A stretch of DNA of 64,000 nucleotides from positions 736,001-800,000 of the forward strand of contig CAVRJY010000001.1 of NCBI GenBank assembly GCA_963721805.1, written 5' to 3'. The notes under the pieces were generated by a model. The model ran no database searches, was not told the DNA's origin, and worked only from the letters and a program-made list of their open reading frames with translations. Of the stretch, positions 1-64,000 are shown one piece after another (position 1 is the stretch's first letter; each line of letters opens with the position of its first letter). The DNA is from Nitrospirota bacterium. Lineage in GTDB: Bacteria > Nitrospirota > Thermodesulfovibrionia > Thermodesulfovibrionales > JdFR-86. The position numbers and the translations under genes are program-made.

Positions 1-50
1 CCGCGCGCAGCGAGCGCCAGGGCGCGTTTCATGTATAAAACATCGTCCAT
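1..50 (-). CDS. ribD: N-terminus of riboflavin biosynthesis deaminase/reductase (partial, runs off window)
   Basis: Manual translation of the minus strand from ATG at 50 gives MDDVLYMKRALALAAR, typical RibD start; only 16 codons visible. Confidence 0.6.
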   Translation of the reverse strand, partial: MDDVLYMKRALALAAR

Positions 51-140
51 CCGGTAATATACCACAATCGCCCCGGCAGGCCATCAGGGTGCGGGCTGTG
101 GTATAATTAGTGATTAATTTCACCAACCAGGAGGCTTAAT

Positions 141-467
141 ATGGCAGAAGGTTTGGTCAACGTTACGACGTCCTCGTGGGACGCGGAGGTGCTGAAGTCC
201 GATACTCTCGTGATGGTGGATTTCTGGGCCGTATGGTGCGGCCCGTGCCGGATGATCGCGCCGACCGTCGAGCAGCTCGCGCAGGAATACGCAGGCAAGA
301 TCAAGGTCTGCAAGCTCAACACCGACGAGAACCCGGACATAGCGAGCAAATACAAGATAATGGGCATCCCGACCGTGATGTTCTTCAAGGGCGGGGAGAT
401 CAAGGACCAGGTCGTGGGCGCCGTGCCGAAGAGCCAGCTCAAGGCCAAGATCGACAGCCTCGTATAA
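141..467 (+). CDS. trxA: Thioredoxin
   Basis: 108 aa, [10 protein letters not shown] active site, GIPT cis-Pro motif, AGGAGG RBS. Confidence 0.97.
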
Positions 468-973
468 TGAAGTTTTTTAGCGGACCGGGAACCTGGGCCA
501 TCGCCCTGATGGTGCTGCTCGCGCTTGCGGCCTGTCAGGCCAAGCCCAAGGCAGTATCCACGGCAGGCGGCCCCGCCGCGCTCGACCTAAAGCGAGCCGA
601 CGGGACGGACTTCGACCCCTCGACGCTCAAAGGCAAGGTCGTGCTGATCGAGTTCTGGGCCACGTGGTGCCCGCCGTGCAAGATGGCGATCCCGGACATC
701 AAGGCGCTCAGCGAGAAGGTCAAGGGCACCGATATCGAGGTGGTCACTGTAGCCATAGATGACAAGGCCGAGGACGTCTCGGCGTTCGTAAAGGAAAACA
801 ACCTGCCGTACCTCGTGCTGCACGACGACGGCAGGGCGACCAAGGAATACGGGGTCCGCGGCGTGCCGACCTCGGTCGTACTCGACAAGACCGGCAAGGT
901 CGTCGAGACCCACATGGGCTACATGACCGGCTATGCGGACGAAATGCTCATAGAACTGAAGAAATACCTATAA
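467..973 (+). CDS. TlpA/ResA-like thiol-disulfide oxidoreductase lipoprotein
   Basis: ATG at 467 overlaps trxA stop; lipobox LAAC; FWATWCPPC and GVPT motifs. Confidence 0.88.
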   Translation: MKFFSGPGTWAIALMVLLALAACQAKPKAVSTAGGPAALDLKRADGTDFDPSTLKGKVVLIEFWATWCPPCKMAIPDIKALSEKVKGTDIEVVTVAIDDKAEDVSAFVKENNLPYLVLHDDGRATKEYGVRGVPTSVVLDKTGKVVETHMGYMTGYADEMLIELKKYL

Positions 974-974
974 A

Positions 975-2297
975 ATGTTCGATTCTCTAAGCGGAAAGCT
1001 CGAAGGCATATTCAAGAAACTCAGGGGACGCGGCCTCCTCAAGGAGGAGGACGTCGACCTTGCGATGAAGGAGGTCCGCCTCGCGCTCTTGGAGGCGGAC
1101 GTTAACTTCAAGGTCGTCAAGGACTTCGTGGCCTCGGTGCGCGAGAAGGCGATCGGAAGCGGCGTGCTCGACAGCCTGACGCCCGGCCAGCAGGTCGTGA
1201 AGATCGTATTTAAGGAGCTTATCGACGTTATCGGCGGCGAGACCAGCCGCATACAGCTCTCGCCCAACCCGCCGACTGTCATCATGCTCGTGGGCCTGCA
1301 AGGCTCGGGCAAGACGACCTCGGCCGCGAAGCTAGCCTACCAGTTCAAGAAAGAGGGCCGCCGCCCGCTGCTCGTCGCGGCCGACCTGCAGCGCCCGGCC
1401 GCCATAGACCAGCTCGTAACCTTGGGCTCGCAGATCGGCGTGCCTGTGTTCCATTCGCGCGAGCAGAAGGACCCGGTCGCGCTCTGCAGCGCCTCTATAC
1501 AGCAGTCGAAGCTCGACGGACGCGACATAGTCATACTCGATACCGCGGGCCGCCTGCACGTCGACGAGTCGCTGATGGGCGAGCTCAAGCGCATCAAGGA
1601 GAACCTCTCGCCGCGCGAGGTCCTGTTCGTCGCGGACTCGATGACCGGCCAGGACGCGGTCAACAGCGCCAATACCTTCAACGAGCAGATCGGCATAGAC
1701 GGCGTCGTGCTCACCAAGATGGACGGCGACGCCCGTGGCGGCGCGGCCCTGTCTATCAGGTCGATCACCGGCAAGCCTATAAAGTACATCGGCATGGGCG
1801 AGAAGATCGACATGCTCGAGGTCTTCCACCCGGACCGCATCGCGCAGCGCATCTTGGGCATGGGCGACGTGCTCTCGCTGATCGAGAAGGCCGAGAAGAA
1901 CTTCGAGGTCGAAGAGGCCAAGAAGATGCAGGAGAAGCTCCTTGGCGACTCCTTCAGCTTCGAGGACCTCAAGGACCAGCTCAACAAGCTCAAGAGCATG
2001 GGCCCGCTCGAGAACATCCTCGGGATGATCCCCGGCATGAACAAGCACATGAAGGACATCAAGGTCGACGACCGCGAGATCGGGCGGATCGAGGCGATCA
2101 TCAACTCGATGACACCGGCCGAGCGCAAGGACGTCAACCTCTTAAACGGCAGCCGCAAAAAGCGCATAGCGCTTGGCAGCGGGACTACCGCAACGGACGT
2201 GAACCGGCTGATCAAGCAGTATCTGGACATGAAGAAGATGCTTAAGATGTTTAAGAAGGGCGGAAGGATGCCATCCCTCAATTTCAAACGTCGATAG
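975..2297 (+). CDS. ffh: Signal recognition particle protein
   Basis: GLQGSGKTT, DTAGR, TKMDGDARGG, Met-rich M domain with SRKKRIALGSG. Confidence 0.98.
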   Translation: MFDSLSGKLEGIFKKLRGRGLLKEEDVDLAMKEVRLALLEADVNFKVVKDFVASVREKAIGSGVLDSLTPGQQVVKIVFKELIDVIGGETSRIQLSPNPPTVIMLVGLQGSGKTTSAAKLAYQFKKEGRRPLLVAADLQRPAAIDQLVTLGSQIGVPVFHSREQKDPVALCSASIQQSKLDGRDIVILDTAGRLHVDESLMGELKRIKENLSPREVLFVADSMTGQDAVNSANTFNEQIGIDGVVLTKMDGDARGGAALSIRSITGKPIKYIGMGEKIDMLEVFHPDRIAQRILGMGDVLSLIEKAEKNFEVEEAKKMQEKLLGDSFSFEDLKDQLNKLKSMGPLENILGMIPGMNKHMKDIKVDDREIGRIEAIINSMTPAERKDVNLLNGSRKKRIALGSGTTATDVNRLIKQYLDMKKMLKMFKKGGRMPSLNFKRR

Positions 2298-2319
2298 TTT
2301 TCTCCCCGTTACCTTCTCT

Positions 2320-2442
2320 AAAGCCGCGCGAAATCGCTTGATACTGCGTCATCAGTCGAAAATCGCCCTCGGAGTACATCCCAGTACACCTGCGGGACGA
2401 TTTTCTCCTTCTTCCTTGTCTCAAGACGATTTCTCGCGCTTT
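2320..2442. repeat. ERIC-like ~123-bp imperfect palindrome (copy 1 of 3)
   Basis: Arms aaagc..gaaatcgcttga..gaaaatcgccc..GTAC / GTAC..gggacgattttc..tcaagacgatttc..gcttt; homologous to 23536-24792 and 27859-28017. Confidence 0.8.
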
Positions 2443-2543
2443 AATGTTGCCCCTGCCTGATCGCGCGAGCGGTCAACGGCATTGATATAGTTCTATCGCT
2501 TTGTTAGTTTCGAATTATGAGATGCAGTTATAGTTTGCTGCCA

Positions 2544-3704
2544 TTATGGTTGTTTGCTTTTACTGAGATAAGTCTTAAGTATAAAACCGGGTGTTCTTGG
2601 AATTAACCATTTAATAAAATCCTTGTAGGTGGTTCTGAGGGCAGGGACTTCCAAATATTTATCTAGGACTCCCTCATTGCTAGAAAGAAGTTTAATGAAG
2701 ATCGCAGGGAAAAGATGCATGAGTCTAGTTAACAATAAGGAATATTTTAAGTTTTCACCAAAGTCACGTTGACAGCGCAATTCATATGCTTGTCGTAGAT
2801 TCATTTTCTTGTTTAACTTTAGTTTTTCAAATATAATTTCTACAGCAATCTGTCCTGACCTTATTGCATAAGCAATACCCTCCCCATAAAATGGATCCAC
2901 AAACCCAGCCGAATCACCAACCAGTATCATTCTATTTGTCGCGAGTGTTCTCTTAATCCCTCCAGAAGGTATCACATGACCGTGCAAACGATATTTTTCA
3001 CGGAATCCATTTTCTTTTAGGAAAGATTCCATTGATGATAGAGGGTTAGATAAATATTTTGCAAAGCCTCCGATGCCAACATTGAAACAGTTTTTATGTG
3101 GAAATATCCACCCATAACCAACGCCGGCAACACCGAAATGTATGTCGATAGAATTATGTATATAACTGTCTATGCGATCATTACTTGCCTCTATCTCAGT
3201 TACGATGCAGATGCCGAATTCAGCCCTTGTATCTTTTTTGCGTATCAAACGCTTAAATTTACCTTGTGCGCCTTCAGCGATGATAACAAATCGAGTTCTA
3301 TAGCTATCATTTGTTGTAAAGACAGAAATATCATCGATATGCTCTTGAATGTCAATTACCTGTTCCCCCAGCTTAACTTCAATTTCAGTTTCTTTGGCTT
3401 TGGCAAGTAAGTACGCATCAAAATTACTTCTATTAACAAGAACAGCAATTCGATATTCTTTTTGTCTTTCAATTGAATTGTTCTTGAAATGAACTCTAGC
3501 CCCATAGATCTCTCTTTCGATAAGATGCTGGGGAATTTCGAAATCGAGATATGACATAGCATGTTCTGACAAAGCACCGCCACATGGTTTATAACGAGGG
3601 AAATCAGCTTTTTCCAGTAGAAGTGTTTTAAGACCCTTTTGACCAGCAATTCGCCCTGCGGATGATCCCGCTGGTCCACCACCTATTATAATGAGATCAT
3701 ACAT
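2544..3704 (-). CDS. Geranylgeranyl reductase family FAD-dependent oxidoreductase (AT-rich island)
   Basis: YDLIIIGGGPAG, PRYKPCGG, GYGWIFP, LVGDSAGFVDPFYGEGI motifs. Confidence 0.9.
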   Translation of the reverse strand: MYDLIIIGGGPAGSSAGRIAGQKGLKTLLLEKADFPRYKPCGGALSEHAMSYLDFEIPQHLIEREIYGARVHFKNNSIERQKEYRIAVLVNRSNFDAYLLAKAKETEIEVKLGEQVIDIQEHIDDISVFTTNDSYRTRFVIIAEGAQGKFKRLIRKKDTRAEFGICIVTEIEASNDRIDSYIHNSIDIHFGVAGVGYGWIFPHKNCFNVGIGGFAKYLSNPLSSMESFLKENGFREKYRLHGHVIPSGGIKRTLATNRMILVGDSAGFVDPFYGEGIAYAIRSGQIAVEIIFEKLKLNKKMNLRQAYELRCQRDFGENLKYSLLLTRLMHLFPAIFIKLLSSNEGVLDKYLEVPALRTTYKDFIKWLIPRTPGFILKTYLSKSKQP

Positions 3705-3706
3705 TG

Positions 3707-4753
3707 TTATTTTAAGAAAGCTTCCAATACAGCTATTGATAACGGAGATAGAAATGAAAGGCCAAAGCCAGATAGGATTCCCAGGTCAAAAGGGTATGCC
3801 CGCATATCGTTTAATTTTGAATTGTAAAGATGCTCAAACAAATAAATTTCAATTGCTTTTTTAATGTCTAAATTTTCAGAAGATACGAATTCCTTTAACA
3901 TTTTTTCAAGCTTATTATGATAGTTTATTCTTACCTCTTTTTTCTTGGCATCTATGTATTGTTTCAGTCTAAGTATGGGAGCTATGAAACCTATTACCAT
4001 TGTAATGATGAATAATAACGATGACAGAATAATCATTAGATTTAGAGAGTCGGCTTTATTGCCAAGTTTAGAGAATATCTCAAAAGCTAAAGGAAAAACT
4101 AACGCACCAGATGAAAAATATAGTGATATTTTGACGGAGAATGCTCCAAATGTTGCCAAGCCACCGTATCTGTCCGGATGATGCGGTTCAAAAATCAGAT
4201 CATCGCAACAAATATTATTCATCATTGTTATCAAAACAAATATCCCATGAAAGCCAATTGATGATATAAAAAAGAGAAGAAAAAATGAAATGCTTCCCCA
4301 TAGTTCAATTGCCAATGGCGCATTTCCGTAATAAGAATGTACCACGAGGAAAGATAAGGCTAAGCCTAAGGGATAACCAACGATCTGATACTTATTCGAT
4401 TGGATTCGTTTAATTTCTCTAAGAAAATGGTTCTCCCATTTGCCATGAGCGAAAACTTCCACATATTTGTGGAAGAAATCAATGATATATTCAAAAGCGC
4501 TTTGTATCAATAATGGGGCAATAGCTAACCATAATAAAGCAATATGCATACGCCATGTAAATATTTCTTCATTATATATGAATTGAAGCAAGTACCCAAT
4601 AGATATGATTGGAATATAAAACATAAACACTGATGCACATATTTTTGATCGAAAAAGTTTACTCAAAAAATATTGCCATCTAATAATCCAAAGCGTAGCT
4701 CGTGAAGCCGCTTCTTTTTCAACCTTTGACCATTCTTTTCTCCCGCCGATCAT
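3707..4753 (-). CDS. Hypothetical multi-pass membrane protein (AT-rich island)
   Basis: 348-aa ORF with about 7 hydrophobic segments and a PHHPDRYGGL loop; 2 bp from the downstream gene. Confidence 0.75.
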   Translation of the reverse strand: MIGGRKEWSKVEKEAASRATLWIIRWQYFLSKLFRSKICASVFMFYIPIISIGYLLQFIYNEEIFTWRMHIALLWLAIAPLLIQSAFEYIIDFFHKYVEVFAHGKWENHFLREIKRIQSNKYQIVGYPLGLALSFLVVHSYYGNAPLAIELWGSISFFLLFFISSIGFHGIFVLITMMNNICCDDLIFEPHHPDRYGGLATFGAFSVKISLYFSSGALVFPLAFEIFSKLGNKADSLNLMIILSSLLFIITMVIGFIAPILRLKQYIDAKKKEVRINYHNKLEKMLKEFVSSENLDIKKAIEIYLFEHLYNSKLNDMRAYPFDLGILSGFGLSFLSPLSIAVLEAFLK

Positions 4754-5000
4754 GTGTTAGCCTTTCTCAATTGTTTAAGTATTAAAACGAAGTAATCATT
4801 AAGGTTTCAATAGACTATCTGATATTAACTATTTGAGTCAACAGTTCTACTATTATTGCAGCGCCTCATAGAAAGCTAGTAAGCTGTCAAGGAGTTATGT
4901 AGATATCGACCAAATATAATGTTGTAGCCCTTCAGAATAGTAATCGCGAATAAGTGAACGATGTAATTAGAAGCGAAGCGGCTCTGAATCCCGCTGGCCT

Positions 5001-5792
5001 CTACGGCGTATCGATGTATATCTCGCCTCGCGAGTAAAGTACCACGCCGCCGCCGATAATGACGCGCTCGCCAATGTTCTCGCAATAGAGTTCGCCGCCA
5101 CGGGCTGATATCTGCCGCGCGTTTAGCTCGGCCTTGCCGAGGCGCTTTGACCAGTATGGTATCAAGGTGCAGTGGGCCGAGCCGGTCACGGGGTCTTCTG
5201 GAATCCCGGCGGAGGGCGCGAAGAAGCGCGAGACGAAATCCACGCCCTTACCCGGTGCAGTCACGATGAAGCCGAAGGCGTCCTTGATCGCGGCGAGCTT
5301 GTTGAAGTCGGGCGTCAAGTCGCGCACCTCCTCCTCCGATCCGAACACCGCCATCAGGTCGCGGGCCTTATAGACCTCAAGCGGCCTTATACCTAACGCG
5401 TCCGTGAGTTCATCCGTTATCTCGACCGGCGCGCCCGGCCTCGCGGGGAAGTCCATCAGGAACAGCTCATCACTGCGCTCGACCTTGAGTATCCCGCTTT
5501 GCGAGAAGAACTGTACCCTCTGGACTCCCGGCTCGACGATCTCGGTCACGACGTACGCGCTTGCGAGCGTCGCGTGGCCGCACAGGTCGATCTCGACCGA
5601 AGGCGTAAACCACCTGATGTCATAACGCCCCCTGCCGCCCGAGATAAACGCCGTCTCGGACTGCCCGTTCTCGGTCGCGATTGCCTGCATGAGCGGATCC
5701 GGCAGCCAGCGCTGAAGCACGCAGACCGAGGCCGGATTGCCCTTAAAGGGCTTGGCCGTGAATGCGTCCAGATGGAAGTGCGGTACTTTCAT
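5001..5792 (-). CDS. PhzF family isomerase/epimerase
   Basis: DAFTAKPFKGNPA, SETAF, EIDLCGHATLA, EDPVTGSAH; start taken as MKVPHF overlapping the upstream stop. Confidence 0.93.
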   Translation of the reverse strand: MKVPHFHLDAFTAKPFKGNPASVCVLQRWLPDPLMQAIATENGQSETAFISGGRGRYDIRWFTPSVEIDLCGHATLASAYVVTEIVEPGVQRVQFFSQSGILKVERSDELFLMDFPARPGAPVEITDELTDALGIRPLEVYKARDLMAVFGSEEEVRDLTPDFNKLAAIKDAFGFIVTAPGKGVDFVSRFFAPSAGIPEDPVTGSAHCTLIPYWSKRLGKAELNARQISARGGELYCENIGERVIIGGGVVLYSRGEIYIDTP

Positions 5793-6196
5793 CCCTGCGT
5801 GGTCTTGACCTCGAACTTGGGCGGGTTGGCAATCGCGCGCTTCACCGCGCACTGGTCCGCGACCTTGATGAGCGCGCCGAGGTACTTCTGCGGGAACCCG
5901 GCCGGCACCTTGATATCGAGCACGATCTTGTCCATCACCGAATGTCCGTCGGGCGTCTGGACGTACTCGATCCGCTCGCTGATCTCAAGCCCCTCGGTCG
6001 GTATCTTGCGCTCCTGACAAAAGCTCAGGACGAATATCCCCGCGCACGTGCCGATGGACGCCAGAAAGAGAGCGAAGGGTGTTGGGGCCGAGCCCTCGCC
6101 GCCGTATTTAGCGGCCTGGTCGGTCTTAATCACCATGCCGTCGTCGCCTGTCGCGTATACCTTCTTGCCGCCCGGAAACGATATTTTAAATTCCAT
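5789..6196 (-). CDS. OsmC family protein
   Basis: TDQ..GGEGSAPTPFALFLASIGTC and CAVKR motifs. Confidence 0.88.
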   Translation of the reverse strand: MEFKISFPGGKKVYATGDDGMVIKTDQAAKYGGEGSAPTPFALFLASIGTCAGIFVLSFCQERKIPTEGLEISERIEYVQTPDGHSVMDKIVLDIKVPAGFPQKYLGALIKVADQCAVKRAIANPPKFEVKTTQG

Positions 6197-6274
6197 AGTC
6201 AGTGGCCTCCTGTGTAAGTGATTTATTTAGTATAATATCATGTTACAAACCTATTCATGCGAGGTGTGCTTTAG

Positions 6275-6811
6275 ATGGCTGAAGAGAAAAAGGAAAAATG
6301 GCTCAACTACCTTGCGGTGAGCACCGTGATATTCGCGGTCTGCGCCACGCTCGCCACTTTTAAGGGCGGCGGTTTCTCGACGCGGGCCGTGCTCTCGCAG
6401 TCAAAGGCCTCGGACCAGTGGGCGTTCTACCAGGCCAAGAGCATCAAGGGCTACCTCTACGATATGCAGGCCGAGAAATTCGCGATGGACTTAAAGAGTG
6501 ACGCGAAGCTCCCGCCCGCTGTGCGCGAGGAGTACCAACAGAAGATCGACTCATACGCCGGGAAGGTCAAGAAATACGAGGAAGAGAAGAAGAAGATCAA
6601 TCAGGACGCGCTGGAGCTTGAAAAGGTCCGCGACGATGCGCAGATCCACACTCAGGCCTTCGGGATGGCCGTGATATTCCTTCAGGTCGCGATACTCCTC
6701 AGCTCGATCGCCGCGCTGATGAAGCGCCGCAACATCTGGCTTCTGGGCGTAGCGAGCGGTGCGCTCGGACTCGTATATTTCGCCAACGGCTTCCTGCTAT
6801 TCATTAAATAA
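6275..6811 (+). CDS. DUF4337-like membrane protein
   Basis: ASDQWAFYQAKSIK motif, three TM segments. Confidence 0.8.
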   Translation: MAEEKKEKWLNYLAVSTVIFAVCATLATFKGGGFSTRAVLSQSKASDQWAFYQAKSIKGYLYDMQAEKFAMDLKSDAKLPPAVREEYQQKIDSYAGKVKKYEEEKKKINQDALELEKVRDDAQIHTQAFGMAVIFLQVAILLSSIAALMKRRNIWLLGVASGALGLVYFANGFLLFIK

Positions 6812-6822
6812 GAAGGGATCAT

Positions 6823-8268
<1,446 letters not shown>

Positions 8269-8301
8269 CCCCTACGGTAGTTATGAGCTATAATTGGATC
8301 A

Positions 8302-9114
8302 ATGAACGCGCGGAGCTTTAAGACCGAGGAGCACTTTGTAACCGAAGAGCCTTACTACCTCCCCTCCGGGGACGAGATACGCCTTTTCGAGGCCGCGTAT
8401 GGCTCGCAGATCCCGGTGTTGCTGAAGGGCCCGACCGGGTGCGGCAAGACGCGCTTCATTCACCACATGGCCTGGAGGCTCAAGCGCCCTCTCGTCACCA
8501 TCTCCTGCCACGACGACCTCACGACCTCCGATCTCGTCGGGCGATATCTGATTCAGGGCGGCGAGACCGTATGGGTGGACGGCCCTCTGACCGCGGCGGT
8601 GAAGGCCGGGGGCATATGCTACCTCGACGAGATAGTCGAGGCGCGCAAGGACACGACCGTCGTCATACACCCGCTCGCGGACGACCGCCGCATACTCCCG
8701 ATAGAGAAGCTCGGCATGCTCATCGTCGCCCCGCCTGAGTTCATGCTCGCGATCTCGTATAACCCCGGCTACCAAAGCGTTATCAAGGACCTCAAGCAGA
8801 GCACGCGCCAGAGGTTCCTCGCGATAGAGTTCGCGTACCAGACCCCCGAGCGCGAGGCCGAGGTGGTTTCGCACGAGTCCGGCGTGGACGCGGATGCCGC
8901 ATCGAGGCTGGTCGGGTTCGGCCGCAAGACCCGCAACCTCAAGGATCGGGGGCTGGTAGAGGGCGCGAGCACGCGGCTGATGATACACGCCGGAAGGCTC
9001 ATGCGCTCCGGCATCCCCGCGCGTGAGGCCCTGCGCGCGGCCGTGATCTCCCCGCTCAGTGACGATCAAGAGATGCTGGAGGCGCTGGAGCAGCTGGCTT
9101 CGTCGTTCTTTTAA
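8302..9114 (+). CDS. CbbQ/NirQ/NorQ family MoxR AAA+ ATPase
   Basis: LLKGPTGCGKTRF, YLDEIVEARKDT, SYNPGYQS..KDLKQSTRQRF, GASTRL. Confidence 0.95.
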   Translation: MNARSFKTEEHFVTEEPYYLPSGDEIRLFEAAYGSQIPVLLKGPTGCGKTRFIHHMAWRLKRPLVTISCHDDLTTSDLVGRYLIQGGETVWVDGPLTAAVKAGGICYLDEIVEARKDTTVVIHPLADDRRILPIEKLGMLIVAPPEFMLAISYNPGYQSVIKDLKQSTRQRFLAIEFAYQTPEREAEVVSHESGVDADAASRLVGFGRKTRNLKDRGLVEGASTRLMIHAGRLMRSGIPAREALRAAVISPLSDDQEMLEALEQLASSFF

Positions 9115-11300
9115 TGGGCAGCACCATCCGCTCGCTGCGGGCCGAACTCTCCCGAAACCTCGAGTACTTCTTCTTCGAGCCCGAGGACATACAGCAGATC
9201 ATCGCTCAGATAAACTCGATCCCCCTTGACGCGCGCAGAAGCGCGCTAGCGCTGCTCGTGCAGCTCTCGAACACCAGCGGCAACATCGTGCCGCGCGTGA
9301 TGCCCTCTGTGATGCACGCGGTCTCCGCGCTTCCGATTGACGATGCCAAACGCTGGCTCGGCCACGCCTTCGCGCTCCTTGACGCCGAGGGCACCGAGCC
9401 CACGATAAGGTTTATGATGCGCGCCTCGGCGGCCGAGCTCGATGCGTTCTCCAAGCCCGCGACGCTCAGGCTCGACTCCGCGATGCCGGGGTTGGTTCTC
9501 TACCTGCGCGGCATCAGCGGCGGGGACTTCCCCATATTGCCCTCAAGCGCCGATGTGGCGTACACCGACGGCCGCTCGATATTCCTGCTCCGCGCTATTG
9601 CGCTTGCTTCAACGTCCGGCGGGTTATCGCGGGATGACGCGCTCGGACTTTACAGGCTCATGGCCACGTTCCTCTGGGCCGAGGTCGCCTTCGGCACGCT
9701 CAGACCGTCGAAGGGGCATACGCTTGAGGCGCTGTTTAACAAGTTCGAGCAGCGCGGGCTCGCGATAGACCTCTACACGCTGTTGGAGGCCTCGAGGCTT
9801 GAGCGTTTGGTGCTCAGCGAGCTTCCCGCGCTCGCGCTTAAGCCGCCAAAGGCCCGCGCCCTCGCATCGCGCCAGCCGCCGGCCAGCGCCGTGAGCGCCT
9901 TTGTCGAAGAGGGCTATCGCGCGTTGCTGGGCGAGCACGGACACCGCGAGTGGGACGATCTCCTAAGCGCATACGCAGCCCTCGATGAGCCATACCCCGA
10001 TGCGCTCTATCGGCTATATGAAAGGGCCGGGGCGATAGGCCGGGATTACGTCCCGGTCGGGCCTATACCTTTCGTCGGGACTATCAGGCCCCGCGCCGTG
10101 GCCCATCGCGCCAAGGCGGAGCGCGAGCAGCGGGCCGAACGCATCCGCGCGTCCATAGAGCGGCTGGTCAGGGACCAGACGATCGGCGCCGTCCCCCTGC
10201 CGCCAAGGGAGCGGGAGCAGGTGGCCCGGCGCGAGGCCCTGCCGGGCAAGCTTCTGCTGATAGAGGGGAAGCTCGTGCGCGTCGATGACATGGCGGCTGA
10301 GCTGCTGGCCGAGCACGGAGGGCTGCCGGGGATTCTGGTCGAGGGCGAGGGCACGGGCGGCCACGCGATGGACCTCGCAGGTTACGAGGGAGAGGCATCG
10401 CCAGATCGGCCCGTGGCCGCCGAGACTGCCGGAGGCATCGCGTATGACGAGTGGGACTATAAGCGCGCCGGATACAAGAAGGGCTGGGTCAGGCTCCACG
10501 AGCTTGACGTCCACCCCTCTGACGCCCCATTTGTCGCCGAGACGCGGCGGAGATACTCCGCGCTGATCCACAACATCAGGAGGCAGTTCGAGCTGATGAG
10601 GGTAGTTCCGGGGACGCTCAAACGGCAGCCCGAGGGCGAGGACATCGACCTCGACGCGGTAGTCGAGTCGGTGGCGGATACGAACGCGGGGCAATCGGCC
10701 GGGGAGGGCCTCTATACTAGGGTCGACCGGCGGGAGCGGAGCGTTGCGGTGCTGTTCCTGCTCGATATGAGCGGCTCGACCAAGGGCTGGGTCAACGCCG
10801 CGCAGCGCGAGGCGCTGGTCATGATGTGCGAGGCGCTCGACGCGCTCCGGGACAAGTACGCGATATACGGGTTTTCGGGCATGACGCGCAACCGCGCGGA
10901 GTTTTACAGGATCAAGGATTTCTCGGAGGGCTACACCGGCGAGGTCCAAAGCAGGATAGCCGGGATCGAGCCCAAGGACTACACCCGCATGGGCCCGGCC
11001 ATCAGGCACTCGCTGAGGCTCCTTAATGCTATCGAGGCGCGCACGCGGCTGCTGATCGTCCTGAGCGACGGCAGGCCCGAGGACTACGATGCGTACAAGG
11101 GCGACTACGGCATAGAGGACACGCGCATGGCGCTGATCGAGGCGCGCATCGCGGGCGCGCACCCCTATTGCATCACGATAGACCGCGAGGCCCCCTCCTA
11201 TATATCACGCATGTGCGGCGAGCGGGGCTTCGCGATGCTGGATGACGTGCGCGAACTCCCGGCGCGCATCGCCGGGCTCTACCGCCTGCTTACGACATAG
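9114..11300 (+). CDS. NorD/CbbO-like von Willebrand A domain protein
   Basis: YDEWDY, MIDAS LLDMSGST, YTRMGPAIRH, LSDGRP; coupled to the AAA gene. Confidence 0.92.
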   Translation: MGSTIRSLRAELSRNLEYFFFEPEDIQQIIAQINSIPLDARRSALALLVQLSNTSGNIVPRVMPSVMHAVSALPIDDAKRWLGHAFALLDAEGTEPTIRFMMRASAAELDAFSKPATLRLDSAMPGLVLYLRGISGGDFPILPSSADVAYTDGRSIFLLRAIALASTSGGLSRDDALGLYRLMATFLWAEVAFGTLRPSKGHTLEALFNKFEQRGLAIDLYTLLEASRLERLVLSELPALALKPPKARALASRQPPASAVSAFVEEGYRALLGEHGHREWDDLLSAYAALDEPYPDALYRLYERAGAIGRDYVPVGPIPFVGTIRPRAVAHRAKAEREQRAERIRASIERLVRDQTIGAVPLPPREREQVARREALPGKLLLIEGKLVRVDDMAAELLAEHGGLPGILVEGEGTGGHAMDLAGYEGEASPDRPVAAETAGGIAYDEWDYKRAGYKKGWVRLHELDVHPSDAPFVAETRRRYSALIHNIRRQFELMRVVPGTLKRQPEGEDIDLDAVVESVADTNAGQSAGEGLYTRVDRRERSVAVLFLLDMSGSTKGWVNAAQREALVMMCEALDALRDKYAIYGFSGMTRNRAEFYRIKDFSEGYTGEVQSRIAGIEPKDYTRMGPAIRHSLRLLNAIEARTRLLIVLSDGRPEDYDAYKGDYGIEDTRMALIEARIAGAHPYCITIDREAPSYISRMCGERGFAMLDDVRELPARIAGLYRLLTT

Positions 11301-11417
11301 TCGCTCGCCGTCGCATAAAACGGATATGATCCCGCTTGTTCCAAACCCTTTCGCGGTTGCTTTGGGTAGGCAAAAAATTCCCTTGCATGGAAGAAAATTT
11401 TTCTTATAAATCAACGC

Positions 11418-11444
11418 TAAAGTTTTGATATTCCCCTCCGATAT
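11418..11444 (+). promoter_or_regulatory. Sigma28 (FliA) promoter of flagellin
   Basis: TAAA-N15-TCCGATAT versus consensus TAAA-N15-GCCGATAA. Confidence 0.8.
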
Positions 11445-11466
11445 GAGCTCTAAGGAGCACAAGGCA

Positions 11467-11478
11467 GACATGGATGTC
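11467..11478 (+). promoter_or_regulatory. CsrA-type GGA hairpin in the flagellin leader
   Basis: GACA-TGGA-TGTC stem-loop upstream of the AGGGAGGA RBS. Confidence 0.65.
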
Positions 11479-11509
11479 GAGCCGACAAAAATCAAGGGAG
11501 GAAAAGGCA

Positions 11510-12367
11510 ATGTCAATGGTTATCAACACAAACGTCGCATCACTGGACGCACAGAGGAATCTTTCAAACAACAGCGAAGCGCTCACCGTATCGGTTCAGA
11601 GGCTCTCGTCGGGCCTCCGCATCAACTCGGCGAAGGACGACGCCGCGGGCCTCGCTATCGGTACGAGGCTCGACTCGCAGGTTAGGAGCATCGCGGTTGC
11701 GATCCGCAACTCGCAGGACGGCACGAGCCTTGCCCAGACCGCTGAGGGCGGCCTCGCCCAGATCGGGGACATCCTCACGAGGATGAGGGAACTTGCGACC
11801 CAGGCCGCAAACGGCACCCTGTCGACCTCGGACCGCACCGCCACTGACAACGAGTTCCAGCAGCTGAAGGACGAGATCGACCGCATCAGCAACGTCACGG
11901 AGTTCAACGGGACCAAGCTCCTCGACGGCACCTTGAGCGTGGGCGGCGGCGTAACGCTGCAGGTAGGTTTCCACAATACCGCTGACGACAGGATCTCGAT
12001 CTCGCTCAGCAACGCGGCGAATTCCGCGAGCTTGGGCATAACGGGCGGCATCACCGACACCGTGGCCGGCGACGGCACCGGCGCGACGAACGCCCGGAAC
12101 ATGCTCGATACGCTCGATACCGCGATCGGCACTGTCAGCACTATGCGCGGCAAGCTCGGCGCGATACAAAACAGGCTCACCTCGACGATATCGAACCTGA
12201 GCATATCGTCGGAGAACCTGAGCGCTGCAGGCTCGCGCGTCATGGACGCGGACTTCGCCTCGGAGACCGCGACCTTCACGCGTAACCAGATACTGGTGCA
12301 GTCGGCCACCGCGATCCTGGCACAGGCCAACCAGCTTCCGTCACAGGCCCTGCAGCTTTTGAAGTAA
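11510..12367 (+). CDS. fliC: Flagellin
   Basis: MSMVINTNVASL..RLSSGLRINSAKDDAAGLAI N-terminus; RGKLGAIQNRL..AILAQANQLP C-terminus. Confidence 0.97.
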   Translation: MSMVINTNVASLDAQRNLSNNSEALTVSVQRLSSGLRINSAKDDAAGLAIGTRLDSQVRSIAVAIRNSQDGTSLAQTAEGGLAQIGDILTRMRELATQAANGTLSTSDRTATDNEFQQLKDEIDRISNVTEFNGTKLLDGTLSVGGGVTLQVGFHNTADDRISISLSNAANSASLGITGGITDTVAGDGTGATNARNMLDTLDTAIGTVSTMRGKLGAIQNRLTSTISNLSISSENLSAAGSRVMDADFASETATFTRNQILVQSATAILAQANQLPSQALQLLK

Positions 12368-12383
12368 ACTCTCGCGTAAAATT

Positions 12384-12416
12384 AAAAAGGCGGGCCATGA
12401 GGCCCGCCTTTTTTTT
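12384..12416. terminator. Bidirectional intrinsic terminator
   Basis: aaaaaggcgggcc-atga-ggcccgccttttttt between convergent genes. Confidence 0.9.
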
Positions 12417-12467
12417 GTCCGTTTGCAACGCCCGAAATCCGGGTGCAGCGAGAGTTGCGGCGGTATG

Positions 12468-13463
12468 CTAAAGCGGCAGGGTGTCGTCAGCCGTCGTGAG
12501 GCCGTACTCGGCGAGCGCCTCATCGCGCGGGTTTTCGGGCAGGCCGCGGTATTTTGGGGATATGTGAAGCGGGATGAACCGCCGGGCCCGCGCGGTGCGC
12601 GCGATCCAGCCCGCGAGCCGGCCGGTCAGGTGGTTGCGCTGATGCGCCCTCTCGATGTCTGAGTGCAGGAAGTACGCCTCGCAATAAAGCGCGTCGGAGC
12701 CCATCGCGAAATCCCTCGCCCTTATCACGTTGTCCCTCGTCGGCGCGATGTCGGTCAGGTAGGTAAGTTTCTGCCCCGGAGATATCGTGGCTATCGCGCG
12801 AAGCTCGCCGAGCGTTCTGGCCCCCGAGCCGGTATCGAGCGTGAAGCCGTCGTCCCGCTCCTCGCGGATCGCGCGCTTGAGTTCGGAGAGCCATGGCCCG
12901 ACGGGGAGCCCCATCGCGTCGAGCGCCGCGCGGTCGATGTTGATATGGAAATCCTCCTCGAGCGTGTAGCCCATGCACGGGGTGCCGTGGTCGAGCAGGA
13001 CGGCGCGCACGCGAAATCCGCTCTCTTTAAGTATGGTGCCGCTGAAGGGCGCGCTTCCCATCTCGCGCGGCCTGAACGAGTCGCGCGCGTCAAACAGCGT
13101 GCGTTCGACGGACGCGGCCCCTATGGCATGGGTCTCGATCCGAAGCGGGTACATGTGGATCAGGTTCCAGGTGTACGAATTCAGCTTGCCGCGGACGCAG
13201 TCGGTAATGTTCTCGGGGCCGTAGACGCGGATCAGGTCCTCGCGCCGCAGCGAGGTGCGCAGGATCGTGTCGAACCCTATGAAGTGGTCTATGTGCGTGT
13301 GGGTGACGAAGATGTCCGTGACCTTCAGGATCTCGGCGGCAGGGAGCCGCCCAAGCCCGCCCGCGTCGAAGAGCGCCGCCCGCCGCTCGCGGAGGAACCG
13401 GACGTGCAGGCACGGGTCCTCGAAAGGGCCGTTTACGAGCGCGGAATGGAACGAAGACCACAT
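12468..13463 (-). CDS. Ribonuclease Z-like metallo-beta-lactamase fold hydrolase
   Basis: LVNGPFEDP, THTHIDHFIGFD, HLT, HISPKY. Confidence 0.85.
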   Translation of the reverse strand: MWSSFHSALVNGPFEDPCLHVRFLRERRAALFDAGGLGRLPAAEILKVTDIFVTHTHIDHFIGFDTILRTSLRREDLIRVYGPENITDCVRGKLNSYTWNLIHMYPLRIETHAIGAASVERTLFDARDSFRPREMGSAPFSGTILKESGFRVRAVLLDHGTPCMGYTLEEDFHINIDRAALDAMGLPVGPWLSELKRAIREERDDGFTLDTGSGARTLGELRAIATISPGQKLTYLTDIAPTRDNVIRARDFAMGSDALYCEAYFLHSDIERAHQRNHLTGRLAGWIARTARARRFIPLHISPKYRGLPENPRDEALAEYGLTTADDTLPL

Positions 13464-13542
13464 GGTTATTGATTATATATCATGATATAATCATTAAGCA
13501 GTAAATGCCACAGCAGTCCTTACCCAATATGGAGGTTTTCCG

Positions 13543-14538
13543 ATGCCCGAGCTGAGAAAAGACCCGGTGCTTGGCAGGTGGGTGATCATATCCGTCGAGC
13601 GGGGCAAGCGGCCCGCTGATTTCGTCACGATCACCCAGAGGCGGCGCGTCGGGTTCTGCCCGTTTTGCCCCGGAAACGAGTACACCACGCCGCCTGAGAT
13701 ACTGGCCGTCAGGCCTGACGGCTCGCCCCCGAACTCCCCGGGCTGGAAGATCCGCGTGATGCCGAACAAGTTCCCGGCCCTAAGCGGCGAAGGCACCCTG
13801 GACAAAAAGGGCGAGGGCATCTATGACATGATGAACGGCGTCGGGGCCCACGAGGTCGTGGTCGAGACCCCGGAGCACCACCTGACGCTGGCGGACCTCG
13901 CGCCCGAGGACTTCGAGAACGTCATGAGCATATACCACGCGCGCATCACCGACCTCGGCCGCGACCCCCGCATAAAGTACGTCCTGGTCTACAAAAACGA
14001 GGGCGAGGCCGCGGGCGCGTCGCTGGAACACTCCCATACGCAGCTCATCGCGCTGCCGATCATCCCCCGCACGGTCAAGGACGAGCTGCAGGGCGCGCGG
14101 AGGCACTTCGAGCTGCGCGAGAGGTGCCTGTTTTGCGACATCATCAGCCAGGAGCGCTCCGACGGCCGCCGCGTGATAGCCGAGAACGACGCCTTCATAG
14201 CGCTCGCCCCGTTCGCCCCGCGCGCCCCGTTTGAGACCTGGGTGCTCCCCAAGAACCACGAGTACCTCTTCGGCCCCCGCGACGGCAGCTTTAAGGGGCT
14301 GACCGAGATATTCCAGAGGGTCCTAAAACAGCTCGACGCGATGCTCGACCACCCGCCCTATAACTTCATGATCCATACCTCGCCGTTTAACGGCGAGCAC
14401 TCGGACTACTACCACTGGCATATCGAGATCCTCCCGAAGCTCACTAAGATGGCAGGGTTCGAATGGGGCTCGGGCTTTTACATAAACCCCACGCCGCCCG
14501 AAAACGCGGCGAAGTTCATGCGGGAAACCGGCATCTAG
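13543..14538 (+). CDS. galT: Galactose-1-phosphate uridylyltransferase
   Basis: [32 protein letters not shown]. Confidence 0.95.
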
Positions 14539-14549
14539 GGCCAGCGCAG

Positions 14550-15996
14550 ATGCCCGGCTTGAGGATACTGATCGCGGCCTCCGAGGCCATCCCCTACGCC
14601 AAGACCGGCGGACTGGCCGACGTCGCGGGCTCGCTGCACGCCGCGCTGAGGCGGCTCGGGCGTGGACTGCCGCCTCATGCTGCCGCTCTACAAGTCCACC
14701 GCCGAGTCGTTCGATCTCACCGATACCGGCATTGAGTTCAGCGTGCCGCTGGGCGGCGCGAGGATCCAGGCGCGGCTGTATTCGCACGGGGACTCCGTAT
14801 ACCTGATCCGGGCCGACGAGCTTTTCTGCCGCGACGGGATCTACGGCGACAGCGAGGGAGAGTTTCCCGACAACGCCGAGAGGTTCGTATTCTTCAGCCG
14901 CGCGGTGCTCGAGGCCTCGCTCGCCCTGGGGTTCGCGCCGCACGTCGTGCACTGCAACGACTGGCACACCGGGCTCGTGCCCGTATACCTAAAGACGCTG
15001 TACGCAGACGCGCTGCCCTCGTCCGCCTCTCTGATGTGCATCCACAACATCGGCTACCAGGGGCTTTTCAAGCCCTCCGCGGTCAGGCTCGCCGGGTTCG
15101 GCCCTGAGATGTTCCACCACCCCGGCGCGTTTGAGTTCTACGGGAAGTTCAACATGCTCAAGGCGGGCATCGTGTATGCCGACGCCCTGGGCACCGTAAG
15201 CCCTACCTATGCCGAGGAGATAATGACGCCGGAGCACGGCTGGGGCCTCGACGGCGTCATACGCGAGCGCGCGGCCGACCTCCACGGGATAATCAACGGC
15301 GTCGATTACGCCGTATACGACCCGTCCGCCGACCCCGCTATAGCTGCACGCTTCGGCCCCGGCGCGATGAAGGGCAAACAGGCATGCCGGGAGGACCTCG
15401 AGAGGCTCTGCGGGTTTAAGCGCTCGGAGCATCCGATAGCCTGCGTCGTAAGCAGGCTATCGTACCAGAAGGGCATCGACCTGTTCATCAAGGCCGCGCC
15501 GGGGTTCATCGGGCGGGGGCTGCGGGTGGCGGTGCTCGGCGCTGGAGAGGCGCACATCGAGGCCGGGCTCGCGGAGCTGGCAGCGGCCTATCCGGGCCGG
15601 TTCTGCTTCAAGGCGGGCTATGACGAGGACCATGCGAGGATCCTCTATGCCGGGTCGGACATGATCGTTATCCCCTCGAGGTACGAGCCCTGCGGGCTCA
15701 CCCAGATGATCGCGATGCGCTACGGCACGGTGCCGGTGGCCCGCGCCACGGGGGGCCTCCGGGACTCGATAGAGGACTTTGACCCGTTAAACGGCGGGGG
15801 CACCGGGTTTCTGTTTAACGAGTTTGCGGCCCCGGCCCTCGGCGGCGCGCTCGAGCGCGCGCTTTGCGTGCATGCGGACCGCAAGCGCTGGGCCGGGCTC
15901 GTATCGAGGTGCATGGCGCGCGACTTCTCGTGGGACGCCTCGGCCGCCCGCTACATCGCGCTCTACGAGACCCTCAGCGCGGGGCGTACGGCGTGA
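14550..15996 (+). pseudogene. glgA: Glycogen synthase with a +1 frameshift near 14658-14660 (pseudogene or assembly error)
   Basis: KTGGLADV in the frame starting 14550; HCNDWHT, IHNIGYQG, PSRYEPCGLTQ in the next frame from 14662. Confidence 0.85.
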
Positions 15997-18900
15997 GGCT
16001 GCGCACTAGGATAGCGGCCTTCATGGCCGCGTTCATAGCTATCTCGGTCATCTTCGGCCTTAGCACGTTTTTCATAGTCCGCGAGATAAGCGCCAACCTC
16101 GACGAGATAACCCTCGACATGAAGAGGGTCTATATCAGAGACAACATAAACAGTTCGGTCGTCAAGATCCTGATCGCGATCAAGGGCTGGACCATAGAGC
16201 AGAAGGAAGAGTACCGGAGCCTCTATAAGGCCAACGCCGCGGAGCTGCGCGACCGCATGGACGAACTCAACAAGACCGTGGAAAAGAAAGAGGACGCCGC
16301 GCGGCTCTCGGACCTGATAAGCACTTTTTTGATGCGCTCCGACGCGATCATGTCCGTATCCTGGTCCGGGAGCGACCTGGAGCGCCTGCGCTCCGTCGAC
16401 ATGCTCTACCAGATGGAGGTCGAGATATACACCGGGATGGAGAGCATACACGACGTCTTCATGCGCTCGATCAGCCGGACCCTCGCCCTGAACGAGAAGG
16501 TCATGGCGAGGATGACGCTGTACCTCGGAATGCTCCTGATATTCTCTATCGGGGCCTCCGGCCTCCTGGCCATCATGATGCGCCGCACCCTGACCGCACC
16601 GTACGAGGACGTCTTAAACGCCACCGGCATGGTCGCCTCCGGCCGCCTCGACTACAGGATGCCGCTTACGGCCGATAAGGACATGGCCATGATCGGCGAG
16701 AGGTTCAACGAGATGGTCGCGAGCCTCGAGGACTCGCAGCACAAGCTGAGCAAGAACCTGCGTGAGACCGAACTGTACCTCGAGGTGGCGCGCATAGCCA
16801 ACATGACGCTCGAGCGCAAGAAGGCGCTGGCCCTGATGGCCGAGGCGATCGCCGAGAAGATGGAGCACGAGGTATGCGCCATCTTCATGCTCAAGCCCGA
16901 GCGCAAGGAGTTCGTCCTCGAGGCCTGCAACATCGACGACGGCGCCGGGCCCTTCAGCCGCCCGATCCCGGTCAGCCACCCGCTCGTCTATAACATCATT
17001 GGCACGCTGGAGCCCGTCGTGCTCACCCGCGACGGAGGGCTTACCGAGATATGCCCCAACCTCGTGGGCGCACTCCTGGCCCCGATAGTGCTCGACAACA
17101 CCTGCGCGGGCATACTGCTGGTCGGGAGTTTTAAGAGCAGCGAATTCCTGCCGGACGAACTCGGCACCGCGCGCGTCGTGGTCCAGAACATGGGGCTGGC
17201 GGTGCGCAACTTCGAGCTATACGACGCGGCCAACAGGCAGCTGGCGCAGATCAGGCTCGCGTTCGAGCTCAGCCAGGCGCTGGCCTCGGTGCAGGACACC
17301 GACGACATCCTGCAGACCGTATCGCGGGAGGTCGCGAAGCTCATCAACGCGCGAGGATGCGTGATACGCCTGGTCGAGGGCGACGTGCTGAAGGTGAAGT
17401 CCTTCTCCGGCTCGGCCTCGGATATGGTGGACGAGGCCGACGTGCCGCTAGGCAAGGGCGTGGCCGGGTGGGTGGCCAAGGAGGGCAGGTCGATGCTCGT
17501 CGAGGACGTCTCGAAGATGCCCGAGGACCTGGCCGTCCCGCTCATGGCCCAGAAGACCGCCATATCCGTTCCCCTTAAGACGGAAGAGGGCGTCATAGGC
17601 ACGCTCGGGCTCTACGACAAGCTCGACGAGCGCGGCGCGATCATCCCGTTTTCGACCGACGACCTCGCGGTGGTCGAGGGCTTCGCCTCGATATCGAGCA
17701 TAGCCTTCCACAAGGCCCGGATGCGCGAGCTGCGCGCCCGCAGCGAGGCGCGCGTCGAGGAGGCGCGCGGCCGGATGAACGTGCTGTTCGAGAGCGTCCA
17801 GACCGGCATCATCACGCTTGACGAAAACTACAGGATCACATCCGCCAACAAGTACTTCGAGAGCATGATGGACATAAAGCTCGAAGACATAATCGGGGCA
17901 AACGCGGTCGAGCTCTTCCACGACAAGGGCGGCATCTGCCCCCACTGCGCGGCGAAGGCCACGTTCGAGACCGGCGGGTACAACTCGATCACGCAGTCCA
18001 GCGGCCTGAACTTCGCCGAGCTCTCCTCCTACCCCATCGCGAGCGAGGGCGGCCACGTGGCCGAGGCCGTCGTCTTCGTGCAGGACATAACCGAGCGCGT
18101 GCTGTACGAGGAAGAGATCATGGGCCTCTACAGCGAGGTCACGCAGAACAAGGAATACATAGAGAGCCTGATACAGAACTCGGCCGACGCGATAGTGACG
18201 AGCGACCTCGACGGCATCGTGACCTCGTGGAACCGCGCCGCGGCCGAGACCTACGGGTTTACGTCCGAGGAGGCGGTCGGCAAGTTCCTGCCCTTCGTGC
18301 CGGACTCGCTAGTCGAGTTCGAGCGCGAGAACATCACCAAGATCCGCACCGGGCAGGTCATAAAGCTCGAGACCTACCGCAAGAAATCAGACAGTTCGAT
18401 CATCGAGGTGAGCCTCACGATGTCTCCGATCAAGGACCTCGGCGGCTCGGTCATCGGCATAAGCAGCATATCGCGGGACATATCGGACAAAAAACGCGTG
18501 GAGAAGGAGCTCATCCGGCGCAACCAGGAGCTCTCGCGGCTGTTCTTCATAAGCTCCGCGATGCGCGGCACGCTCGAGCTGGACAAGATGCTCAGGATGG
18601 TGCTGACGGCCGTGACGATGAGCGACGGCCTGGGGTTCAACCGCGCGATGCTGTTTTTCGTCGACGAGGAGCGCGGGGTCCTTAAAGGTTACATGGGCGT
18701 GGGCCCGGCGAGCCACGACGAGGCCTGGATGGTCTGGGAGAAGCTCTCGTCCGAGAGGACCTCGCTAAGGGAGATCATGGCCGAGATAGAGTCCGAGCCC
18801 CTCGCGAGGGACTCGGCGCTCGACCGCATAGCCATGGACATGGAAATCCCGCTGGATGCCGACACCGTGCTCGCCGGGGCCGTGCGCGACAGCAGGACCG

Positions 18901-20177
18901 TAAACGTCACGGACGTGCAGGCCGAGCACCGCACCGACATGGAGCTGATCCAGCAGCTCGGGACCGAGTCCTTCGCCGCGATCCCGCTGATCTACCGCCA
19001 CAAGGTGATGGGCCTGCTGTGGGTCGACAATCTCTTTAACCGAAAGCCGATCACGGACGACGACATGAAGTTCCTGGTCGGGTTCGCGGACCACGTGGCC
19101 TCGGCCATAGAATCGGCGCGGCTGTTTCAGAAGGTCTCGCTCGCCGAGGCCGAGCTCGAAAACATCTTCGCCTCGATATCGGAGATGGTCTATTTCACCT
19201 CGGCCGACTACACGATCAAGAACGCGAACAAGGCCGTCCTGGACCGCCTCGGGAAGACGCGCCTCCAGGTCGTGGGCCACAAGTGCTATGAGGTCTTCCA
19301 CGGCACGGACGAGCCGGCCATGCACTGCCCCCACCACAAGACCGTCCAGACGCTCAAGCCCTACATCGAGGAGATGGAGGACCCGAAGCTCGGCGGCACG
19401 TTCCTGACCTCGACCGCCCCTATCTTCGACACCACGGGGGCGTTCATCGGCACGGTGCACGTGGTGCGCGACATCACGGAACTCAAGCAGCTGCGCGTGA
19501 AGCTGCAGAGCGCCGAGAGAAAGGCCGCGCTCGGCGACGTCGCGGCCAAGGTCGCGCACGAGATCCGAAACCCGCTCGTATCGGTCGGGGGCTTCGCCAA
19601 GCGGCTCGAGAACAAGCTCGACGGCAACCTAAAAGAATACGCCAGCGTCATAACAAGCGAGGTGCGCCGGCTCGAGGTCATCCTCAAAGACATCCTGGGC
19701 TTCGTCAAGGAGGTCCGGATGTCCAAGCGCGAGGTGGACCTCAACGAGATCGTGCGCGGCGTGCTGGAGCTGCTCAAGCACGAGTTCGAGAAGAGGGGCA
19801 ACACGCTGGCCGCCTCGTTCGCCGAACCGCCGCTTACGATGGTCGTCGACCCCGACCGCCTGAAGGAGGCGATCTTCAACGTTATCGACAACGCAAACAA
19901 CGCGGCCACAAACGGCACCATCACGGTGCGCACCTTCAGGGAGGCAGACGAGGCCGTGCTCTCGGTGGCCGACACCGGAGTGGGCATAAAGGAGGAGATA
20001 GTGGAGCGGATATTCGACCCGTTCTTTACGACGAGAAACACCGGCACCGGCCTGGGGCTCGCGATAGCAAAGCGCATCGTGGAGGAGCACGACGGATACA
20101 TCACGGTGCACAGCGCGGGCTTCATGAAGGGCTCGGAATTCATGATACATCTTCCTGCCGGAAGAAAGGAGGCTTAG
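15993..20177 (+). CDS. Multi-sensor histidine kinase (TM, HAMP, GAF, PAS, HisKA, HATPase)
   Basis: VAHEIRNPL H-box; DTGVGI, FDPFFTT, GTGLGL; GTG start overlaps glgA stop. Confidence 0.92.
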   Translation: MRLRTRIAAFMAAFIAISVIFGLSTFFIVREISANLDEITLDMKRVYIRDNINSSVVKILIAIKGWTIEQKEEYRSLYKANAAELRDRMDELNKTVEKKEDAARLSDLISTFLMRSDAIMSVSWSGSDLERLRSVDMLYQMEVEIYTGMESIHDVFMRSISRTLALNEKVMARMTLYLGMLLIFSIGASGLLAIMMRRTLTAPYEDVLNATGMVASGRLDYRMPLTADKDMAMIGERFNEMVASLEDSQHKLSKNLRETELYLEVARIANMTLERKKALALMAEAIAEKMEHEVCAIFMLKPERKEFVLEACNIDDGAGPFSRPIPVSHPLVYNIIGTLEPVVLTRDGGLTEICPNLVGALLAPIVLDNTCAGILLVGSFKSSEFLPDELGTARVVVQNMGLAVRNFELYDAANRQLAQIRLAFELSQALASVQDTDDILQTVSREVAKLINARGCVIRLVEGDVLKVKSFSGSASDMVDEADVPLGKGVAGWVAKEGRSMLVEDVSKMPEDLAVPLMAQKTAISVPLKTEEGVIGTLGLYDKLDERGAIIPFSTDDLAVVEGFASISSIAFHKARMRELRARSEARVEEARGRMNVLFESVQTGIITLDENYRITSANKYFESMMDIKLEDIIGANAVELFHDKGGICPHCAAKATFETGGYNSITQSSGLNFAELSSYPIASEGGHVAEAVVFVQDITERVLYEEEIMGLYSEVTQNKEYIESLIQNSADAIVTSDLDGIVTSWNRAAAETYGFTSEEAVGKFLPFVPDSLVEFERENITKIRTGQVIKLETYRKKSDSSIIEVSLTMSPIKDLGGSVIGISSISRDISDKKRVEKELIRRNQELSRLFFISSAMRGTLELDKMLRMVLTAVTMSDGLGFNRAMLFFVDEERGVLKGYMGVGPASHDEAWMVWEKLSSERTSLREIMAEIESEPLARDSALDRIAMDMEIPLDADTVLAGAVRDSRTVNVTDVQAEHRTDMELIQQLGTESFAAIPLIYRHKVMGLLWVDNLFNRKPITDDDMKFLVGFADHVASAIESARLFQKVSLAEAELENIFASISEMVYFTSADYTIKNANKAVLDRLGKTRLQVVGHKCYEVFHGTDEPAMHCPHHKTVQTLKPYIEEMEDPKLGGTFLTSTAPIFDTTGAFIGTVHVVRDITELKQLRVKLQSAERKAALGDVAAKVAHEIRNPLVSVGGFAKRLENKLDGNLKEYASVITSEVRRLEVILKDILGFVKEVRMSKREVDLNEIVRGVLELLKHEFEKRGNTLAASFAEPPLTMVVDPDRLKEAIFNVIDNANNAATNGTITVRTFREADEAVLSVADTGVGIKEEIVERIFDPFFTTRNTGTGLGLAIAKRIVEEHDGYITVHSAGFMKGSEFMIHLPAGRKEA

Positions 20178-20183
20178 AGGAAT

Positions 20184-20555
20184 ATGAAGAAAATCCTGCT
20201 GGTCGACGACGACCCGAACATCCTCAAGTACTACAAGGAGGAACTCCTCGACGAGGGCTACGACGTGCACACGGCCGGCTCGGGGAAGGCGGCCATGGAG
20301 ATGTTCGAGACCGTGGAGCCGGACCTCGTATCGCTCGACATACTGATGCCGGACATCGACGGCATCAGCCTGCTAAGGAGGATGAAGGAGCTCAGGCCGC
20401 GCCTCCCGATCATCATGTCCACGGCCTATGACTACCGCGACGACTTCGCGGTCTGGGCATCGGAGGCCTACATCGTCAAGTCCCACGACCTGACCGAGAT
20501 GAAAAACGTGATCAGGAAACTGTTAAGCAAGCCCGAGGCCCCGGAACAGGCATGA
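20184..20555 (+). CDS. Single-domain response regulator
   Basis: ILLVDDD, LDILMP, STAY, YIVKS. Confidence 0.93.
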   Translation: MKKILLVDDDPNILKYYKEELLDEGYDVHTAGSGKAAMEMFETVEPDLVSLDILMPDIDGISLLRRMKELRPRLPIIMSTAYDYRDDFAVWASEAYIVKSHDLTEMKNVIRKLLSKPEAPEQA

Positions 20556-21788
20556 GCAATGTGACACTCAGGGCGGAGGCCGCGGTATACGGCGGCTTTG
20601 TGATCGCCCGCGAGGGCGGCGTGGTGTTCATCCGGGGCGCGATCCCCGGCGAGCTCGTCGAGGCCTCGGTGCAGGAGAAAAAGCGCGACTACGCGGTCGC
20701 CGAGGTGCGCGAGGTCATCGAGCCCTCGGACGCGCGGATCACGCCTCCCTGCGAGTACTTCGGCCGCTGCGGCGGCTGCCAGCTCCAGTTCATGACGTAC
20801 GAGCGCCAGCTCATGCTCAAGGCCGAGGTGCTGCTGGACTGCCTCAAGCGCATCGGCGGGATCGAGCGCGAGCTCGTAAGCCCGGCGCTCTCCGGGCCGG
20901 AGTTCGGCTACAGGCTGCGCGCGCAGTGGAAGGTCTCGAAGGAAGGCGCGATAGGGTTCTACCGCGAGGGCACGCGCGAGGTCGTGCCGATCAGCGCATG
21001 CCCGCTTCTGGACAGTTCGGTCAACGAGGCCACCAGCCCGCATGAAGGCCGCCGGGATCGGGGGAGCGCGGGAGCTGCACGTAACATGCGGCGCGGACGG
21101 AAGCGCCGAGCTGCTGATTAAGGGCATCCCATTTGACGACGAGCTCGCCGAGCGGCTGGTCACCGAGGCCGGTTTCAGAACCGTCGCTTTTGACGACGGG
21201 TCGTACCGCGGGCCGGGCTACGTTAAGCTCGATATGGAGGGGCTTTCATACAGCGTATCGCCCTGGAGCTTTTTTCAGTCCAACTGGGGGATGAACCGCG
21301 AGATCACGGCGATGATGCTCGAGGCGCTCGGGCCTGTCGCGGGGCTGCGCGTGCTGGACCTATACGCCGGGGCCGGGAACTTCTCGATGCCGCTTGCCGC
21401 GGCCGGGGCGACGGTCGTCGCGGTGGAGGAGAACCCTTATTCGATCAGGGACGGGGCGCGCAACATCACAGCTAACAACCTCGCTAATTACGAGTTCGTC
21501 GAGGGCTCGGCCGAGAGGGCGAAGCTCAGGGGCAAGTTCGACCTGCTGATACTCGACCCGCCGCGCGCGGGGCTTACGAACGCGGTCGCCGTGCGCGTGG
21601 CCGATATCGCTGCGCCGCGCATAGTTTATATCTCATGCAATCCATCGACATTCAGCCGCGACCTCAAGAAGCTGTCCGAGGGGTACGATATCGACTCTAT
21701 CCGCATCGCGGACTTCTTCCCGCAGACATACCACCTCGAGAGCATCGCGTTTCTTACCAGGAAGGCAGCCGGGGCCTCGTCCGCATAG
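20552..21788 (+). pseudogene. 23S rRNA m5U methyltransferase (RlmD/TrmA family) with a +1 frameshift near 21037-21039
   Basis: TRAM and CEYFGRCGGCQLQ in the first frame; SFFQSN, DLYAGAGNF, DPPRAGL, YISCNP, DFFPQTYHLE in the next frame. Confidence 0.85.
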
Positions 21789-21819
21789 GCGGAGGGTACG
21801 AGGCCCCGTGTGTGCCACG

Positions 21820-21843
21820 GGGGGCCGACTGGCCCCCTTTTTT
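21820..21843 (+). terminator. Intrinsic terminator
   Basis: gggggcc-gact-ggccccc followed by a T run. Confidence 0.75.
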
Positions 21844-21877
21844 CAGGATAGAGCATCGTAGACGGGGATTTATCTGC

Positions 21878-22006
21878 TCAGTGCGCGCCGTGTATGAGCA
21901 TCGGCAGGCAGCGCGTGCAGACGAACTTCTCCTCGCCCTTTTGAACGCAGGGGAGGTAGACCCTCTCGGGGTCCTCGGTGCCGCATACGAAACACTTGGT
22001 CTTCAT
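21878..22006 (-). CDS. 42-aa Cys-rich (CxxC..C..CxxC) small protein
   Basis: MKTKCFVCGTEDPERVYLPCVQKGEEKFVCTRCLPMLIHGAH; ATG overlaps the DUF1858 stop (ATGA). Confidence 0.7.
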   Translation of the reverse strand: MKTKCFVCGTEDPERVYLPCVQKGEEKFVCTRCLPMLIHGAH

Positions 22007-22209
22007 GATTTTGGGGCCTCCAGTTCGTTTATTTCCTTCACTATCTTCTCGGGGTCGAGGTTGTGCATCATCGAGCCGAAGCTTATGGACTCCACCTTGA
22101 TGCCGGGGCATGTGAAGCAGCCGCCGCCGAAGTACTTCTGTATCACCTTCTGAGCCTCCGGCACTTCCTTGATCGCGTCTCCGATCAGCGTATCCTTTGT
22201 AATCGCCAT
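22003..22209 (-). CDS. DUF1858 domain protein
   Basis: ITKDTLIGD..GCFTCP..ESI..H; GGAGG RBS. Confidence 0.85.
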   Translation of the reverse strand: MAITKDTLIGDAIKEVPEAQKVIQKYFGGGCFTCPGIKVESISFGSMMHNLDPEKIVKEINELEAPKS

Positions 22210-22268
22210 CTTTGCGCCCTCCTTTTCGATTTCTTAGTTCTATCATATCAGCCCCCAGCAGTCCGCGC

Positions 22269-22298
22269 TATGACCGGCGTCATATGACGCGGATCATT
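22269..22298. promoter_or_regulatory. Two overlapping Crp/Fnr-family boxes (TGA-N6-TCA)
   Basis: TATGACCGGCGTCATA (22269-22284) and TATGACGCGGATCATT (22283-22298) between divergent genes near a Crp/Fnr gene. Confidence 0.65.
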
Positions 22299-22361
22299 GC
22301 CCGGTAAGGCTTTCTAGGCTATACTGAGTTCAAGGATCAAATTAAAAGGAGGGCATATCAA

Positions 22362-22769
22362 ATGGACAGATTCGTCAAGAACTTCATCGCGGTGAGCATC
22401 TTCTATCTGGCCCTGGCCTCGATCATAGGCGTGGCCATGGGCGTCCGCCCCGAGACGATGAGCTATCTCAGGTTCGCGCACTCGCACCTGATGCTCATAG
22501 GGTGGGTGACGATGATGATATACGGCGTGGGCTACCACGTCCTGCCGCGCTTCGCCGGGAAGCTCATCAAGCACAAGGGGCTCGCGGACATCCAGTTCTG
22601 GCTCGCGAACGTCGGGCTCATCGGGATGGTCGTCTTCTATACCGTGACGCAGTTGGGCACGGACATGCGGCTGCTGTTTGGGATCTCGGCCGCGCTTCAG
22701 GTCGCCTCGGCCTTCATCTTCTTTTACAACATGATCACGACGCTGTACTCCAGCGACGAGACTCATTAA
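22362..22769 (+). CDS. Small membrane protein with heme-copper oxidase subunit I-like segment
   Basis: Four TM helices; AHSHLMLIGW and GYHVLPRF motifs. Confidence 0.75.
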   Translation: MDRFVKNFIAVSIFYLALASIIGVAMGVRPETMSYLRFAHSHLMLIGWVTMMIYGVGYHVLPRFAGKLIKHKGLADIQFWLANVGLIGMVVFYTVTQLGTDMRLLFGISAALQVASAFIFFYNMITTLYSSDETH

Positions 22770-22775
22770 ATTGCT

Positions 22776-22803
22776 CTCCACGCACACCTTAGTGTGCGCG
22801 GAG
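22776..22803. terminator. Hairpin between convergent genes
   Basis: ctccacgcacac-ctta-gtgtgcgcggag. Confidence 0.55.
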
Positions 22804-22813
22804 CCTCAAAAAG

Positions 22814-23497
22814 CTAATCGACTCCGGCCGCGGCGCGGAGGCCGGCGAGGTCGCGGATCGTGACCTTCCCGGCCTTCTCGGTCACGAGGCCGCTTTTTTT
22901 AAACTTGCTCATCGTGCGGATCGAGGTCTCGACCGTCGTGCCGACCATCTCGGCGATGTCCTGCTTCGTGAGCTTCATATCTATCGCCACGCCATCGGGG
23001 GTCTTGTGCCCTGACTGCTCCGAGAGCTTTATCAGCAGGGCCGCGATGCGCGCCCCTACCTTCTCGAGCGCGATGTTGCGCGTGGATTCGTGAAACTCCT
23101 TGATCCTGTCGCCGAGGCTCTGCATGATCCCGAGCATCACGACCGGGAAGCGGTCGAGGACCTTCAGCAGGTTTACGCGCGAGCACCTGAGAACGCGCGT
23201 GGGCTCGATCGCGACGGCGTTTGCGGGGTAGGGGAAGCCCCTCACCACCGCGACCCCGCCGAAGAACTGCTTGGGCTGGATGAGTTCGAGGATGATCTCC
23301 TTGCCGTCCTGGGAGAGCTTCGTGATCTTGACCTTGCCCGAAAGAACGACATAGAGCCAGTCCGAGGGGTCGCCCTCTGAAAATATCGTCTTGCGCTTGG
23401 GGTAGTCGTGCTCGGTAAAGAACGGCGAGATTTCTTTAATCTCTGCTTTAGTGAGCATTGAAAACAGCGGGAGTTCGTCTAGGTTTATCATCAGCAT
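22814..23497 (-). CDS. Crp/Fnr family transcriptional regulator (HcpR/Dnr-like)
   Basis: cNMP-binding fold (IFSEGD..LSGKVKI..GKE) and HTH LTKQDIAEMVGTTVETSIR; no Fnr N-terminal Cys cluster. Confidence 0.92.
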   Translation of the reverse strand: MLMINLDELPLFSMLTKAEIKEISPFFTEHDYPKRKTIFSEGDPSDWLYVVLSGKVKITKLSQDGKEIILELIQPKQFFGGVAVVRGFPYPANAVAIEPTRVLRCSRVNLLKVLDRFPVVMLGIMQSLGDRIKEFHESTRNIALEKVGARIAALLIKLSEQSGHKTPDGVAIDMKLTKQDIAEMVGTTVETSIRTMSKFKKSGLVTEKAGKVTIRDLAGLRAAAGVD

Positions 23498-23626
23498 ACC
23501 TTACCGTAGCATGGCCTAAATTTCAACCTCTGGTGTGAAAGCGCTCCAAATCGCTTGATACTGCGTTGGGCATCGGAGACTCGCCCTCTATGTACGTCAC
23601 AGTACACCATCGGGCGGTCTTCTTGC

Positions 23627-24721
23627 AGTGGATTGTCAAGCCAAGTGCAACAGGCGCGCATTTGCCGCAACCTCGGCGGGTGCCCTGTAGTCCAGCGTTT
23701 TTCTTGGTCTGTTGTTAATCTCATCAACGACGCGATCCAGCTGCTCCTGCGTTACTGTGTTGAAGTCGATCCCCTTCGGAAAGTACTGCCGCAGCAGCCC
23801 GTTGAGGTTTTCGTTCTGGCCGCGCTGCCATGAGCAATAGGGGTCGGCGAAGTATACGTCGATCCCCATCATGTATTTTAAGTCCCTGTAGCATGCAAAC
23901 TCGCTGCCCCTGTCCACGGTCATGGTCATACGCATGCCCTGCCGCAGGCCTCCCAGCGCCGATACGGCGGCCTCCCTCAACGCCTCCGAGCCGGGCCTCG
24001 GCATCTTCCTCGATATAAGGTAGAGGCTCTTGCGCTCGTTAAACGTTGCGATGCACGTTTTCCCGTCGAACCCGTAGACGGTATCCGCCTCCCAATCCCC
24101 GAAGCGTCCCTTCCGGACCACGATCTCGGGGCGCTGCCTGATGCTCAACGCCCCATTGAACCGGCCCCTGGTCTCAGGCCCCCGGGCTTTTCTGTAGCTC
24201 CTTCCCTTACGCCTCAGCATGCGATGCATCGAGCCCCCCATCGCCCTGTCCTGCCGTATCCATCTGTATAGCGTGGCAAAGGATATCCGCATCTCTGTGC
24301 TATGTGGATGGTCAAGCTTAAGGCGGCCCGACACCTGCTCCGGCGACCAACGCCTGCAAAGTCCCGCCATCGCATAGCCGATCAGGCCGTCCGGCCAGCG
24401 CTTCAGGCGTCTGCTCGCAAAATGCCTTCGGCGGACATAGAGCACGGTTGCGGCGTGCGCGCCATAGAAAGACTTCTTCGTGTTGCGCCGCAGCTCCCGG
24501 CTCACGCTCGATGGCGAGCGGCCAAGCTGGCGCCCGATCTCACGTATGCTCACCCCCGCATAACGCATCCTTGCGATGCCCTCCCGCTCATCAATGCTAA
24601 AATGACTGTAGCCCATCGTCCCTCCCTCTCTGTTTCGTCTGGTTGGTACTTGACTCTAACAGAACAGGATGACGATGGGCTTTTTCTTTCACAGGTGTTG
24701 CACTTCACATTACAATCCGCG
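23627..24721 (-). mobile_element. IS30 family insertion sequence
   Basis: 26-bp imperfect IRs agtggattgtcaagccaagtgcaaca / cgcggattgtaatgtgaagtgcaaca, apparent 2-bp GC target duplication. Confidence 0.88.
23636..24616 (-). CDS. IS30 family transposase
   Basis: HTH GRSPSSVSRELRRN, WSPEQ, GDWEADT, DRGSEF, WQRGQNENLNGLLRQYFPKG. Confidence 0.97.
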   Translation of the reverse strand: MGYSHFSIDEREGIARMRYAGVSIREIGRQLGRSPSSVSRELRRNTKKSFYGAHAATVLYVRRRHFASRRLKRWPDGLIGYAMAGLCRRWSPEQVSGRLKLDHPHSTEMRISFATLYRWIRQDRAMGGSMHRMLRRKGRSYRKARGPETRGRFNGALSIRQRPEIVVRKGRFGDWEADTVYGFDGKTCIATFNERKSLYLISRKMPRPGSEALREAAVSALGGLRQGMRMTMTVDRGSEFACYRDLKYMMGIDVYFADPYCSWQRGQNENLNGLLRQYFPKGIDFNTVTQEQLDRVVDEINNRPRKTLDYRAPAEVAANARLLHLA

Positions 24722-24891
24722 GCCCTGCCTTGTCTGAAGCCGATTTGGCCGCGCTTTCGGGGGGCACGGAAGAAGGTCGCCCCCCGCGCCCCCAAGGAAA
24801 GGTATTGATTTGGAGATAAATGCGCAAAATCAAATAAACTGTTACCATTATTCGATTTCAATTGTGCAATATGAATGATATAATTGTGTGC

Positions 24892-26259
24892 ATGAAACTA
24901 ATTGCAGGTAGTATTAATGGGGAGCATTTAGATGAACTTCTTGAAAATTCAATCGCCAAAACTACTAATGTAAAAGCAGCCGTTGCCTATGCTAACTCCT
25001 CACCTAAACTATTCGATAAATGTTGGGACAATAGCATTCGTATCACTTTTTGGTGTCGATATGACGAGTCGATTCCAGTTTCCACACAGATTCTAAAAAA
25101 ATTCCTAGACCGTCGTTCCCCCAATTATGTATGCAAACTTGTTCGAGATATTTTTCATGCGAAAATCATATGGTGGGAAGGTTACGGTGTATATATCGGC
25201 TCAGCCAATCTAACTTCAAATGCATGGGGCGGCAACATTGAAGCAGGACTGTTTTTGACAGAGGAGGAAATTGTTTCTAAAGAGCTTGAAGAGGGTCTAA
25301 ATAAATTTTTCGAGGAGCTAGATAATTATTCCAATCCGCTCACAACCGAGGTTTATAATTACTTAAAAGAAATTGAGACAAAACTACGTATTGAAATAGA
25401 CCCCAAAAAAGCTGAAATGCGGAAACAGTTTGAAGAAAATAATCCGATTCCGTCCTTAAGGCCCTTAATCCTTATGAGTAAAAGGACTGCTGTCGAAAAG
25501 AAGAAAGAGGCATTCTTAAAAGAATGGAATGCTACTCTACAGATTATGCGCGATATCGCTGATAGGGTGTCGGATGATGTGTATAGGCCTTCATGGATAA
25601 CTGAAGAAGTGCCAAAGGGAGTTCAAACCGATCAGTTCCTACATGCATATTATTATAGTCGTGTAATGGACGGCAATAAAGCTAGACATCATGAATTCTA
25701 TGAGAAAAACCAAGTGAATCCTGAAGATGCATTAATCCAAGCAATGTCTTGGTGGAATAAATTACCTAAGGCACCACATAACGAGGACGTAACAATATAT
25801 GAATGGGCAATATACAATAAAGTTCATTTAGGTGAAACCCGCATTCTTGCCTTAACATCTGAAGAATTTGTTGGGGTTTGCGAAAGAATCCACGCATTGC
25901 GTGAGCACTCTAAACGATTAGAGTATAAGTCTATTGGTTTAATCAGGCCACCAGATGGTATAGATGCCGATGCTCGCATCAGATCACTTGGCGAGTGGCT
26001 GTATCAGCAAAAAACAAAAGAGGGGAAGACAGTTTTGGAGAAGTTGCATTATTTGTTATATGGAGGAAATAGTGATGATATTCCTGAAAGACTATGGGAA
26101 TCGTACAATTCCGACAAATGGGATATACCTCATATTGGGATTAGTACTCTTGGAGAAATAATTGGATGGGCGATGCCCGACATTTTTCCACCGAGGAATG
26201 GGCGTACAAGCAAGGCATTAACTGCTCTTGGATACAAAGTAACACTTCATACAGAATAA
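24892..26259 (+). CDS. PLD-like (HxK) nuclease domain protein, putative defence endonuclease
   Basis: AAVAY, FHAKIIWW..YIGSANLT..NIEAG as in BfiI/NgoFVII-type PLD nucleases; AT-rich; start uncertain (24862/24871/24892). Confidence 0.8.
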   Translation: MKLIAGSINGEHLDELLENSIAKTTNVKAAVAYANSSPKLFDKCWDNSIRITFWCRYDESIPVSTQILKKFLDRRSPNYVCKLVRDIFHAKIIWWEGYGVYIGSANLTSNAWGGNIEAGLFLTEEEIVSKELEEGLNKFFEELDNYSNPLTTEVYNYLKEIETKLRIEIDPKKAEMRKQFEENNPIPSLRPLILMSKRTAVEKKKEAFLKEWNATLQIMRDIADRVSDDVYRPSWITEEVPKGVQTDQFLHAYYYSRVMDGNKARHHEFYEKNQVNPEDALIQAMSWWNKLPKAPHNEDVTIYEWAIYNKVHLGETRILALTSEEFVGVCERIHALREHSKRLEYKSIGLIRPPDGIDADARIRSLGEWLYQQKTKEGKTVLEKLHYLLYGGNSDDIPERLWESYNSDKWDIPHIGISTLGEIIGWAMPDIFPPRNGRTSKALTALGYKVTLHTE

Positions 26260-26293
26260 CGGATTTCAAGCCCCATACCACAACACCCCGGAA

Positions 26294-27493
26294 TGTAAAA
26301 GTCCAGTGCTCTCCGGACAGTTTTCCATCTCATCGGTCGCACTGATCAGGCGGCCTCCTCCTCAGCTTTCTGTCTTAGCTTTTTGCCCAGCTCGATAGTT
26401 TCTATTGGCCGTCTGCCCATGTTGCGATAGCCCTTGTGAGGGCGCTCGTTGTTGTAGTGGTGCAGCCACCGGTCGAGGTCATACTGCAGCTCATCGAGCG
26501 ATGCGTAGAACCGGTACCTGAACGTCTCCGAGAAGAACTCGTCCAGGATGGTGCGATTAAACCGCTCCACGAATCCGTTTGTCCTCGGTGTCGCCACCTT
26601 CGTCCTTCGATGCGCGATGTCGTGAAGCGCCAGAAACAGCTCGTACGGATGCCGCAGCAGCTTGCCGCAGTACTCCGAGCCGTTGTCCGTCAGGACATGC
26701 TGGACCCTGATGCCATGGTCCTCGTAAAACGGCAGCACGCGGTCGTAGAGCACGTCGGCCGCCGTCTCGGGCCTCTTCGACGTGTACAGCTTGCCGAAGG
26801 CATAAGAGCCGTACGTGTCCACCACGGCCTGCAGATACACGGTCCCGATGCCCTTGAGCTTGCCCACCGTGAAGGTGTCCTGGCTGAGCAGATAGCCCGG
26901 ATATGCGCTCTCCACATGCCTTTCCCTGAAGCACGGATTGGCCCGCTCGATGAGCTTGACCTGCTCCTCCGTTAGCTCGATCTCCTTGCCGTTAGCCTCC
27001 TGCTCAAGCCGGAGGATGCGCTTGGCCTTCGACTCCAGCCCCTCGCGAACCTGGATGCGATACACAGTTGAGGGACGCACCAATATGCCCTCCAGAAGCA
27101 GGTGCTCGAAGATGCGCTGCTTCCCCCACCGGGGGTGAGCAAGGCTCATCTCGATCACTCGCTTGCGGGCCTCCTCAGGCGTCTTGTGGGGACAGCTACG
27201 CGCTATCGGCGGAAGGTCCGCGAGCCCCGCAAACCCCTGCTCCTGAAACGCCCGCTTGTACTCGTAAAACTGGCTGCGGCTCACCCCCCGGCGGCGACAG
27301 GCCTCCGACACGTTCCTGAGCCTCTCGGCCAGCTGAAGCATTGAAAGCCTCCCTTGTGATATCTTTTCTTTGGCAGTCATGCCCTTCCTCCTTCGGTCTG
27401 TGTTTTGTGGTGAAACATTCTAACCGATGGAAGGGCTGGCTGCCGCCTGCTTTTTCCAGCCTGATACTGTCCGGTAAGAGCGTAACCTTTACA
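26294..27493 (-). mobile_element. IS481 family insertion sequence
   Basis: TGT...ACA ends with imperfect IRs (tgtaaaagtccagtgctctccggacagt / tgtaaaggttacgctcttaccggacagt); 8-bp direct repeat CCCCGGAA at 26286-26293 and 27494-27501. Confidence 0.9.
26346..27380 (-). CDS. IS481 family transposase
   Basis: NVSEACRRRGVSRSQFY HTH; QDTF, TDNGSEY, PRTNGFVERFNRT, YNNERPH. Confidence 0.96.
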   Translation of the reverse strand: MTAKEKISQGRLSMLQLAERLRNVSEACRRRGVSRSQFYEYKRAFQEQGFAGLADLPPIARSCPHKTPEEARKRVIEMSLAHPRWGKQRIFEHLLLEGILVRPSTVYRIQVREGLESKAKRILRLEQEANGKEIELTEEQVKLIERANPCFRERHVESAYPGYLLSQDTFTVGKLKGIGTVYLQAVVDTYGSYAFGKLYTSKRPETAADVLYDRVLPFYEDHGIRVQHVLTDNGSEYCGKLLRHPYELFLALHDIAHRRTKVATPRTNGFVERFNRTILDEFFSETFRYRFYASLDELQYDLDRWLHHYNNERPHKGYRNMGRRPIETIELGKKLRQKAEEEAA

Positions 27494-27497
27494 CCCC

Positions 27498-27553
27498 GGA
27501 ACTGGTCAATAGGAACTGGTTCCTAGGAACCAGTTCCCAGGAATCGGTTCCCA
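27498..27553. repeat. Four tandem 14-bp units with consensus GGAACnnGTTCCnA
   Basis: ggaactggtcaata / ggaactggttccta / ggaaccagttccca / ggaatcggttccca; the middle two form a perfect 26-bp palindrome at 27512-27537. Confidence 0.85.
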
Positions 27554-27858
27554 TGGACGCGTTCCGCCTTTTGGTTCTATCATCGCGCATGAAATATATA
27601 AAGGCTATATCAACTAGCAAGGTGGGCGGGAATAACAACTTTGCAGTCTATGCAAATTATGATTCTGTGCGCCCTCCTAAATCATCAGAACAAAACCCCG
27701 AAAAACCGGCTGAAACATCCGAACATCCGAACAAACGCGGAGCGGCAAAAACTAACGAATTCACGGTGTTGCGCCCGGTTTCATGCAAAACATCCGAACG
27801 CTATAAAATAAAAGGCGCGCGCGCGGTATGCGTAACTATAGTAAGCCGTTGACCTCGC

Positions 27859-28017
27859 GGGGCGCGGGGGGCGACCTTCTTCCGTGCCCCCCGAAAGCGC
27901 GATAAATCGTGTCAGACTAGGAGCGGCGAGCAGACCGCCCGATGGTGTACTGTGACGTACATAGAGGGCGAGGATGCGAGCCGTGACAACGTATCACGCG
28001 AGTTTAGCGCGCTTTCA
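27859..28017 (-). repeat. ERIC-like palindrome copy 3 with GC-rich tail (inverted relative to copy 2)
   Basis: 27932-27972 is the exact reverse complement of 23580-23620; 27859-27901 is the exact reverse complement of 24750-24792. Confidence 0.9.
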
Positions 28018-28065
28018 AGAAAGCGGGCTAACCTTGACTAGCTTATATATATCAGGTACATTGGA

Positions 28066-29045
28066 ATGATGAGCCCCCATAGGGATATCGTGCTTGTGGT
28101 CGAGGACGACGAGAGTATTGCCGAGCTTGAGCGCCGCCATCTGGAGCGCGACGGCTTCGAGGTCCTGATCGCGCAGAGCGGCCGGCAGGCGCTCGGGCTG
28201 ATAGACGGCGGCAACCACCACCCCTCGCTCCTGATCCTCGATTACCGCCTGCCGGACACCTCCGGCGTCGAGCTGATGCAGAGGGTCAGGGACGCGGGCC
28301 TCGACATCCCGGCGGTCATCGTCACCGCGGCCGGAAACGAGGAGGTCGCGGTCTCGGCGCTCAAGCTCGGGGCTATGGACTATATCGTCAAAGATAGAGA
28401 GACGATCAAGGCGCTCCCGGCCACCTGCCGCGAAGTACTCAGGCGGTTTAACCTCGAACGCGAGAACGCGCGCCTGATCGAGCAGATGCGCACGCTCAAC
28501 CTGGAACTCACCGAGAGCAACCGGAAGCTCGACGACATCTCGAAGCGCGACGAGCTGACCGGGATCTTCAACCGCCGCTACCTGATGGAATCGCTGGGGC
28601 ATGAGGCCGCGCGTTCGGAACGCTACGGCGCGCCGCTGAGCTTCGTGCTCTTTGACCTCGACTTCTTCAAGCACATCAACGACACCTACGGCCACACGGC
28701 CGGGGACCTCGTGCTAAAGCAGTTCGCGGCGGCCGTAAGCGGGAGGCTCCGCAAAACCGACATATTCGGCCGGTACGGGGGCGAGGAGTTCGTCGCGGTG
28801 CTCACGGACACTCCGCTTGACAAGGCGGCCGCGATAGCCGAGGACATCCGCTCGATGATCGAGGGGCACACGTTCGGGTATGAGCATACGCCGCTTAGGC
28901 TCACGGTGAGCGCGGGGGTCGCGGGGATGGTAGCCGGGATGAAGATGGAAGATCTCGTGGAGCTTTCGGACCGCGGGCTGTACCAAGCCAAGAACTCCGG
29001 CCGAAACCGCGTGGTAGCGCACCAGCGCGGCGAGTCGCCCGAATA

Positions 29046-29049
<4 letters not shown>
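28066..29049 (+). CDS. Response regulator diguanylate cyclase (REC-GGDEF)
   Basis: [33 protein letters not shown]. Confidence 0.93.
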
Positions 29050-29981
<932 letters not shown>

Positions 29982-30016
29982 GACAGATTATACCACGGAG
30001 GGTTATACTGGGTAAG

Positions 30017-30577
30017 ATGAATTTGCCAACCATGTTCCTGATAGCGCTGGGCCTTTCGATGGACTCCTTCGCGGTCTCGGTCGCCAACGGCTTCAGCATC
30101 GAGAACTGCCGCATGCGCCACGCCCTTCAGATCGCGCTTTTCTTCGGCGCGTTTCAGGCCCTGATGCCCGTGGCAGGATGGGCCGCGGGGCAGGGCGTCC
30201 GGGGGCTCATCATGGACTACCAGCACTGGGTCGCGTTCGGGCTGCTGACGTTCATCGGCGGCAAGATGATCTGGGAGTCCAGGGTCATCGACCAGGTCGA
30301 GCGCTCGTGCCGCACCTTGGGGCTTGGCACGCTCGTGGGGCTCTCGATCGCGACGAGCATCGACGCTCTCGCGGTCGGCGTTACTTTCTCGCTGCTCGGC
30401 GTGGAGCTGCTCGTCCCGGTCCTGATCATCGGGCTCGTGACGTTCGCGGTCTCATACGCGGGGGTCTTCATCGGCAGGCGCTTCGGCGGGATATTTGGCC
30501 GGAAGCTGGAGGTGGCCGGGGGGCTGATCCTTATAGGGATAGGGGTGAAGATACTGCTGGGCCGCCTTGGCGGATGA
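30017..30577 (+). CDS. mntP: Manganese efflux pump MntP family
   Basis: LSMDSFAVS, FQALMP, ATSIDALAVG. Confidence 0.9.
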   Translation: MNLPTMFLIALGLSMDSFAVSVANGFSIENCRMRHALQIALFFGAFQALMPVAGWAAGQGVRGLIMDYQHWVAFGLLTFIGGKMIWESRVIDQVERSCRTLGLGTLVGLSIATSIDALAVGVTFSLLGVELLVPVLIIGLVTFAVSYAGVFIGRRFGGIFGRKLEVAGGLILIGIGVKILLGRLGG

Positions 30578-30606
30578 GGGTATACGTTATGTTAAAATAT
30601 TGTGCT

Positions 30607-31587
30607 ATGAGGATATTTCAGGCCCTGCTGCTGATCCTGCTTGCTGCGACTGCGGCATCGAGCGCGTACGCCGCCGATATCGCGGCCGCCGAGAGGGCGT
30701 TCAGCTTCGGCGACTGGCCCGCGGCGGCCAACGAATACCAGGGGCTCGCCAAGGCGGACCCTTCGGCCGATAACTTCAACCGGCTCGGCGAGGCCGCGAT
30801 GTACAACCTCGATTTCCAGCGCGCCGAGTGGGCGTTTTCCAGCTCGCTCAAGAAGGCCGAGACGCCGCTTGCGAAGGTCATGTACACGATGCTCGAGGCC
30901 CTGCGCGACCAGTCCAACATGCCCGCCTTCACCGCGATGCTCGAGGAGCGCAAGGACGACCCTAAGGCGTGGTTCGCGGCCGGGTTCCTCAACGTGCAGA
31001 AAAATGACCTGGACTCCGCGCTCAAGGACTTCCAGAAGGCCTCCGAACTCGCGCCAAGGGACTACATGATATGGTTCATGATCGGTTATTGCAACGAGAA
31101 CGAAAGCCGGTTCGACGATTCCATAAAGGCATACAAGATGGCCGAGTTCCTTAACCCCGAATACGCGCAGGCGGTCAACAACCTCGGGTACTCCTACAAG
31201 GAGCGGGGCTATTACAGCTATGCGATCGAGGCATACAGGCGGGCCATTGGGCTGATGCCCCGCAACGCCGGGTTTTACTACAACCTGGGCAACGCCTATA
31301 CCCACAAGCACATGGAGGCCAAGGCGTTTTACTCCTACCGCACGGCCGTGGACCTGCAGCCCAACTTCGCGAAGGCCCACTATAACCTCGGCCGCAACCT
31401 GATGAAGATGGGGTTTTACGAAAACGCGATCAGGCACATGAAGCTTTATATAAAGTACTGGACCCCGGCCATCCCGGTCGTCGACGCCCCGACCCCGGAC
31501 AACGTGCAGGATCAGATCGACTCGATGAACGTCCTCATCACCGAGCGCGAGGATGAGTACCTCAGGCGGCTTAGCGAGGACCAGTGA
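30607..31587 (+). CDS. Secreted tetratricopeptide repeat protein
   Basis: Signal peptide; repeated NNLG/YYNLG..A..Y..A...P TPR motifs; start uncertain. Confidence 0.85.
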   Translation: MRIFQALLLILLAATAASSAYAADIAAAERAFSFGDWPAAANEYQGLAKADPSADNFNRLGEAAMYNLDFQRAEWAFSSSLKKAETPLAKVMYTMLEALRDQSNMPAFTAMLEERKDDPKAWFAAGFLNVQKNDLDSALKDFQKASELAPRDYMIWFMIGYCNENESRFDDSIKAYKMAEFLNPEYAQAVNNLGYSYKERGYYSYAIEAYRRAIGLMPRNAGFYYNLGNAYTHKHMEAKAFYSYRTAVDLQPNFAKAHYNLGRNLMKMGFYENAIRHMKLYIKYWTPAIPVVDAPTPDNVQDQIDSMNVLITEREDEYLRRLSEDQ

Positions 31588-32585
31588 GCCGCCGCACCGC
31601 CTTGATCGCGTCCGCCCTGCTGGTGCTCGCTGCCGCTTATGCGGCGGCCGGCATGTTCTATCCGCTCTCCCGCCACCCGGATCCCTTCGAGGCGCAGGTC
31701 AGGCGCGGGGCCACTTTTGCGCAGGCTGCGATGTCGCTCGGCAGCCAGGGGCTCGTGCGCGACCCTGTGCTGTTCATGCTCGCCGGTTACGCCTCGGGGC
31801 TCAACAGGCGCCTTAAGGCCGGGTATTACGCGTTCCCGGCCGGGGACTACAGCCTATGGGATATCATGAAGGTTCTGCGCGCAGGCGGGATCGTCGAGCG
31901 GACCGTCCTGATACCGGAGGGTGAGACGCTCGCGGACATCCGGGGCAGGCTCGTCGCGGCCGGGCTCATTGAGGGGCCGGAGTTCGACCGCCTTAGCCAT
32001 GACGCAGGCTTCATGGCCGTGCGCCACATCGAGGCCCCATCTTTAGAGGGCTACCTGTTCCCGGATACCTATATCATCCCAAAGGGCATGCCCGTCGAGG
32101 AGATCGTGACCATGATGGTGCGCCGCCTGAGGCAGAAACTGACCCCTCAGATGCTGCAGCGCGCGCGCGCGATGGGGCTTAACGAGCGCGAGGTCCTCAC
32201 CCTGGCCTCGATAGTCGAGAAGGAGGCCCGGCTCGACCGCGACAGGCCGATGGTCGCTGAGGTCTACCTCAACCGCCTGAAAATGCGGATGCCGCTTCAG
32301 TCCGACCCCACCGCGGTCTATGGCATAAAGCCGCTCGGCGTGGGAGTTACCCCGAGGGACCTAAAGAACCGCACGGAGTATAATACCTACATGATTGCCG
32401 GGCTTCCGCCGGGGCCGATAGCCTCGCCGGGGCTCAAGTCGATAGAGGCAGTGCTGAACCCGGCCAGCGGGCCGTGGCTGTACTTCGTCGCTGACGGCAG
32501 GACCGGCGGGCATGTGTTTTCGGCCACTGAAAAGGAGCACGAGCGCGCGGTCGCTGCTTATCGAAGAGCAATGAGGCGACGGTAA
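31584..32585 (+). CDS. mltG: Endolytic transglycosylase MltG
   Basis: LEGYLFPDTY, LASIVEKE, LQSDPT, YNTY..GLPPGPI. Confidence 0.95.
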   Translation: MSRRTALIASALLVLAAAYAAAGMFYPLSRHPDPFEAQVRRGATFAQAAMSLGSQGLVRDPVLFMLAGYASGLNRRLKAGYYAFPAGDYSLWDIMKVLRAGGIVERTVLIPEGETLADIRGRLVAAGLIEGPEFDRLSHDAGFMAVRHIEAPSLEGYLFPDTYIIPKGMPVEEIVTMMVRRLRQKLTPQMLQRARAMGLNEREVLTLASIVEKEARLDRDRPMVAEVYLNRLKMRMPLQSDPTAVYGIKPLGVGVTPRDLKNRTEYNTYMIAGLPPGPIASPGLKSIEAVLNPASGPWLYFVADGRTGGHVFSATEKEHERAVAAYRRAMRRR

Positions 32586-32599
32586 TCACAGAGGGAAAG

Positions 32600-33661
32600 A
32601 TGATAAAGCGCAAAAAGACCAATACGATCCAAGTAGGCCCGGTCGCGATAGGCGGCCGAAGCCCGATCAGCGTGCAGTCCATGACCAAGACCGACACGCG
32701 GGACGTCCGCGCCACGTCGGCCCAGATCAGGGCGCTCGCAGCCGAGGGCTGCGATATCATACGCATCGCGATCCCTGATATCGAGGCCGCTATGGCGCTC
32801 GGGCCGATAATAAAGCGCTCTCCGATCCCGGTGATCGCGGACATACACTTCGACTGGAGACTCGCGCTCGAGGCCATACGCCAGGGCGTGGCCGGCCTGC
32901 GCATCAACCCCGGCAATATCGGGGCCGGGTGGAAGGTGCGCGAGGTCGTCGAGGCGATGAAGGACAAGGGCATCGCGCTTCGGGTAGGCGTAAACGCAGG
33001 GTCGCTGGAGAAGGACCTCTTAAAGAAATACGGCCACCCGGTAGCTGAGGCCCTGGTCGAGAGCGCCGAGCGCCATGTCTCGATGGTAGAGGAGCTTGGT
33101 TTTCATAACGTGAAAGTATCCTTAAAGGCATCCGGTGTCCTGCCCACGGTCGAGGCCTACCGCCTTTTTAGCAAGCGCCACCGCCACCCGCTGCACATAG
33201 GCATATCGGAGGCCGGGCCGCTGGAGCCTGGGCTGGTCAAGAGCGGAGTTGGGCTAGGTATTCTCCTGAACGAGGGGATCGGCGATACGGTGCGCGTCTC
33301 GCTCACGGCCGACCCGCGCGAGGAGGTCCGCGCCGCGTTCGAGATACTGCGCTCGCTCGGCCTTCGGAATCACGGGGTCGAGCTGGTCTCATGCCCCACC
33401 TGCGGCAGGACTTGCGTCGACCTGAAGGGCCTGGTGCGCGGCGTGGGCAAGAGGCTGCGCGGCATCCATACCCCGATGACCGTCGCTGTGATGGGATGCG
33501 CCGTCAACGGCCCCGGCGAGGCGCGAGAGGCGGACTTCGGCATCGCCTCGGGCAAGGGCACGGGGCTGGTATTTAAGAAGGGCAAGGTCATAGCGAAGGT
33601 AGCGGAAGACAGGCTCGTAAACACGCTCATGGCCGAGATAGAGAAATCGGGGGTCAAGTAA
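32600..33661 (+). CDS. ispG: HMBPP synthase
   Basis: VQSMT, ADIHFD, RINPGN, SCPTCGR, VMGCAVNGPGE. Confidence 0.97.
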   Translation: MIKRKKTNTIQVGPVAIGGRSPISVQSMTKTDTRDVRATSAQIRALAAEGCDIIRIAIPDIEAAMALGPIIKRSPIPVIADIHFDWRLALEAIRQGVAGLRINPGNIGAGWKVREVVEAMKDKGIALRVGVNAGSLEKDLLKKYGHPVAEALVESAERHVSMVEELGFHNVKVSLKASGVLPTVEAYRLFSKRHRHPLHIGISEAGPLEPGLVKSGVGLGILLNEGIGDTVRVSLTADPREEVRAAFEILRSLGLRNHGVELVSCPTCGRTCVDLKGLVRGVGKRLRGIHTPMTVAVMGCAVNGPGEAREADFGIASGKGTGLVFKKGKVIAKVAEDRLVNTLMAEIEKSGVK

Positions 33662-33663
33662 TC

Positions 33664-34509
33664 ATGGAGATCATACGCATACCGAGGATAATGCAGGACA
33701 CCTCGCTCGGCCACATCCTAAGGAGCCGGACAATCGGGTTCGTCCCGACGATGGGGGCTTTGCATGACGGGCACCTATCGCTGATGCATGCCGCGAAGCA
33801 GGAAAATGACGTAGTCGTCGCGAGCGTATTTTTGAACCCAACGCAGTTCGGCCCCAATGAAGACCTCTCGGATTACCCGCAGGACTACGAGGCCGATATC
33901 AAGACGCTGAGGTCCACCGGCGTGGACTACGCCTTCGTGCCCGCGCCCCGGGCCATGTACCCCGAGGGATACTCTACGACCATACACGTCGGGGGCATAA
34001 CCGGACGGCTCTGCGGCGCGTTTCGGCCCGGGCACTTCGACGGCGTTGCGACGGTCGTCGCGAAGCTGTTGACGATAGTCCGGCCGAAGAGGGCTTACTT
34101 CGGGCTCAAGGACTATCAGCAGTGCCAGGTGATCGAGCGGCTCGTGGCCGACCTGAACCTCCCGGTCGAGGTCGTCGAATGCCCCACGGTGCGCGAGCAC
34201 GACGGGCTTGCCATGAGCTCGCGCAACAGATACCTGAGCGAGACCGAGCGCAAGGCCGCAACTGTGGTATACCGCACGCTTGAGGCCGCGGCATGCGAGG
34301 CCCGCGCGGGCGGCAAGACCGGCCCCCGGATAGACGAACTGATGGCCGCCGCGCTCCGCGCAGAGCCGCTCGTAACGGAGATCCAGTATGCCGGCGCGTT
34401 CGACCCCGATACGCTGGAACCCGTCGCTGGAACGCTCGGGGAGCGCACGCTCCTTGCGGTCGCGCTTAAGATAGGCAAGACGAGGCTGATCGACAACCTG
34501 GTGGTATAG
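33664..34509 (+). CDS. panC: Pantoate-beta-alanine ligase
   Basis: VPTMGALHDGH, RPGHFDGV, FGLKDYQQ, GLAMSSRN, RLIDN. Confidence 0.97.
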   Translation: MEIIRIPRIMQDTSLGHILRSRTIGFVPTMGALHDGHLSLMHAAKQENDVVVASVFLNPTQFGPNEDLSDYPQDYEADIKTLRSTGVDYAFVPAPRAMYPEGYSTTIHVGGITGRLCGAFRPGHFDGVATVVAKLLTIVRPKRAYFGLKDYQQCQVIERLVADLNLPVEVVECPTVREHDGLAMSSRNRYLSETERKAATVVYRTLEAAACEARAGGKTGPRIDELMAAALRAEPLVTEIQYAGAFDPDTLEPVAGTLGERTLLAVALKIGKTRLIDNLVV

Positions 34510-34526
34510 GGCAGGGGGAGCGGCTG

Positions 34527-36233
34527 TTACGGGTGCGTCAGGCGCGGCAGCGTGACCCTGAACTCCGTGCCGCCCTCGCCGAGCACTTCAATCTCGCCGT
34601 CCATCTGAGTGGCGAGTGACCTTACGAGCGACATCCCGAGCGAGTCGGTCTTGCTTATATTGAAGTCCGGGCGTATCCCGGCCCCGTTGTCCTTCACGCC
34701 AAGCCTCCAGACGCCGTCACCGGCCTCGCGCAGGTATACCTCGATCAGCCCTGAGCGCCCTTCCGGGAAGGCGTACTTTATGGCGTTCGTCACGAGTTCG
34801 TTTATGATAAGCCCGCAGTAGTTCGCGGTGTCGACGTCCAGTGAGATCTCCGGCACGCTGGTCACGATCCTTATGTCCGGGTTTTCTAGCCTGTAGGTGC
34901 TCAGTATCTGGTCCGTGAGCCTTTGGGCAAACTCAGAGAAATCTATCCTCGATCCCTCGGGGGATTTCTGTAGCCGCTCGTGGATCATGCCCATAGCCGC
35001 CACGCGGGAGCGGCATTCGTTCAGGAGCTGCTTGGCGTCCTCGTCCTCGGTGCCGTGCGACTGGAGTTTCAGCAGGCTGGTTATCACGTTTAGGTTGTTC
35101 TTGGCCCGGTGGTTGATCTCCTGCGTGAGGATCTCCTTTTCCCTGAGCAGCTGCTCGAGCCGCAGCTCCTGGAGCTTCCGGTCCGTGATGTCCCTCATCA
35201 CGACGAGCTTGGCGAACCCGCCGTCGGGTTTCACGATCCTGATCTGGTGGCTCTCGAAGTATTTGTTCAGGTGAGCCATGTGCCGCTCCATGATCACGTT
35301 GCTGCCGCTGAAGACCTCCGCGTTGCGGCACCAGGGGCAGGGGGCGTCAAGCTTGTGCTGGTAAGCGTAGCACTTCGTGCCGCGCGCGCAGGGGCCGAAG
35401 AGCTTTTCACACGATTTGTTCGCGAACTCTATCTCGAAGTCCTGGTTGGTGATGTTTACGGCGTCGAGCATCGAGTCGTATATGAGCTTGAAGTGCTGGA
35501 ACCCTTCATCAGTCTTAAGCAGGGAATTGAGCTTGTTCTGGAGCGTCTTAAATTCCGTGATGTCGTCGCCGATGAGCACGAAGCCGCCGTCGCCCCCGGC
35601 GGGGATCAGGCTGACCTTCCACCAGGCGTGGTAATCGTTGCGGATGCGGACGGCCTCCATGGTGCGTTCCTCGCCCTGAAGCACGCGCTTCATCTCGGCC
35701 TCGGCCAGCTCCCGGAACTCATCATGCCAGATGTCCTGAAACCGGCTCCCGAGGATCTCGTCCCCGGCCCCCATCTTCTTGAGGCCTTCCCTGTTGATCG
35801 TCAGGCATGTACCATGCCTGTCAAAGGTCATCGCTCATATCGGGGCGAAATTCTCGATTATCCGGTTGCCGAGGCCCTCGTCCGTGGCGCGCCGGGGCTC
35901 CCTGGCCTCTTTCGCTATATGGATGAGGGCGGTCATGTCGCCCTTCTGGTCGAACTGGGGGATCGCCCTTAGCTGTATGAACTTCCCGACCTTCGGCTCG
36001 AAGTACTCGTGAGCTATCTCCTTCTTCGTCTGCCAGCAGCCGCAGCTCAGGCAAAACTCGGGAGGGGCGTTGAGGCCGTGATAGTGGCTGTAGCATTTTC
36101 CGGCCCTCTGGGGGTCGATCGCGAAGAAGGCCTCGGCCGCCTTGTTGGCGTACAGGACGTTAAAGTCCCTGTCGTGGACCGTGATGGAGTCCGTCAGGGA
36201 AAGGAAGGTGTCTAAGAGATTAACTTTTCCCAT
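34527..36233 (-). CDS. Triple-PAS histidine kinase (HisKA_2 type) interrupted by an in-frame TGA at 35835-35837
   Basis: ORFs 35835-36233 and 34527-35831 are in the same frame; EINHRAKNNL H-box, NELVTNAIKYAF, DNGAG, SLGMSL. Confidence 0.8.
35802..35820 (-). promoter_or_regulatory. SECIS-like stem-loop just 3' of the in-frame UGA
   Basis: CAGGCATG-GTA-CATGCCTG starting 15 nt after the UGA on the minus strand. Confidence 0.4.
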
Positions 36234-36400
36234 ACCGATGGTGAACGGCTATCCCCCTCCTGTGTGAATATTAGCCTTATCGCAACTGTTAAGTCAATGA
36301 TTTTCATGCCGCCCGGCGGCGGCTGGCGCGAGGGGGCGTTCAGTGCGCCCGGCCGCCGGGGACGGGGCGGTTGCAGCCCCATATATCTCCTTATTACTAT

Positions 36401-36430
36401 TTGACAAATCCACCACCCCGAAAGTATCAT
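36401..36430 (+). promoter_or_regulatory. Putative sigma70 promoter of the glutamate synthase operon
   Basis: TTGACA-N18-TATCAT. Confidence 0.5.
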
Positions 36431-36519
36431 AAAATTTCACGGCAAGTGATGGCCGTTTTTTGCGCGCCACAGCTATCGGCGCTTAACCGGATGCCGGAAA
36501 GAGGCGGAATAATAAGGAA

Positions 36520-37633
36520 ATGTGCAGACTAGCGGCCATAACGTCAAGTAAGTATTTCTCACCGATCGAGAACGTCATCGCGCTTGAGACGATGAAAGAG
36601 GGCCATGACGGCTCGGGCATGGGCCTTGCGCTTCAGGACCTCGGGGGCGAGTTCCGCGAGCTAAAGAGCTACCCCGTGCTCTCCGGCATATGCTCGGACG
36701 AGGGCATGCAGGCCCTCAACGCGTACATGGGCAAGCAAGGGTTCAAGGAGGTCCACTCCTGGAGCCCGAAGCTCAGGCCCGTAAAGGGCATCACGCCGCG
36801 CGACCAGTACTTCGCCAAGTTCTACAAGCTCCCGGCCGCCTACAAGGGCAAGTCGAAAGAGGAGCAGGAAGAGTTGCTCGTGCGCACGCGCCTGGCGCTT
36901 CGCATACTCGGCGAGCAGCGACGAGTCCATAGTCGTTTTCTCGTTCTACCCCGACGTGCTCATATTAAAGGAAGTCGGCGACCCGCTGGAACTTGCCGAG
37001 TTCTTCAGCCTCGACAACTCCAGCCTCAAGGCCAGGGTGATACTCGCGCAGGGCAGGCAGAACACGAACTACGCGATCAACCTCTACGCCTGCCATCCGT
37101 TCTTCCTCCAGGGTTTCTGCTCGATGACGAACGGCGAGAACACCGCGTTCATCCCCATCCGCGAGTACCTGCAAAGCCGCTGCGTGCCCGGCTATGTCGG
37201 CTATAACAGCGACAGCGAGGTCTTCACGCACATCCTGCACTACGCGGTCAACGTGCTCGGATTCCCGCTGACGTACTATAAGGACATCATCACCCCCATG
37301 ACGCAGGCCGAGATCGCAAATAGGCCGGACGCCCAGGCGCTCACGCTCCTCAAGCAGAGCCTCCGCATGCTGACCATCGACGGGCCGAACTGCAACATAG
37401 GCTTCCTGCCGGACGGAACGTGCTACATGGTGCAGGACGCCAAGAAGCTCCGCCCCGGCGCGGTGGGCGGCATCGCGGGCGAGAAGTTCGCGCTGATGAG
37501 CGAGGAGTGCGGCGTGGAGAAGGCCGTGCCCGGCCGCGACAAGGGCCTCGACATATTCCCGATGAAATACGACATGGTAATCATAGCCCCAGGGGCGAAG
37601 GAGGTCAGGGTATGGAATCAGCTCAAAGGTTAG
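36520..37633 (+). pseudogene. Glutamate synthase class II amidotransferase subunit with a +1 frameshift near 36913-36920
   Basis: N-terminal MCRL (Ntn Cys) and EGHDGSG in the first frame; QGRQNTN, CHPFF, NGEN, SDSE, DGP, LRP in the next frame. Confidence 0.8.
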
Positions 37634-39267
37634 ACAATAACCACGAGATCACCCTCAAGGACCTCCCGTACATCATAAGGTGGAGCGACGCGCGCTGCAA
37701 GCGCTGCGGCCGCTGCACCGCGATCTGCCCGGTGAAGGCCATCGAGCCGACGGTCAACGTCAGGCGGCACGTCTACTCCGAAGAAGCCGCGCCCAATCCC
37801 AAGGCCACCCGCCGCATCGTGCACACGGTCGAGCAGGTCAAGGAGATCAACCGCTACTGCACGGGCTGCGCCATGTGCCAGCTCGTATGCCCCAACGAGG
37901 CCATCGAGCCCGAGTTCAACCCGAGGCACAAGTTCCTCACCTTCAAAAACCAGGGCGGCGAGCCCCACAAGCGCGGCGGCCGCAGGAACGACCCCTCGAT
38001 CTCGACGCTGGACAAGCTTAAATTCACGCGCATCTCGATGCTCACGGACCCGGCGCTCGACGCCGGACGGCACGAGTTCCGCATACGCACCTACCTGGGC
38101 CGCATACTGCCGCCCACCGGGCTTCCCCTGGCGCGCGATGGCGAGAGCCTCGTCGTCACCCCCGGAGGGTTCGTCCCGCCGGTGCGCGAGATATACCCCA
38201 TCATGATCGGCAGCATGTCTGTCGGCGCGCTCTCCCCGCATATGTGGGAGGGGCTCGCGATGGGCGTGGCCTACCTAAACGAAGAACTCGGGCTGCCGGT
38301 CGTGATGGCCTCCGGAGAGGGCGGCCTGCCGCAGCGCCTGCTGAAGTCCCGCTTCCTGAAATACTTCATCCTGCAGATCGCCTCGGGATATTTCGGCTGG
38401 GACGAGATCGTCCGCTCCCTGCCGCACATGGTCGAGGACCCCTGCGCTATAGAGATAAAGTACGGCCAGGGCGCGAAGCCCGGCGACGGCGGCCTGCTGA
38501 TGGCCTATAAGGTCCTGAAGCTCATAGCCAGCATCCGGGGCGTGCCGATGTACGTCGATCTCGCATCGCCGCCGACGCACCAGACGAAGTACTCCATCGA
38601 GGAGGCCGTGGCCAAGATGATCCAGTCGATGTCGATGGCCTGGGGCTTCCGCGTGCCGGTCTATCCGAAGATCTCGGGCACCAAGACCGCGCGCGCGGTG
38701 CTCAACAACCTCGCCCGCAACCCTTATGCGGCCGGGCTTTATATAGACGGCGAGGACGGCGGCACCGGCGCGGCCTATAACGTATCGATGGACAAGATGG
38801 GCCACCCGATAGCGACCAACCTGCGCGAGTGCTACCTCGACCTGGTAAAGCAGGGCAAGCAGAACGAGCTTCCGCTGATCGCCGCAGGCGGCGTGGGCAA
38901 GAAGGGCAACCTCGCGGCCAACGCAGCGGCGCTCATCATGCTCGGGGCCTCCGGCGTGGCGATCGGCAAATACATCATGCAGGCCGCGGCCGACTGCCTC
39001 GGCGACGAGAACAACCGTTGCAACCTCTGCAACACCGGGCGCTGCCCGCGCGGCATCACCACGCAGGACCCGAAGATCTACCGCAGGCTGGACCCGGACA
39101 AGGTCGCCGAGCGCGTCGTGGACGTGTTCAAGGCCGCTGACATTGAACTGAAAAAGATATTCGCGCCGATGGGCCGGAGCACCGAGCTCCCGATAGGGAT
39201 GTCCGACGGCCTTAGCGTTTCGGACAAGGCCATCGCCGAGAAACTGGGAATAAGCTATGCCTGCTAA
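37612..39267 (+). CDS. Glutamate synthase FMN-binding subunit with N-terminal 2x[4Fe-4S] ferredoxin
   Basis: CKRCGRCTAICP, CTGCAMCQLVCP, SGEGG, QIASG, EIKYGQGAKPGDGG, CNTGRCPRGITTQ. Confidence 0.9.
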   Translation: MESAQRLDNNHEITLKDLPYIIRWSDARCKRCGRCTAICPVKAIEPTVNVRRHVYSEEAAPNPKATRRIVHTVEQVKEINRYCTGCAMCQLVCPNEAIEPEFNPRHKFLTFKNQGGEPHKRGGRRNDPSISTLDKLKFTRISMLTDPALDAGRHEFRIRTYLGRILPPTGLPLARDGESLVVTPGGFVPPVREIYPIMIGSMSVGALSPHMWEGLAMGVAYLNEELGLPVVMASGEGGLPQRLLKSRFLKYFILQIASGYFGWDEIVRSLPHMVEDPCAIEIKYGQGAKPGDGGLLMAYKVLKLIASIRGVPMYVDLASPPTHQTKYSIEEAVAKMIQSMSMAWGFRVPVYPKISGTKTARAVLNNLARNPYAAGLYIDGEDGGTGAAYNVSMDKMGHPIATNLRECYLDLVKQGKQNELPLIAAGGVGKKGNLAANAAALIMLGASGVAIGKYIMQAAADCLGDENNRCNLCNTGRCPRGITTQDPKIYRRLDPDKVAERVVDVFKAADIELKKIFAPMGRSTELPIGMSDGLSVSDKAIAEKLGISYAC

Positions 39268-41671
39268 GAAGACGACGAAGAAGACCGTGGCCAAGGCCGC
39301 GGTAAAGAAGGCCGACAAAGTTAAGATACTTGAGGGAAATATAGTGCCCTCTAACGTGATCGAGGGCAACGTAAACGGCAACCGCGTACCTTCGCGCATA
39401 CTCGAGGAGCGCGTGCAGAAGGCCGTCGCGGACGGCATGCGCGAGTTCACGGTTATAGCCGACGGCCAGCACGGCATCGGCGGCCGCATCTGGCCGCGCC
39501 CGGAGCCGGTGCGCATCACTATCGAGGGCCGCGCCGGCCAGCGCGTCGGCAGCATGGGCATGGACGGCACCGAGATCGTGGTCAAGGACTCAGCATCTGA
39601 CGACGTCGGGTGGATCAACTGCGGCGCGAAGATCACCGTGCTTGGCGACGTCACCAACGGCGCGCATAACGCTGCGGCGCAGGGCGTGCTCTACGTCCAG
39701 GGCGGCGGCGGCGCGCGCTGCGACACGATGACCAAGCACAATCCAAGATTCGCCCCGCCTCAGTCGTGGTATTTCCGAAACGTAGGCGACACCTTCGCCG
39801 AGTTCAAGGCCGGAGGCATCGCGGTCGTGTGCGGCGTCAACCCGCGCGACCCCGAAAACATCCTAGGCAACCGCCCGTGCGTGGGCATGGTCGGGGGCGT
39901 GGTCTACTTCCGCGGCCCGATCCGCAACTACAGCACAGGCGACGTAAAGCTCGCCGAACTCACCCCGCAGGACTGGGAGTGGCTTACAGAGAACATGAAG
40001 CCGTATCTCAAGGCCATAGACCGCGAGGGCTATTATAAAGAGCTAACCAACTCCATCACTGACTGGAAGAAGTTCATCGCATACACCCCGGCCGAGAAGG
40101 TGCAGCTAAAAAAGAGAAAGCTCGGCGCCGAGGAGTTCAGAAAGACGGTATGGGAGAAGGAAGTCGGCGTCGGCGGAATTTTCGGCGCATACCTCACGCA
40201 CGACCGCACGATACTGCCATACGTCACGACCGGCAACGAGCGCAGAAACAAGCCGGTATGGTCCAATGACAAGTACCTGCCGCCGTGCGCGTACAACTGC
40301 CCCACCCGCATCCCTTCGCACAAGCGGGCCACCCTCATACGGCAGGGCCGCGTCAAGGAAGCGCTGAACCTCGTGCTCAACTACAGCCCGCTCCCGGCGA
40401 CCGTATGCGGCGAGATATGCCCGAACCTCTGCATGCAGCACTGCACGCGCGGCAGGGTGGACAGGCCGCTTAACATCAAAGAGTACGGCAAGCTCGCGCT
40501 CGAGCTCCAAGCGCCAAAGCGCGCGCCCTCGACCGGATACAAGATCGGCATCATCGGCGGCGGCCCGGCCGGGCTCTCGGCCGCATGGCAGCTCGGCCTG
40601 AGCGGCCATACCGTGAACCTCTACGAGGCCGTCGACAAGCTCGGCGGCAAGCTCGAGCTCTGCATCCCGCGCGAGCGGCTTCCGCAGGCCGTGCTCCAGA
40701 AGGAGCTATCCCGCTTCGGAGAGGTCGGCGTCAAGGTCCACCTGGGCCAGAAGGTCAACCGCGCCGAGTTCGACCGCATATACGCAGAAAACGACGCGGT
40801 GATCGTCGCATGCGGCGCTCACAAGCCGCGCATCATACAGTTCCCCGGCTCAGAGAGCGTCATACCTGCAATAGACTTCCTCAAGGGCGTGAACTTCGGC
40901 AAGCCTATCGCGCTTGGCGGCAAGAATGTAGTGATCATAGGCGCGGGCAACGTCGGCATGGACGTCGCCGTTGAGGCGTACAACTGCGGCGCGGCCTCCG
41001 TGACCGCGATAGACGTGCAGAAGCCCGCGGCGTTCGGCAAGGAGCTTGACGCGGCAGCCGCCCGCGGCACCAAGGTCCTCTGGCCCCGCTTCACCGACCA
41101 CTATGACCACGATGCGCACCTGCTTCATTTCAAGGACGGAACGACGCTTGAGGCCGACGAGGTCATCATGTCCATAGGCGAGGTCCCTATGCTCGATTTC
41201 CTGCCGCCCGAGATCCATACCGAGCGCGGCTGGCTCAGCGTCAACAACCTGATGCAGACGACCGACATCAAGGTCTACGGCATAGGCGACGCCACGCGCC
41301 CCGGCCTCGTTACGCACGCGATAGGGCAGGGCCGCGACGTGGCCGAGGTCATTCACTCCGTGCTCATGCACTACGACTACCAGCCAGAGGTCAGGCAGCC
41401 GATAGCTTACGACCGCATCAAGACCGAATACTACGACATATGCCGCCTCAACGAGTTTTCGGCCGAGAAGGAGGCCGACGCCTGCATGTCGTGCGGGAGC
41501 TGCCGCGACTGCGGGATGTGCGAGCAGACCTGCTACTGGGGCGCGATCAGCCGCGTGGACCACGAGGGCGGCTCTTACGAATACGTCGTGGACCCCGATA
41601 AGTGCATAGGCTGCGGGTTCTGTGCGGGCGTATGTCCCTGTGGCGTCTGGGAGATGGTCGAAAACATCTGA
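39257..41671 (+). CDS. Glutamate synthase GXGXG domain fused to GltD-like FAD/NAD(P) oxidoreductase and ferredoxin
   Basis: GQHGIGG beta-helix repeats; CAYNCP, CGEICPNLC, IIGGGPAGL, IIGAGNVGMD, CIGCGFCAGVCP. Confidence 0.9.
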   Translation: MPAKKTTKKTVAKAAVKKADKVKILEGNIVPSNVIEGNVNGNRVPSRILEERVQKAVADGMREFTVIADGQHGIGGRIWPRPEPVRITIEGRAGQRVGSMGMDGTEIVVKDSASDDVGWINCGAKITVLGDVTNGAHNAAAQGVLYVQGGGGARCDTMTKHNPRFAPPQSWYFRNVGDTFAEFKAGGIAVVCGVNPRDPENILGNRPCVGMVGGVVYFRGPIRNYSTGDVKLAELTPQDWEWLTENMKPYLKAIDREGYYKELTNSITDWKKFIAYTPAEKVQLKKRKLGAEEFRKTVWEKEVGVGGIFGAYLTHDRTILPYVTTGNERRNKPVWSNDKYLPPCAYNCPTRIPSHKRATLIRQGRVKEALNLVLNYSPLPATVCGEICPNLCMQHCTRGRVDRPLNIKEYGKLALELQAPKRAPSTGYKIGIIGGGPAGLSAAWQLGLSGHTVNLYEAVDKLGGKLELCIPRERLPQAVLQKELSRFGEVGVKVHLGQKVNRAEFDRIYAENDAVIVACGAHKPRIIQFPGSESVIPAIDFLKGVNFGKPIALGGKNVVIIGAGNVGMDVAVEAYNCGAASVTAIDVQKPAAFGKELDAAAARGTKVLWPRFTDHYDHDAHLLHFKDGTTLEADEVIMSIGEVPMLDFLPPEIHTERGWLSVNNLMQTTDIKVYGIGDATRPGLVTHAIGQGRDVAEVIHSVLMHYDYQPEVRQPIAYDRIKTEYYDICRLNEFSAEKEADACMSCGSCRDCGMCEQTCYWGAISRVDHEGGSYEYVVDPDKCIGCGFCAGVCPCGVWEMVENI

Positions 41672-41681
41672 GGCCCCCACT

Positions 41682-42098
41682 ATGGAGTGGAAACAGGAGT
41701 ACTCGGTCGATATAGAGATCATAGACGCACAGCACAAGGAGCTTTTCAAGCGCATCAATAACCTTGTGCAGGATATAAAGCTCAAGCGCTGCAAGCTCAC
41801 GATTGACGGGACCACGAAGTTCCTCGAGGACTACGTGGTCAGCCACTTCGGCGCGGAGGAGCGCTATATGCAAGAATGCGGATACCCCGGCCTGGAGCTG
41901 CACCGCGCCCACCACCAGAAGTTCATGGCCGATTTCGAGGCCCTGAAGCGTGAGCTCGCGGCCGAGCACAGCTCCTATGGCCGTTCGGTGCGCACGAACC
42001 AGATCGTCGTGGACTGGATCATCGGGCACGTCACGAGCGAGGACCGCGAGTTCGGCGCATACCTCAAGGAAAAGGGCATCACGCTTAGGCCTCACTGA
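41682..42098 (+). CDS. Bacteriohemerythrin
   Basis: W...YS..IDAQHKELF, HFGAEE, HRAHH, WIIGHV..ED. Confidence 0.92.
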   Translation: MEWKQEYSVDIEIIDAQHKELFKRINNLVQDIKLKRCKLTIDGTTKFLEDYVVSHFGAEERYMQECGYPGLELHRAHHQKFMADFEALKRELAAEHSSYGRSVRTNQIVVDWIIGHVTSEDREFGAYLKEKGITLRPH

Positions 42099-42161
42099 CG
42101 CCACCAGCCGATGCAACCGTACGAACCGACAAATCCTGAAGGAACAGGGGCCTGAGGCCCC

Positions 42162-42893
42162 ATGGATACCACCCTCGACAGCATCCGCGAGCTCAGGTTC
42201 TACCAGTCCAAAGACGGCTACCGCTTCTCGATGGACCCGGTGCTTCTAAGCGATTTTATCTCGATGAGGTCGGCCAGACGGATACTGGACCTGGGTGCGG
42301 GCTCGGGCGTGCTCGGCCTCATGCTCGCCGCCCGCTATCCGAAGTCACATCTCACGATGGTCGAGCTTCAGGCTGGCCTGCATGCGCTGTGCGGGCGCAA
42401 TATCACTCTTAACGCGATGGCCGCGCGCGCCGAGGCAATCAAGGCCGACCTTGCCGCGTTGCCCTCTGAATATGCGGGCGCGTTCGACCTCGTCGTCTCG
42501 AACCCCCCGTTTCGGAGGCCGGCAACAGGGCTTTTGAGCGAGGGCGAGGAGCGCATGGTCGCTCGACACGAACTCAGGATGGACCTGAACGGGCTCGTCG
42601 CGTCCGCAGCGCGCGCGCTTAAGGAGCGCGGCAGGTTCGCTCTCGTATATCACCCCGCGAGGCTTGCCGAACTCCTGAGCGCAATGGCAGCCGCCTCGCT
42701 CGAGCCCAAGTGCATCAGGTTCGTGCATGGGAGGTTAGATAGCGAGGCCCGCATAGTGCTGGTCGAGGCCGTTAAGGGCGGCCGTCAGGGCGGGCTGAAG
42801 GTCCTCCCCCCGCTGGTCGTATACGGCGACGGGGGCGGGTATTCGGACGAGGTGCGCCGGATTTACAAGCTCGATGACCAAGGAATTGTATAA
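42162..42893 (+). CDS. tRNA1(Val) adenine-N6 methyltransferase family
   Basis: GYRFSMDPVLL, LDLGAGSG, SNPPF, ARHE. Confidence 0.88.
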   Translation: MDTTLDSIRELRFYQSKDGYRFSMDPVLLSDFISMRSARRILDLGAGSGVLGLMLAARYPKSHLTMVELQAGLHALCGRNITLNAMAARAEAIKADLAALPSEYAGAFDLVVSNPPFRRPATGLLSEGEERMVARHELRMDLNGLVASAARALKERGRFALVYHPARLAELLSAMAAASLEPKCIRFVHGRLDSEARIVLVEAVKGGRQGGLKVLPPLVVYGDGGGYSDEVRRIYKLDDQGIV

Positions 42894-42899
42894 TAGGGG

Positions 42900-43460
42900 A
42901 TGAGCATGAGCCCCGCACGCAAGATACTGATCGTGGTGCTGTCGCCCGTAATCCTGCTGGGCGCATACCTCCTGGGCCTTCTGGCCACTGACAACTTCCA
43001 CGCGATCACGCCGGGGGAGGCCTACCGCTCCGGGGTGATAGGCAGGCACCATCTCGAAGAATATATAAACCAATACGGGATCAAGAGCATCGTCAACCTG
43101 CGCGGGCCTTACAAGAAATCCGAGTGGTACAAAGACGAGCTCAGCCTGAGCGGGAAGTACGGCATCAGCCACTACGACCTCAAGCTCGACGACGCCTCCG
43201 AGCCCACGCCCGAGCAGGCGGCCGAGCTAGTGCAGATCATCACGACCGCCCCGCGGCCCGTGCTGTTTCACTGCTACCACGGGGCCGACCGCTCGGGGCT
43301 CGCGGCCGCGATGTGGAAGGTGCTCATAGATAACGAGCCCGCCAGTGACGCCTCCGGGCAGCTCTCGATAAGATACGGCCACATCCCGGTCGGAAAGACG
43401 ACCGCGATGGACAGGTTCTTCGCCGACTGGGCCGCGAACCGTAGGCAGTGCCCGCATTGA
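42900..43460 (+). CDS. Protein tyrosine/dual-specificity phosphatase family
   Basis: HCYHGADRSG (HCx5R); N-terminal TM. Confidence 0.85.
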   Translation: MSMSPARKILIVVLSPVILLGAYLLGLLATDNFHAITPGEAYRSGVIGRHHLEEYINQYGIKSIVNLRGPYKKSEWYKDELSLSGKYGISHYDLKLDDASEPTPEQAAELVQIITTAPRPVLFHCYHGADRSGLAAAMWKVLIDNEPASDASGQLSIRYGHIPVGKTTAMDRFFADWAANRRQCPH

Positions 43461-43882
43461 GCGCGCTCCGGCTGGAGGACGACGGCTACTGCTTCGCGTG
43501 CGGCAGGCGCAACCCTATAGGCCTCAGGCTTGAGTTTCAGTGGGACGGCGTCTCGCTGAGCAGTTCGTTCACCCCCAAGAAAGAGCACCAGGGCTATACC
43601 GATGTCATGCACGGGGGGATCATCGCGACCCTGCTGGACGAGTGCATGGCGCAGGCCGCGATAAAGGGGTTTTCGGTGATGGCCGCGACCGCCGAGTTCT
43701 CGATGCGGCTGCGTGCCCCGCTGGCCCCCGGCGAGGAGGTCCTGGTCAGCGCCCGGGCCGAGCGGCCCTCGCCGAGGCTCATCACCGCGGCTGCCGAGGT
43801 CCATCGCAAGGCCGATGGCGTCCTGATAGCCTCGGCCACCGCCAAACTCATCCCTGTGAAGGTTGCTCCTCAGCCCTTGTAG
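43448..43882 (+). CDS. PaaI family thioesterase
   Basis: CFACG..NPIGL, HGGIIATLLDE. Confidence 0.88.
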   Translation: MPALSALRLEDDGYCFACGRRNPIGLRLEFQWDGVSLSSSFTPKKEHQGYTDVMHGGIIATLLDECMAQAAIKGFSVMAATAEFSMRLRAPLAPGEEVLVSARAERPSPRLITAAAEVHRKADGVLIASATAKLIPVKVAPQPL

Positions 43883-45120
43883 ACCGTCCGGTTCCTGCCC
43901 GCGGCCTTCGCCTCGTAGAGCGCGGAGTCCGCGCGGTACAGCATCCTGTCTACCGATTCCCCTTCTGCCCTTATGCACGATACGCCGGAGCTGATAGTTA
44001 CCCTGATGGCCATCGGCCCGAACGGCTCGGCCTCGATTGCGGCGCGCACGCGCTCCGAGATCCGCATGGCGTCCTCGGCCGACGACTCAGGCAACAGCAC
44101 GAGGAACTCCTCGCCGCCGTAGCGCCCGATCAGGTCGTAGGGCCGCAGCATCATGCTTGAGCGCCTGACGGTCTCTCTGAGCACCTCGTCTCCGGCCTGG
44201 TGGCCGAGGGCGTCATTGATGAGCTTGAAGTGGTCGAGGTCGAACATGATGACGCAGAAGCCGTGGCCGGTCCTCTCGGCGCGCAGGAGCTCCTCTGTGA
44301 AGCGTTCCAGTATGTGCCCCCGGTTGAAGCAGCCGGTGAGCGCGTCGGTCGTGGCCAGGACCTCGATCGTACGCCGCGACTCGGAGACCTTCCTGATCAG
44401 CCGCCGGGTGAAAAACCAGACGAGGCCCAGCAGCAGCGCGGTCGCGAGCGCGGCGAACGCGAGGATCTGCAGGGCGTTCTCGAAGAGCTTTTTCCTGATC
44501 GTCCCTATCGGGATGTTGACGCTTATGCCGCCGCGTATGTCGCCCACCTTGTATCCCTGCGCCGCATGGCACTGCAGGCATAGCTTCTCGGTCCTGAGCG
44601 GGGCCATGTACCGCATGAACGGCACGCCGTCGATCTCCTCCTCCCAGTACGCCTCTTTCTTCCCGCTCTCAAACGAAACCAGCGCCCTGCGTTCGCTCTC
44701 ATCCGGCGCGTTTGCCGGGTTCAGGGGTTTTAGGCTCGTGATGTGATAGCTGAACTCGCGGCCCTTCCGCGTGAGTTCGGATATCTCCCGAGTCATCATC
44801 GCCGGGGTCCGGATCGTGAAGGTCCTGCCGTCGGCCGTGGTGATATCGGGGTTATTGATGTAAGGGGTGGACTGGACGCCGTCCTTCTTCTCGACGTATA
44901 CGCCCCCGTAACTCGCGTTCCACTGGCGGGCCAGCACGATAGTGGCGAACTGCGCGCGCGCGTCCTCCAGTATCTCGTCGTCGATCAGGCCGCGGGTGCG
45001 GACGTTCATGCCGAGGAATATCCCAGCGAGGCAGAGTGCGACCGTCAGCGTGATCGAGATGCGGAAGGTCTTGTATATGCCTTTTTCTTCGTTATCCCGC
45101 ACCCGGTCCCCCATGGACAT
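43870..45120 (-). CDS. Diguanylate cyclase with periplasmic heme-c (DUF3365/Tll0287-like) sensor
   Basis: R.WNA..GGVY, SLKPLNPANAPD, CLQCH between two TMs; RYGGEEF. Confidence 0.9.
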   Translation of the reverse strand: MSMGDRVRDNEEKGIYKTFRISITLTVALCLAGIFLGMNVRTRGLIDDEILEDARAQFATIVLARQWNASYGGVYVEKKDGVQSTPYINNPDITTADGRTFTIRTPAMMTREISELTRKGREFSYHITSLKPLNPANAPDESERRALVSFESGKKEAYWEEEIDGVPFMRYMAPLRTEKLCLQCHAAQGYKVGDIRGGISVNIPIGTIRKKLFENALQILAFAALATALLLGLVWFFTRRLIRKVSESRRTIEVLATTDALTGCFNRGHILERFTEELLRAERTGHGFCVIMFDLDHFKLINDALGHQAGDEVLRETVRRSSMMLRPYDLIGRYGGEEFLVLLPESSAEDAMRISERVRAAIEAEPFGPMAIRVTISSGVSCIRAEGESVDRMLYRADSALYEAKAAGRNRTVYKG

Positions 45121-45203
45121 ATTATACCGCTCCGTCGGCGTATCCGCCCGTCTGGCGCTTCAACTCCGGTCATAAGTTATAATTAAGCAGACAGGAGGCG
45201 TGG

Positions 45204-45779
45204 ATGCGCATTCGAAGGTTTATGGTCTTGGCTGTGTTTTTCGCGCTCGCCGCGGCCTCGTTCGCCGTTCCGGCCTTGGCGCTTACTCCCATTGGCGTCC
45301 GCACCCGCATCGATGCGATCCAGCAGAAGATTGACGCCGGGATCAGTGCGGGCGCGATCACGCCCGAATCCGCCCGAACGCTTAACTTCAGGCTGGGTGA
45401 GGTACGCAAGATGCTTGTCCCCTCCATGCCCCCCTCCGCCTTGGGCGAACTCTCCGCCCGCCTCGACGCGCTTGAGCCGATGGTCCCGAGGCCGATGAAA
45501 CCGCAGACGCCCGAGGCGGCAATCGAGGGCCAGCTCGCACAGATTCAGGCCGCGATCATCGAGGGCGAGTCCAGGCGAGTGATCGTACCTTTCGCCGCGC
45601 AGGCCCTGCGCTCTGAGCTCGCCTCGATCAGGGCCGAGTTCGATGCCGCCCGGGGGAGAGGCCCGCTCATTGAAGGCGAGGCAAAGCGCCTCGAGATCAG
45701 GATAGGGCGGCTTGCCGCGCAGGTCAGGAAATACGGCGCTCCCCACAATCAGTATGAGACCATCAAGCACTTCAAGTAG
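45204..45779 (+). CDS. Hypothetical secreted helical protein with two internal repeats
   Basis: Signal peptide, CAGGAGG RBS; RIDAIQQKIDAG..ITPESARTL and QLAQIQAAIIEG..IVPFAAQAL. Confidence 0.6.
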   Translation: MRIRRFMVLAVFFALAAASFAVPALALTPIGVRTRIDAIQQKIDAGISAGAITPESARTLNFRLGEVRKMLVPSMPPSALGELSARLDALEPMVPRPMKPQTPEAAIEGQLAQIQAAIIEGESRRVIVPFAAQALRSELASIRAEFDAARGRGPLIEGEAKRLEIRIGRLAAQVRKYGAPHNQYETIKHFK

Positions 45780-45791
45780 AAAGGCTGCTTA

Positions 45792-46445
45792 ATGCAGATC
45801 ATGATCCGCGATAAGAAGCTCCTCGACCGCGCCTACGCCCTTGCGGTCGCTACAGTAGCCTATAACGTCCTGGAGGGGCTGCTCTCGGTCGCCCTGGGGA
45901 TGCAGGACGGGACTTATGCGCTGATGGGCTTCGGACTCGATTCCTTTGTCGAGGTCGTCTCCGGCATAGGCATCTGGCACATGGTCCGGAGGATGCGGGC
46001 CGCTGCCGCGGACGAATCGCCTGACCGCTTCGAGCGCACGGCGCTGCGCGTGACCGGGCTCTCTTTCTATGCGCTCTCGGCGGGGCTTGCTCTCAGCGGG
46101 TTCTACGGGCTGATGGAGGACCATGCGCCGGACACTACGCTATGGGGCGTCGTCATATCGCTGCTCTCGATAGCGTCCATGTGGCTGCTGATCAGGATGA
46201 AGCTCAAGGTCGGGCGCGCGCTTCGAAGCGACGCGGTCTTGGCCGACGCGCATTGCAGCCGCGCATGCATGTATTTTTCGGTCGTGCTCCTGGCCTCGAG
46301 TGCGGGGTATGAACTCACGGGCATAGGCGGGCTCGATGCCCTGGGCGCGCTCCTGATAGCCGCGCTTTCGTTCAGGGAGGGGCGTGAGGCGATGGGGAAG
46401 TCCCGCGGCGGAAAGTGTAACTGCGGCGGAGAGTGCGGCGGCTAG
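45792..46445 (+). CDS. Cation efflux (CDF)-like membrane protein
   Basis: YNVLEG, GFGLDSFVE, ADAHCSRAC; Cys-rich tail. Confidence 0.8.
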   Translation: MQIMIRDKKLLDRAYALAVATVAYNVLEGLLSVALGMQDGTYALMGFGLDSFVEVVSGIGIWHMVRRMRAAAADESPDRFERTALRVTGLSFYALSAGLALSGFYGLMEDHAPDTTLWGVVISLLSIASMWLLIRMKLKVGRALRSDAVLADAHCSRACMYFSVVLLASSAGYELTGIGGLDALGALLIAALSFREGREAMGKSRGGKCNCGGECGG

Positions 46446-49400
46446 AATTCTACGTCCGCCTCCATCTCCTTGGGGCCGAGCAGGAAGCGCTCCCTCAGGA
46501 ACTTCACGCGGGCCTTGTCCCCCGGCCGCTTCTCAAGGAGTATGATCTTCAGGTCATCGAGGCCCTTGAGCTCCTTGCCGTCGACAGAGACTATCACGTC
46601 GCCTTCTTGCATGCCCGCGCGCTCGGCCGGGCTGTTCTGGCCGAAGTTCTTGATCTTAAACCCTGAGGCGCCGGGCTCCTTTGACTCATCCAGGAAGACT
46701 TGCAGCTTGGCGCTGAACGGGGGCTCGATCTGCGGCGAGAAGATCACGTAGTCCGCGATGCCTGGCTTGAGGCTGCGCTCGGCCGAGTCGATGAGTGTGG
46801 CGTAGTCCTTGCCCGTGCGGCGCTTGGCGCGTCCGGGGACGCCCGAGCCGAACTCGACGTGACCCTGCCCGCAGAGCACGACCATCTGGCTTTTGGGGTG
46901 CTTTCCGATATACTCCGCGACGGATTGCGCCATGACCTCGTCCCACAGGATCTGTGACTGGTAGAAGTTGTCGAAGTTCCGCGGGGCGTTGCCCTGGCTT
47001 CGGTGCATCTCGTATATGTCGTGGATCCGCTCGCGGTATCCCGGCACGGCCATGTCCATATCAGCAGGAAGCGACTTGCGGTCCTCGGCGCTCAGGGCGT
47101 CAAGGCCGCCTTTCGATACCGCATCGATGATCTCTTTTTTGACGTTCAGGGCCACGACCGGGATGCCGTTGGCCTGGGCGTACAGGAGCACCTCGCGGTA
47201 ATTGTTATAGTCATAGCCCCAGCGCTTGAAGTACTCCGTCTGGCGCAGCATCCCGGTCTCGTCCGTCTTGCCCGAGATGTACTCGTCGAGGCCGGACTGA
47301 TACGGCGTCTGGAACATCTCCATCCCTATCGCGAACTCGCGGCCCTGCTCGTGGAGGCGGCGCACGAGCGCGAGCTGCACGAGGTGGTCCTCGTAATTGG
47401 TGTGCCCCTCGCCAACGTAGATCACCGGCTTGCCGGCCACCGCGTCGATGACCTCGCTAAGCGGCAGCGCGCCGCCGGGCCGGACGCCCACGGCGTCCAA
47501 GGTAAGCTCGCCGCGCATCCCGCGCGGGGGATCGTACGCCGTCTTGAGCGTGTTAACGCCAGCCTTGAACTCGAGGGTGCCGTAACGGCCATAATGCAGG
47601 ATCTTTCCGGCTGCCGCGTTGATGGACTCGGCCGTCAGCGAGCCGGACATGAGCGCGACGACATGGGCCGACGGGTCCATCGGGTGATCGCGCACCTCCA
47701 GCCTCAGGGCATCAGGGTCTGCCGGCGGCGTTGCGGCGCGGGCGAAGAGCCTGAGCGCCGTTGGCCCTACGGGGTCGGTCAGCAGCAGCGAGGAGTGCTC
47801 TATCTCCTCATCTTTGATCTCGCCCTCATCCTTCACCGTAAAGCCCGCCTGTACGAATGCGGTCTTAAGCGGGAGGTATTTCAGGTCCGCACCGGCCACC
47901 AGTATCTTGTGCTCGTCCCCGGCAAGCCGCGTGATGACGGGCGCATACTCCGCGTCCGACAGCATCCGCATCACGTCATAGTCCGGGTCGAAGGCGACCG
48001 AGACCGGGGTGCCGGCATCGACAGGGACCTCGAAATACTCGCGCTCCTTGCTGAGCTCGACCGAGCGCGTGAGGCTTTCTTTGCCGCCCTGAAGCTTTAT
48101 CTCAAGAGGGAGTTTAAAACGGTACGCGTCGCCGTGCTGCTCTGCATAAAACGCGACGTTAGGGACCGCGCCCTTTCGGTATATGACGCGCAGGTCCCCG
48201 ATCCCGATGTCCGGGGCGGCCTTGCGCGTAAGCCATTCCGAGAAGAACCACCCGAGGTCATGCCCCGTGGCGCGCTCGAATTCCGTCCGGATGTCCGCCC
48301 ACGATGCGGTGCTGAACCGTCTGTCGCGCACGAAGGCGCGCAGGGCGCCGTAAAACGCCTTGTCCCCGACCTCGCCCTTGAGCATGTGGAACACCATCGC
48401 AGTCTTGTCGTAGCCGACCGCGCGGGTGGCGTTGTCCGTGCGCCCGGCGAACTCCGCGACAGTGATCTCTTTGTCCGGCTGCACGTAGGCCATATAGTCC
48501 GTGAGCATCGAGCGGCGGTATCTCCAGCCCTCGCCCCTGTCGGCCTCGAACTGGTGGTCGGCCAGATAAGTGGTGAGCCCCTCAGTCCAGTTGCCCCGGC
48601 CGCTTGAGTACACTGAGCAGCCGAACCACTGGTGCAGGATCTCGTGGCCGAGCGAGGTATGGCGGATAAACGGCAGGCGTATCACCTCTCCGCCCAGAAG
48701 CGTGTAAGTAGGCAGCGAATACCCGGACTGCAGGAAGTTTTCGACAATCGCGAAGCGCTTGTATGGATAGTCGCCGAGCAGGGCCGAGTAGCGCTCGATA
48801 AACTCCCCGGCGCTCTGGATGTAATCGTCCGCGAGCGAGGCGTCATCGGCCGAGAAGTACGTCAGCACCTCGGTGGCTCCGATCCGCCTGGACTTGACCT
48901 CGTAGATGCCTGCGACGAGGCTCATCCCCTCGCGCGGGTACGGGAAATCGAACGAGTAGGAGGTATTGCCGTCCGCGGCGGTCGTGGAGCTGACCGAGTC
49001 GGCCTCCGAGACCGCGGTGAGGCCGCCCGGCACCTCGGCCGAAAGCGAGTAGTATGCGGTATCCGCGCCCACGATCTCCGGGTACCAGCCCGAGGTCAGC
49101 GACGCCCCGAGCGCGGTGATCGCCCCGCCGGGCACCACCCCTACGTTCACCGGGGACGAGCCGTCAGGGCCGCCCTTTGAAAACGATGCCTCGTAAGTTA
49201 TGTCCACCACGCCCTTCGCCCTGACCGTATCTGAGCCCGAGAGCGTCTGCTCCTTGCCGTTGACCAATACTTTGACAGGCTTGATCCAGGGCGTCCGGAC
49301 GAGTACGTCCATCTCCGAGGGCAGCTCGATGCGCGCGCGGCCGTTCAGATTGGCGCCCTTGGTGTTTATGCGTACCTTGAGGTCGTAGCGCGGCAGGCCG

Positions 49401-49492
49401 CTGCCGGCCTCGGCTGCTGCACACGTGAAGGCTATCGAGATGGCCATTATGTAAGCTATTATACGCGGCATTCCAGTTTTTGATTCTATCAC
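46442..49492 (-). CDS. M1 aminopeptidase - ChaN-like - PDZ fusion protein
   Basis: HEILHQW..W.EG zinc motif, GYDK; VGEGH..H..Q, GMEMF, WDEVMA, GQGH ChaN motifs; SPAERAGM..GDVI PDZ. Confidence 0.88.
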   Translation of the reverse strand: MIESKTGMPRIIAYIMAISIAFTCAAAEAGSGLPRYDLKVRINTKGANLNGRARIELPSEMDVLVRTPWIKPVKVLVNGKEQTLSGSDTVRAKGVVDITYEASFSKGGPDGSSPVNVGVVPGGAITALGASLTSGWYPEIVGADTAYYSLSAEVPGGLTAVSEADSVSSTTAADGNTSYSFDFPYPREGMSLVAGIYEVKSRRIGATEVLTYFSADDASLADDYIQSAGEFIERYSALLGDYPYKRFAIVENFLQSGYSLPTYTLLGGEVIRLPFIRHTSLGHEILHQWFGCSVYSSGRGNWTEGLTTYLADHQFEADRGEGWRYRRSMLTDYMAYVQPDKEITVAEFAGRTDNATRAVGYDKTAMVFHMLKGEVGDKAFYGALRAFVRDRRFSTASWADIRTEFERATGHDLGWFFSEWLTRKAAPDIGIGDLRVIYRKGAVPNVAFYAEQHGDAYRFKLPLEIKLQGGKESLTRSVELSKEREYFEVPVDAGTPVSVAFDPDYDVMRMLSDAEYAPVITRLAGDEHKILVAGADLKYLPLKTAFVQAGFTVKDEGEIKDEEIEHSSLLLTDPVGPTALRLFARAATPPADPDALRLEVRDHPMDPSAHVVALMSGSLTAESINAAAGKILHYGRYGTLEFKAGVNTLKTAYDPPRGMRGELTLDAVGVRPGGALPLSEVIDAVAGKPVIYVGEGHTNYEDHLVQLALVRRLHEQGREFAIGMEMFQTPYQSGLDEYISGKTDETGMLRQTEYFKRWGYDYNNYREVLLYAQANGIPVVALNVKKEIIDAVSKGGLDALSAEDRKSLPADMDMAVPGYRERIHDIYEMHRSQGNAPRNFDNFYQSQILWDEVMAQSVAEYIGKHPKSQMVVLCGQGHVEFGSGVPGRAKRRTGKDYATLIDSAERSLKPGIADYVIFSPQIEPPFSAKLQVFLDESKEPGASGFKIKNFGQNSPAERAGMQEGDVIVSVDGKELKGLDDLKIILLEKRPGDKARVKFLRERFLLGPKEMEADVEF

Positions 49493-49674
49493 AACGGGGT
49501 TAGACGGGCCAACTGGGGTTGGGGCGGCCGTCCCTCCTCCCCGGGCGGAGCTTCGCTTCGCCCAGCCCCCATCCCTACCTATACCGCCGCGCGAAGGGGG
49601 TAGATGCCCCTTTTTTTAGGTGAGCGGGTCACCCCGCGAATATTTGCCGGGGGGCGCGGCCCCCGGCACCCAAA

Positions 49675-49704
49675 TTGACTGCGGAAAACCCGATGTGGTA
49701 TAGT
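49675..49704 (+). promoter_or_regulatory. Sigma70 promoter of tRNA-Gln/prs operon
   Basis: TTGACT-N18-TATAGT. Confidence 0.6.
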
Positions 49705-49724
49705 TTTTTTTCCTAAAAAACTCT

Positions 49725-49796
49725 TGGGGCGTCGACAAATGGCAAGTCAGGAGATTTTGGATCTCCCTACTGGAGGTTCGAGTCCTCCCGCCCCAG
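49725..49796 (+). tRNA. tRNA-Gln (TTG)
   Basis: Acceptor tggggcg/cgcccca, anticodon arm ggaga-ttTTGga-tctcc, T arm ggagg-ttcgagt-cctcc; usual position before prs. Confidence 0.95.
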
Positions 49797-49818
49797 TCCA
49801 GGGGAAGGAGCGCGCGCC

Positions 49819-50760
49819 GTGCCGGATTGTATTGTATTGATCTCTGGGAACGCCCACCTCGGGCTGGTTGGCGAAGTTGCCAAGGCGATGGGGCAACATG
49901 TCTGCAACACCCATATCGCACGGTTCAGCGATGGCGAGATATCGGTGCAGATCAATGAGAACGTCCGTGGTACGGACGTATTCGTGGTGCAGCCGACCTG
50001 CACGCCCGTCAACGAAAACCTCATGGAGCTGCTACTTTTGATAGACGCCCTCAAGCGGGCCTCGGCGCGCAGGATAACAGCCGTGATCCCGTATTACGGG
50101 TACGGGCGGCAGGACCGCAAGGTGCAGCCCCGCGTGCCGATCTCCTCAAAGCTCGTGGCCGACCTCCTTACGGTCGCCGGGGCCCACAGGGTCGTATCCG
50201 TGGACCTTCACGCCGGGCAGATCCAGGGGTTCTTCAATATCCCGGTGGACCACCTGTACGGCACTCCGGTGCTGATTGAGTATTTCAAGCAGTGCGAGTT
50301 CAAGGACTTGGTCGTCGTCTCCCCCGACGCGGGCGGCGTCGAGCGCGCCCGGGCGTTCGCAAAGAGGCTGGACGCCTCGCTCGCCATCGTGGACAAGCGC
50401 CGCGAGAAGGCCAACGTCTCGCAGGCCATGCACGTCATAGGCGACGTTAAGGACAGAGACACGATACTGCTGGACGACATGATAGACACCGCAGGGACTA
50501 TAGTGCAAGCCGCCGCCGCGCTTAAGGAAAAGGGCGCGCGCCGCGTCTTCGCCGCATGCAGCCACGCGGTGCTCTCCGGCCCTGCAGTGGACCGCATAAA
50601 CAACTCAGCGATCGAGGAGCTGATCGTCACCAACACGATCCCGCTCGATGACAAACAGTCGCTATGCCCCAAGCTCAAGGTGCTCTCGATAGCGCCGCTG
50701 CTGGCCGAGGCCATAACCAGGATACACGAGGAAACCTCGATAAGTTCCCTCTTCGTATAG
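49819..50760 (+). CDS. prs: Ribose-phosphate pyrophosphokinase
   Basis: [42 protein letters not shown]. Confidence 0.98.
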
Positions 50761-50801
50761 ATAATAAAACTTTCTCTTAGCGGAGAATTCGGAGGTAAAA
50801 G

Positions 50802-51461
50802 ATGGAAAGAATGAAACTCGCAGTCGAGAAAAGGGAAACCGCGGGCAAGGGCATCGCCCGAGCCCTCAGGAGGGGCGGCTTCGTGCCCGGCGTGATATAC
50901 AATAACGGCAGCGCCTCGTCGCTCAAGATCGGCACGAAGGACATGCTGCAGTTCATCGAGGCGACCGCGGGCGAGCAGGTCATAGTGGACCTGCGGTACC
51001 CGGACGAGAGCAGCACGATCGCGCTGATGAAGGAATACCAGCGCGACCCGATCATGAGCGAGCTGCTGCACGTGGACTTCATGGAGGTCTCGCTCACCGA
51101 GGAGATCACCGTCACGGTGCACGTCATAACCAAGGGCGAGCCGATAGGCGTCAAGCGCGACAAGGGCATCCTGCAGCACGGGCGCACCGAGATCGAGGTC
51201 TCGTGCCTCCCGGACAAGATACCGGGCCACATCGAGGTGGACGTCACCGACCTGGCCGCCGGACACACGATTCACGTCAGCGACATCGTCCTCCCCGAAG
51301 GGATCACGGTCATCACCGACGGCATGGAGCCGGTCGCGATGGTCACGATCCCCGTGACCGAGGCCGTGGCGGCCGCGCCTGTAGTGGCCGAGGCCGGTGC
51401 AGCACCCGCAGCGCCTGAGGTCGTCAAGAAGGGCAAGAAGGAAGAGACCAAGGAGGGATAG
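50802..51461 (+). CDS. rplY: 50S ribosomal protein L25/Ctc
   Basis: GKG.AR.LRR.G.VPGVIY, QRDP..LLHVDF. Confidence 0.95.
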   Translation: MERMKLAVEKRETAGKGIARALRRGGFVPGVIYNNGSASSLKIGTKDMLQFIEATAGEQVIVDLRYPDESSTIALMKEYQRDPIMSELLHVDFMEVSLTEEITVTVHVITKGEPIGVKRDKGILQHGRTEIEVSCLPDKIPGHIEVDVTDLAAGHTIHVSDIVLPEGITVITDGMEPVAMVTIPVTEAVAAAPVVAEAGAAPAAPEVVKKGKKEETKEG

Positions 51462-51464
51462 CCC

Positions 51465-52061
51465 TTGTGGGCCATCATCGGTCTCGGCAATCCGGGCGCG
51501 AGGTACGCGCACACGAGGCATAACGTCGGCTTCGCCGCGCTCGAGGAATTGTGCAGGGCGGCCGGGCTTCAGCTTAGCGAAAAGTCCGCTTACATGATAG
51601 CGAGGGGTTCCATCGAGGGCGAAAAGGCCGTCCTGGTGGAGCCCCTTACGTTTATGAACTTAAGCGGCCAGGCGGTCTCGGACGTAATGCGCCGCAATCC
51701 TTTGGAACCAGCCAACCTCATCGTGGTCCACGACGACATCGACCTGCCGACGGGCGCGCTCAGGGTGAGGTCCGGCGGCTCCTCCGGGGGGCACAAGGGC
51801 GTGGAGTCGATCATCCAGTCGTTGGGCACGCGCGAGTTCATCCGCGTGCGCATCGGGGTCGGGCGCGACGGGTCGCAGGATGTCAAGGATTTCGTCCTGA
51901 GCAAGTTCCGTCCGGAGGAGAAAGTGCTGGTTGGCGAGGCGGTGAGCCTCGCGTGCGATGCGGTCAGGACGATTATCTCACGCGGGCTGCAGGCCGCGAT
52001 GAACAGCCACAACCGTCGTCCGAAGCCCCCGAAGGCCCCGAAGCCGGAGGAGCAGGGCTAG
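51465..52061 (+). CDS. pth: Peptidyl-tRNA hydrolase
   Basis: GLGNPG..Y..TRHNVGF, TFMNLSG, HDDIDL, GGHKG. Confidence 0.97.
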   Translation: MWAIIGLGNPGARYAHTRHNVGFAALEELCRAAGLQLSEKSAYMIARGSIEGEKAVLVEPLTFMNLSGQAVSDVMRRNPLEPANLIVVHDDIDLPTGALRVRSGGSSGGHKGVESIIQSLGTREFIRVRIGVGRDGSQDVKDFVLSKFRPEEKVLVGEAVSLACDAVRTIISRGLQAAMNSHNRRPKPPKAPKPEEQG

Positions 52062-52978
52062 AGGTTCGCCGGGTGCGTGACGACCTTGTTCCGGCCGGCC
52101 CGCTTGGCCTCATACAGGGCGTCGTCGGCCTCCCTCAGGAGCATCTCCATGTTGACGGTGTCACGCCTGATCTGCGTCACCCCAAGGCTGATCGTGAGCC
52201 TGAGCGTATCGTCCCCGCAGAGGAATTCGGTCTCGGACGTGGTCTCCCTCATCCGCTCGGCCACGGCCAGCACGTCCGCAAGCTCGGTCTCCGGCAGCAC
52301 GCAGCAGAACTCCTCGCCGCCGTACCTGGCCAGCAGGTCGATTTTCCGGAGCTTTGAGGCCGCGATCCCCGCTATCTCGATCAGCATGTGGTCGCCGCAC
52401 TGGTGGCCGAAGTTGTCGTTTACGCGCTTGAAGTGGTCGACGTCGAGCATTATGAGCCCTACGGGGCGGCCGTGGCGGCGGAAGCGCTCGAACTCCTCCC
52501 TGAGCCTCGAGGTCAGGTGGCGGCGGTTGTAAACCCCGGTCAGGCCGTCCTGGATCGAGAGCCCGATCAGCCTCAGCTCATAGGCCACGACGTCGGTCAT
52601 GTCGTTTATGCAGACGCAGACGCCGATGATCTCCCCGCCGGTGTCCCGCATCGGGAATAGCGAACAGCTCTGCTGCATGTGCGTGAACTGTCCGCCCAGG
52701 CTGCTTGGAGTCTTAAGCGGTATCAGGTAACTGTGCAGCTTCTGTGATAGGAACGTGTGGTTTCCGAACGCCAGGATGGTCCGGCACGTCCGGATGAACT
52801 TCGGGTTTTCGAGCATCGGAAAGCGTTCGAATACCGCCCTTCCGACTATCTCCGAAGGCGCGATCTCGCTGTGCACGTCCATCCAGCGGTTCCAGTAGCG
52901 GACGATGAAGTCACGGTCTATGACGAATATGCCGGTGTCGATGGTCTCGCAGATCTGCTCAAGCAGCGTAGGGTTCAT
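52058..52978 (-). CDS. PAS-GGDEF diguanylate cyclase
   Basis: PAS (YWNRWM) plus DVDHFKRVNDNFGH, RYGGEEF; start taken at MNPTLL. Confidence 0.9.
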   Translation of the reverse strand: MNPTLLEQICETIDTGIFVIDRDFIVRYWNRWMDVHSEIAPSEIVGRAVFERFPMLENPKFIRTCRTILAFGNHTFLSQKLHSYLIPLKTPSSLGGQFTHMQQSCSLFPMRDTGGEIIGVCVCINDMTDVVAYELRLIGLSIQDGLTGVYNRRHLTSRLREEFERFRRHGRPVGLIMLDVDHFKRVNDNFGHQCGDHMLIEIAGIAASKLRKIDLLARYGGEEFCCVLPETELADVLAVAERMRETTSETEFLCGDDTLRLTISLGVTQIRRDTVNMEMLLREADDALYEAKRAGRNKVVTHPANL

Positions 52979-53610
52979 AGGTGTTTTGCTATGTAATCCG
53001 CGATGGATTTCTTGAGCCATGCGACCGACTCGTAGCTGCTGATCAGGAACATGTAGCCGTCTATGTTCTTGCCCTCGAAGTGAAATACCGTCTTAAGCAG
53101 TATGACGTACCGCTCGCCCTCGAACAGCTCGCGCGGCAGGTCCGAGGCGTAGGAGCTGCCGCTGATGATGCGCGGCGGAAGGTACGTGACCACGTCGCCC
53201 ACGAGCTCGGCTATCCGGCTTACGCAAACGCCGATGACGATGTTGCCGATCTCCATCAGGGCCTCCTGCTCGAGCAGGTCCAGGCCGTAGGTGCCGGTAT
53301 CGCGGGGCTCTGCCCCGAGGAGCCCCAGCAGCTGCTGGCCGCTCTTTGTGGGCAGCATCAGGTATGCCAGGCCCTTGGACTTGCCGACGAAGTACTGCTC
53401 GACGAGGTTGAACCCTGAATCCGGCCTGACCTCCTTTTTGATGAACTCCTCGAGTTCGTGCGGCTTAAGGAGGTCCAGGTGGGGGACGTTCATGAAGACA
53501 TAGAGGTTGATGATGTCGTTTAGCTCAGAGGCCGCCTTCCCGAGAGCTATGTTTATGATCTCCTTGAGCGCATCGCGTTCGAACTCGTCAAGGTAATAGT
53601 CTTCGGTCAT
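52975..53610 (-). CDS. CheC-like phosphatase
   Basis: DALKEIINIALGKAA and EALMEIGNIVIG (two ExxN motifs). Confidence 0.88.
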   Translation of the reverse strand: MTEDYYLDEFERDALKEIINIALGKAASELNDIINLYVFMNVPHLDLLKPHELEEFIKKEVRPDSGFNLVEQYFVGKSKGLAYLMLPTKSGQQLLGLLGAEPRDTGTYGLDLLEQEALMEIGNIVIGVCVSRIAELVGDVVTYLPPRIISGSSYASDLPRELFEGERYVILLKTVFHFEGKNIDGYMFLISSYESVAWLKKSIADYIAKHL

Positions 53611-54008
53611 GCAGCGCCCTTCGCGCGCTCCGAGGCCTTGCAAAACGCGTCCAGGACTTCCTCCCTGCGTGGGGGCTTGTTCAGGACCATGAAGGCCCCT
53701 CCGGCGTTGACGCGCTCGAGCGTTGAGCGCTGCGTGTCAGCGGTAAGCACTATTATCAGGGCCTCCGGCGAGGCGTTGCGCATGAGCCTGAGGGCCTCAA
53801 AACCGTTCATATTCGGCATCGTGAGGTCGCAGAGCGTCAGGTCCGGGGAGATCTCGATGAACTTCGAAAGGCCCTCGACGCCGTCGGAGGCCTCGTAGAT
53901 CTCGAGCCCGGGCAGGTCTGACAGGCACTTGCGCACGGCCATGCGCGCGAGCATGGAATCGTCTACTATCAGGATTTTTCGGATAATTGACACGGCTCCC
54001 CCCATCAT
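53607..54008 (-). CDS. CheY-like response regulator
   Basis: ILIVDDS, DLTMP, TAD, KP; start uncertain. Confidence 0.88.
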   Translation of the reverse strand: MMGGAVSIIRKILIVDDSMLARMAVRKCLSDLPGLEIYEASDGVEGLSKFIEISPDLTLCDLTMPNMNGFEALRLMRNASPEALIIVLTADTQRSTLERVNAGGAFMVLNKPPRREEVLDAFCKASERAKGAA

Positions 54009-54086
54009 CGTCCCCCCTGCATTTGGCCATGAGGCCGGTTAGATTATATCAGAAACAGTACAATTTTGTTGAGGCATGGACCAGGT

Positions 54087-54120
54087 AAAAAAACAGGCCC
54101 GGCAGTGCTGCCGGGCCTGT
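54087..54120 (-). terminator. Intrinsic terminator of the acs operon
   Basis: acaggcccggca..tgccgggcctgt hairpin with a T run on the minus strand. Confidence 0.88.
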
Positions 54121-54144
54121 CCGTGCTGGTCAGATCCAAGGCTG

Positions 54145-56151
54145 CTAGACGATGCCCTGGTGGGGTTTGACCGCCTTGTCCAGCTCGCGGCGAGCGGCCA
54201 TGTCCATCAGGACGCGCTCGGTGCCGAAGCGGCCCGGCTCGTACTTCTTGAGCTTCAGGGCGTCTCTGGCGTCGTCGATGAACTTAAGGGCGAGCGCGAG
54301 CATCTTCTCGGGCTCCTCCTCGAATACCAGGCAGCCCTTGTACCGCTCCATCCAGACGTCGGTCATTATGCGCGTGACCTCGGAGCTCGCGCCGTAGGGG
54401 TTCTCGCCGCCAAAGATGCAGGGCACCCCGGACGCAGCGAAGTAGCAGCCGATCGCGATGGCCTTCTCGGACATCCACTCGGGCGCTATGCCCACGGCGG
54501 GCATCCCGCCGATCTCGTCCGAGAGCCCGCCCTCGTTCGCCATTGCGGAGGCGATGGTCAGGATGCGGGAGTTGTCCACGCAGGCCCCCAGGTGCAGGAT
54601 CGGCGGTATGCCGATTGCCTCGCAGACCTCGCGGAGGCCCGGCCCGGCGTGCTCGAGCGCGGTCTCGGGCGTCAGGTATCCGAGCGCGCCGCATGCCTGC
54701 GAGCCGCAGCCGGTCGAGACGATCAGGACGTCGTTTTTGATCAGCTCCATTGCGAGGTAGGTATGCAGCCCCGTGGACTCCACGCGCGGGTTGTCGCACC
54801 CGGCGAGGCCGACCACGCCGCGCACGCGCCCTGCCATGATCGCGTCGTTAAGGGGCCTGAAAGATCCGCGGAACTGGCCGCCCTGCATGTACTCGATATA
54901 CTCGTGCGAGAAGCCTCCGATAAGCGGGTTTTTCTCGGTGACGTGGCTGCCGATGTGCTTGCGGTTCGGGAAGTTGTCTATCGCCATGCGGACGATCTTG
55001 CGGGCGTAGTCCTTGGCGTGGTGCTCGTCAAAGGGCATATGGGTCGCGCCCTGTATCATCGCCTTCTCGTTCGTGGTCACGAGGATCGTGTGGAACTTCC
55101 TGGCGAGCTCGCTTAGAGAGGGCATGATGCACTGCACGTCGACCGTGAAGAGGTCGATCAGGCCGGTCATCATCCCGAGTTCCTGGTTGGTGAAGCCCCC
55201 GGCAGTGGGTATGCCGTGGCGCATCAGGACCTCGTTTGCCGAGCAGCACATGCCGCCGACGTTTATGCCCTTGGCCCCCTTGCTCTTGGCGTATTCCACG
55301 AGTTCCGGCTCGTCGACGACCGAGATCAGCATCTCGGGGAACAGGGGCTCGTGGCCGTGGATCACGACGTTGACCTCGTCCTCCTTGAAGATGCCGAGGC
55401 TCGCCTCGGCGAAGACCGGCTTGGGCGTCCCGAACAGGATGTCGGTGATATCGGTCGAGATCATGCTCCCGCCCCAGCCGTCGGCGAGCGCGGTGCGCAG
55501 GCCGTGCGTGAGCAGGTGGTCGGGGTCGTGGTCGACGCCGATATTGGTGCGGTGCATCGCCTCGGCGATCTCGCGGTCGACCGCGCGCGGGGTGATCCCG
55601 TACTTGGCCCAGCGCTCCTGGGTCTTCTTCGGGGCGCGGCTTGTGTAGTTTATATGGCCCGGAAGCTGGCGGCCGAAGTCGTTAAGGAACGCCATGGCCA
55701 CGTCGCGCGCGACGTCCATGATCTCGCGGCCCTCGCCGTACTCGATGCCGAGATATCCGGCCACGCGGTAGAGCTTCTTGACGTCCGTGACCTGAAAATC
55801 CTTGGCCTCGCCGTTTGCGGCCGCGAGCAGCGCCAGGACCATCCCGCGCGCGTGGTCGGAGTGCGCGGCCGTTCCGGCCGCTATCTGGCGCAGGAGCTTC
55901 CTGGCCGATACGGTCTCGAGCTTCGCGCCGCATACGCCGCGGCCTTCCTCCTCGGCGGTCTTGCCGGTGAAGCGGCAGGGGCCCATGTTGCAGATGCTGC
56001 AGCACGCCCCGCTCGAGCCGATAGGGCAGGCCTTCATGCTCTGCGCGCGGTCGAAGCAGGTGGTCATGCCGTGGCCTTCGCCCCAGTCCTGCACCGTGCG
56101 CGAGACCGGGTTGGCGCTGTGTATGGTCGTTATAGTCTTTTTAATCTCCAT
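54145..56151 (-). CDS. cooS: Anaerobic Ni-Fe carbon monoxide dehydrogenase catalytic subunit
   Basis: CCSICNMGPC, HSDH, HGHEP, GMCCSANE, GCDN, TGC, GACVDN, EWMSEKA. Confidence 0.96.
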   Translation of the reverse strand: MEIKKTITTIHSANPVSRTVQDWGEGHGMTTCFDRAQSMKACPIGSSGACCSICNMGPCRFTGKTAEEEGRGVCGAKLETVSARKLLRQIAAGTAAHSDHARGMVLALLAAANGEAKDFQVTDVKKLYRVAGYLGIEYGEGREIMDVARDVAMAFLNDFGRQLPGHINYTSRAPKKTQERWAKYGITPRAVDREIAEAMHRTNIGVDHDPDHLLTHGLRTALADGWGGSMISTDITDILFGTPKPVFAEASLGIFKEDEVNVVIHGHEPLFPEMLISVVDEPELVEYAKSKGAKGINVGGMCCSANEVLMRHGIPTAGGFTNQELGMMTGLIDLFTVDVQCIMPSLSELARKFHTILVTTNEKAMIQGATHMPFDEHHAKDYARKIVRMAIDNFPNRKHIGSHVTEKNPLIGGFSHEYIEYMQGGQFRGSFRPLNDAIMAGRVRGVVGLAGCDNPRVESTGLHTYLAMELIKNDVLIVSTGCGSQACGALGYLTPETALEHAGPGLREVCEAIGIPPILHLGACVDNSRILTIASAMANEGGLSDEIGGMPAVGIAPEWMSEKAIAIGCYFAASGVPCIFGGENPYGASSEVTRIMTDVWMERYKGCLVFEEEPEKMLALALKFIDDARDALKLKKYEPGRFGTERVLMDMAARRELDKAVKPHQGIV

Positions 56152-56160
56152 CTCGTCTCC

Positions 56161-58359
56161 TTATATGATCGAGGCCATCTCGAGCGCCGGGTGGCCGACG
56201 CTCGCGAGGTGCTCCATCAGTTTTTCGGAATCCTCACATATCGTCTCGTCCGCTATCTTGTCGAGCAGGTTCGGTACGCCTTCCTCCGCGGCGCGCGCGC
56301 TAAACGCGTCCTTGAGGCTCTCCTTGAGGTTCTTCGTCATCCATACGATGCGCTTCAGGCCCCCGTCGCCGGCGAGGAACTTCTTGCTGACGATGAAGTT
56401 GCGGCCGATGCCCATGAAGCCAGGAGACTGCATTCCTCCGCCCACGGATCCCGCGAGCGTCGAGAACTTCATCCCCGCCGGCGTCATGCCGGTATGTCCG
56501 CGCTGGACGATCATTATGCCGTTTGCCTCGGGCACGAGCGCGATGATGCACTCGAAGCAGCCGCACGAGGTCATCGGGTTTTCCATGATCGTGTAGAGGT
56601 TCACCGTGGGCACCGCCCCGCCCGAGGCCTTGTCGACGTACTCGTCCACGCCGGTGTACCGGCCGTAGCGGTCGTCAATAAGCTCGCCCTTCTGGATCGG
56701 CTGGTTGCCGCCCGTGGGGTCGATCTCGAACGCGGCCTTGCAGTCAAGCCAGTTAAACGCGCCGCAAAGACCGAGGCGTTCGGGCGTGACTACGCAGAGG
56801 TGGCTCGGTGCGAAGGACTGGCACAGCAGGCACGAGTAGAACAGGTCGACGCTCTCGTCCGTCATCGAACCAAGGCGATGGTCGCGCTCCCTATATGTGG
56901 CGCGGGCCTCCTCGAGGTGCTCAAGCACGTCCGCCTCGTTTACGTAGAGCGTCACGGCCACCTTGTCCACGATGCTCTTAAACATGTGCTTCAGCATCGT
57001 GGTGAAGATGATGCCGAGGTGCTCAAGCGTGATGCCGTCCTTCTGGGCGCCGTTGCTTATGCGTATCCAGTTCATGTCGCGCTGGCCCATGTGCCATAGG
57101 CCCTGTGCCTCGTTTATCGAGTGGTGGACGCGGCGCTCGATGACCGATTCGAAGTCCGGCTGCATCTTGCGGCCCGCGACGTCTATCACTATGCCCAGCG
57201 GCATCTTGCCGCCCTTGGCGTAGGTCTCCTGCCAGTTGTCGCCGACTATCGTGATCTTGCCGTCCTCGACCTCGTCGATCTCCCTCATGCGCACGAGTTC
57301 GAAGCACGGCGTACGCTGGCCGCCCATCTCGATGTACATGTCCTCCTTGCGGATGCGCTCGCCCTCGAAGGCCGGGCCGTATGCGACCGGGATCGGGGGT
57401 TTCTCGAGCACGATCTTGAGCCCGCGCACCTCGATGGCCTTCTGGACGATCTTCGCGTGGTCGAACTCCTTGTCCACGTGCTCGTACGTGCAGACCCCGG
57501 TGGGGTGGATGACCGGTATGTCGCTGTCCGCGATGGCCGGGAAGCCCATGTTAATGGCCCCCGCTCCGGTCGTCCAGATCGTGTCGTCAAGCGGGCCGAG
57601 CACGATGGCGAAGGCGAAGACGCGGTCTTTTTGGTACATCAGGTGGCCCTTGAAGTCCGCGGGCTTCTTGTTGCCGAATATCAGCGAGGCGCGGACGGCC
57701 CAGTCGAGGGCATAGAGGGTGTGCTCCGTAAGCGGCCCCAGGGGGACGATGCGCGTGTCCCAGCCCATCGTGACGCGCTTTCTAAGGAGCTGCTTGGTCA
57801 CGCTGTTGCCGTTGACGTTGCCCGAGAGGAACGTGAGGATGTTTTTTTCCTGAAGCTCGCGGACGATCTTCACGGCGGTCTCGTCGTCCGGGGCCGCGCC
57901 GATGATGGCGGCGAAGCCGGGCATCGAGCCGTCGACGAGCTGTATTCCCAGGTTGCGCTGGATGGTGTCGGTTATGAAGCCGTTGTACTCGTACCCAGTC
58001 TCCTCGTCCCTGCACGGCTCGAGCCCGTTGATGTAGCGGCACGCGAGCCAGATTTCCTGTGCGAACAGGCTTGCCATGCCGGAGTCGAGCGCCTCGCCAA
58101 GGTAGGGCTTCCAGACGTGCTCCTCCGGGATCGGGTGCTGGAGGTCCTTGGCGAACCCGAGCGCGGTGTGCATGTCGCCCAGGGTCTTGGCCGCAAAGCC
58201 GGTAATCGCGTAGATCATCGGCAGGTAGTACGCCGTGTCCGGGAACTCGAACTGGAAGTCCGCCCCCTTCTCCGCTATGGTCTTGGCGAGGAGTTCCTCG
58301 GCCTGGTTGACCATATTATGGGAGCCGCGTATCGCGGCCGCTCCGATTATCTTAGACAT
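56161..58359 (-). CDS. acsB: Acetyl-CoA synthase
   Basis: CLLCQSFAPSH, TPERLGLCGA, PMTSCGCFEC A-cluster ligands; N-terminal FPDTAYYLP domain. Confidence 0.97.
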   Translation of the reverse strand: MSKIIGAAAIRGSHNMVNQAEELLAKTIAEKGADFQFEFPDTAYYLPMIYAITGFAAKTLGDMHTALGFAKDLQHPIPEEHVWKPYLGEALDSGMASLFAQEIWLACRYINGLEPCRDEETGYEYNGFITDTIQRNLGIQLVDGSMPGFAAIIGAAPDDETAVKIVRELQEKNILTFLSGNVNGNSVTKQLLRKRVTMGWDTRIVPLGPLTEHTLYALDWAVRASLIFGNKKPADFKGHLMYQKDRVFAFAIVLGPLDDTIWTTGAGAINMGFPAIADSDIPVIHPTGVCTYEHVDKEFDHAKIVQKAIEVRGLKIVLEKPPIPVAYGPAFEGERIRKEDMYIEMGGQRTPCFELVRMREIDEVEDGKITIVGDNWQETYAKGGKMPLGIVIDVAGRKMQPDFESVIERRVHHSINEAQGLWHMGQRDMNWIRISNGAQKDGITLEHLGIIFTTMLKHMFKSIVDKVAVTLYVNEADVLEHLEEARATYRERDHRLGSMTDESVDLFYSCLLCQSFAPSHLCVVTPERLGLCGAFNWLDCKAAFEIDPTGGNQPIQKGELIDDRYGRYTGVDEYVDKASGGAVPTVNLYTIMENPMTSCGCFECIIALVPEANGIMIVQRGHTGMTPAGMKFSTLAGSVGGGMQSPGFMGIGRNFIVSKKFLAGDGGLKRIVWMTKNLKESLKDAFSARAAEEGVPNLLDKIADETICEDSEKLMEHLASVGHPALEMASII

Positions 58360-58474
58360 CCGTCAAAAACCTCCTGGGTCCTGTTTCGCGGCCGCCCGCC
58401 GGGGCAAATGGCCGTAAGTATAATGTCAAATGGCCTCAGCCATTTTCGGCCGGTCCGTCTGATGCCCGGTCCGG

Positions 58475-59812
58475 TTATGCCTTGCCTTTTAAATAGACCG
58501 GAAGCTGGTTGGCCTCACGCGGCCCGACCGTGATCTTCCAGCCTTCGAGCTTGTCCTCGAGCGCGCCGCTTAAGATCGCGACATAGCCGGGGAGGGTCAG
58601 CTCCTTCGCGGCCATGGAGTTTTCGACTCCGCTTTCTTTGATAAACGCCGCGATCTTCGACGCAGTGAACTTTCCGGCCGCCCATGCCGTGAGCACCGAG
58701 AGACCCTCGCAGTCCATGACCGCGAGGCGGGTGGGCACCTTGCTGTTTTCCACCTCGCCCGAGACGATGAAGTACGTCAGCGAGAAGTTCGTCGTCACCA
58801 GCAGGGGGGACTTGTCCGTCACGTCCCCGATGTTGTAGATCTTCTGCTCGACCTGCATCGGCACCTGGGGGTCGGTGTATATGTTCTGGCGGAGCGTGAA
58901 GAGCGCGAGGCTCTTCCACTTGTCCACGGTGCTCATCACTATGATCGAGGAGTATTTGGCGATGCCGACCGAGGCGACGAGCGCCTCGAGCAGGCTGTCC
59001 TCGCGCTGGGCGAAGGTGACGACCGGGTAGCCCAGGGGCTTGAAGGTCTTCTTGATCGCGGCGCGCCTGACATAGGTGTTGTTCATCAGTATCTGCCCGG
59101 CGGTTTTAGAGTTGCAGTCGAGCACCATGTCGGCCACCCCGGCGGCCTTGACCTTCTCGGTCAGCTCGCTGAGTTCCTCGAGCGTGCCCGCCACGCCAAG
59201 CGATGCGCCGGCAGCCTTTGCGGTCGCGGCCATAGCCTCCAGGTTCGAGGCGTTCGCGCCGTGCAGCACCGGCTTTTTGCCGCTGAACGCCGCAAGCGCG
59301 GCCTTCGCGGCCTCGGCGTTGCCGGTCGAGAGCATCACCGGCAGGTCGGGCGCTGCGGCAGCCACGGCCTTTGCGGCAGCCGCGAACTTGGCGGCGTCGC
59401 CCGAGACGTTCGTGATGCATACCATATCGATGCGGAGCCTCTGCCCGACGCGCTCCATCTCGGAGGCGGCGACATCGGCCACGGTCTTCTTGATCTCGTC
59501 CTCGCTCGCGGTGTCCTTGATCTCGACCGCGAAGGCGCAGGGGTTTACGAACTTCTTCTCGTGGCGGAACATTACGGTCTCATCCCCGAGCTTTACGGCT
59601 TTGTCACCCGCGCCAATGACGATGGTCCTTACAGGCGGGGCCGAGGCCTCGCCGAGCTGGGCCTTGACGTCCTCCGAGACGTCCGGGCAGAGGTCTATGG
59701 TCGCCTGCCTCTGGGCAAGCTTCATCGCGAACGCCAGGCAGGTCGGAAACCCGCACTTCTTGCAGTTCGTCTTGGGGAGCATCTTGAATATCTCGACTCC
59801 GGTCAGTGCCAT
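58475..59812 (-). CDS. acsC: Corrinoid iron-sulfur protein large subunit
   Basis: LPKTNCKKCGFPTCLAFA, IYTDPQ, TTNFSLTY, GLSVLTAWAAGKF. Confidence 0.96.
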   Translation of the reverse strand: MALTGVEIFKMLPKTNCKKCGFPTCLAFAMKLAQRQATIDLCPDVSEDVKAQLGEASAPPVRTIVIGAGDKAVKLGDETVMFRHEKKFVNPCAFAVEIKDTASEDEIKKTVADVAASEMERVGQRLRIDMVCITNVSGDAAKFAAAAKAVAAAAPDLPVMLSTGNAEAAKAALAAFSGKKPVLHGANASNLEAMAATAKAAGASLGVAGTLEELSELTEKVKAAGVADMVLDCNSKTAGQILMNNTYVRRAAIKKTFKPLGYPVVTFAQREDSLLEALVASVGIAKYSSIIVMSTVDKWKSLALFTLRQNIYTDPQVPMQVEQKIYNIGDVTDKSPLLVTTNFSLTYFIVSGEVENSKVPTRLAVMDCEGLSVLTAWAAGKFTASKIAAFIKESGVENSMAAKELTLPGYVAILSGALEDKLEGWKITVGPREANQLPVYLKGKA

Positions 59813-59818
59813 GTTTGC

Positions 59819-60763
59819 CTATCCCTCCATCTCTGCGATGAGCTTGTCTACTGCTGCCACGGCCATGGGGTGCCTCATGATGATGAGTTCAGCCCCCGCC
59901 AAGAGGAACGCCGAGGCCGTAACTGCCTCCCACGCCACGCCGCGCTCCTCCAACGAGCCCCATGCCGGGAGGTCGGCCTCCGGGGCCTGCGTTTCCTTGA
60001 CCTTCCAGACGTACATGCCCACGTCGGCAAGCATCGGGGGCTGCATCGTCAGGTCGTTTTGCGTAAGCGCGGCAAGCCTGATGCGCTCCATGACCGAATA
60101 GGTGTACTCAAGCCCGTAGCCCAGAGCGGAGGACATCGGGTCGGTGATGAGCTTCTCTTTCTCGAAACCCATCTGCGTCAGCAGGATGTTGAGCTGCTTT
60201 GAGAGGTTGATGTCGAGTTCGCTCATCGCAATGAGCTTGTGGTCGTTGGCCATCGCGGCCGCGGCGATCGTCTTGTAGTTGGCCTCCTGGGCCTTGCCGA
60301 GGAGTATGTTGCGGCCCTTTGCGGCCTCCGCGACCCTAACGAGCACGGCGGAGTCCTTCTCGACCTGGTTGCTGCCCATTATGATCAGCGGGATGTCGAC
60401 CGCGTTCATCACGTCCGTGACGGTCTTGACGGCTTCCTCGGCCGAGCGGTTCTCGCGGTCCGGGTGCGTGCCGATCAGGCGCAGGGCAATGGCCTTCGCG
60501 CCGAGTTTTTCCTTGCAGTGCCTGGCCCAGGTGACGGGGTCGCCCGAGACGCCCTCATACGCGGCCTGTACGGAAGCGGGCCAGTCCGTCGGGGGGACGT
60601 CCTGGATCTCGTATGCTATGACGGGCTTGTTCGGGGTAACGCCCTCGAAGCCGTGGAACTGCAGCACGTTTTCCCCTCCAACGGTGACGGACGCGCTCCC
60701 GGTGCCGATCGTAACGGGGTAGACCTTGCCGGAGTAAGTCTCTTTCGGCGGTGTGAATGCCAT
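59819..60763 (-). CDS. acsD: Corrinoid iron-sulfur protein small subunit
   Basis: DINLSKQLN, ALGYGLEYTYSVMERIRLAAL, MRHP. Confidence 0.95.
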   Translation of the reverse strand: MAFTPPKETYSGKVYPVTIGTGSASVTVGGENVLQFHGFEGVTPNKPVIAYEIQDVPPTDWPASVQAAYEGVSGDPVTWARHCKEKLGAKAIALRLIGTHPDRENRSAEEAVKTVTDVMNAVDIPLIIMGSNQVEKDSAVLVRVAEAAKGRNILLGKAQEANYKTIAAAAMANDHKLIAMSELDINLSKQLNILLTQMGFEKEKLITDPMSSALGYGLEYTYSVMERIRLAALTQNDLTMQPPMLADVGMYVWKVKETQAPEADLPAWGSLEERGVAWEAVTASAFLLAGAELIIMRHPMAVAAVDKLIAEMEG

Positions 60764-60802
60764 GCTGAAAAGCCTCCTTGTATATTATTGTTGTTACGTT
60801 AG

Positions 60803-61585
60803 TTACATTTCAAGGTACGAATGCGCGTACAGCGTCCTACCCTGGATGATGTCAAGGGTCTTGACGACCTCGTTTACCTCGTGGGCGTCCGCGATGACGG
60901 CTGTCAGGCCCTCGTACATCAGGAGCTCGAAGAAGTACTTGTTGATGATCGGCCTCATTAGCTTGGGCGCGCCGTTTGAGATGTTGCTGAGCCCGACGAC
61001 GGTCTTCATCGGCGGATCGTTGAGCTCCTGGAACATCTTGATGGCTTTGATGACGTGCAGGGCCTGGTCCTGCGTGGTCGCTATCTGAAGCACGAGGGGA
61101 TCGAGGTAGAGGTCCTCGACCGGGACGCCGTATTCCATGGCGCGGGCCATCATCTCGGCCGCTATGCCGCAGCGCTCCTCGGCGTCGGCCGGGAGGCCGC
61201 CCTTGCCGACCGTCAGGGCGATGACCTGACAATTATATTTGGCTGCGAGTTCGAGGATTGGGAAGCGCTCGGGGTCGTTGGACGTTGAGTTGATGAGCGC
61301 GCGGCCCCATGCGTTATTGTGGACCTTGAGGCCGGCCTCGATGGCCTTGCCGTTCGTGGTGTCGAGGCAGACCGGAAGCTGTACGACCTCCTGGATGGTC
61401 GTGACCATCCACTGCATGAGGTCCTCGCCCCCGTCCTCGGCAGGGCCTATGTTGGCGTCAATCATGCCCGAGCCCTCTTTGGCCTGACGAAGTGCGATCT
61501 CCTGGATCGGGCCCTTGTCCCGGCTCATCATCGCCTCTCTGACTCTCTTTGCGATAATGCTCAGTTTTTCTCCTATAATCAGCAT
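60803..61585 (-). CDS. acsE: Methyltetrahydrofolate:corrinoid methyltransferase
   Basis: Pterin-binding TIM barrel (IIGE, DTTN, INS, DPL, GLSNISNG) heading the acs operon. Confidence 0.87.
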   Translation of the reverse strand: MLIIGEKLSIIAKRVREAMMSRDKGPIQEIALRQAKEGSGMIDANIGPAEDGGEDLMQWMVTTIQEVVQLPVCLDTTNGKAIEAGLKVHNNAWGRALINSTSNDPERFPILELAAKYNCQVIALTVGKGGLPADAEERCGIAAEMMARAMEYGVPVEDLYLDPLVLQIATTQDQALHVIKAIKMFQELNDPPMKTVVGLSNISNGAPKLMRPIINKYFFELLMYEGLTAVIADAHEVNEVVKTLDIIQGRTLYAHSYLEM

Positions 61586-61886
61586 CCCCTGGTACTCTCC
61601 CTTCTTCGCGGTGTTAGTATCAAGACATTTTTTCCGGTTGTTCGTATAACGTTAAACACATAAGATAACATGGGGCCTGCGGAAAATGGCAGTGAGAAAT
61701 TTTTATGGACCGATAAGCGCTAAAGAACCTTCCGGATTAATAATGATATTTAATAAATCAAAATATCAAGCTGCCTTAACCGTGCGGCAGATAGGGATAT
61801 TTTATTGCATCGCAGCCCCTGAATGCTCATTGCGGGTTTCGGGGTGATGGGGTATAGTATAGGTGACGCATGTAAAGGAGGAAGCC

Positions 61887-62294
61887 ATGGAAACCATAAG
61901 GATCGCCTTGATTTTATTATTTATTTCAGTGGCTCTCGTATCATGCACGAGCGTCGAAATGCTGCCGGACGAGGAGCCGCAGGCGGCTCGTCCGGGGGTA
62001 CCGGGGCCGGCCCCTTTCATTATGATGGCCTTCCCGCACTACGAGACGGTTTTCAGTATGCCGGGCATGCCGCCGGAGCAGCCTGCCGGGCTGGACATGT
62101 CGTGGTTCAGCCGCTGCTCGGGGTACTTCGACATGACAAGCGGCATGAGGAGAGACCTCCTGCTTAAGGAATATGATTACTACGAGGCCGTGCGGAGGGG
62201 CCGGCTCGCCATGGCCCGGCTGGGCATGCTGCAGGCTGACATCGAGACTCTCATGAGGCAGATCGACGTCGCGACGCCGGTCCAGTGCCGGTAG
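61887..62294 (+). CDS. Hypothetical lipoprotein
   Basis: AGGAGG RBS; lipobox LVSC; Met/Pro-rich; directly upstream of copA. Confidence 0.55.
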   Translation: METIRIALILLFISVALVSCTSVEMLPDEEPQAARPGVPGPAPFIMMAFPHYETVFSMPGMPPEQPAGLDMSWFSRCSGYFDMTSGMRRDLLLKEYDYYEAVRRGRLAMARLGMLQADIETLMRQIDVATPVQCR

Positions 62295-62317
62295 CAGCCC
62301 ATATACCGTAACCGCTG

Positions 62318-64000
62318 ATGGAAAAGGACGGTAAGGAAAGGGCTGAGATCCCAATAACCGGGATGTCCTGCGCCGCGTGCTCGGCCCGCATTCAGGAGTC
62401 GCTCTCGGAGCTGCCCGGCGTCAGCTCCGCCTCGGTGAACCTCGCGGCCGAACGCGCCACGGTAGTCTACGACCCCCGGAAGCAATCCATAGACGACTTC
62501 ATCCGGCTCATCGAGGACATGGGCTACGGCGTCGGCGTCGCGCGCCAGGTGCTCCCCGTAAAGGGCATGACCTGCGCGGCATGCGTGGGCGCGGTGGAGC
62601 GAGCGATAGCCGGGCTTCCGGGAATCCTCAATGCCTCGGTGAACCTCGCGACCGAACGCGCTACGGTTGAGTACCTGCCGACGATGACCGGCCTGGCCGA
62701 GATCAGGCGCGCGATCAGGGACGCGGGCTACGAGGTGCCCGAATACGCCGGGCAGGACGCTGTCGAACGCGAGCGCGAGGAGCGCGAGGCCCGCTACAGG
62801 GCGCTCAGGCTCAAGGTAATCCTCGGCGCGGCCCTCACAGTGCCCATCATGCTCCTGATGTACTGGGACAGGCTGGGGCTTATGTCCATCGCCCATATCC
62901 CGATGCGGCTGGGTTTCATCGCACAGCTCGTGCTCGTTATCCCGGTCCAGTTCTGGATTGGAGGGCAGTTCTACTCGGGCGCGATAGCCGCTGCGCGCCA
63001 CCGCACGACCAATATGAACACGCTGATCGCCGTAGGCACCTCGGCAGCGTTCATATACAGCGTCATCGCCACGTTTTTCCCGGCGGTCTTCACGGTCAAG
63101 GGCTACGCCCCGGACGTCTATTACGACACCTCGGCGATGATCATCGTGCTGATACTGCTTGGCCGCCTCTTTGAGATGCGGGCCAAGGGGCATACGTCCG
63201 AGGCGATCAAGAAGCTGATCGGGCTTCAGCCTAAGACCGCGCGCGTCCTGCGCGGCGGTGCAGCGGCCGACATCCCGGTTGCGGACGTCGAACTCGGGGA
63301 CCTCGTGGTCGTCCGGCCCGGGGAGAAGATCCCGGTTGACGGCACGGTGGTCGACGGCTCCTCTGCGGTGGACGAGTCCATGGTCACCGGCGAGTCGATG
63401 CCTGTCGAGAAGAGGCCCGGAGACCGCGTGATCGGGGCCACGATGAACCGGATTGGAACATTGACGCTTGAGGCCACCGCGGTTGGGCGCGAGACCGTGC
63501 TTGCGCACATCATCTCGATGGTGCAGGAGGCGCAGGGCTCCAAGCCCCCGATAGCGCGGCTCGCTGACAGGATAGCCTCGGTCTTCGTGCCCTCCGTAAT
63601 GGGGATCGCGGCCGTTACGTTCGCCGTGTGGTTTACGCTCGGCCCGGAGCCTAGGCTCACATACGCATTCTTAAACGCGATAGCGGTGCTCATCATCGCC
63701 TGCCCATGCGCGCTCGGTCTGGCGACCCCGACCTCGATTATGGTCGGCACCGGCATGGGTGCGCAGTTCGGCATCCTCATCCGCGGGGGCGAGGCGCTCG
63801 AGACCGCGCACAAGATCAAGACCGTCGTCTTTGACAAGACCGGTACGATCACGAACGGGACGCCGTCGGTGACGGACATCGTGGCAGCGGCCGGCGAGAG
63901 CGAGGCGCATGTAATATACTTCGCCGCATCGGCCGAACGCGGCTCCGAGCACCCGCTTGGCGAGGCGATAGTGAAGAAGGCCTCCGAGATCGGCGTGGCG
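62318..64000 (+). CDS. copA: Copper-translocating P1B-type ATPase (partial, runs off window)
   Basis: Manual translation: GMSCAAC and GMTCAAC HMA domains, [26 protein letters not shown]. Confidence 0.93.

Follow-up and report, generated by a model that had tools for sequence, protein, structure and literature searches.

A candidate selenocysteine-containing PAS sensor histidine kinase in a Nitrospirota genome

Introduction

Nearly all bacterial selenoproteins known to date are redox enzymes that use selenocysteine (Sec) as the catalytic nucleophile. Genes of the Escherichia coli fdhF type, which depend on SelB and a SECIS element, combine an in-frame UGA, a 3′ hairpin of 6-8 bp, a G in the loop of this hairpin and a full set of sel genes. 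According to the rule given in a paper on SelB, the stem comprises 6-8 bp and a conserved loop G is found approximately 20 nt after the UGA (PMC4605307). The locus described here resembles these genes in all of these respects. However, it encodes a signalling kinase rather than an oxidoreductase, its proposed Sec lies in a PAS sensor domain and not in an active site, it has no known Cys orthologue, and an ATG occurs two codons after the UGA.

Among sensor kinases, the candidate shares the HisKA_2 plus HATPase_c transmitter class with the HisKA_2/HWE PAS kinases, such as the LOV-HKs and PdtaS. ArcB and other thiol-switch PAS kinases provide the analogy that we propose, in which a PAS-linked redox-active chalcogen controls a kinase, and the PAS domain of ArcB is known to form intermolecular disulfides. 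However, the cysteines of ArcB are located elsewhere in the PAS fold, and the chalcogen is sulfur rather than selenium. To our knowledge, no Sec is known in ArcB, the thiol-switch PAS kinases, the LOV-HKs or PdtaS. The original prediction for this locus stated that kinases were unknown as selenoproteins, and this statement holds apart from a single in silico mention, that of "a histidine kinase" among the putative selenoproteins predicted by bSECISearch in marine Deltaproteobacteria (Kivenson et al., 2021; 10.1101/2021.03.15.435355; PMC8318568). That kinase is similar to ours in being an in silico claim based on a UGA and a SECIS element, but the text that mentions it gives no domain, position or sequence. 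Beyond this mention, the texts returned by a full-text literature search describe no Sec-containing PAS domain or kinase.

Results

The window analysed here is a 64,000-nt stretch of a contig from a Nitrospirota bacterium, and all positions refer to this window. On its minus strand, ORF1 (36233..35835, 132 aa) terminates in a TGA at 35837-35835, which is followed by GCG and then by the ATG at 35831 that opens ORF2 (434 aa, ending at 34527). The frame is continuous from one ORF to the other (...RIIENFAPI*AMTFDRHGTCLTINREG) and is the top-scoring coding frame on both sides of the TGA. The two in-frame ORFs parted by TGA-GCG are therefore as originally predicted, and their read-through product comprises 568 aa. 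The proposed single gene (34527..36233, minus strand) would encode a PAS-PAS-PAS-HisKA_2-HATPase_c kinase in which residue 133 is Sec. A sigma-70-like promoter match, TTGACT-18-TAATAT (36268..36297, minus strand), was identified by a consensus scan only and precedes the start of ORF1 by ~35 nt.

The domains of the read-through protein are all encoded on the minus strand. PAS1 (residues 12-114; 35892..36200; PAS_4, E 4.5e-7) is of a Cys/His-rich type (KCY..YHG...PP..C.SC.C). It is followed by an indel-rich linker and then by a conserved tail, R....API, which constitutes the N-cap helix of PAS2 (35838..35891; helix 120-129 in the model). PAS2 (residues 123-229; 35547..35867), which is supported by Pfam and by the model strands 133-137, 142-146 and 190-224, is broken by the TGA. 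PAS3 (residues about 247-348; 35190..35495) is a second Cys/His-rich PAS domain that was delimited by a PAS_8 match (247-298) together with the model, and Pfam places the HisKA_2 dimerisation/phospho-acceptor domain at residues 372-447 (34893..35120) and the HATPase_c catalytic domain at residues 475-564 (34542..34811). With scores of 87.6 bits for HisKA_2, 48.9 for HATPase_c and 51.6 for PAS_4, the protein is a HisKA_2-type PAS sensor histidine kinase.

The stop had been predicted to fall at the start of a PAS domain, and two Pfam matches in the read-through protein, PAS_4 (131-229) and PF00989 (123-225), indeed both cross residue 133. The TGA (35835..35837, minus strand) corresponds to the first residue of the PAS2 strand A-beta and to column 7 of the Pfam PAS_4 profile. 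A selenenylsulfide between U133 and C142 within the A-beta/B-beta hairpin was considered and rejected; judging from the secondary structure of the model (strands 133-137 and 142-146), the antiparallel register would place the two residues at opposite ends.

The TGA is separated from a hairpin by a 14-nt spacer, GCGATGACCTTTGA (35821..35834, minus strand), which contains the ATG at 35831-35829 that is the annotated start of ORF2 and a possible re-initiation codon. The hairpin, CAGGCATG-GTA-CATGCCTG at 35820-35802, thus begins with the 15th nt after the TGA. This SECIS-like element (35802..35820, minus strand) can be drawn with a 7-bp stem (CAGGCAU/AUGCCUG) and the loop GGUAC or with 8 bp and the loop GUA, and an imperfect lower stem, in which UGAG is paired with a downstream CUCA, extends the predicted fold (35779..35837, minus strand). 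The perfect 8-bp stem, the G-first loop, the lower stem and the distance from the TGA all agree with the original prediction. With a stem of 7-8 bp and a loop G 22-23 nt after the UGA, the hairpin is also in accordance with the published rule (PMC4605307). The 63-nt fold has an MFE of -20.7 kcal/mol (z -2.71), and an equally good fold was obtained for 3 of 200 shuffled sequences.

The sel genes that were to be looked for are present; the genome encodes selA, selB, tRNA-Sec and a selD that has its own in-frame TGA. Eight genes of the genome have a Pfam domain across an in-frame TGA (in SelD, adjoining the TGA), and in four of these eight the UGA is followed, at 11-20 nt, by a stem of 5-7 bp whose loop of 5-6 nt opens with GGU. 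The FdhA, MsrA, redoxin, Prx, DsrE-like, Grx and SelD genes are Sec genes of known type, and the GGU loop is common to four of them (FdhA, GGUCU; MsrA, GGUUC; redoxin, GGUCA; DsrE-like, GGUCUU) and the candidate (GGUAC; 7 bp, spacer 14). The proposed SECIS-like hairpin thus matches the genome's own elements in both loop and spacing.

Hairpins of this kind are infrequent in the genome. A perfect stem of at least 8 bp that starts 8-25 nt downstream was found for 101 of 42,112 sampled in-frame coding positions (0.24%), and for 52 (0.12%) when a G was also required within the first two nucleotides of the loop. A descriptor of the GGU loop, which was composed after the candidate was known, matched 223 (at least 5 bp), 107 (at least 6 bp) and 52 (at least 7 bp; 0.06%) of the 81,052 TGA triplets of the genome, and similar rates were obtained after six control triplets; moreover, the site had originally been picked in part because of its hairpin. 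An independent genome-wide scan, based on at least 6 bp and open frames, returned 12 sites, and the translations of just three, FdhA, the redoxin and the candidate, resemble coding sequence. In Rfam, nothing near a gathering score was found, the best match reaching 19 bits against a threshold of 40.

The position of the stop is conserved in relatives. The ORF1 proteins of the window and of four metagenomic relatives from other assemblies (P0122, P0123, P0274 and P0141, on contigs of 1,007-2,593 bp) all end in ...API (5/5; 132-140 aa, 50-89% identity). Residues R124, A130, P131 and I132 are invariant in the five proteins, and the linker that precedes this tail is rich in indels. Because this junction is conserved in all five ORF1 proteins and both halves are intact, the TGA is not a fresh nonsense mutation, and the fallback of a plain nonsense mutation that the original prediction had retained is rejected. 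The stop codon of the orthologues is presumably TGA as well. The closest relative of ORF2, P0003 (47-48% identity), has the same start, MTFDRHG.

No fused or sense-codon orthologue was present in the searched protein collections, in 317 genomes of the order or in 390 of the class, and the searched collections contained no Cys-containing orthologue of the candidate kinase. Whole-genome searches (41, 317 and 390 genomes) also returned no orthologue, and the best non-self matches, at no more than 49% identity, covered PAS1 only. A metagenome search with P0003 retrieved only paralogues (34-36% identity), and a pattern search of genome contigs for orthologue DNA matched 30 stretches, none of which is a relative. 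In addition, four sequencing runs (X1-X4) were compared with the window at 80% likeness. Run X1 contained two near-identical short contigs, neither of which reaches the TGA, and runs X3 and X4 contained short paralogous pieces only. No run provided same-strain reads across the TGA. Run X2 contained a relative that is 84-90% identical, and a 368-nt contig of this relative spans the junction; among the differences listed for it, the insertions all fall within the linker, and no two-contig difference lies in 35799-35815, which covers the loop and the 3′ arm of the hairpin.

A second set of sequences bears on the same position. In other kinases of the order, 20 loci encode a PAS module, here called the EPE-C/U-VK module, whose corresponding alignment column is TGA in 7 (G008, G254, G237, G238, G274, G264 and G257) and TGT or TGC in 13. 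In six of the seven TGA forms, a hairpin of 5-7 bp whose loop contains GGG follows at a distance of 13-15 nt, and in the seventh the hairpin is imperfect; the Cys forms have scattered stems of 2-6 bp only. The genomes with TGA forms carry selA in six of seven cases and a Sec-containing selD in the seventh. The U of the candidate falls in the TGA/Cys column according to MAFFT, the family HMM and Pfam PAS_4 (column 7) alike. The candidate and the module are therefore alike in having Sec or Cys in the column of the first A-beta residue, after ..AP., and in having a hairpin with a G-rich loop 13-15 nt after the TGA in hosts with sel genes. They differ in that the PAS2 of the candidate lacks the ...VK.. 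and MN.AGL signature and has another stem sequence, and in that the first Met of the module genes occurs 12-13 codons after the TGA, whereas the candidate has an ATG two codons on.

The candidate PAS2 lies outside this family by its score against the family HMM (17.1 bits, i-Evalue 0.0025, the 23rd domain hit in the genome). The true member in this genome is a Cys form (TGC; C1:8390-10154) that scores 162.3 bits. Because PAS2 is not a close member, the column that the two have in common could reflect convergence or chance. The original prediction had suggested checking for Cys at this position; Cys was indeed found in the paralogous PAS family, but not in orthologues or in the nearer paralogues of the candidate, which have P, M, A, D or L in the Sec column. 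RNAalifold, run on an ungapped 8-sequence alignment, shifts the candidate by one nt (loop of 5 nt vs. 6 nt in the family) and scores it as broken because of this misregister; therefore, the result was not used as a covariation test.

Discussion

We consider it likely that ORF1 and ORF2 are one gene that encodes a selenocysteine-containing PAS-PAS-PAS-HisKA_2 kinase. SelB carrying Sec-tRNA(Sec) would recognise the hairpin 14 nt downstream, and the UGA at 35837-35835 would be decoded as Sec. The product would be a 568-aa cytoplasmic sensor kinase with Sec directly after the N-cap helix of PAS2. Insertion of Sec at the UGA, which had been the main reading of the original prediction, is consistent with the sel genes, the conserved position of the stop, the match of the hairpin to the genome's own elements and the TGA/Cys alternation of a paralogous PAS domain; a Cys form among true orthologues was not found in the searched collections. 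The selenol may act as a redox- or ligand-reactive sensor, and it might, by analogy with the PAS disulfides of ArcB, form a diselenide or selenenylsulfide that crosses the interface of the PAS dimer. Because Sec insertion in bacteria is inefficient, the free PAS1 protein is probably produced as well.

A rather unlikely reading is that the UGA acts as a selenium-gated architecture switch that rewires the signalling protein according to the selenium supply. When Sec-tRNA and SelB are present, the three-PAS kinase would be produced, with its selenol at the PAS2 dimer interface. When Sec-tRNA or SelB is absent, termination would release the Cys/His-rich PAS domain as a separate protein, and ribosomes that re-initiate two codons further on, at the AUG, would yield a two-PAS kinase.

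Alternatively, the UGA may be a true stop. An ancestral three-PAS kinase would then have been cut at the junction between the N-cap and A-beta of PAS2, and the halves would be translationally coupled genes (UGA-GCG-AUG), one for a stand-alone Cys/His-rich PAS protein and the other for a PAS-PAS kinase, with the hairpin being incidental or tuning re-initiation. This conserved split, the chief competing reading but one that we judge to be unlikely, accounts for the ATG two codons after the stop, for the calling of P0003 from the same Met, and for the failure to find a fused or Cys orthologue. Furthermore, the junction string TGAGCGATG recurs in this genome between an ordinary kinase gene and that of its response regulator, and in-frame TGA...ATG gene pairs are numerous; ORF2 on its own retains the whole PAS core, its PAS_4 match beginning only at profile position 10; and the public annotation shows two separate proteins at the locus. 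However, a split leaves unexplained a 7-bp hairpin with a GGU loop at SECIS spacing, against a background of about 0.06%, as well as an invariant R....API tail behind an indel-rich linker. Nor does it explain why the cut should hit precisely the column in which another kinase family has TGA or Cys. Moreover, no Shine-Dalgarno-like sequence is visible at the usual distance from the ORF2 ATG, and the consensus scan gave no sigma-70-like promoter match between ORF1 and ORF2.

Read-through of the UGA might also be independent of SelB. In this very unlikely case, a near-cognate tRNA (Trp or Cys) would read a leaky UGA under stimulation by the hairpin and give a minor, selenium-free fused isoform. 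A stable structure does lie downstream of the stop, and one tblastn alignment with fused homologues, which needs a 10-residue gap, sets the stop opposite the Trp of the W-E-x-T-F-D N-cap motif. However, the loop and spacing of this structure agree with the SelB-type SECIS elements of the same genome, and the alternation between TGA and Cys in the parallel PAS family is a signature of Sec. An origin of the TGA from TGG (Trp) was rejected, as the gapped tblastn alignment deletes strand A-beta, and the ungapped register, Pfam and the model all place the stop at the start of this strand; since the position of the stop is conserved, the question is moot.

A pseudogene, a recent nonsense mutation or an assembly error is the explanation that most often applies to in-frame stops in kinases. 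It is extremely improbable here, however, given that the stop occupies the same place in five ORF1 proteins, which include four from other assemblies with identities as low as 50%, and that both halves are intact and conserved.

If the Sec reading is correct, the occurrence of Sec in the PAS sensor domain of a histidine kinase would carry selenium biochemistry into signal perception. The idea of a Sec-bearing PAS domain is backed by the TGA/Cys alternation in several genomes as well as by the window, which contributes a second, independent kinase lineage. Should the selenium-gated switch also prove true, then together with the TGA/Cys module in seven other genomes, Sec-bearing PAS domains would represent a new chalcogen-based sensor class in anaerobes. 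Such kinases pose a problem for annotation, in which they would appear either as a pair of genes or as genes truncated at the N-terminal end, with the start called at the Met that lies 12-13 codons past the UGA; therefore, surveys of genomes would undercount both selenoproteins and sensor architectures in these anaerobes.

The TGA/Cys PAS family is not described in the publications returned by a full-text literature search; its natural Sec/Cys pairs would offer a test of what a selenol adds to a sensor. When the Cys-form PAS domain of this genome was used as the query in a PDB sequence search, the matches were all weak and included 3EWK (22.6 bits) and TodS (about 20 bits).

Results

The candidate gene and its stop codon

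The candidate gene lies on the minus strand at 34527-36233, where a 132-aa frame (ORF1, 36233-35835) ends in TGA (35837-35835) and, after GCG, is directly followed by the ATG (35831) of a 434-aa frame (ORF2) ending at 34527. As the original prediction held, the two share a frame, and read-through would yield a protein of 568 aa, ...NRIIENFAPI-U-AMTFDRHGTCLTIN.... According to Pfam, ORF1 is a PAS_4 domain and ORF2 is PAS-PAS-HisKA_2-HATPase_c, with the first PAS match beginning only at profile position 10. In the read-through protein, residue 133 is spanned by both PAS_4 (131-229) and PF00989 (123-225), which agrees with the earlier claim that the stop falls inside the start of a PAS domain. 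The public collection files 34527-36233 as two proteins, P0275 (132 aa, NCBI/ENA) and P0002 (434 aa). Downstream panC is convergent, the upstream glutamate-synthase-like ORFs are divergent, and no response-regulator gene stands beside the kinase. Cys/His-rich inserts resembling metal sites occur in the first PAS domain (35892-36200, minus strand; K-C-Y-x-x-x-H-G...P-P-x-x-C-x-x-C-x-C) and the third (~35190-35495, minus strand; C-Y-x-Y-x-H...P-C-P-W-C). As a query, ORF1 retrieved 843 representative proteins at E <= 1e-10, for the most part multi-PAS kinases.

ORF1 was aligned (alignment A3) with four metagenomic homologues from other assemblies, P0122, P0123, P0274 (within the 90% cluster of P0122) and P0141, at identities of 89, 80 and 50%. 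The homologues are 136-140 aa long and all four end in ...API, as ORF1 does; R124, A130, P131 and I132 are invariant, although the preceding linker is rich in indels. The closest homologue of ORF2, P0003, lies on a different contig and begins with the same MTFDRHG; 15 of its first 20 residues are identical to those of ORF2, compared with 48% across the whole protein (47-48% identity). No fused or sense-codon form of the candidate was found in word-based searches (986 matches among 7,998 candidates; 4 at E <= 1e-15 among 563), in an exhaustive HMMER search with ORF1, or in genome searches covering the order (317 genomes) and the class (390). Because the ...API end and the P0003 start are held in common and a fused form was not encountered, these comparisons indicate that the stop position is old and that both halves have been kept. 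In sequencing run X2, a contig from a relative spans the site, whereas reads from the same strain leave the TGA uncovered.

The hairpin and the SECIS elements of the genome

The predicted perfect 8-bp stem with a G-first loop is present, starting 14 nt after the UGA (CAGGCAUG/CAUGCCUG, loop GUA); the 63-nt fold has an MFE of -20.7 kcal/mol (z -2.71), and a comparable stem was found after only 101 of the 42,112 in-frame coding positions sampled from the genome. The genome also encodes the machinery whose presence was to be checked, namely selA, selB, tRNA-Sec and selD, the last itself with an in-frame TGA. A scan of the genome for in-frame TGA junctions in good coding frames gave eight genes confirmed by a Pfam domain across the TGA (for SelD, adjoining it): FdhA, MsrA, a redoxin, a peroxiredoxin, a DsrE-like protein, a glutaredoxin, a [NiFe]-hydrogenase large subunit and SelD. 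Read as a 7-bp stem with a 14-nt spacer, the candidate hairpin is CAGGCAU-GGUAC-AUGCCUG. Those of FdhA (spacer 11 nt, stem 7 bp, loop GGUCU), MsrA (14 nt, 5 bp, GGUUC), the redoxin (20 nt, 6 bp, GGUCA) and the DsrE-like protein (14 nt, 7 bp, GGUCUU) are of the same type; the peroxiredoxin has a 12-nt spacer, a 7-bp stem and the loop UGGCA. The candidate also fits the bacterial SECIS rule given in PMC4605307, under which the stem has 6-8 bp and a G in the loop lies about 20 nt beyond the UGA.

A descriptor drawn from four non-candidate elements (stem of at least 5 bp, 5-6 nt loop beginning GGU, spacer 11-20 nt) matched 223 of 81,052 TGA triplets, or 107 and 52 with stems of at least 6 and 7 bp, and the rates after six control triplets were similar. 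A separate scan (stem of at least 6 bp, open frames of at least 40 codons upstream and 25 downstream) gave 12 sites, among which only FdhA, the redoxin and the candidate were coding-like by translation. Since the GGU-loop descriptor was composed with the candidate already known, and the site had been selected for a hairpin, the independent evidence consists of the GGU loop, the spacing and the genome-wide ranking.

A TGA/Cys PAS family in the same order

One weak match, in a genome of the same family (G008), is a dCache-PAS-PAS-HisKA kinase reading ...LVETIIEATPT-TGA-IKIVDADG..., in which the TGA falls between the N-cap and A-beta of a PAS domain and a 5-bp hairpin (loop UGGGAU) lies 15 nt downstream. 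When this region was searched against the order's 317 genomes, nine matches containing one TGA were obtained, in seven genomes. In 20 fetched loci, the first residue of A-beta is encoded by TGA in seven (L067, L069, L070, L073, L074, L081, L084; context ..AP-T-U-[VI]K) and by TGT or TGC in 13 (L068, L071, L072, L075-L080, L082, L083, L085, L086; ..EP-[EQ]-C-[VI]K). In every TGA form a hairpin begins 13-15 nt after the TGA, with the sequence CUGCAGA-CGGGUC-UCUGCAG or one close to it; six of the stems measure 7, 7, 7, 7, 6 and 5 bp, and the seventh is imperfect. Among the Cys forms there are only scattered 2-6 bp stems. Re-initiation is no option for the TGA forms, whose next Met comes 12-13 codons later. 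Their architectures differ (four PAS, kinase and receiver; three PAS and kinase; PAS-PAS; dCache-PAS-PAS-kinase). The gene selA is present in six of the seven TGA-form genomes and was not found in G008 (90% complete), which has a Sec-type selD. By the usual bioinformatic criteria, the TGA/Cys column with its hairpin marks a Sec/Cys family. Full-text literature searches found no published description of it, and gene callers would split or truncate the TGA-form genes.

The candidate U falls in the C/U column according to MAFFT, an HMM built from the 20 sequences, and Pfam PAS_4 (column 7 in both). However, its second PAS domain is no close member of the family, scoring 17.1 bits (rank 23 of the domain matches among six-frame ORFs of the genome), whereas the true member in this genome, a Cys form carried by a different HisKA_2 kinase (C1:8390-10154, with the Cys codon, TGC, at 8804), scores 162.3 bits. 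The hairpin geometry is shared, with 3′ arms in columns 30-36 from the U of UGA, but the stem sequences are unrelated. At the homologous position, where Cys was expected, the paralogous family has TGA or Cys, and nearer paralogues of the candidate have P, M, A, D or L. The window therefore contains another kinase lineage, independent of that family, in which a stop is conserved at the same structural position.

Discussion

We consider it most likely that the candidate is a selenocysteine-containing PAS sensor kinase. It would put a known recoding mechanism to a new use, and the TGA/Cys PAS module of its relatives had previously gone unnoticed. The original prediction knew of no kinases among selenoproteins; this holds for our full-text searches except for one sentence in Kivenson et al. 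(2021, PMC8318568) that lists "a histidine kinase" among bSECISearch predictions from marine Deltaproteobacteria. A term search of the main text of the GOS and Olavius selenoproteome papers returned no kinase or sensor selenoprotein.

In an AlphaFold2 model of the read-through protein (10-row alignment, mean pLDDT 77), helix 120-129, encoded by the ORF1 tail, forms the N-cap, and strand 133-137 begins exactly at U133, the proposed Sec, followed by strand 142-146. These boundaries would place Sec where the N-cap joins the PAS sheet. This region is a dimer and signalling interface in many PAS kinases. We propose that the U133 selenol may act there as a redox or ligand switch.

That ORF1 and ORF2 are instead a translationally coupled gene pair, with UGA a true stop, appears improbable. 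The ATG two codons past the TGA, its conservation in P0003, which starts at the same Met, and the occurrence of TGAGCGATG at an ordinary kinase/regulator junction in the genome all suit such coupling, yet it leaves unexplained the SECIS-type hairpin, the invariant C-terminal tail of ORF1 and the coincidence with the TGA/Cys column. Outside the window, at G000:C1:459007-461685, a 757-aa kinase stops at TGA-GCG-ATG, whose ATG starts an in-frame response regulator, the nine-nucleotide junction being identical to that of the candidate; the pair is coupled in the ordinary way and has no SECIS-like hairpin. A mixed mode, in which Sec insertion accompanies termination and re-initiation, is possible. 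An assembly error or a fresh nonsense mutation, the latter raised by the original prediction, is contradicted by the ...API end common to four homologues from other assemblies, together with the P0003 start.

The genome contains other in-frame TGA codons. One of them, at G000:C1:1466367 on the minus strand, lies outside the window at a distance of 6 kb from the tRNA-Sec gene; the open frames on its two sides span 500 and 278 codons (..ARPGG*GVASAADIG..), and the genome scan found no hairpin there. The DsrE-like protein (G000:C1:621603-622073; U in I-U-T-G-C) and the glutaredoxin (G000:C2:93919-94548; W-U-G-Y-C, behind an SH3_3 domain), each with a Pfam domain across the TGA, are probably two further selenoproteins. 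Known [NiFeSe] hydrogenases carry Sec in the C-terminal motif. In the [NiFe]-hydrogenase large subunit (G000:C1:1235640-1237346; PF00374, 783 bits), the C-terminal DPCxxC motif retains Cys, and the TGA is residue 63, in an N-terminal R-I-C-G-V-U motif, with a hairpin 17 nt after it (loop CGUGC).
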